From: Intoshia linei
Lineage: Eukaryota; Animalia; Orthonectida
DNA: 38,483 bases
Direction: 5' to 3'
Assembly (NCBI GenBank): GCA_001642005.1
Contig: LWCA01000227.1
Location: 1-38,483, forward strand
Position 1 is the stretch's first letter. Every line of letters begins with the position of its first letter. The notes below the pieces were generated by a model. That model had not been told where the DNA came from, did not search any database, and saw only the letters and a list, made by a program, of their open reading frames with translations. A program made the translations under genes and the position numbers. Shown in pieces: positions 1 through 38,483 of the stretch.

Positions 1-66
1 ATTAGAATATATGTATAAATAATAGTTATAGATAATAAAATTTAATTTAAAGTTCATTAATTGTAG

Positions 67-356
67 TGATATTAAGTTTATATGGTACTGTGTTGAGTAC
101 GAGTAACGTTTTGACCTCAGAGTCGCCATTGATACAAACTTACACCCAATTTAGTATACTTGCCAACACATCAAAGTGGCCAGCATTTTCGGATTGGAGA
201 CAATGTTTTAGATATTTATACAAGACTGTAACGCATACTATGGTAATAATAATTTTGATTTAGGGAAATTTAACGGCTGGTTTTGTGATGAATGCAAGAT
301 TTAACGCCAATGATGGGTCACTTGGTCTACCATCTATTATAGTAGATACAATATAA
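67..356 (+). CDS. 3' end (last two exons) of an unidentified gene, possibly a divergent MAM-domain protein
   Basis: Acceptor TTGTAG ends at 66; open exon 67-227; 36-nt GT..AG intron 228-263; in-frame exon 264-356 (GNLTAGFVMNARFNANDGSLGLPSIIVDTI*). The LYG...DWRQ...GSLGLPSIIV pattern loosely resembles the second half of a MAM domain. Confidence 0.55.
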
Positions 357-410
357 AATGAATATTGAATTTTAATTGATTTACAAATTAAATATTTAAT
401 ATTGTCAGTT

Positions 411-939
411 TTAATCAACAATAATTAGTTCATCCAATGACCAATCCTCATAAGACCTGTCTGGGAGGTATCTTCGTATAATTAGCGGTATTTTCTTTTC
501 ACTGTTTATAGATAAATTTCAATTGTCACAAAAAATTACTTTAATTCTTTCTGAGCAATAACTAACGCATCTGTTTCTCCTTCAAGTTCTACCATTACTG
601 GAGCGCACATTCTAAAATTATGAGTTACAAAAATAAAAATTTTTATTTTATTAAAATAATACGCAATTTGCTGAGCTCTTGTACCAAGGATTCTTGCTTT
701 TTCATATTTTGTTAAATACGGCGTAGTGATTCTATCTGAGGCTTTAATTTGAACTTGTTTACTTGAATTATTTTGTAAATTTGTTTTTGGAATAATATTG
801 AAACTTTCTGGGCTTTGCTAGTTTATTTAACATGAAAAATATCTATAAAAATCTTAATTACCATAATAATGTCATTAGTTTCTTCTACGTTTGTGTCTTT
901 ATCAGTATCAATGTCTTTTAGTGGTAATTCGTTATCCAT
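411..939 (-). CDS. POLR2F: RNA polymerase I/II/III shared subunit RPABC2 (Rpb6), 4 exons
   Basis: Spliced translation MDNELP...[77 protein letters not shown] matches the Rpb6 core; three short GT-AG introns. Confidence 0.97.
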
Positions 940-1459
940 TTTGAACAAAATTAATTTAAATTTATTAGCAATAAGTATGTCTGGAACCAAAAACAACAAA
1001 ACTTTATTATATCTTAGAATTAGAATTATACTGAATAGAATAGATTCGCTGATTGATCAATTCAGCTATTGTATTTAGACAAAAGTGGCAGATATCAGAT
1101 AAATTATTTGCTTTGAAATCTGTTTTCTATTTAATTTTCCTTTAAAAATTTTCTCGACTTTTTGAATTTATCAATGAATAATATGTACTTCACCTATGTA
1201 CTAAAAAAATGTATAAACGTTTTCTGGCCAAAATGAAAAATATTTATATCATTCCACAGTAAATTAAATGGGGATCATTACATATACATGTCTCTTTTAT
1301 ATTATAATTAAAGTTAATAATGTACTTTAAAGCAGCATAACCAATCATATGTAATTAATTTATTTTTTTATATTAAATGAATTTAAAACATTTGACATTA
1401 ATTTGGAATCATTTAATCTTTTATTTTTATTATTTTCTATAGATTTTGTATTTATTTTT

Positions 1460-3380
1460 TACCGTAGATTTAACACGTTCAGAGATTTGACCAAAAAAAT
1501 TGAGCTCGCTTTTACATGCATTGCAACATGCAATTTATTGATCCTTTGTAAACTATAATGAGGCAAGTTTCAACATTAAAATTCACATATGGTGATTGAA
1601 ATGAAGAAACTACATTTATGCTGTTTAGTGTACTGCTAATCATAAACTTTTTATTTGAATCGACTGTATTTCAATTATTAATTAATGTAATAAAAATGTT
1701 ATATACAACAATATATGTAAATATAATGATATTCATATCATTGTAATCATCTTTAAATTTAATTTAAATCTACAAAATCAGGATTCTTGCCGACCTTACA
1801 AAGTTACAAAGGGTTTTGCATCTCGTGGACCACTTTTTTATATCAATAAATTCTACGGGAACTGTTTTTGAAAATTTACACATGATATATTTCAATTTTA
1901 ACTAAACAGAAACGATTCTAGTATATTCAACAAAATAAAATCCAGGGAGATCTGACAATTCAGTATTAAGTTAACATAATTAACCCTTTGAAAAATACAG
2001 TAGATTCTCAAAAAGTTAAAATGATTATAAATGAGTCAATTATAGTAAAAAATGTTTAAAACAGTCTTTAAAAGTTGAAAAATAAATAATGTACATATTT
2101 ACTCAAAGGGAAACTATAATTATTATGTGGAACACTGATTGCCCACCTTGTACAAAATGGTATCATTTTATTAAAACCCTATTTTTTAGTGTTGGCCAAT
2201 GTAATATATGAATAGTAAATAGATAATAAATTTATATTACCACAATATTGCCTAATCCAATATATTGGACCCTCTCCAACATTAATATAGTTACATGAAT
2301 CTTTTTTAAAATCACATTTTAATGCATCAGCATAGGGCACTAGAAAAATGTCTGAGACTAACAATACTACATACCATATAATACAGTATATAGTACAAAT
2401 ATTTATACTGTAGTGTAGTACTATTTAATACAAGTGCACTATATTAATATAGAATTTTGATTTGATTAAAGTTTTTTTATAAATTTCTTTTATCCAACCG
2501 TCATTTTAAAAAATTTTATATAGGGTCTACTTTTGGATTTTCGAGCACCTGCTTTTAAACTGAAAATCTTTAAAAATAATGTTAATAAGTAATGTAACTC
2601 ATGTACATTGTACAATGTACATCAGAGGTCGACAACTACTTAGTGGCCCAGAATAATTTTGGTGACCTTCAAGTAAATATGTAAATTAATTTTATTTGAA
2701 ATTTATCATGTGTAAATTTTCAAAAACGGGGTCGGTAGAATTTTTTGATGTAAAAAAGTGGCCCACTAGATTCAAAAGGTTGTGGACCTACTGAAATCAT
2801 AAAAATACTAAGTAAAATTAAATGGACACCCTTTGAAAATAATTCTATTTTTTTTTTGTATAATTTATTTATAAAATTATTTCTACCAAATTCTTTAAAC
2901 TGCTCCAAAACAATACTTTTTATATTCATTCTGATGTTATCGTAATATCGTTATATTTAATTCAAATTTAAAGTTTATCATAAATTTTGTTTTAATTTCA
3001 ATTAATTGGTTCCAATCCCTGTAATGAATATGTAGTTGTGTCTAAGGAATGTATTTTTCATTCAATGATACGATGTAATTATTCAATCCGTAAAGTTTAT
3101 CGCCAAAACTAAAATTGAAAATAAAAATTTTCATAATATTGACGTTCCACAACAGGAATATAAAATAGAATTCTAGTACCAAAATGAACAACTGTAATAT
3201 AATAAGTTTAGAATAATTTACTTATGTTAATAATGCAGACAATTTTTCTGTAATTGAGACAACAAAGATATGAAAAATGGATAAGATACAAAAGAAAATG
3301 TAAACTATCGTGTTATTGTATAATTATACCGCGCTGCGATAAATAAAAATGAACCACAATAAATATTTAAATCAATTCAT
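1460..3380 (-). pseudogene. Decayed gene for an extracellular tandem MAM-domain-like protein
   Basis: Phase-compatible exons about 3113-2886 (LYGLNNYIVSLNEKYIP*TQLHIHYRDWNQ...FKFELN), 2340-2241 (VPYADALKCDFKKDSCNY...WIR) and 1664-1462 (KFMISS...FQSPYV...TCLIIVYKG, then INKLHV in a shifted frame) carry MAM hallmarks. In-frame TAG at 3042-3044 and frameshifts. The 5' boundary is tentative. Confidence 0.5.
2623..2793. mobile_element. Degenerate hAT-type MITE; a related inverted partial copy lies at about 1813-1895
   Basis: Imperfect TIRs CAGAGGTCGACAAC / GTTGTGGACCTACTG; about 80 nt of 2700-2780 is the reverse complement of about 1813-1895. No clear TSD. Confidence 0.55.
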
Positions 3381-3507
3381 GGAAACGGTCTGTAAATTTA
3401 GCGCGCTATTTAATATTTAATCTCAAAGTGAAAAATTGAACTACATTTACCATTTATAAACTTTATCTGACAATTTAATCAATTTTAAAATTGTTGAAAC
3501 TAGAAAA

Positions 3508-6500
3508 ATGAACCTAGAATCAAATTCTGGAAAATGTTACAAATTAGTACACGAAATAAACGACATGTCCAATTTACGGGAACTAATTGGTCAAGAATTG
3601 AAACATGTCGGTATAAAAATTAGAGACAAATACAAAGACGAACCAAAAAATGTTTCAACTAAAAAAGGATTATTTGGAGAGCCTTTATTGTATTTACATT
3701 CATTATATGTTGAAGATGTGGGAGTTGTGCCAAAAATTATTGTAGAAATTGGTTCAATTTTGAAAGATAATATTAACGCAGAAGGTTTATTTAGAAAACC
3801 TGGCTGTCTCTATCGACAAAAGGAGTTAAAGGTACATTTAATGAAATTTATAAATTAATTAACAAATGTTTAGATTTTACTTGACAATGGTGAATCATTA
3901 CCAAAAAATACCAGCGTTCATGATGCTTGCTCTATATTAAAGTTGTTGTTACGAGAATTACCTGAACCTATAATACCATTCCGAATTCAAGAAGCTTTCA
4001 TGAAAATTCAAGAATTGGAACCTGACCACAAACGAATACAGGCTCTCATTTCTGCTTTACTTTTATTACCTTTAACACATATTGCAACTTTACGTTACAT
4101 TTTAAGGTTACTCTTGTTAGTTGACAGTCACAGTAAATATAATTTAATGACTAAATCAAATTTATCAAAAGTATTCGCTCCGAATATTTTCCGCATTACT
4201 ACGACCAATGTGACGTCCGTTGTCGGCGCTAATTCAACCTTAATGCATTATATCAATTTGGTTGATGCAATGATTGAACATGCTTACCAAATTGGAATTG
4301 TAAATGTTTCTCTTTTGTTACGTCTTTCTTTGTTTAATGAACATGGTCTAGAAACTTCTGCTCAGATTGAATTTGATAAATATAAAATTACGAAAAATGA
4401 CAATGGAAAAGCAGATCATGTTCAATCAAATGATTCGGAATACAATCAATCTGTTGATCAAGAGAATATTTCAAAACCCTACAATTCTTCTATTGACTAT
4501 AGAAATAACAAATTTTATGGAGGGTTTATGCGTAGAAGAAAAAAACATCGACGTAGTGCTTCATTTAAAGGTGATTTAATGATAATGACTTATTGCAAAA
4601 TTGTTGAGATATTTGTATATTTTTAAAAAAATTGATCGGTTTTAAAGGTTGGACAAGAAAATGTTAATGGTATGCGTTTGACATTTTCTTTCAGTCTTTC
4701 TGAGCCGAAAAAAATGATTTGAAAAAAAATTGACACATTTTTAGCAACTTTTACTTTTATGATTCAAATAAATTTGTGAATGTTTAATTTTTCACTTAGT
4801 GCAGTGGTTCCCAAAGTTATTATTTATACCGCCCAATATTGGACCATATATATTCAGTTGCCGCCCCTAAAATAATTGTATTCCTTTTAAAAAATTGAAA
4901 TTCATTTATACTAATAGTATAATATAGTTAAATTATTAAATTTTTTTCAGAACCCTGTATCTGATTTCAAAATTAATGTTGCATTAGTTTTATTTTTTTA
5001 TTAGGTATGATTGATAATCTGAGCAATAGTTTCAATAGATGGTTAAAGGATACAAAATCAACAAACTCAAAAATGGATATTCAAAGCACATCTTTATTTG
5101 CGGCAGCATCTGATCCATGCATAAATGATAAAGAAGGTGATAATAAGGATATTTTAGCTGCTAAAAAACATTTGAGTTCTATGGATCAATTAAATGTAGC
5201 ACCTAAAATTATCGGCATGAATATTCATTCGAATTTTAATTCTATACCACTCTCAAAAAGGTATAATTCTTACTTTGATAAAATTTACTAACACGAAAAA
5301 ATAAAATCACATTAATAGGGTCCAAAGCGGTGGTTCTCAACATACCACATAGTTGGTACACCTAATTTAATTTTTAATATAATGTTATAACTTATAACGA
5401 GCCATTGTAAGTTAATAAAGTTAATTTTTGATATCTTAATCCGCATAAAATTATATATAAGAATAATGATATAATTATTATTCATATTAATTAGCTAATT
5501 AAAATTTTATTTTAAAAGTTAATTACACGTGTTTCCCTCACACAAACTAAATAATAATAAAATCGCAGATTTATTTAAAAACATGGAAGAAGTTTAGCCT
5601 CGGATACTTATTATAGAAATAAAATTCATCAACTAATTAAATGGAAGAAAATGATAGAATAAAAAATTGATTCTTTTGAACAATATTGTAATTTTTTTAC
5701 TCACATAACATTAATAATATTAATGCATAACTACTGCATGAAATTAGGAAACTATTATAGAAAAGTGGATAAATTCATCACTAGCATGAAATTAAAGCAT
5801 AGGGATATCAGGGAGATTTTCCATTACATTGGATATCCTTCTAGACCAGCGTTTCTTAAAACGGTGGTGTTAATGTTTTAAAAAATCTAAATTTTATTTT
5901 TGATTCTTGTAAAATTAAACAATATACAGTAATACCTTACTATAACGAACCAATTCGTTCCGAGATCTTGTTCGTTAAGCGGGAGTTTAATTTATAATGA
6001 CACAATGTAAAAACGGTGTAAATTTTAGCCCATTTTTCTATTTTTTTGAGTTTTTTAATTTGTTCATTAAGCGAGGTATTACTGTATTGAAAAAAGACAA
6101 TATTCCATATTGATGAATCCAGAAACCCTTCATTATACCATGAATTAAAGAATGCTACATCGAGATCTAGTTCTGCGGAAAGCTTTAGTCTACTAAATAA
6201 ACTTCTTACAAAAAATCGAAATTTCATACAATAAACAAATTACTTATTATTAATTAGAATTTTGTATTAATTAAAAATTATCTTATCATATTTTAGTATA
6301 TGCTATTGTCAAATGTAATTTACAAATATATTTTTATAAATGACTAACTTAAGTATACAAATTTGTAGTTAACAAAAGTTAATTTTTTTTAAAGTTACAA
6401 AATATCGATTTATAAGTTACATTGTTTACTCTTATAGGTTAAAAAAAGGCCTTAGTTATAACTAACTAGTGATTGTGCCGGCAAAAAAACCGGGATAAAA

Positions 6501-8752
6501 TTCCCCGGATTTCCCGAAAAAAATTGAGACATACCTATATTTGATTTATGTGTGTTATTACTATGAAAATATGATTATATTATAATATTTAAAATTTACA
6601 TTTCAAAAATTTCACCACTAATAAAATTTAATCAAAAATATTATTTTAAGCCCCTATTGAAAAATTGTCTTACACCGATATTCTTTTCAAAAATCCGATT
6701 TTACGAAATTTTATGAAAAAAAATCACTTTATCAAACCACAAATAAAAAATCGAATTTTTCAGCCCTTAATGGAAAAATATATTTTTCCAATACTTTTTT
6801 TAAAAACCTCTTATTCCAACCACAAATTACTAACGCTTAAGGGAATTATCCTCTTTTTCCAATATTATTTTGAAAAATATTATGAGTTATTACGAACTGG
6901 AACGCTATCATCAAGATTGCTAAAATTAAAGGAAGCCCTAAAAGGTCCTTAAAATTTTTTTTTAGTTTTCCCGGGATATCACAATCACTATAACCAACTT
7001 TCTTATAATTTTTGAAATCCATATTTAGAATTAACGTTTTTAGGTCATTAATTAATGAAATAATTAAAATTTTTTAATGTTTAAAAATTACAATGTTCTG
7101 ACAGCGCCAATGTATATTTAACAGTAAGGATATTAATATTTTAATTTTGCATATGGACGTAAAAGATAAATACATTTTTTCATATAATATAGAAATGTGG
7201 TCGTCATACTTTCAAAACCCACAAAATGTAAGGTTTTAGGGTGATTCTTAAACTATCCAATTTTTTGATTTTTTTAATGTATATATCGTCAAAATAAAAA
7301 AGGGTTAGGTTACTAATTTTATAAAAATTTTCACATGGAATTAGTTATTTATAATTATAATTTATTTAGAAATGATATATTAAACAAATTACCGGAAATT
7401 AATTTACATGAATCATCACGTAATTTGTAATGTTGTGTATATAATTATATGATTTATAGTTTTAAAAACCCCAAAGTGTTTACAACATGAATTATTCAAG
7501 TAATGATAATTTATCATTGATAATTATAAATGGAAATTTTGTATTATACTACAAATTTAGAGACACAAAAGCAAAACCTAAAGAAAGAAAAAAAAGCGTT
7601 CGTGGATTTTTACGTCGACTAAGCGGTGCCAAACAGAACACGATAAAAAAGAATTATTCATTTCGAAAAAAAATTGAAACTGTAATATTTTATTTACAAT
7701 GAATTTAATAATTTTAGTCATCTTTATCTAAACGAGACACATTAAAACCCGAAAAAATAAAAGACGAAATGAATAAACCAAAAGTCGTAGAAATATCAAC
7801 AAAAACAGACGAAAAGGAATGTGAAAAACTAACTTTTGAAGAAATGTTGAATGAAAAATATGAAAACATTTTTGATAACTATTCAGAAAAATCAAATGCA
7901 AATTCACCTATAAAAACACTTTCACTCGATGTTGAACAAATTTCATTGTCTTCATCTTTAAATGAAAATGTAAATTTACGTCGAGGTCGTCCAAATAAAT
8001 CTGTAAATGGTCTACGATCTCCAAAAAAAGATCGCTATTCCATTGAACAGGGAAGATATAAGATTAAATCAATGCCGACTGTAGAATCGAAAGCATCATT
8101 AATGAGTATGGAATCATCTGAAACTGCTTTAATTCCTGAACACGATAGAGCTTTTATTCAAGAAAATAGCGACGAGTCTGATTTGCCATCTCCGTTTATA
8201 CCAGAAAAATTTGATATGGATCAGCTTTATAGCAACATTAACAACATTTCAAAAATATCTGATATGGAAAAAATTCGAAAATATGCAGATAATTTAATTG
8301 CTACACCTAAATATATCCGAGAAGCAAATTTTTACACATTGCCAGGGATAGACATTAATTTTGAAAAAAATAGCACACCTAAAGACAAACAACACCCTCA
8401 TATAGACAGATCTACTACTTTGAAATACTGTGAACCACGAAATGACGTTTTCGTAGAATTGGCTGGTAAATATAAGCATGATTATAAAAAACGAATAAAT
8501 CGAAATAATGTAAACATTGTGCATCGAAATACTACTAATGGAATTCATAGAAAAGACAAGTCCAATTATGCTGTAATTCGAAATGTTAAAGGTTTAGATA
8601 AATTTACTAGTGCTGAACAAGATTATGGAAAATCAAATCTAGATACCAACCAAACATCTAAAACTAAACATGCTCAAAATATTAGCAGTATCAGATCCAA
8701 ACGTAATTTGGTTAGTCGCAATACTCGTTTACCTAAAAATACTTATTTATAA
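3508..8752 (+). CDS. ARHGAP11A: Rho GTPase-activating protein, ARHGAP11A-like, 7 exons
   Basis: Exons starting at 3508, 3874, about 5005, 7370, 7460, 7561 and 7718 join in frame. RhoGAP motifs GLFGEPL, EGLFRKPG (arginine finger intact), LLRELPEPIIP, NLMTKSNLSKVFAPNIF. N-terminal GIKIR segment and the basic RRRKKHRRSAS segment resemble ARHGAP11A. Confidence 0.88.
5927..6084. mobile_element. Tc1/mariner/pogo (Tigger-like) MITE in a RhoGAP intron
   Basis: TIRs CAGTAATACCTTACTATAACGAAC vs reverse complement CAGTAATACCTCGCTTAATGAAC; TA on both flanks. Confidence 0.8.
6090..6234 (+). pseudogene. Fragment of a hAT transposase C-terminal dimerisation region
   Basis: + strand reads ...ELKNATSRSSSAESFSLLNKLLTKNRNFIQ*, resembling the hAT ATSxxxERSFSxLxxLLxxxR motif. 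Confidence 0.55.
6467..6990. mobile_element. hAT-type MITE (524 bp)
   Basis: TIRs TAGTGATTGTG / CACAATCACTA; flanking 8-mers TAACTAAC / TAACCAAC (7/8 TSD match); CCGGG-type subterminal motifs. Confidence 0.8.
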
Positions 8753-9002
8753 TTTTAAATTTTTTATGTCAGTGTAATGAAAGTTTAATTAAATGTGTAT
8801 AAAATTAAATCGTTATCAATTTAAGAATTTGTGATTCCCTTACGCTTTAATGGAACGAAAAGGATGTGGTCGCGTAGTTTTTCATTTATAAAAACTGAGA
8901 TATACATTTCGTTATTTTGCATACCAAAATATTTATTTATAATTTTAATATTGGTAACATGATAAACAAATCTTTATAAGCAATGAATAATTAATATTTT
9001 TT

Positions 9003-12000
9003 ATGTTTGAGACGAGGAATATTTGGAAAATTAGTAAGACTAGCAAGGAAGATAAAATTCAAACGTAAGTATTTGACATTACATTATATGATGATTCTTA
9101 TTTTAAAATTTTACACGTACGGTACAAAAAATAATAAAACTACTTTAGAATATGGAGTGTATGTTTTAGTCCAGAGGGTGAATGGATAGTGTCATCAAAT
9201 GGAAAATTGGTAGACGTACATAGTACAACGGAAGGCGTTTTAATCAAATCATTGCGTGGTCACAAAGATATTATATACTCTGTAGCTTTTTCTGCATACC
9301 CCGGTGAGCATTTCGCTTCAGGTTCAGCAGATAAAATGGTCATTATTTGGAACAGACGATTAGATCCAATTATGAAGTTTAGGTAAATGAAAAATATTTC
9401 GAGACTTTTAACATTATCATTAGCTTAAATGATTCAATTCAGTCGATCTGCTTTAATCCAGTTTTACCAATTATTACAGCCTGTTCAATTTCAAATTATG
9501 GCAACATGTACTTTTCTAAAAAGGATATCAAAAAATATAATGTAAATAATCGAATTACGTGTTGTGACTGGTCACTAGATGGTCAACTTTTCGCAATAGG
9601 ACAATATCGTGGAACCGTTATAATTTTCGGTTTGGTAAAATAAACATTAATTAAATAAAAATAAATTAACAAATTTAAGTAAATTTTATATACAATTTTA
9701 ACTTTTAACTTAGGGTAACGTTGAAAAATACAAATTAAATGTTAAAAAAGCTAATGTACCAATTTGGTGTATTAAGTGGTCAAATATAAGGTATTAAATT
9801 ACATATAAATTAGCATTTGAAAAAAATGTATTTGTATATTAGTTAAGGCCGACTTGGTTTTCCATTTTTTATATGTTACATTTTAGAGATGATGTTTTCA
9901 TATTTGTTGGACAGTGGAATCGTACATTGACGCTGTATAATTTGAATTCAGAAAAGGTTTGATTTTTATTTTACAAGTATGAATTTTGAAACAAATGTTG
10001 TAGGAAAGTTTTCCATTTTATGGAACCAATATTTTTCAAATGTTGGATTGAAATTAAATAAATAGATGAATTTCATCCTACAATTTCAAAAAAAAGTTCA
10101 TTGAACCTCTACACATTTCCAATAAAGAAATATGGGTGAAAATCTATATAATTGATTCCTTGGGATTTTTTTGGGCTTGGAACGCAATTTTTATTGTCAA
10201 ATACTTATTTTCAAAAAGTTTAAAATCACTATACATAAAGACTTTTCCATTAGATTAAATTTAACTGAATATATTATATACTCAATATTAAAGTAAAAAC
10301 CGTTATGTACTACGTACAAACAGCAGCTAACTCTGCCGATTTGGATTTTTTAATTTTAATAACGATTTTTCAATTTATTAAAAAACCATCATAAAAAACC
10401 TGAATCCCAGAAAAAATGAAATTTTAAATAACTAGTATTTAGTTTTTTCTATCATGCATTCTGATATAGGAGTGGTTCCAAACTTGTTTTACTATTGACC
10501 GATTGTCAAAAAGTGCAATTTTTAGGGATTGCGATTTATCATAATGATTTTCAAAACTATCCCAGAATTTATGTTTTATAAAATTTTGCGAGTTTGTTAC
10601 TTTTTAAAAAAAAAGGGTAATTTGGGTTTTGACTATGAAGATATAAGTTTCTGATGCTAAGATTTACGACAATATTAATGACTTTCAAACGCGTTTCAGA
10701 ATATATGTTTTTTTGAAATTTTAGAGCTGATTTTATTTTTAAAATAATAAAATTAGATTTTTGACCCTTCAGAATTTAATTTTGGATAATCAAATTTGCA
10801 ATACTGCATCACTCTTAAAAAACTGTATTAGCAAGTGGGTTTTAAATAAACGGTAACACAGACAAATTAAATTTTATATAAACAAAAGATGTAATGTATA
10901 TAAATTTTATTTCGGTTCACATTGAAAAAGGGTTGAGAATGTCTGCAATGTACTCAAATGTACAGTGTACACGCCTGATATTAACAATGTAAATACTAAA
11001 TTTCACCTGAAATTCATAAAACACCTACATTTTTTGTTCAGCTATAAAATATGTCAATATAATTGAATTTTATAATCATTGTGGCCCCGTGATTCAAAAT
11101 TTTGTGAAATGTGGCTCACGAGTTAATTAAGCTGGCCACCACTGATCTAAACTGATTATGTAAGAATTATTAATTTTAAAGCTTGACACTAATTTTTAAA
11201 AATGTATAAAATAAAGTCATATTTCTTTGCGGCGCACCTTAACTCTACTCATGGTGCATAAGTGCGCCTCGGTTAATAATCACTGCGTTAGTGGATACAT
11301 GGTATTACGCATCGTTAGAGAATATTTAGACCTCCAATTTTTGCGAATAATGGAGGCTTCACTGTATGCTCAAACAATCATATCTTATCTTAATTATTTA
11401 TAATTATATTATATCTTAAAATTGCTAACGCACCCAATTTAATAGCCTCAGCTAAATCATAATAAAATAAATATTTTATTACGTCAATGTGACGAATGTG
11501 TAGTAAATTGACGCGATTACATATAAATTGATGATATTAACTGATATGAAAAATAAATTAATAAGTTTAATTAATTAAGTTATTATATATTAATGTTTAT
11601 AGTGTTAAACAAGGACTCACTCTTACGTCGTTAATGTTAGGACAGATTTTGTCAGTTTTTTCTATTAATTTTTTCTAAAATGAATAAATATACTGCAAAT
11701 AAAAATGTAAAACTAAATTAAATTAACATTACTTTATCACATTTAAAACTAATCGGCTTATTGTAACTAATGTATTGAACATTATCAATGTTGAATGCAT
11801 AGTAAAATGATATCAACTCCAAAATCGCTAAAAATTCAAAATAAAATTATACCCATACACTTGGTAATTAAATTTCACTGATATAGTATAAATTATTAGG
11901 TTGACTGTTATGTACTACGTACAAACAGAACCTAGCTCTGCTGAGGACACATTTTTATTATACCAAAAAAATGAATTCATGTTGAAAATCTAACTTAAAA

Positions 12001-15000
12001 ATTCTACTATTCACTATTATCAATTCTTCAAAGGAGTGGTTCCCAAACTTGTTTCAGGTGGAACTGTCATATCACATTACTTATTACTTTAAAGCAAATT
12101 ATTTCATCTTAATTTTTTTTGTTAACATTTCCGTAAAGAATTTTAAAAACAATTGTTATCCCATTTCATTCATGGAACCGTCAGTATAACCTATATCTGT
12201 AGTTAGTTTACTACTGCAATCAAAAGATATCGTGAAATTTTTGGTGTGTCTATAATTTCCATTATCCATTTAAATTAACGTCGTTAATCAAAATTGAAGC
12301 TATACTCGTCCTGGAAAAACGACATATTCGAATGATAGCTAAACTAGACCAAATAATACTAGGGATTGAATTAAATGATGATTATATACATAAAACTTAA
12401 ACGATGGGTACTTTGAAAAATTTTGTAATTTTTCACAATGTAAATATACAAATGAAAATATTTTAAGGGCACATTTGTTACGCCAGGGGCGCTCCCTGCA
12501 CCCCGCTTAGATCCGCTACGGCCTGTAGTGATTCAATAATAAGAATGGATAATTAAAATCCATTATTTTTGATATAGAATCAATGATCGTTGATCACATT
12601 TTATCGAAATATTGTGACTGGGGAGCGAAGAGATTGGATGGACTGAATTATGCATTTTTTTATTGACTTGCTGAGCAAGATATGTTAGAAAGATCTTGCT
12701 CAAAAGATATGTATATATATAAATATTATTTTAGAACTATACTGACACTACATTGAGTTTTGATCCATGTTTTATACACTGGATCCCAAATAAACCAATG
12801 TTTATTATTGGAGGGTCAAATGGAATGTGCCAAGTTATGAATAAAGATGGAGTATATTTGTCGGATATTGTAAATAATAATTTTATATCAAAACCGAATG
12901 AAGAAAAAATTGGAGAAAATTGGATTCTTTCGGGAGCGTGTTCGCTTAAAAATAATTTTATTGTAATTTATTTTTATTTTTTATTTTCATTTACATAAGC
13001 TAATTTCTTGAGAATAATTTTCATTTATTTTCTTAAACATAATGAACTATTAATACAATTGACATATATACATCATTAATATAATGTATATTAAACGGAC
13101 CTAATATAATTTTTTTCATAATTTAAAATTTTTTCATTAATTTCACCCACCTTTAAGTATATTGTACAATAATGCTATTCTATTTTGAATTTTGTAATAA
13201 ATGTAAAAAAGATATGTATACCATTGTATATACTTTATGAGCGAATTTTAGAAATTAAACAAATAGGGGCCTAAACGTATGAGAAATGCAATAATAATAT
13301 CACACGTAGTGTTTATTTTTAATATTATTGGAAAAACTTAAATTCTGACACCCTGCTTAAAACCCACAATTACTATCTCAATAATTTTTTATTATTGAAT
13401 TTTACTAGTTTTTTACTTGCATGGTCGTTTTTACTTAAAAAAAATAATGATTTAATAAGGTTACTTGTAAAGAAAATGGAGAAATGTCGGTTCAAAATTT
13501 GCAATTCAAGTTGCTTTATGCATATTTTAACAAAAAATATGCTATACGTGAAAATGGATCTAATGTAGTTATACACGATTGGAACAACGACAAAAAATGT
13601 AATATTTTTACTCATATAAATTACTCTCATATTTAAATTATATTCATTATTATAAATCAATATATTCTTACTTATATTAATATTTAGTTAAAATAAAATG
13701 CAAAGATCGAATCAATAAAATTGCGTTATATACACATCGATTAGCAGTATTTTTTATTTTCTTATGTCAGTGTCGCCAAAATAGTGTACGTGAACGCATG
13801 TGGATGATTTATAGTACTAGTTTATACGGGTATCCAATAGGCGACGCGAGGATATGTAAAAATTATTTGTATTTTTTTCTCAGATCTTTTGAAAATGAAA
13901 ATTTATTCAAAATTTTAGTTGTAATCCTTAATTTAATTTAACTTACATTAACTGCATATAAAACTATTTGTTTGTCTATGACTTAGACATGTGTTACCTT
14001 TTATTGCAATAACTAAGAGTCATAGACTTTTAATAAACACAAATTCCTAGTCATTTTATTCCGGGGAGAGAGTAAGATAAATTTCAATCTCAGAAACTTA
14101 CATCTTCCCACTTCAAAACCCAATTATTCTCTTTTTGTCCTAGAATTTCTAAAAATATGTATATACTCTGATACAGATTTTAAAATCATGAACATTATTA
14201 TAATAAAGTAGTGTTAGACTTAAACTAAATTAGAAATTCTCATCAAATCGATACAATTATCTTTAATTTCAAAAAGGTAAATCTTCAGCGTCAAAACCAC
14301 AAATTACTAATTAATCATAGAATTTTAAAAAAAATTAGACAATTCATACTGTTATCTCCATTAACACATTCTAATCTCACAAAGTGACGTTTTCACAGTG
14401 AAAAACTTTTATAAAACAAGGTTAAATTAAATTCAAAAAATCAATTTTTTTTACTAATTTAGCTAAATCAATAAAGTAATACATTACCTTTTATTTAAAA
14501 ATGAAAAAAGTTCTACAATTTTATAAAACTTAAATTCTATTTTTTAAAATCATAAGCATCATCATAAATCGCAACCTCAAAAAAGTGCTCTCACTGTCTA
14601 ATAAAATGTTCATTATCTATATCCGAATTTGAGTATTTTCTAATGATCGTTATAATTCTAATTACTACTATAATTATATTTTATATATAATTATAATTAC
14701 ATGTAAGTATTATAATACTTACATATATATGACTTCTCTAAAATTTTAGTCCATTTCTAAAAAAGTTGGCAGTCCTAGTTTATACTAATAATCCATTTTT
14801 TATTTTTTTCAACATAAAACAACTGCAAAAAATAAATATCCCCAAATTTCTACAAAATTGTGTTGGACCACCCTAATACATTGCATAAAAAATGACAATT
14901 CTCTCCGTTACATAAAATGTTTATTAAAATTATTTGTACAACTGTAAACAGTGTTTATTAAACACCCAACAAATATATAATATTTCCCAATACAATATAA

Positions 15001-18000
15001 AAAATTATTATTGAGAAATTTTTTAACACGTCAATATCTGCGGCGTAATATGTATTGTTTTAAAGTACGTTCATGAGTGTTAAATTGTAATTTAAAATAA
15101 AAATAAAATTTAGATAGTACAAGATGAATCCATTATTATTTATCAAGAAATTAGCAAAGGGAAAATGTATGATATACAATACAAATTGATTACAAAAATA
15201 GCATACAATGATAAATTTGAAAATTTTATCGTTTTCACTAATCATTTTGTAGTTATAAAGGTTTGTGTTGCATTAAAATTTATTGATAAATCTAGAAACA
15301 CATCTATGAAATTTATTCATTTGATAATATTCTGATTGGTAACTGGATGTTTGATTGTGACATTACATATTCATCTGCTGTTGGCGGTGCACCTAATAAG
15401 GAATATTTTATTATTGGTTGCAGTGACGGAAATGTAATATTATTTGATTCTGAATCAATGTAATATTTTAGGTCTATAAATCATTCGTACACTTTGTTTC
15501 ACCAATTACTATAGCTCAACATACAAACTCTATACTTTATGCTCAAGTTAACCCATTACATCAAACTGTTGCATTTATAGACGATACAAATACACTGTTT
15601 GTAGTCGATATAGACCAACTTCTAATTATATACCAAGTAAAAATATTTTTTTAAATATATAATAAAATTTTCAATTTAGGAACCCAATGCTATTCATTTC
15701 AAATGGAATTGTAGTATTCCCGACATATTAGTATTTAACAGTGGAGATACATTGCATTTTAAAATGGCTAATTTTGGTGTTCATTCGTTATATTTTGATG
15801 TAATTTATAATATATACTAGATTGGCTGTTATGTACTACGTACAAACAGAACCTAGCTCTGCTGAGGACACATTTTTATTATACCAAAAAAATAAATTCA
15901 TGTTGAAAATCTAACTTAAAAAGTCTACTATTCACTATTATCAATTCTTTAAAGGAGTGGTTCTCAAACTTGTTTCAGGTGGAACCGTCATATCAAATTA
16001 CTTTTTACTTCAAAGCGAATTATTTCATCTTAATTTTTTTTGTTAACATTTGCGTAAAGAATTTTAAAAACAATGTTATCCCATTTTTTTAATTTATTAG
16101 ACGAATGTGTATAATATTCAAAATAAAGTAAAAACAGTTTAATCCTAAAAATTGTCATAAATAGCATAAATTCCAAAAAAAATAAAATTATAAATCTATT
16201 TTGTCATTTTCAATGTGATGAGTCATCACTGATGACATATATTCAGTACCAATTTAATAAATACTTAAAATAACTAATTTTGTATCAATAATTAACCGAA
16301 TCTTCATTTTATAAACAAATTTCAGTCGAATTTTACCAATATTTCATTTTGATGGTAACGAGTTAGTTTTAGTTCACTGTTTAAATCACAGGTTCTCAAA
16401 CTTTTTTCAATTTTTCATGTACAAACATGTATAATCGTTGATGTAGGCGGTGTGAGGAGCATTTTTTTGAAAAATTAGAGTAATTCATAATAATGATAAC
16501 TCTTTACTGATAAGTCTACAAGTAGTTTTTAAACTATGAATAAATATATATTATTTTATAGGGTCGAATAATTGATTATGATGGTACAAAGATATATTTG
16601 CTTGTTGATGATAAAATTGAAATTATTCATATTTCTCATAATTATTTTGTGGAAAAATATATTGAAAATGGACAATTAACGTACATTTTTAATATTAGAG
16701 TTGTTTAATTTTTTAATTTATACAATGGTATTATATACAAATGGGTATTTTCAATTTTGTAATTTATATTATTAATAGACGTGCATTGGATATTTCATCT
16801 TATGGTATAGATAGACACACCTGGTCTCTCTTGGGAGAAGCAGCTTTGTATAATTTAAATATGGATGTCGCAAAAATAGCATATCAAAATTTGAAAGATT
16901 TTCTTATACTAGAATTGATATATTCTATAGAGGTTTTTGAAAAATATGATTATAATAATATGATTGTATATATTTAATTGTTGACTGTTATGTACTTCGT
17001 ACAAAAAACAGCCAGCTATGCAGACGTTTAATGCACATTTGTTTTGAAATTGTGGGATCAATAGTTACATTTTAAATTCTTATTTTAAGCGCAATATTTG
17101 AAAAATATTGCGATTATATATTAAAAATTATTTTTCACCGGAAATTCGTAGATTTCAGAGGTTGAAATTTTGCATTTATATCAACTGGAATAAGCTCTAG
17201 CAGATTAAACTTTTTTTAAATTTTTGGACCGTTAATTATTTCACATTTTTTGTTTTAATAAAATATTTCGGAAAAAATTTATATGAGTACTAAAATACTT
17301 CTTTGACTGTGAATTCATCACTTATTCAGATTCAAATTTTTTATGTGTGTTAACAGGATACAACTGTACAACCTGTAAATTTTATTAAATTCTAGGGCTG
17401 TTTTCATTAAAAAAAAGGAGTAATTTTGGGTTTTGGCCCTGAAGATATATTTTTTTAAATTTAAATTTATGATAATATTTGTGATTTTAAAATCCGTATT
17501 AGCATATATATTTTTTTAAATTCTTCAACTCGTTTCATTTTCAAAAAGAGGGACAATTGGGGTTTTTGACCCGTAAGATGTGAGTTTGGGAGGTTGAAAT
17601 GTATCTTATTATCATCCCGGAAAAAATTGTAATTGAAATGTTGACTTTATAAAATTCTAAGACTGTTAGTTATTGAAATAAGCGATAACACACACAAATA
17701 GACAAACAAAGCATATTATATAAGTAAGGATTAATGACTTAATTTTATTTTGTTACCGTTTATTTGAAAAAATAACAGCCGTAAAAGTTAAAAAACCCAA
17801 TTTCTAATACAATTTTTCGCGGGTGATGTTTATATCTATGTTTCATTTTCCGGAATTGAGTCCTTCAGGGTTAAAAACCCAATTCACCATTCGGGTTTAT
17901 GTATACTGCCAAACTCGCTTTGTAAAGTGAAAATTATGCATCATACGTATAAATAGCTATTAAACTTAAATATAGTTAAAAAAAATACAAAATGTGGAAA

Positions 18001-21000
18001 ACGATATACTAATGGGTGAAATATATGCTTATAATAAAAAATATAACGAAGCCGCAAAATGTTACATGCGAGTTGGTCAAGTGCAAATGGTTATCGATAT
18101 GTTTATTTTGCTTCGAATGTTTGAAAAGGCAAAGGTTAACATTAAAATTTGATAGATATATATTTAATTTAATTTTTAGTTATAGTTATACATTTGACCA
18201 TTTTATTAAACATTTATAATTTAAACTTTTAAGGAATGGGTGAATGAAAGTAATTCGTTGTCAGAAATTGAAAAACGAGAAATATCTTCTAAAGAAGCCC
18301 ACTGGGCGGCAGCACAAAAAAATCCGGCTATAGCTATTGAACTTTTTTTGGAAAATGAACAGTACACTGAAGCTATCGATGTAGCTTCACAAAATAATTC
18401 ACATGAATTGTAATTTTTAAATAACTGTACTGCAATAAACTAGCGTTATTGCATAATAGAACGCTACACGGTCAGAAATTTTATGGTATATGTATTACAT
18501 ATGCCATACATGATTATATTTAAAATTATTTATCATTAATTTTCATCAAGGCCGGTTGTGTTGCGGCATCATTACACTGTGATGCCACTGTGCCCTACTA
18601 TAAAGTGTGTATGAAATAAATATCATGAAATATAAATGATAAAATTAATATTCCTATTACATAGAATTATGAAGATTGCAAACAAAATTGATAGGGGACA
18701 AACCAAATCATTATACAACTGTGTAAAAAAATTGTTAAATATGAGACAATATTTATCAGCCATTGATGTACTCAGTAAGATGGGAGATTTTAAAAAACAA
18801 ATTGAAATTTATGTGCATATTAAAGATTGGGATAAGGTATTAGGGTTAAAAATATAGAAAACATATTTTTAGGCGATAGAATTGGCTGAAAAAAACGAAA
18901 TGTACAGAGAATTGGCATACTACCCTTATGCCGTCTATTTAGCCGAAAATGGACAATTCGATGAAGCTCATTACGGTAATTTATATTTAAATTAAGTTGT
19001 ATAGTTTTTAATTAACATTGTTGGTACTTTCTAAATTCAGTAGCTAGTGGGACTGAGGACGGACAACTCCAGAAACACAATTTTACACATTATTAACATT
19101 GTAAAATTATGACCAATTTATTTACAAATAATTATTTTTAATTAATTAATTATTTATTAATTAAAATCCATTTTTTTTATTAAAAATTTATATTTTTTGC
19201 CGTAAAATTAGGGCCAATTATAAACCAGACAATGCCAAGATTATATGATTTGCATACTTTATTTTAATTGTTGCATTTTTAGCTTATCAAAAGGCTGGTA
19301 GATCTGAAGATGCTATCAAAGTTCTCCATAAAATGTTGGATTCGTCATTATCAAAGTCAATATATGAAGAGAGTGCATATTATTGTTGGAAATTGGCTCA
19401 ACAGTGTCTAATGGCTAAAGGTTATTAATATTGAGGCACGTTTATGCAATAATTATTGCGGAAATTTTTAGGATCATATTTTTGATTTTCAGTGGTCCTT
19501 GAACATGGTAGATTCGGCTATGATCGTTGGTATTCTTTTTTACTGAGAAATTAAAAATCTGTTTCAATCTCACAAATCACAAATTGGGCTCTTTGCTTTC
19601 TACCATTATCAAATATTGGTTAAGTCAGTTAGAAATTTTATATTTTATTATAGCGGACTGTGAAAAATTTTGTTTAAACAGGCGACGCGTGCCATAAGAG
19701 CAGAACCTGCCAAGTTCGAAGCTACCTAAATGATAAATAAACACCTAAATTTTTTTCGCAAAGTGCGTTATGGCATATAACACTTAGCCATCTCTCCAAT
19801 ACTCTTCACTTGACGTTTTAAATTTGACACACAAAATAGTTATAATCAAGATTATACTTTTTTTAATCCTCAATTTTGAAAAATTTCGTCGAATCCCCAA
19901 AGAGGGGTTTCTGGTTCGGTCGATTCGGCACTGCATACAATTATAAGTTTAAGAACCACTGATATATTATATTATTACTAGGTTGACTGTTATGTACTGC
20001 GTACAAACAGCACCTAGCTCTGCCGAGTGTACATTTTTATAAAAAAATAATAAAAAAATAAATTAACGTTGAAAATGTAACTTAAAAATCATACTATTCA
20101 CTATTATCAATCCTTTAAAGGAATGGTTCCAAAACTTGTTTCAGTTGGAACCATCATATCACATTACTTTTTATTTTAAAGTGAATTATTCCATCTTAAT
20201 TTTTTGTTTGTTAACATTTGTGTAAAAGAATTTAAAAAAACAATTGTTATCCCATTTTTTTAATTTATTAGACAGAATGTGTGTATAATATTAAAAATAA
20301 AGTAAAAACAGTCCAATCCTAAAAATTGTCATAAATAGCATAAATTCCAAAAAAATAAAATTAGTCCAATACTAAAAATTGTCATAAAGGTGTGAGTTTT
20401 GGAAATTGAAATTTATATTATTATATGTAAAAATTGTCATAAATAGCATAAATTCCTAAAATTATAAAAACCTATTCTATCATTTTCAATGTGATGATAT
20501 ATATTCAGTACCAATTTAATAAAGACTCAAAAATGTATAACCATTAAATTAAAAATAAAATAACCAATTATGTATCAATATTTAACCGTTATTTAAATCG
20601 TTAAAATAAATAATCAAAATTTAAAACAAATCAGATTCAGCTACCGGTGCACCGTTTGGGTAGCACTACATAATTATGATGTAAAATTTAGAATAAATAA
20701 TAAATAAATTATTTTAGACAAAAAAATTATTCACAAATTTGAAAATTATTACAAATTGTCTGCTATATATTTTGCTTATAGGCACATACACTCTTATATT
20801 GTAATTAGATAATTTCATGTATTTATACAGTATAAAATAGTATGGACCTGCAGGCTAGACATTTCATGGTTTTTACCTGATTTATGTTGATTGCCAGCCC
20901 ATACACACAAAAAATTTTTATTTGGTTAAATCTAAAAATTATCATCATTATCGACTCTAATTTGTATGTTACCGTTGTTTTGGAGATAAATGATTTTGCT

Positions 21001-24000
21001 AATAATAAAAATAATAATGAAGTGAACAATTTTGTCTACATTTAAATTTTTTCGATATGTGAAGGAAAAATTCACTTTTACAAATCCTTTAGAGAAAAGT
21101 CTCCTTTTATCAATTTTTTTTGAAACATACAATTTTATCTAACTTTTGGAAAATATACCATTATAAAGTATGTAATACACGTTACAGTTCTGCAATACGG
21201 TTCATATCACAATTATACGGGAATTAAAGTCGTGTTAATAAGATTTTGAAATTACATTGTGGTGTCCGTCTTGGATTAAATTTCGTTAAATTACAGATTA
21301 AGGGATATTACTGAATTATTGTAATTGACGCAAATGAAGGATCGTGTTTCGGGCAAACTATTTTAATTCAGATTGTGCCGAATAACGCTTCATATTTCGA
21401 AATTTGTTGCAGAACTATAGTAAACATACATAATAATGATTTACAGTTAGTACCTTTACAAAACAATGAAATTGACGTAAATAATTAAATATAAATTTTT
21501 AAATTGTGATACCCATATCCAGTGGATATTATCCACCCTTTAATATTAAAGAGATAAGATCATGTTATTTTTGGGGAAAGCTCCACTGGTCATTGCTTAC
21601 TCCTACCAATTGCAGGACTCTATATTATTTAATGATTTTTGTTAATATATGTACAGTAATATTATAATTTTACAAAAAATTATAGGAAGATCCATTTATA
21701 GCTCACGAAAATGAAACAATATTTAACGTTGGTAAATATCTCATTAACACACTTTATGAATTGAACTATATTCCAAAAGGAATATCTCAAACGTAATTTA
21801 AATACATTATACATAAGTAACACTCAAAAGTTGAGTTAATTATCAATGTACATCACTATAACTAAAGTTTCCACTACCACTACTGTAAAGAACCCATATA
21901 AAATTGTGTTATTAATTTTCTGACTTTCATCAAATTTTATTATCTTTTAATAAATACTTAAAAATACCAATTGTGTATCAATAATTAACCGAATCTTCAC
22001 TTTATAAACACATTTCAATCGAATTTTACCAATATTGCAAAGGATTGTAATAAATATAAAAATGATAACAAATTTGTATTACTTTTAGTTTCATTGTTGT
22101 AGTTTATATTTAAATTTTATTCAAAATGTTTTCAAAAAGATAATTTGAAATTTAAAAATTGCGTAGCAATGAAAAAAATTCCGAAGGAATGAATTATGTA
22201 GATTTTCACACATATTTCTTTATTGAAAATGGGTAGACGTTCAATGCACATTTTTTTTAAAATTGTAGGATCAATATTTACATTTTTAATTTTTATTTTA
22301 ATCAAAATATTTAAAAAATATTGGTTGATAATATATTAAAAATTATTTTTCATCGGGAATACGTAGATTTCTGGGGTTGAAATTTTGTTTTTATATCAAT
22401 GGGAATAATCTCTATCCGAATAATCTTTTTTTTTTCATTTTTGGATTGTTAATTATTTCACATTTTTTGTTTTAATAAAATATTTCGGAAAAAAATATAT
22501 GAAAATTAAATGCTTTTTTTGACCGTCAAGTCATCACTTATTCAAATTGAAATTTTTTGTGTGTGCTAACAAGATACAACTATACGATCTATAAATTTCT
22601 TGTTAACGGAAAAAATCTAATTAACGAACTGAATTATTTTGAAGTACAAAAATTCCGTTAGTTTTAACTTCAAATGACTAGCATCGTAATTATACAAACG
22701 CTTTTTCTGTTCAAATTAAAAGCTTTAGAGTCTAAAACTTTGTTTAATTTAATTTTTTTTATTGTCTAAACTTTAAACACTAATAATAATAATATTACAC
22801 ACAATAATTGTAAGATTTACCCTGATTGTTCCATAGTTATCACTGTTTCTAATTAACGTAAATAAATTATTTATCATAATATGACTCTATTAATATATAT
22901 TAAGTTTTTTACGGTATATAAGAATAAATTATTCTCGTTGAAATTTTCCAATATTTCTATGTCCTTGAAATTACCAATTGACAAATAAAGAGAAAATACC
23001 CTAGTTAAATTATATTTAAATGTATATGTAAATGTATACCATTATAAATGTATTGTTTTAATAAATATTTTAATTAGATCTCTTTATTATACACTTGGAA
23101 ATTTGGCTAGCTCATCTGAAGCATATAGATTAGCATTATATTGTTTTGAAAAACTTCAACATTTATATGTTTCAGATTTAAAAGATAATATTGACTTGCA
23201 ATTGTTGCTTTTACGTACTAAACCCAATATAAACAGTGAGGTTTTTATTAAAATATAAACTAAAATAAAAAATAACATCTAGGATCTGAATATAATCTGC
23301 TATAGATGTTCTAAAACGTTAACATTAGTTAACGAGCAAGGAAATAAATGCCCATACTGTGGAAACCCCTTAATTTATTCTTATTCTTCATTTGGTAATT
23401 ATATCATTAAAACAGATTTAAATGTCTATATTTTTCATGTATCGTAATTAGACTTTTCAAAAATAGCGCGATCATTACAATTTTTATTGACACTGTTCAA
23501 AATGAAAAAAATACATATAAAAAAATGTTTGAATTTATACTTTTTATTATTATTTTTATTAATTAACTATATATATAGCTTGACTGTTAAATACTATATT
23601 CAAACAGCAGCTAACTCTGCCGAAGGTAGCGAATTTATATTTTTATTTTACGAATTTAAGACTTATTTTTTAATTAATTAGGTAATGAGTGTTTTTTAAA
23701 AAAATCAAAATACTTATAAATGTATAGTTACAACCCTAAAAAATCATCATAAATAATGTAGCTTCAACATTTGATCTAGGCTCTAACCATCCTTACATAT
23801 ATACTATGAAAATAGTTAACTTTCAAATTTAGAAATTTTACCTTTGGTAAAATTTCAAATCGATGCTGATATAACGGACGAAGAGGCTGAAAAATTGATT
23901 AAAATAGAAAACGAACAATTACATACACCAACTGGTTTATTTGTGTTGAACAATGTTAAAACTTTATATTTAGATTTTTTGCACTTGTCCAGTCGATGTT

Positions 24001-24540
24001 CAGTAATATTTTATGATATGCATATTATGTATAAGGTAACCTCAATATCTCATACCAAAGGTTTAATTTATAAACATTTTCATAAAAAAGAACAGTATTC
24101 GATTGTCCATGATAAATAAGGACAATTAAAAAAATAAACGTGATATGTCAGAATTTTATGAAATAGTGATCTAGTTTGCAAAATCTCGGATCCGGGGAAA
24201 AATTTTAGGGTAGTGGCCATTGGCCATTAGTGTGGGTAATTTATAATTTTTATAAATATTTAGAATGAAAGAGCAGAAATAGTATTAAATCGTGAATCTT
24301 TGTCAAATTTAAATTATACTGATGTAATTATATGCAAATGGCCACAACATTTATCAAATGATTATTATCACAATATGATGCCGGGAGCTTTTCTCAATAA
24401 ATGTGATTTATGCAATAATGTACAATTTTAATAATCTTTTAAATAATGAAATGTATTAGTTTTTTCATGGAGAAGATTTTGAAAAATTACTTTTAAAATA
24501 TGGGCATTGTCCCTTTTGTAGACATAAACCAGGCGAATAA
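9003..24540 (+). CDS. IFT122: Intraflagellar transport protein 122 (IFT-A core), about 27 exons
   Basis: Exons join in IFT122 order: MFETRNIW; LRGHKDIIYSVAFS...FASGSADKMVIIW; CCDWSLDGQLFAIG; LSFDPCFI; IKCKDRINKIALY; VGGAPNKEYFIIG; W.LLGEAALYNLNMDVAKIAY; KMGDFKK; YPYAVYLAENGQFDEA; CYRC...CPYCGNPLIYS; ITDEEAEKLI; FHGEDFEKLLLKYGHCPFCR. Stop at 24538-24540. Confidence 0.96.
10290..10889 (-). mobile_element. Non-autonomous Helitron-like element, copy A (both ends present, 3' end eroded)
   Basis: Minus strand begins A|TCTTTTGTTTATATAAAATT...GTCTGTGTTACCG and ends with the family hairpin GCTGTTTGTACGTAGTACATAACGG. Confidence 0.65.
11896..12165 (-). mobile_element. Helitron-like element, copy B (3' part)
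   Basis: Minus strand ends with hairpin CTGTT-TGTAC-GTA-GTACA-T-AACAG then TCAAC-CTAA|T; about 270 nt nearly identical to copies C and E. Confidence 0.75.
15817..16342 (-). mobile_element. Helitron-like element, copy C (3' part)
   Basis: Same hairpin followed by CTAG|T; long similarity to copies B and E; its distal part recurs at about 21945-22037. Confidence 0.78.
16976..17730 (-). mobile_element. Helitron-like element, copy D (both ends present)
   Basis: 5' end A|TCCTTACTTATATAATATGCTTTGTTTGTC; degenerate 3' hairpin; internal about 370 nt duplicated at about 22215-22600. Confidence 0.7.
19978..20590 (-). mobile_element. Helitron-like element, copy E (3' part)
   Basis: Hairpin plus CTAG|T terminus; homologous to B and C; internal AAAAATTGTCATAAA unit present three times. 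Confidence 0.78.
21185..21417. mobile_element. Tc1/mariner-type MITE
   Basis: TA|CAGTTCTGCAA ... TTGCAGAACTA|TA inverted ends. Confidence 0.6.
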
Positions 24541-24932
24541 TGTTAATAAATATTTTAACTATTGCAGATTGATCTTATTCTGGAAGATAAGAATTCATTA
24601 TTTATGTTACTTTATTTTGTTAATGATTCATTACATTATTTGTATAGCTTTTTATATAATTTACTCACAATCCATTGCAATGCCAATGAAATTTTAAATA
24701 TATATATGTGCAAGTTACATAATGTAATTATTGCATGTAGATCATATATGTAACATGTATGGAATACATATTATGTATTACGTTATTTTCCATGTAACTC
24801 TCACTATTTTACTATGGATATTTCACTATAAACGTTTTTAACATATTTTGTACAAGCTAATTTGCATTTTTCGTAATTTGAAAAGATAAACAAGAAACAT
24901 TATTCAAACCAAATAAAAATAAATTTGTCAAG

Positions 24933-26940
24933 ATGGATCCAACTCCAAACAAATTTAAATTCAATCCATTCTATATGGCAGCTTGTGGAGGTAATTTATA
25001 CTTGGCTGTATATAAAAAATTGATAAATTGAGAATACAGTCAGGCCTATCAATACTGCCATTTTGGTTTTTCGATATTTATGACGGCATGGAGAGTAAGG
25101 CGTTATAGAGAATATAACGGTGTACTGATATATATCATGAATACGGTTACTATGTAATATAAATAAGCAGTCATATTTTATGATTCATATAGTAAAATAA
25201 TAATAGAATGAAGTCATTTATTCAACAAATGCGTTTTAAATGTAAATAATTTGTAAATAAATTTAAATGTATTGTATTTGTTTGTAAATTTAATTATGGT
25301 TGGGTAAGTTATAGTTAAAATTAGATTAATAATTTCTATAATAATAGTTTATATTAAAATATTAATGATTTTAAATTAAGGGTCTAACTCATTTTAATCA
25401 ATTTTTTTTAAAATATTTTAAAATTGAAATAGTAGCGATATTGAGAAGGCTGACTGTACAGTGGACATGTAAAGTCAAAAATATATTTGATTAGTTTAGT
25501 GTTTTCTAATTATATTTTTAATCATTTTGATAGTTGCACGTCATTTTTTAAAACGGTGATATTACTTATTTTTATTGTTATAATTATACAACTTTTCAAC
25601 TATTTCTAATAAATCAGTTAAAATCTATTTTTGCCAAGCTTTTAAAGATGACTTTGAACATGTTTGAAAAATCAATATTTAGTCTATAATTGAACAAATT
25701 ATTAGATATATTTAATTAAACATGTTACAGAACTTTATTATAAAAAGTGCAAATAAAAATTTAAAGAGAATCAGAACCTTTTTTAATCCAAATTACTTGT
25801 ACATTTATTGAGATTAATACAACTAATGTCAACATTTAACGAATTTTGGAAACATTTCAAATTTAACATTTAAATTTATTTATTTGTTTACATTTATGTC
25901 ATTTACATAAAATATAGTTTTATATAGATTTTATAATTTTGGCGAGCTTATCCTGGGAGCAGACCGTTGATAGGGTTTAATGTAGCAGTTCCCAAATGGG
26001 GTACTGGGATCCTTAAGTGCAGAGCCGTTTTAAGGCATGGGCAATATGGGCTGTAGCCCAGGGCCACTCATTAAAAAAGGCTATAAATTAATAAAAGTAC
26101 TTTACATTTATATCTTAAAAAGAGGCCCCTAATTTATTAAAAAATACTTAACATTTATATCTTAAGAATCAGTTTATAAGTTTTGAAGTGTGGGAGTTCA
26201 AATAGCTAGAAAGAAAATAGTTTAAAGAATCAAAGTTCTGGTATTTATTCAATTCAAAATATATTCTACAATGTTCAACTTATAATAATAATAAAACGTC
26301 AAGATAAATTGCATTTGTGGAGGGTAAATATTATCCGATTTCAATTTTTTGTTAATAAATTTTAAAACGAAAAAGGCATTGACGTTTAAATGGCTTTTTC
26401 TAATAAAAAAAAAGTGGATACCCAACGACGGACCCTAATCATTAGGGTACTAATTCTAATCTAATAGGGAATGTTCATACCAATCAGTGATGTGGAAATA
26501 CCCAACTGTCACATAATATTTTACATAATAATAATGATAGTTAAAAAATGTATTTTAATAATAACCTATGTGGATCCATTCATCAAGTTTTACTTATTTA
26601 TCATTTTGTTAATTAAAAAGTGGACCATGGCCATTTAGAGGTCAGATCAATGAATGGATAAAGGCCAATTCTTTTTATTTTGATTTGGCCTTTTTCATTG
26701 TAAATGTTTCACTGTCCTGTCTAAGAGCCCATGAGTATTTTAAATGTATTTGTATATATATTTGTTTTAGGTTCATTTTTAACAGCTGGAGCTTTAGGTA
26801 AAGGCATTTACTCTTTTATTAAAAAAGATTCGGCCCAGCAAAGCAAATTTATGATGCTGAGATGTGGTCTGCAGTTTATGGCTCTCAGTCTTTTGACTTG
26901 TTCCTATTTTTACAAAAAGAGTAGTATGAAACATAAATAA
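24933..26940 (+). CDS. HIG1-domain family protein (HIGD2A/Rcf1-like), 2 exons, 75 aa
   Basis: Exon 24933-24990 (MDPTPNKFKFNPFYMAACG) joins in phase 1 to 26771-26940 (GSFLTAGALGKGIYSFIKKDSAQQSKFMMLRCGLQFMAL...), matching the HIG1 NP..TM-GLYSF..MMRxRxxxQ-TM pattern. Confidence 0.85.
25037..25456. mobile_element. pogo/Tigger-like MITE in the HIG1 intron
   Basis: TA|CAGTCAGGCCTATCAATA ... TATTGAGAAGGCTGACTG|TA. Confidence 0.72.
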
Positions 26941-26996
26941 TAATAAATAAAAAATTATTAATTTATTATTATGTGTTGATCATGAACTTATTTTAA

Positions 26997-27330
26997 TCCT
27001 TTACTTATATAAAATTGAATGTCTGAAATTTACATGTGTGTTACCGTATATTTGAAAAATTGACAGTCGTATAATTTAATGAAACTCAACTTCTAGTGTA
27101 GTTTTTCCCAGAACGTGTTTATATCTATTGTTCAGTTTCAGAATTTGAATAAGTGAGGGTCAAAAACACAATTTTCCCTTTTGTTTAAGAATAAAATCAG
27201 GCCAAAATTTTAATAATACATCCTATAACGCGTTTTAAAATCATTAACATTGTAGTAAATCTCAGCCTCAGAAACGCATACCTATATGGTCAAAATCACA
27301 AATTACCATTTATTTTAAAAATGTGCTAAA
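26997..27330 (+). mobile_element. Helitron-like 5' module
   Basis: A|TCCTTTACTTATATAAAATTGAATGTCTG...GTGTTACCG; homologous in reverse to the 5' parts of copies A and D, and directly to about 13960-14330 and 17750-17890. Confidence 0.65.
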
Positions 27331-28624
27331 ATTTTATTCTATTTATTTTAAAGTAGTAATGAAGAAAATGTTAATAATTTATAATTATAATTCAAATTAT
27401 TAATTCTACTCATGCTTAGTTGAAATAGCATTGTTCATCAAAGTGTTAACTTTTTGATCGAATTTTAGATATTAAAAAAATACAGGGCCGTATTTTTATA
27501 GCATCTTAATATTATTATTATTATTAATTATTAATATTATTACAAAAACATCGGCCTGTGCGTTTACAGGATATAACTAATTTTATGTTAAAAAAAGGAT
27601 ACATTGGGTTTTTGACATATTTAAATGGTTATTATAATTATTGACAGATATTGATAGTTATAGTTCATCAACATTTTTGAGAAAAAATTATGACCATTAT
27701 TTTAACTTATCGTCTCAGCCAGATATCTACAGTCGTAGTTACAACTTTTATCGTTGTGGACTCCACAATGTGGAGCCATTTTCTCATTTTATTTCATATT
27801 CAGCTAAATTCTCATGGACATATACAATAATGAAAAACAATAATTTGTGAAATATTGCTCCACTCTTATCCAAATATTACTTACTGTACTAGTGGATAGA
27901 TCAGTTTTTCCCAACCTTTTAAGTGTTATGCCCCACTTTTATCCTTACGAAATTTCCATGCCCCACCATAATTTGTAACAAATATTTCCATAGTAGTGTC
28001 CTAACAGATTTTTTTATGCATATATGATTTGTTTCATACAAAATGAATTAATATGATTTTTGAGTTTGGTGTTTTTTGCAAAAATTTTCTATTTGAAGTA
28101 CCATTTTTGTAATCTTTAAACGCAGAACTCCTCTTTTGATTATGTCCAATTCGCTGATATTAAAATTTAAAAAAACTATTTTATTACACCTAAAGCAGTG
28201 CTTCCCAAAGGGGTCCACGGCTAAAGTAATATATTATTTCAGGAATTAATTTAATATTATTATGGAGAAAATACTACTAAATTCAAATTCTAAAGAGTAA
28301 ATGGAAATTTATTAATCGTTAAGGGAAATATCCACTTAGTAAATTTTTTTTGAAAATTGCGTTTTTTCCGTACCTGACAAGAAAAAATATTCCCTAAAGC
28401 TTAGGACCAAAGTAACGTTTCAATGTCAAAGTAAATTTTGTGCGGCCGTAGTATCAATGGGTAAAGTAGTTTTGCGGCTGAATTGGTGGAAAGGTTGTGC
28501 ACCCTGTATTAATGAAGCTTGATTCTTGTTTAAAATTTTTTTGATGTACTATTTATTAGTCTATTAACTTTACAATTATTAATAACATTAAACTATATTA
28601 ATTTAACTTGACTGAGCGAGAGAA

Positions 28625-29271
28625 TTAAAAATGACCATGATATGGAGGTTGGTAAAAGTTTCCAAAATATCCAAAATCGTTGAAATCAGGAAAAGTCCAA
28701 TGGTTGACTGGATATTCAAGAGGGTATCCATCAAATAAATTTCCATGGGCATAATGACCAAAATTTCCATGATCGGCTAAATCTCCGTGGTTATCAAAAT
28801 GATTAAAATCGTGATGATTATGTCCATGCATTCCATGGTGGCCGTGGCGTCCATGATGACCGAGGCTTCCATGATGACCGAGGCTTCCATGATGACCGTG
28901 GAGTCCAAGGTTACCATGATGTCCAAGATGACCATCATCACCGAAGTGTCCGCGATGACCATGGTGTCCTTGATGACCGTGGAGTCCGTGATGTCCATGG
29001 AATCCGTGGTGTCCATGATTGCCGTGATGGGCATGGTGTCCATGTCTACCAAAATGAATTTCATCACCGAAATGGTCGTCATCACCAAAGTGTCCGTGGT
29101 GTCTGCTCATTCCGTGATGTCCATGATGCCCGTAACCGTGCATTCCGTGGTGTCCATGATTTCCGTGATCGTGGAAGGCTATAGAATCTGATAAATATTG
29201 AAAGTTTAATAATTACCTTGCGACGTAACAAATAGCAAAAAGAATGTTGCAAATACAATAGATAAATTCAT
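28625..29271 (-). CDS. Secreted histidine/glycine-rich Gly-X-Y repeat protein, 205 aa, 2 exons
   Basis: Exon 29271-29217 encodes signal-like MNLSIVFATFFLLFVTSQ; 29-nt GT..CAG intron 29216-29188; exon 29187-28625 continues in frame (DSIAFHDHGNHGHHG...PPYHGHF*). Confidence 0.88.
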
Positions 29272-29729
29272 GTTGAAATAATTGTAAATGGTGATAAAAA
29301 ATATTTTTGAAAATTTGAAACAATTTAGAAATCAAATGTCGTAAAATGACCAGAAAATATATTAAACATCAATTAGTTCATCAACAATTGATGTTTGTTA
29401 TGTTTAGAATATTATTAATCTACATGTACAATTATTATCTTGTTTAAACGATCTATATACTTAGGTTATGTTTAATATTTTGTAAATGCATGATTGTCAA
29501 GTAGCACAGATTTAACAAGCATGTACTATGTAAACATTACCATTTTTATTTGAATAAAAAGGAAAATTATTACGTTTAGATAAAAGATTATTAATAATTC
29601 AACTTTCATTAAAAACTAATCCATTTACAATATTCAATTGTAAATGGATACTTAATTGATTTAAATCATACAAATCGAAAACGTAGCCGGACATGATAAA
29701 AAATTAGTTTATTTATTTACAAAAATAAT

Positions 29730-31252
29730 TTAATGGGTTTTTTTTTGTTTAGATTTTGGTCCCCAATTAGGTAACGGATTATGTTGCCATCTAAGTAATT
29801 TTTTTTCTTGAGAAACTGGTACAACCTTTGGATGTATATTGAAATTAATAGAATCAATGGGAACGTTGAATTTGGAATTTAAAATAATTTTCATAAAATT
29901 AAATTTCGGCAAATCAATATTTTTTGACGTGACATCATTTTCAAGTAATAATTTCTTCATCATTGTCCAAATAAAAAAAAAGGGAGCATCTGTTTTAATA
30001 GATTCCGGACACGCATGAAAAAGAGAGACATGATATCCAGCATTTAAAATGCAAGAATTTAAAAATTTAATGGGAATAGATGCAAGTTTTGTCTTTGAAA
30101 AAATATCCCTAATGGTAAAATAGAATGGACAGTTTTGTAATTCTTCTGAAACAAGAGACAATGTACCGTAAATCCGTTTTAAAGTACGATATGGATTATC
30201 TTCATCCAATTCCTCAACAAATTTCAATAAACCTGAAACAAACTCATAATTATGAATTTTATCATTCCAAATTGGACCCCATAGTTTTTTACGTCCTCCA
30301 CAAATCAAACAGTTTTCATTTATATTAACAATTGACGGTCTGTATTTGTTTTTAATTTGATTTTCAGGTTTAACATTTTTTCTGAGGGATTTATTTGACA
30401 CGTCCAATGACACGAGAGGGATAAATTCAAAAGAATGGCATTGTACACAACTCACGACACGTGATAATTTTAATATTGATTTTTTTACCTTTTGTGCACC
30501 GTGATGAATTTTAACAAAAACTCTAACATAAAAATCTACACTTATTGATAATAACGGTTCAATAAACTTTCCATATCTATTGGCATGATTGTTGATACTT
30601 TGTAAAAGTATTCTAAGGCAAGATTCATTGAAATATGGAGTTTTGTGTGACACAGAACCGTAGTACGCATAGCATGTTTCCGGCGTATTGCCTACCAAAA
30701 CACTAGTGTCCGTGCACGTAACACAAATCAAACCGCCGTCAGATATTGATTGGACCGCTGAATCGAGAAATGGTGCAGCAGTTCCATATGGATCCAAATC
30801 TATTACATCAAAGGTATTTATATTTTGAAGCATTACCAATTTTGCGTCATTTATTGAAATTTTTACTCGGTCAGAGACATCATTTCTATCAATGTTTTTC
30901 TGAATTGTATCTTTTACGTGTGGGGATATATCATTAACTATAATTTCATCAATTTCGTTTATTTCTGTCGCATATCTTATCCCTCGTAAACCTAAATGTT
31001 AAAATTGTTTTTTAGAAAATTTGAGTAAATGATTAACGTTTTACCTGTAGCGCTCATTGCATCCAGTAATTTGATTTTTTTATCGTGATTATTCGAATTA
31101 TTCTTTTTTTTATTTGTTATAAAATTTTTTATAATTAATGAACTTATATCACGGTTAAATTCCTGTACAGGATTGTAGAATGCACCATTACATAGTTCAA
31201 TACAAGAATTTCCTTCTTTTATTATATTATTGGCATCTTTATCAAAAGGCAT
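29730..31252 (-). CDS. TRMT1: tRNA (guanine-26-N2)-dimethyltransferase Trm1, 2 exons
   Basis: FYNPVQEFNRDIS, LDAMSATG|LRGIRY (intron 30992-31044), FDVIDLDPYGTAAPFLDSAVQ, LSISVDFYVRVFV, GPIW, SIKTDAP, NWGPK. Confidence 0.97.
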
Positions 31253-32166
31253 TTTAATGTTTTTCAATTTTGAACGTTTGATAATTTGAATAAAATTAGG
31301 TTTATATTGAACTGTTATGATAATTTAACATGCTTTCAAAATTAAAATTTATTCAATTATTTTATATTTCTGTCAAAGATTTGTAAGGCTTTCAAAGTTT
31401 TAAAAAAAGTTATATGCAAACACAGACTATCAATTTTAAAAGTATTTTACAGTGCATTCTATTTACACAGATACTAAACCAGATTTTTTTAATTTAAATA
31501 TACTTTAAGATTACTCTATTTTTATAGAAATTATAAGGTGTTTCAATTTTCAGTGTACAAAAATTAATTCAAAAAGTTGAAAAATATTCAGGGATAATGT
31601 ACTAAAATTAATTTTCACCAGGAATTTATGCATTTCTGAAATTTAAATTATATAAATATTATTTTATTTTATATTTTTTTTTGTTGTTTTTAAATTTTTA
31701 TAACAAAGATATTAAAACAGGATATTTATATTTTTTGACCACGAGCACTTTCATTTCAGAGATTGAAATTTTTCAGTACACTATGAATATTGTTATGAAA
31801 AATTGTAAAATAGAGTGTTCTTTTTTATTATTATTATTAGGAAAATCCATTTTGCACGTGGATGCTTTTTTTGATTTTAAGCATTAATCCAAAATAAATG
31901 AAATCGGTTAATATTTACCCTCTCAAATGTAATTATTGAAATTCACCAAAAATGTTAAGATAAATGAAAAATATCACTTATCTTATGTATAATCAGCTTT
32001 AATTTTGTTTCTATGGATCATTATGTTGGTAATTCCTTTGATGGATTTACCACGCTTTGTGGATCATTTTGTTTTTGTTTTTTTTTAATTCATTTCTAGC
32101 TCATTTATGCTCATACGCGCAAAATTAAACGGTATTGAGAAAAGAAAAATACATAATGAAAACAAG

Positions 32167-33881
32167 TCAATGTTTATCTTTATTTTTACGTATATCAAAT
32201 GTTTTAGCAATAATAATTGTTACTGCCATGAGACCAAAAGCTAGTGGAAATCCATGTAGCAAGGAAACACTGTTTTTAATCAATGAGTGACTTAGCGGTA
32301 TGCCTTCATATACCCAAACATAGTTTCTAAATATTAAAATTACATATTGAATGATGGTAAATACCATATACAACAGTGGTTATCAACTTATTTGTTCTCA
32401 TTCCCCCTTGATTAATTTAATATATTTTTTCAGACCCTCCATTATGTATTAGAAATACATGTATATTAAAATTAGAATAGTATTTACAACCCTGATTAAT
32501 GAGAATTTTGAGATTTGTTTTTGTTGATTCCAAAATACAAGTTTGAGTAGAAGAAAGAGCACTATGTAAATCGTATTCAACGTTTAATCTGCTTATTTTA
32601 TTATTTTGTATATCTAAAAGACGTGATAGTCCACATTCACATAAGTACGTTGATACTAAATATTACAAATTCTAATAGCTTGTCCTCCATGCTTAGAGTA
32701 TGAATTACACATCTTTGACCAACATTTTGTTATTTATTCTTCAGCATATACATCTTTCGCACCCACATCATTAATTTATTTTTTAATGAATTAATCTGAA
32801 TTTTCAATTTCCCCGTTCAAATAGTAAAATTATCCTTATTGAAAACCACTGATATACAAGGTATGTAATGTTTCCAACCAGTTATTGATACTGTGGAACG
32901 AAACTGTTAATTGAATACCACCACAGTAAAATCTCAAAAAGTGACCACTTTTTTGGGCAACTGATTACTTTTAAGATCACGATTTTTAGTTGTGGTATTT
33001 ATTAAACTAATTACTTGATATTTAACAATAAAATGGACGAAATATATGATTAATAAATAAATCTACGAATATTATTTATTAACTCAATCCAGAAAATATA
33101 TTAGAAATAAGATGCTATTTGTAATACACGTACAATGTACGTCATACATGTATATTTAGTTATTTATATACGTATTAACACGTATATTTATTCATTTATA
33201 TACGTATTAACACAGTGGTTTTCAACCGGGGGTCGCGAATTTATCAGGGGGTCGTGAGAATTTAAACACAGTATAAAATATAAATAAAACTGAATATGCT
33301 TTTTTAATATTTTCATTTATGTAAATTGATAAGATGTTTGGAGTATATAGAAAATTTTTGGGTCGCGAAAATTTTTAATGTTTATAAGAGAGTCGCAAAC
33401 ACAAAAAGGTTGAAAACCACTGTATTAACACGTATATTTATTCTTACAAATATAATATGCTATGCAGTATTTGTAAGTGTGTTACTATTTATTTCAATAA
33501 CTAACAGTCTTAGAATTTTATAAAGTCCATATTTCAATTACAGTTTTTTTAAGGGGGGTTATAGTTATATAAGTAAGGATACTGTCTAATAAATTAAAAA
33601 AATGTGCCGTGTCATGATATAATGTATATTATACTAAATTCGCTAAAATGTTTTAAAAATTATATTCTATCATTCGCCGAAAATTTTGAATTCCCGATTT
33701 GCGACAGCGAATAATGGGCCTCACTGTATTTACGTAATAAAAAATTAAAATACCTTAACCATGGATCTCGCAAACCTAGAGCTTTAAGTTTTTGATGTGT
33801 ATCCCAAAGTTTTGGAGCATCTTGAAGTTTCCAAGATTTGATATCTGGTGGCCAATTGTGACAGTACCAATCACCGCCCAT
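32167..33881 (-). CDS. NDUFB3: NADH:ubiquinone oxidoreductase subunit B3 (B12), 2 exons, 95 aa
   Basis: Exon 33881-33754 (PDIKSWKL...QKLKALGLRDPWLR) joins 32326-32167 (NYVWVY...GFPLAFGLMAVTIII); GLRDPWxRNxxWxY signature plus one TM helix. Confidence 0.92.
32374..32851. mobile_element. hAT (Charlie/Buster-type) MITE, 478 bp, in the NDUFB3 intron
   Basis: TIRs CAGTGGTTATCAA / TTGAAAACCACTG; perfect 8-bp TSD ATATACAA. Confidence 0.9.
33213..33422. mobile_element. hAT (Charlie/Buster-type) MITE, 210 bp, in the NDUFB3 intron
   Basis: Perfect 15-bp TIRs CAGTGGTTTTCAACC / GGTTGAAAACCACTG; perfect 8-bp TSD TATTAACA; internal GGTCGCG repeats. Confidence 0.93.
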
Positions 33882-34395
33882 AATATTTAATTTTTATTAG
33901 AATATTTTAAATAAAAATAAACAACAATTCTTATTACACTTAAATTTTATTGTATCAATGGCATTTTTTATTTGGACAATATTATGACATACGAGCACGT
34001 GTCGTGGGCAAATAGTCTAGGTAGGCCGGGTATAAAATATTTATCTATTTATTCCAGTGGTGTAGCGTGACTTTTCTCACAAGGTATGCGGGAATGGTGC
34101 CTTGGTAACATTTTAAATTCAAATTCTATACTAAGCACCAATTATAATTTTTTATACCCATACCCATAACTAGTGCTTGCTCTTGTTAAAAATCTCGAGA
34201 AATTTAAATATTCTTAAATTTAAAATTATATTTGAAAATTTCCAAAAATGTAGTTTCTTATATGAATGCAAAAATAATCATTTTTATTGTTAATTTTCGC
34301 TAATAAATTTAAGCAAGTAAAAACAAAATTATTTTAGTTATTAAAATAATAAAAGAACATTAAATATTACGGTATTTACTTTCAAAATGTGTACA

Positions 34396-34494
34396 ATTCA
34401 TGAAACTACATACAACAGTATAATGAAGTGCGATGTTGATACCCGAAAAGATTTGTACGCTAATACCGTTTTGTCTGGTGAAACTACTATATTC
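34396..34494 (+). pseudogene. Isolated actin gene fragment (about residues 274-306)
   Basis: [33 protein letters not shown] vs canonical [33 protein letters not shown]; no other actin sequence seen nearby. Confidence 0.9.
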
Positions 34495-34600
34495 GTGAAT
34501 TTTTTAACTTTTGAACGTGAATTTATTTTTTTGTATAATAAAAATGTGCCCTCGCCAGAGCTAGGTGCTGTTTGTACATAGTACATAACAATCAACCTAG
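34495..34600 (+). mobile_element. Helitron-like 3' end, copy G, abutting the actin fragment
   Basis: Reverse complement of the start of copies B, C and E; ends in the hairpin plus CAAC-CTAG|T. Confidence 0.78.
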
Positions 34601-35029
34601 TCTTAAACAGTTGAGTATTCAATTTATTTTTTATGTAGAATAAACATTTTTACTAAATTACTATCAAATCCTGTGTAAATATTTATGTTGTTGTGTAGAA
34701 TTTATAATTACACTTTTAATGCCTTATAAAAAAATTATTCTTAAAAAACATTTTTCTTGTACACCTCTATCGGGTGAAACGCATCCGTTATCCTCTCCTC
34801 TATTTAAAAATAAACGGAAAAATGTATTTCTTTCACTGTCTCTGTATAAGTATTTGTATTGTCAGCCTAGTATTTGTATAAATAGTACAATGTCAATACG
34901 ATATTATAATTATACTGTGTATCGTATTATTACATACATCATAATTATTATAAATTTATAATATTGTCTAACAAAAAATGTTTATAAATACAAAAATAAT
35001 TATATAATTTTATTATATTTAATATCTTA

Positions 35030-35490
35030 TGCATATTATGCTTATGCACTTCAAAAAATGTATCACCATGTATATTGAAAAACATTATTTTCTGATATGG
35101 TCCACCTTCCACAATTCACTTTGACTGTGCAAAACAATTTGAAGACAAAATTATATAGGAATTATGTAAAATGTTTAGTATAACAAAAAATTATTGAAAA
35201 CCTGTTAACATAACGAGAATGGTGTTCTAGAGCGTTTTAATCGTACGATCCGTGAACGTTTCAAAATTTTATCGAATTCTGGTAATAATTGGGATGAAAT
35301 CCTTGTATATGTGTTAATAAGTTTAATATCAACCATATATGTTAAAAACGGAGTTACCCTTCGGATACAGTAATAGGATCTAATATGTATGATTCAACTT
35401 ATCAAAATCGTATTGATTTATTAACAAACATTAAAAATACAATCACTAAATATATTGCTCGTATGAAACAAAATTATGATAGGTCAGTAC
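35030..35490 (+). mobile_element. Degenerate Ty3/Gypsy integrase core
   Basis: YGPPSTIHFDCAKQFEDKII*ELCKMFSITK, then after a frameshift NGVLERFNRTIRE...NWDEIL, later GVT and MKQNYDR; contains stops and frameshifts. Confidence 0.85.
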
Positions 35491-35781
35491 AAAAAAGCAA
35501 TTATTATCACAATCAAAATTACTCTGCAGTTGTTCCAATAACCTCAAAAGAAAACAACCTTTTCAAACGCAAAATTAAATTACCATAAGAATTTCAGGAT
35601 TTTGATATGGTTTGACGGCGGAGGTCTAATGAAGTGTAGTTAATTGTGTATTGTTATATATTATTTTATTCAATCATTACAAACTCAATTTATTAAAGGG
35701 TTAAAGAATTGATAAAACTTAAAACAGAAAATATTCTTATAAAGCTGTTTATTACATAAAATACATTGTTTGTTCAAAGTA

Positions 35782-36550
35782 TCATAATTCTGTTGTCAAT
35801 GCTTTTTCCGTTGCTGGCACTAGAGATGGTTTATTTCGGATGTAAAACATGAATAAAAAATTGATAATCAATATAAATAATCCAATAATGGCAGATACTA
35901 CTGCAGATGCATAGCTAATGTATAAATAACTTATATCTTGATTTGGCATCCACGTCGTTACATTGTTTGCGTATATTCCAAACAAAAAAATTGCCAATAG
36001 ATTGAATAATACTAAACATGGATTTTAATTTTATCTTGAATTTATTGGTGTTGTTTTAAGTTTAACAATCAAAATTACCCGATATTGCATTTAGCAATTG
36101 AATACTAAATAAATATTGATACATTGAAGATATTGTTCCTTTCAGAGCACTATTCCTAGAGATACTTAAAAGGACGATGCAAATAATATCCAAAATTATT
36201 GAAATTGTTGACGATATCTGAACTATGACAAACCAGGCTAAAAAAATAAAAATAATTGGATATATTTTACTCATACGTGGAAACATAGTTTTACGTAAAC
36301 GCCAAAAATATGTTGTAAATATCCACCAACACCCATAGTATGATTGCATGTTTTCATCCCTTTTTAGAGATAAACCATCAAAGCAAACTGTCCACAACCC
36401 GATTCTTTTGAAAGGCGTATGAAATCTAGGCCAGCTTATTAACCAGTACGGTGTACAAAAAGCTCCAAAATTGAAAAGAAATGATAATATTGATAACACA
36501 AGCGTTAGCTTATAAAAATATATGTGCGTTCGATCGATATCAAACTTCAT
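35782..36550 (-). CDS. Claudin/PMP22 superfamily tetraspan protein (pickel/Megatrachea-like), 3 exons
   Basis: AFCTPYW, GLWTVC...GCWW extracellular signature, PPWFVIVQ, WMPNQDISYLYISY; four hydrophobic segments; two short introns; C-terminal TEL resembles a PDZ-binding tail. Confidence 0.88.
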
Positions 36551-36861
36551 TTAGTTAATTAACGCTTCATTGATTTATCCCATAGACACAATATTGTATG
36601 AATTTTTTAAACTTTCTAATCATACCATGCGTAATTGTAGTATCAATTTAAAATGTATTTATTAAAAATGGAATTTAATGGGAAACATGATTGGCTAATC
36701 CAGAGATTCACTGTTCTGATTCACACTTTATAGAGCAGTGGTTCCAGATTCAAATAGACTACGGACCCCCATTTCAAAATATTTATTTTTTTGGACCCCA
36801 AAGGAAACATGAAATGTATAACATACTTGAGCTCCAGGTAATGTTGGACTTTGTAGAATAA

Positions 36862-37104
36862 TTAGATATTCACCAAAAATTTTTTGCTTTTATATTCAAT
36901 TGTAATTAATGATATTATATTTAAGCCAGTTTTAATATAAATGGAAAGAATCTTTTTCGATATTTGTTGAAATGGGCGTACCTTCTTTGTTTCTTTTAAC
37001 CATAATAACCTCCACAATACATTTATTACTGTAGGTATTTTCCTATCATTGAAATTAAATAAAATATAATTTCCAATGATATTGTTTACATTTCTTTGAG
37101 ACAT
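36862..37104 (-). other. 80-aa ORF resembling the N-terminal part of a DNA-transposon protein
   Basis: KIPTVINVLWRLLWLK...ILSIYIKTGLNII resembles the LPTxxxVL...I..IW.KA.IP pattern recalled from transposon-derived proteins; a CAGTGGTTCC MITE-like end lies at about 36736. Confidence 0.3.
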
Positions 37105-37590
37105 TTTAAAATAATTAAAAGATAAATTAGTGTGAAATATAACGTTTTATCATTTTAAATATTAAAACGTGCACCGCGAATTCGTTTATGATTATTTTTA
37201 TAAATTTAATACGGCTATATGCCTAAAATAATATTTTATCATAGGAATGTCATTGACGTACTATTTAGAATGAAAGAAAAAAGACAGTGGATTAAAGGTT
37301 GTAACAAAATGTTGTTATTTTATATTACTATTATTAAATTTTTATTATTATATTATTATATTTCAAAAGCTTCACAGTCACAAATCGACAACATTAAAAT
37401 TATAATCAGTTATAATGATGTAAAAACGATTATACCACGTATGAGTGTTACGTGCACAATTTCAAAAAATAAATAGCGCATTATGTAGTGTAAATAAAGT
37501 TAGTAAATAAATTAGCATTTTTTCTAATACATCTGCAGTTGCTACGCCAAAATGCATTTTTATTATTTCTTCTCTTCCTATATTTAAAAA

Positions 37591-38057
37591 ATGAAATCAA
37601 CATTAACGTATTTCATTATTTTCTTATTCATCAATGCAATGAATAGCATTGGATTTAAATCCTTAAAACATGCTAGTTTGGTAATACAGGTATATTACTT
37701 ACATTAATTATATAGATCGACATGGTAAATCAGACAAAATTTATAGCTGTTAAACATAATGTAACAACAGAAGATGGATATATAATTGAAATTCATCAAA
37801 TCAGCAAATTGGATAACAAAAAAAACAAAAGGGTAATTTTTGTTCAGCATGGGTTACTGTGCAGTTCGGATATATGGTTGGACAATGGACCAAATTCAGC
37901 TTTAGGTAAAAAAACAGAATATTTTTATATTTATCACTACAGCTTATGTAATGGCTGAAAATGGTTACAATGTATTTCTTGGAAATGTTAGAGGTAATAC
38001 GTATGGTAGACATCACATAAACATTTCCACGGGAGATTCAGAATTTTGGAATTTCAC
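37591..38057 (+). CDS. Acid lipase (lysosomal/gastric lipase family), first three exons; remainder not seen in window
   Basis: Signal-like MKSTLTYFIIFLFINAM; HNVTTEDGYIIEIHQI, VIFVQHGLLCSSDIW, LAYVMAENGYNVFLGNVRGNTYGRHH, FWNFT; GT-AG introns. Confidence 0.93.
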
Positions 38058-38483
38058 GTAATAATAATATATTCATTATTTACTATATTTTCAATAAATT
38101 TATATTGAATTTATCAGCCTTTTCAATTGGGCCGCATAGTAGAATATATGGTATATATGTTTATCATAGTATAAATTTTATACTACACTGCTAGAAAAAA
38201 GTTTGGGATAATTGAGTTAAAATAGCTTAATATTAATGATAATGAAATGATTCTATGTTTTAATAATGGTACAAAATCCGTTTTTTTTTAATAATTTCAA
38301 AAATTCGATTTGGCATCGAATTAATGAGGTTATTAATTACATCTTGTTTAATATTGCCCCATGCTGCTATAATGGATAATTTGAGATCTTTTAATGATGA
38401 ATATTGTTTATTGTGTGAGTATATATCCATTGAAAGAATTCCCCATAAATTTTCGATTGGATTGAGGTCAGGGCTACAAGCAG

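Follow-up and report, generated by a model that had tools for sequence, protein, structure and literature searches.

The window, that is, the whole stretch of 38,483 nucleotides analysed here (contig LWCA01000227.1), is a eukaryotic contig of Intoshia linei with 26% GC, in which genes for RPB6, RhoGAP, IFT122, TRM1, a claudin-like protein, a lipase and a HIG1 protein lie. Orthonectids are reduced parasites with a position in or near the Annelida and a microvillar cuticle, whose plasmodium lives inside an invertebrate host and whose ciliated adults are released (as outlined in PMC6543705 and PMC12249979). The neighbouring genes are spliced at canonical introns of 35-1,780 nt in contigs of runs X2, X3, X4 and X6, and the TRM1 frame that adjoins the gene described below is 100% identical to I. 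linei A3Q56_02436. That gene, on the minus strand with its ATG at 29271 and its stop at 28625-28627, encodes a protein dominated by Gly and His with a predicted signal peptide. The gene is real: it is spliced and has two exons, its spliced mRNA being known from one contig (Table 1).

Table 1. Features of the Gly/His gene (window positions) and microbial loci with a leader and a His-loaded Gly-X-Y run (locus:positions)
Feature	Position	Strand	Details
Coding part of exon 1 (55 nt), encoding most of the predicted signal peptide	29217..29271	-	ATG and hydrophobic core; joined to exon 2 in an X4 contig
38-nt GT..AG intron, in-frame stop if retained	29179..29216	-	Joint 29178/29217, run X4, 1 contig
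First 51 aa of the predicted mature chain	29024..29176	-	Interrupted Gly/His triplets and acidic HFGD[D/E] motifs
Core, 23 uninterrupted Gly-X-Y triplets	28817..29023	-	9/18-nt DNA repeats; Pfam Collagen 60.1 bits
63-aa tail, aromatic-rich, no known domain	28628..28816	-	No Pfam family, no homologue found
AATAAA, candidate polyadenylation signal, ~70 nt past the stop	28552..28557	-	Inferred from sequence; no poly(A) read seen there
Thermoanaerobaculia	L205:1366-1746		27 triplets, leader
Pirellulales	L195:1474-1839		26 triplets, leader
Sorangium (set of three)	L156:1417-1854, L193:1321-1698, L139:1402-1755		23, 17, 12 triplets, leader
Nitrososphaerales archaeon	L216:181-450		16 triplets, leader
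Further leader and His-loaded Gly-X-Y ORFs, same set of microbial groups	L230; L022:1183-1491		12-27 triplets across the set

Exon 1 is hydrophobic and contributes 18 codons, and its donor at 29216 can be paired in frame with two GT..AG acceptors, giving an intron of 29 or 38 nt. The original prediction had placed a signal-peptide exon upstream of a 29-nt intron and proposed reads across 29188-29216 as the check. Minus-strand splicing of such an exon to exon 2 was indeed seen, with the leader recognised by hydropathy, but the acceptor differs: the sole joint in the contigs of four runs skips 38 nt (one X4 contig, starting at 29285, depth 2.8, with 69 letters on the short side), and the 29-nt intron, for which these contigs held no joint, was rejected. 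A size of 38 nt also resembles the 35-67 nt introns of neighbouring genes. Because the only joint seen skips 38 nt, the supported product is 202 aa rather than the 205 aa obtained with the 29-nt intron. Under both intron models a -3/-1 small-residue site precedes the same predicted mature start at 29176, and the predicted mature chain of 183 aa is therefore the same; the signal peptide itself is predicted from hydropathy (9-residue mean up to 2.9) and the -3/-1 rule.

The intron, with its in-frame stop, is retained in the X2 and X3 contigs over the gene (the X2 contig starts at 29290), that is, in two of the three RNA-like runs covering it. This retention may represent pre-mRNA or background, and it counts against the gene being strongly expressed in the samples concerned. 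Run X1, which is unspliced over the gene, is probably DNA, and the X6 contigs splice the neighbours without reaching the Gly/His gene. The splice evidence comes from assembled contigs, which give no measure of expression level, and depths over the gene were low. Three unspliced readings of exon 2 had no exact match in the protein collection; the gene is probably unannotated, the look-up having taken those unspliced readings. Three ORFs of 109-136 aa in other frames over the repeat were set aside as shadows, being without a leader while the splice lies on the minus strand.

Several other features of the window were recorded. Directly 3' of the Gly/His gene, positions 28420-28506 hold an 85-bp element with copies in many other contigs (90-95% identity, differing flanks, all four runs compared), which is either a short interspersed repeat of many copies or part of a MITE; an inverted repeat at 33183-33452 (45-nt arms around 180 nt) and a piece of very high depth with loose ends at 34395-34532 are further MITE-like or repeated elements. 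The HIG1-family gene (24934-26930) has two exons, is spliced in four runs and carries pieces of multi-copy repeats in its 1,780-nt intron. A public model of 597 aa at 29730-33907 (P0002) bears Pfam TRM and NDUF_B12 domains and is probably two genes fused by annotation, since RNA contigs separate TRM1 (29708-31326) from a spliced transcript at 32167-33939 (1,427-nt intron). In a single X3 contig (depth 4.8), 30945 is joined back to 29273 via 34 foreign letters, probably a chance fit in AT-rich sequence.

The predicted mature chain of 20.7 kDa is 31% His and 23.5% Gly (54.6% together), with 16 acidic and 4 basic residues, 7 Tyr and neither Cys nor Lys. The composition first reported for the protein (205 aa with 57 His, 43 Gly, no Cys and no Lys) is exact under the 29-nt intron, and its description in terms of a proline-free run of 23 uninterrupted Gly-X-Y triplets, acidic HFGDD inserts and a tail rich in Phe, Tyr, Asp, Asn and Pro was reproduced on recounting. 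The run was found at 29023-28817; three HFGD[D/E] motifs were counted; and Phe/Tyr/Trp make up 17 of the 63 tail residues, which also include Asp, Asn, His and all 5 Pro of the protein. Within the 69-aa core there are 14 distinct triplets, His occupies 13 X and 14 Y positions (27/46), neither Gly nor Ala occurs at X or Y, and there is no break or indel; the core holds 2 Arg and 2 Asp, no Pro, Lys or Thr, and at Y only 1 Arg and 1 Gln. The last 12 triplets of the N-terminal 51 aa keep the phase of the core; Gly is missing from 4 of these. Throughout the chain no more than two His stand in a row and Gly is always single (no Gly-Gly), with 15 His-His and 12 His-Gly-His pairs. The computed charge of the mature chain moves from +41.5 at pH 5 through +16 at pH 6 to -7.3 at pH 7 and -12.3 at pH 8. 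The structure prediction that had been proposed was run for the monomer, from the single sequence with no alignment as input: AlphaFold2 returned no confident fold (pLDDT 46) and no helix or strand of note, which is weak evidence in support of disorder.

When the Gly/His region was shuffled 100,000 times the longest Gly-X-Y run was 11, against the 23 observed, so the register is not a product of chance. At the DNA level the core is a 9/18-nt repeat that has decayed: its 23 units comprise 19 distinct 9-mers and include one recent exact duplication. So that the run should not be defined by Gly itself, all 35 in-phase triplets were counted: the first position was non-Gly in 4 of 35, whereas X and Y were non-His in 29 of 70 (p=0.002), and codon positions 1-2 were changed in 5 of 70 cases for Gly versus 39 of 140 for X/Y (p=0.0003), with third codon positions varying equally (17, 17 and 17 of 35). 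The four triplets that have lost Gly are clustered towards the N terminus (p about 0.01, with boundaries chosen after looking). Judged from these substitutions, the Gly/His repeat is old and Gly has been held more firmly than His, and because Gly has been held so much more strictly, the register looks selected.

Searches for relatives recovered the period rather than the protein. A word search with the whole protein, over a limited length range, gave one weak match among 1,209 candidates (P0001, E=2.1), and the 63-aa tail alone, which had been suggested as a query for paralogues, gave no candidate and thus no homologue among the proteins searched. The ESM Atlas held no usable match for the whole chain or for residues 1-125. 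HMMER against 1.84 billion representatives returned 10,732 matches, of which the best 150 were all long (608-4,756 aa) Gly-X-Y proteins with 33-40% identity and at most 2.9% His, and the PDB matches were collagens and similar repeats; both sets reflect nothing but the Gly period. Neither Glycera MTP nor the Nereis/Alitta proteins Nvjp-1 and Nai11527 were among the word-search matches or the best 150 of the 10,732, and the tail search brought up neither MTP nor Nvjp-1, in searches blunted by low complexity. No orthologue, and in particular no clear orthology to a characterised protein, was found by the word search, the tail search, the best 150 of the 10,732 HMMER matches or the ESM Atlas, and the gene appears to be an orphan of Intoshia linei. 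Outside subscription journals, and among the best-ranked papers, our search found none on the Intoshia protein or on natural His-loaded Gly-X-Y helices. The suggestion of a lineage-specific secreted protein that would bind metal agrees with everything observed: the failure to find an orthologue, the charge swing, a composition and a set of tripeptides close to those of Glycera MTP, and an orthonectid source, with its cuticle and its place in or near the Annelida.

It had also been suggested that the register might imply a collagen or polyglycine-II fold. A run of 23 triplets is long enough for a triple helix, and the core scores 60.1 bits against Pfam Collagen (PF01391; cut-off 27.2), while the N-terminal part, at 15.5 bits, falls below. 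For comparison we used the 150 best HMMER matches as controls (28,898 triplets; 14,530 overlapping 23-triplet windows). Since 2,178 of the 14,530 windows were free of Pro, the lack of Pro is unremarkable by itself, but the 27/46 His at X/Y compare with at most 7/46 in any of these windows. The X:Y distribution of Leu plus Phe was 3:5 in the core versus 5:1 in the controls (p=0.004, or 0.016 without the duplicated unit; the numbers are small). X/Y asymmetry was 0.07 bit per triplet versus 2.8 +/- 1.1, a value as low as this being seen in 0.8% of 624 control windows, in a comparison where the controls were chosen by similarity and also set their own frequencies and where His at X and Y carries little information. 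The controls have 22.6% Pro at X and 28% Gln and 25% Thr at Y; the core is without the known collagen stabilisers, having no imino acids, 1 Arg, 1 Gln and no Thr at Y and no Lys-Asp/Glu pairs. Neither Pfam nor the homologue search revealed a known trimerisation domain (NC, V or C1q-type) in the tail or the N-terminal 51 aa, and no Pfam family other than the Gly repeat was found there; the tail might still nucleate a trimer in some novel way. Polyglycine-II bundles of the snow flea antifreeze type are made up of short Gly-X-X helices and regular turns, Gly or Ala being frequent at X; the Intoshia core has no Gly or Ala at X/Y and runs unbroken for 69 residues, and AlphaFold2 gave no bundle (at low confidence). 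Low-hydroxyproline collagens, as described in PMC3790195, are stabilised by Pro at X, Arg at Y and ion pairs. The constraint on Gly thus speaks for a fold drawn from the register, and the absence of X/Y asymmetry, together with a Pfam match equalled by (Gly-His-His)n, speaks against it; either fold would be weakly supported at best, and on the present tests the protein is not to be filed as a collagen.

The latter point emerged from a search for look-alikes with a degenerate DNA motif for the hexapeptide unit. The motif was found at 10 viral, at least 119 metagenomic and at least 120 prokaryotic loci; among these at least 249 loci, at least 81 had 9 or more uninterrupted triplets and at least 7 had 22 or more, although many of the look-alike loci are probably other-frame shadows. 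A Met followed by a hydrophobic leader preceded 21 of the 79 distinct runs of at least 9 triplets among the matches listed, including runs in unrelated microbes that consist purely of (Gly-His-His)n, are 21-27 triplets long and follow a signal peptide. The Sorangium ORFs (Table 1) form one family with shared flanks, changing X/Y residues and variable repeat number. The Pfam Collagen cut-off was passed by 6 of the 10 look-alikes scanned, and the NCBIfam cut-off was reached by none; because (Gly-His-His)n microbial peptides also pass, a Pfam Collagen match means little. These microbial peptides share with the Intoshia protein the hydrophobic leader, 12-27 His-loaded triplets and the triplets GHH, GFH, GHR and GHQ, but they have 1-5 distinct triplets as compared to 14 and no alignable flanks, and are uncharacterised and convergent. 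A secreted His-loaded Gly-X-Y run has thus arisen many times, which makes the pattern less novel, and the microbial ORFs may possibly constitute an overlooked class of secreted metal-binding peptides. The Intoshia run is more diverged than these, with Gly fixed, and this keeps a structural reading alive. A separate metagenome record (L056:584-1270, minus strand) encodes a eukaryote-like, His/Gly/Tyr-rich protein of 229 aa, putatively secreted and bearing two dibasic sites of the KREA type; BLASTP gave no alignment between it and the Intoshia protein.

The reading that we favour, with a probability of about 0.5, is that the gene encodes a secreted, mostly disordered Zn/Cu-binding protein that would condense at the pH of seawater and that resembles Glycera MTP and Nereis Nvjp-1 by convergence; it would probably serve as a glue or hardener whose setting depends on metal and pH. 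In an acidic secretory vesicle the His residues would be charged (+41 to +16 at pH 5-6) and the chain soluble and extended. Upon secretion into seawater or host fluid at pH 7-8 the 57 His would lose their charge (-7 to -12), and the His-His and His-Gly-His pairs, together with the Asp-Asp inserts, would become Zn/Cu ligands bridging chains. The aromatic tail might then act as a sticker block for coacervation, with the Gly register spacing His pairs on an extended chain rather than closing a triple helix; the cuticle or the product of a gland is the probable site, with synthesis confined to a brief stage of the life cycle. This reading is consistent with the spliced contig, the composition, the charge swing, the counts of His-pair motifs and the annelid-type cuticle of orthonectids, and the order of leader, Gly-His-His run and, often, aromatic tail recurs in unrelated microbes without a trimerisation domain. 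It accounts only loosely for 23/23 Gly among 14 different triplets. To our knowledge orthonectids have no jaws and no other hard part, which counts against it, as does the fact that the spliced form was seen on one low-depth contig and the intron was retained in two RNA-like runs.

The Intoshia protein shares with the Gly/His-rich sclerotising proteins of the MTP and Nvjp-1 type a predicted signal peptide and a Gly plus His content above about half. As described in PMC9999432, Glycera MTP is a secreted protein built of GGH/GHG, GGHH and HHG/GHH repeats with at most two Gly or His in a row, and it takes up Cu and undergoes phase separation; for Nvjp-1, a coil at pH 5, Zn induces assembly into fibrils at the pH of seawater; and aromatic residues drive the condensation of such proteins. 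Zn is bound through imidazole in Nereis jaws (an account given in PMC13120676), and Zn and pH drive the setting of a mussel glue protein that is rich in His (PMC13022425, likewise). MTP resembles the Intoshia protein in its annelid origin, signal peptide, dominance of Gly and His, tripeptides that include GHH, no more than two His in a row, and charged inserts, but differs in having 49% Gly, 40% His, mixed tri- and tetrapeptides, Lys and no Tyr and, judged from the review description, no long strict register (PMC9999432); the Intoshia protein, at 23.5% Gly and 31% His, has no Gly-Gly, a single register for 23 triplets and an aromatic tail, and comes from a jawless animal. Nvjp-1 and Nai11527 (Nereis/Alitta) are likewise secreted and Gly/His-rich with Asp and aromatics, Zn-imidazole binding being described for them (PMC13120676, PMC9999432), but they are larger (32-53 kDa versus 20.7 kDa). 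Because the repeats of Nvjp-1-like sequences follow no regular pattern and include runs of poly-Gly and poly-His (three sequences of the PMC13120676 supplement, compared by eye), the Intoshia protein is a look-alike and not a demonstrated homologue.

Other readings of the same data were weighed against this one. That the protein is an HRP2-like soluble secretion with which the parasite ties up Zn, Cu or heme of its host, or serves as an antimicrobial rich in His, is rather unlikely. His is the second residue of the predicted mature chain, an arrangement that binds Cu, and with no Cys or Lys and only 7 Tyr the chain offers little for covalent cross-links, both of which fit such a role, as does a trophic stage that is a plasmodium living in an invertebrate host (stated in PMC6543705). 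HRP2 of Plasmodium falciparum, from its descriptions in bioRxiv 10.1101/2021.11.19.469193 and PMC4232395, is a heme-binding protein that the parasite secretes, built of tripeptides of the form small-residue-His-His among which Asp is inserted, and shows that a tripeptide register can exist without collagen; however, it has Ala at the first position, no aromatic tail and an unrelated lineage, and only one Ala-His-His triplet occurs in the Intoshia protein. A first-position Gly where HRP2 has Ala, along with the aromatic tail, is more in keeping with a protein that forms a material. Decidedly unlikely, in our view, is a young, weakly expressed repeat-born ORF of little function whose register is the footprint of 9/18-nt DNA duplications. 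The repeat structure with its one recent exact duplication, the failure to find an orthologue, the retained intron in two of three RNA-like runs and the many (Gly-His-His)n runs elsewhere that are simple repeats all favour it; against it, the third positions of codons have reached saturation with the Gly codons preserved, 19 distinct 9-mers remain among the 23 units, and a stop-free frame of 202 codons at 44.5% GC stands in a 26% GC window with a leader, a canonical intron and a candidate poly(A) signal.

A metal-stapled collagen, in which three chains would form a proline-free triple helix of ~20 nm, nucleated by the tail, with His-Zn/Cu bridges on its surface and a use in the cuticle, is unlikely. 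What commends it is the perfect period (Gly at 23/23 first positions and nowhere at X or Y, with no indel), the change of Gly in 4/35 against 29/70 for His while third codon positions are equal, the location of the Gly losses at the N-terminal end, a pattern shared with short collagens whose C-terminal part is perfect (a post hoc comparison), and a Pfam Collagen score above the cut-off, in addition to the unusual compositions of annelid cuticle collagens (as reported in PMC11766948). Set against this, a core with no Pro, 2 Arg, 2 Asp and no Lys lacks the known stabilisers, the Leu plus Phe ratio and the near-zero X/Y asymmetry depart from the controls, no known trimerisation domain was found, and pure (Gly-His-His)n itself scores 38-52 bits on Pfam Collagen. 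His is, moreover, destabilising in collagen host-guest peptides. Collagens (PF01391) are thus alike in their uninterrupted Gly-X-Y over 23 triplets, the Pfam cut-off passed and 33-40% identity, but the Intoshia protein differs from them in its 27/46 His and in the other respects given above. Mussel byssal preCols, as described in PMC6477608, also combine a collagen register with His-Zn cross-linking in one secreted chain; their His-rich domains flank the collagen domain, whereas in Intoshia, where metal binding is predicted, the His lie inside the Gly-X-Y run. The boldest form of this alternative, similarly doubtful, would be a natural proline-free collagen in which His-metal bridges within the run switch on and hold the helix, as the animal member of a convergent class that includes bacteria and archaea.

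The Gly/His-rich metal-set proteins of worm jaws, squid beak and mussel byssus are irregular or have their His-rich parts flanking collagen. In Intoshia the His residues lie within a strict register of collagen type, and the animal itself is among the most reduced. As a 20-kDa Cys-free chain that can be made in bacteria without modification, the protein can address whether metal replaces proline in a natural triple helix, and the answer would also bear on the overlooked microbial peptides with a leader and (Gly-His-His)n. If the protein is only a disordered metal-binding protein, it would be a modest addition to those known and would provide a handle on the orthonectid cuticle or secretions.
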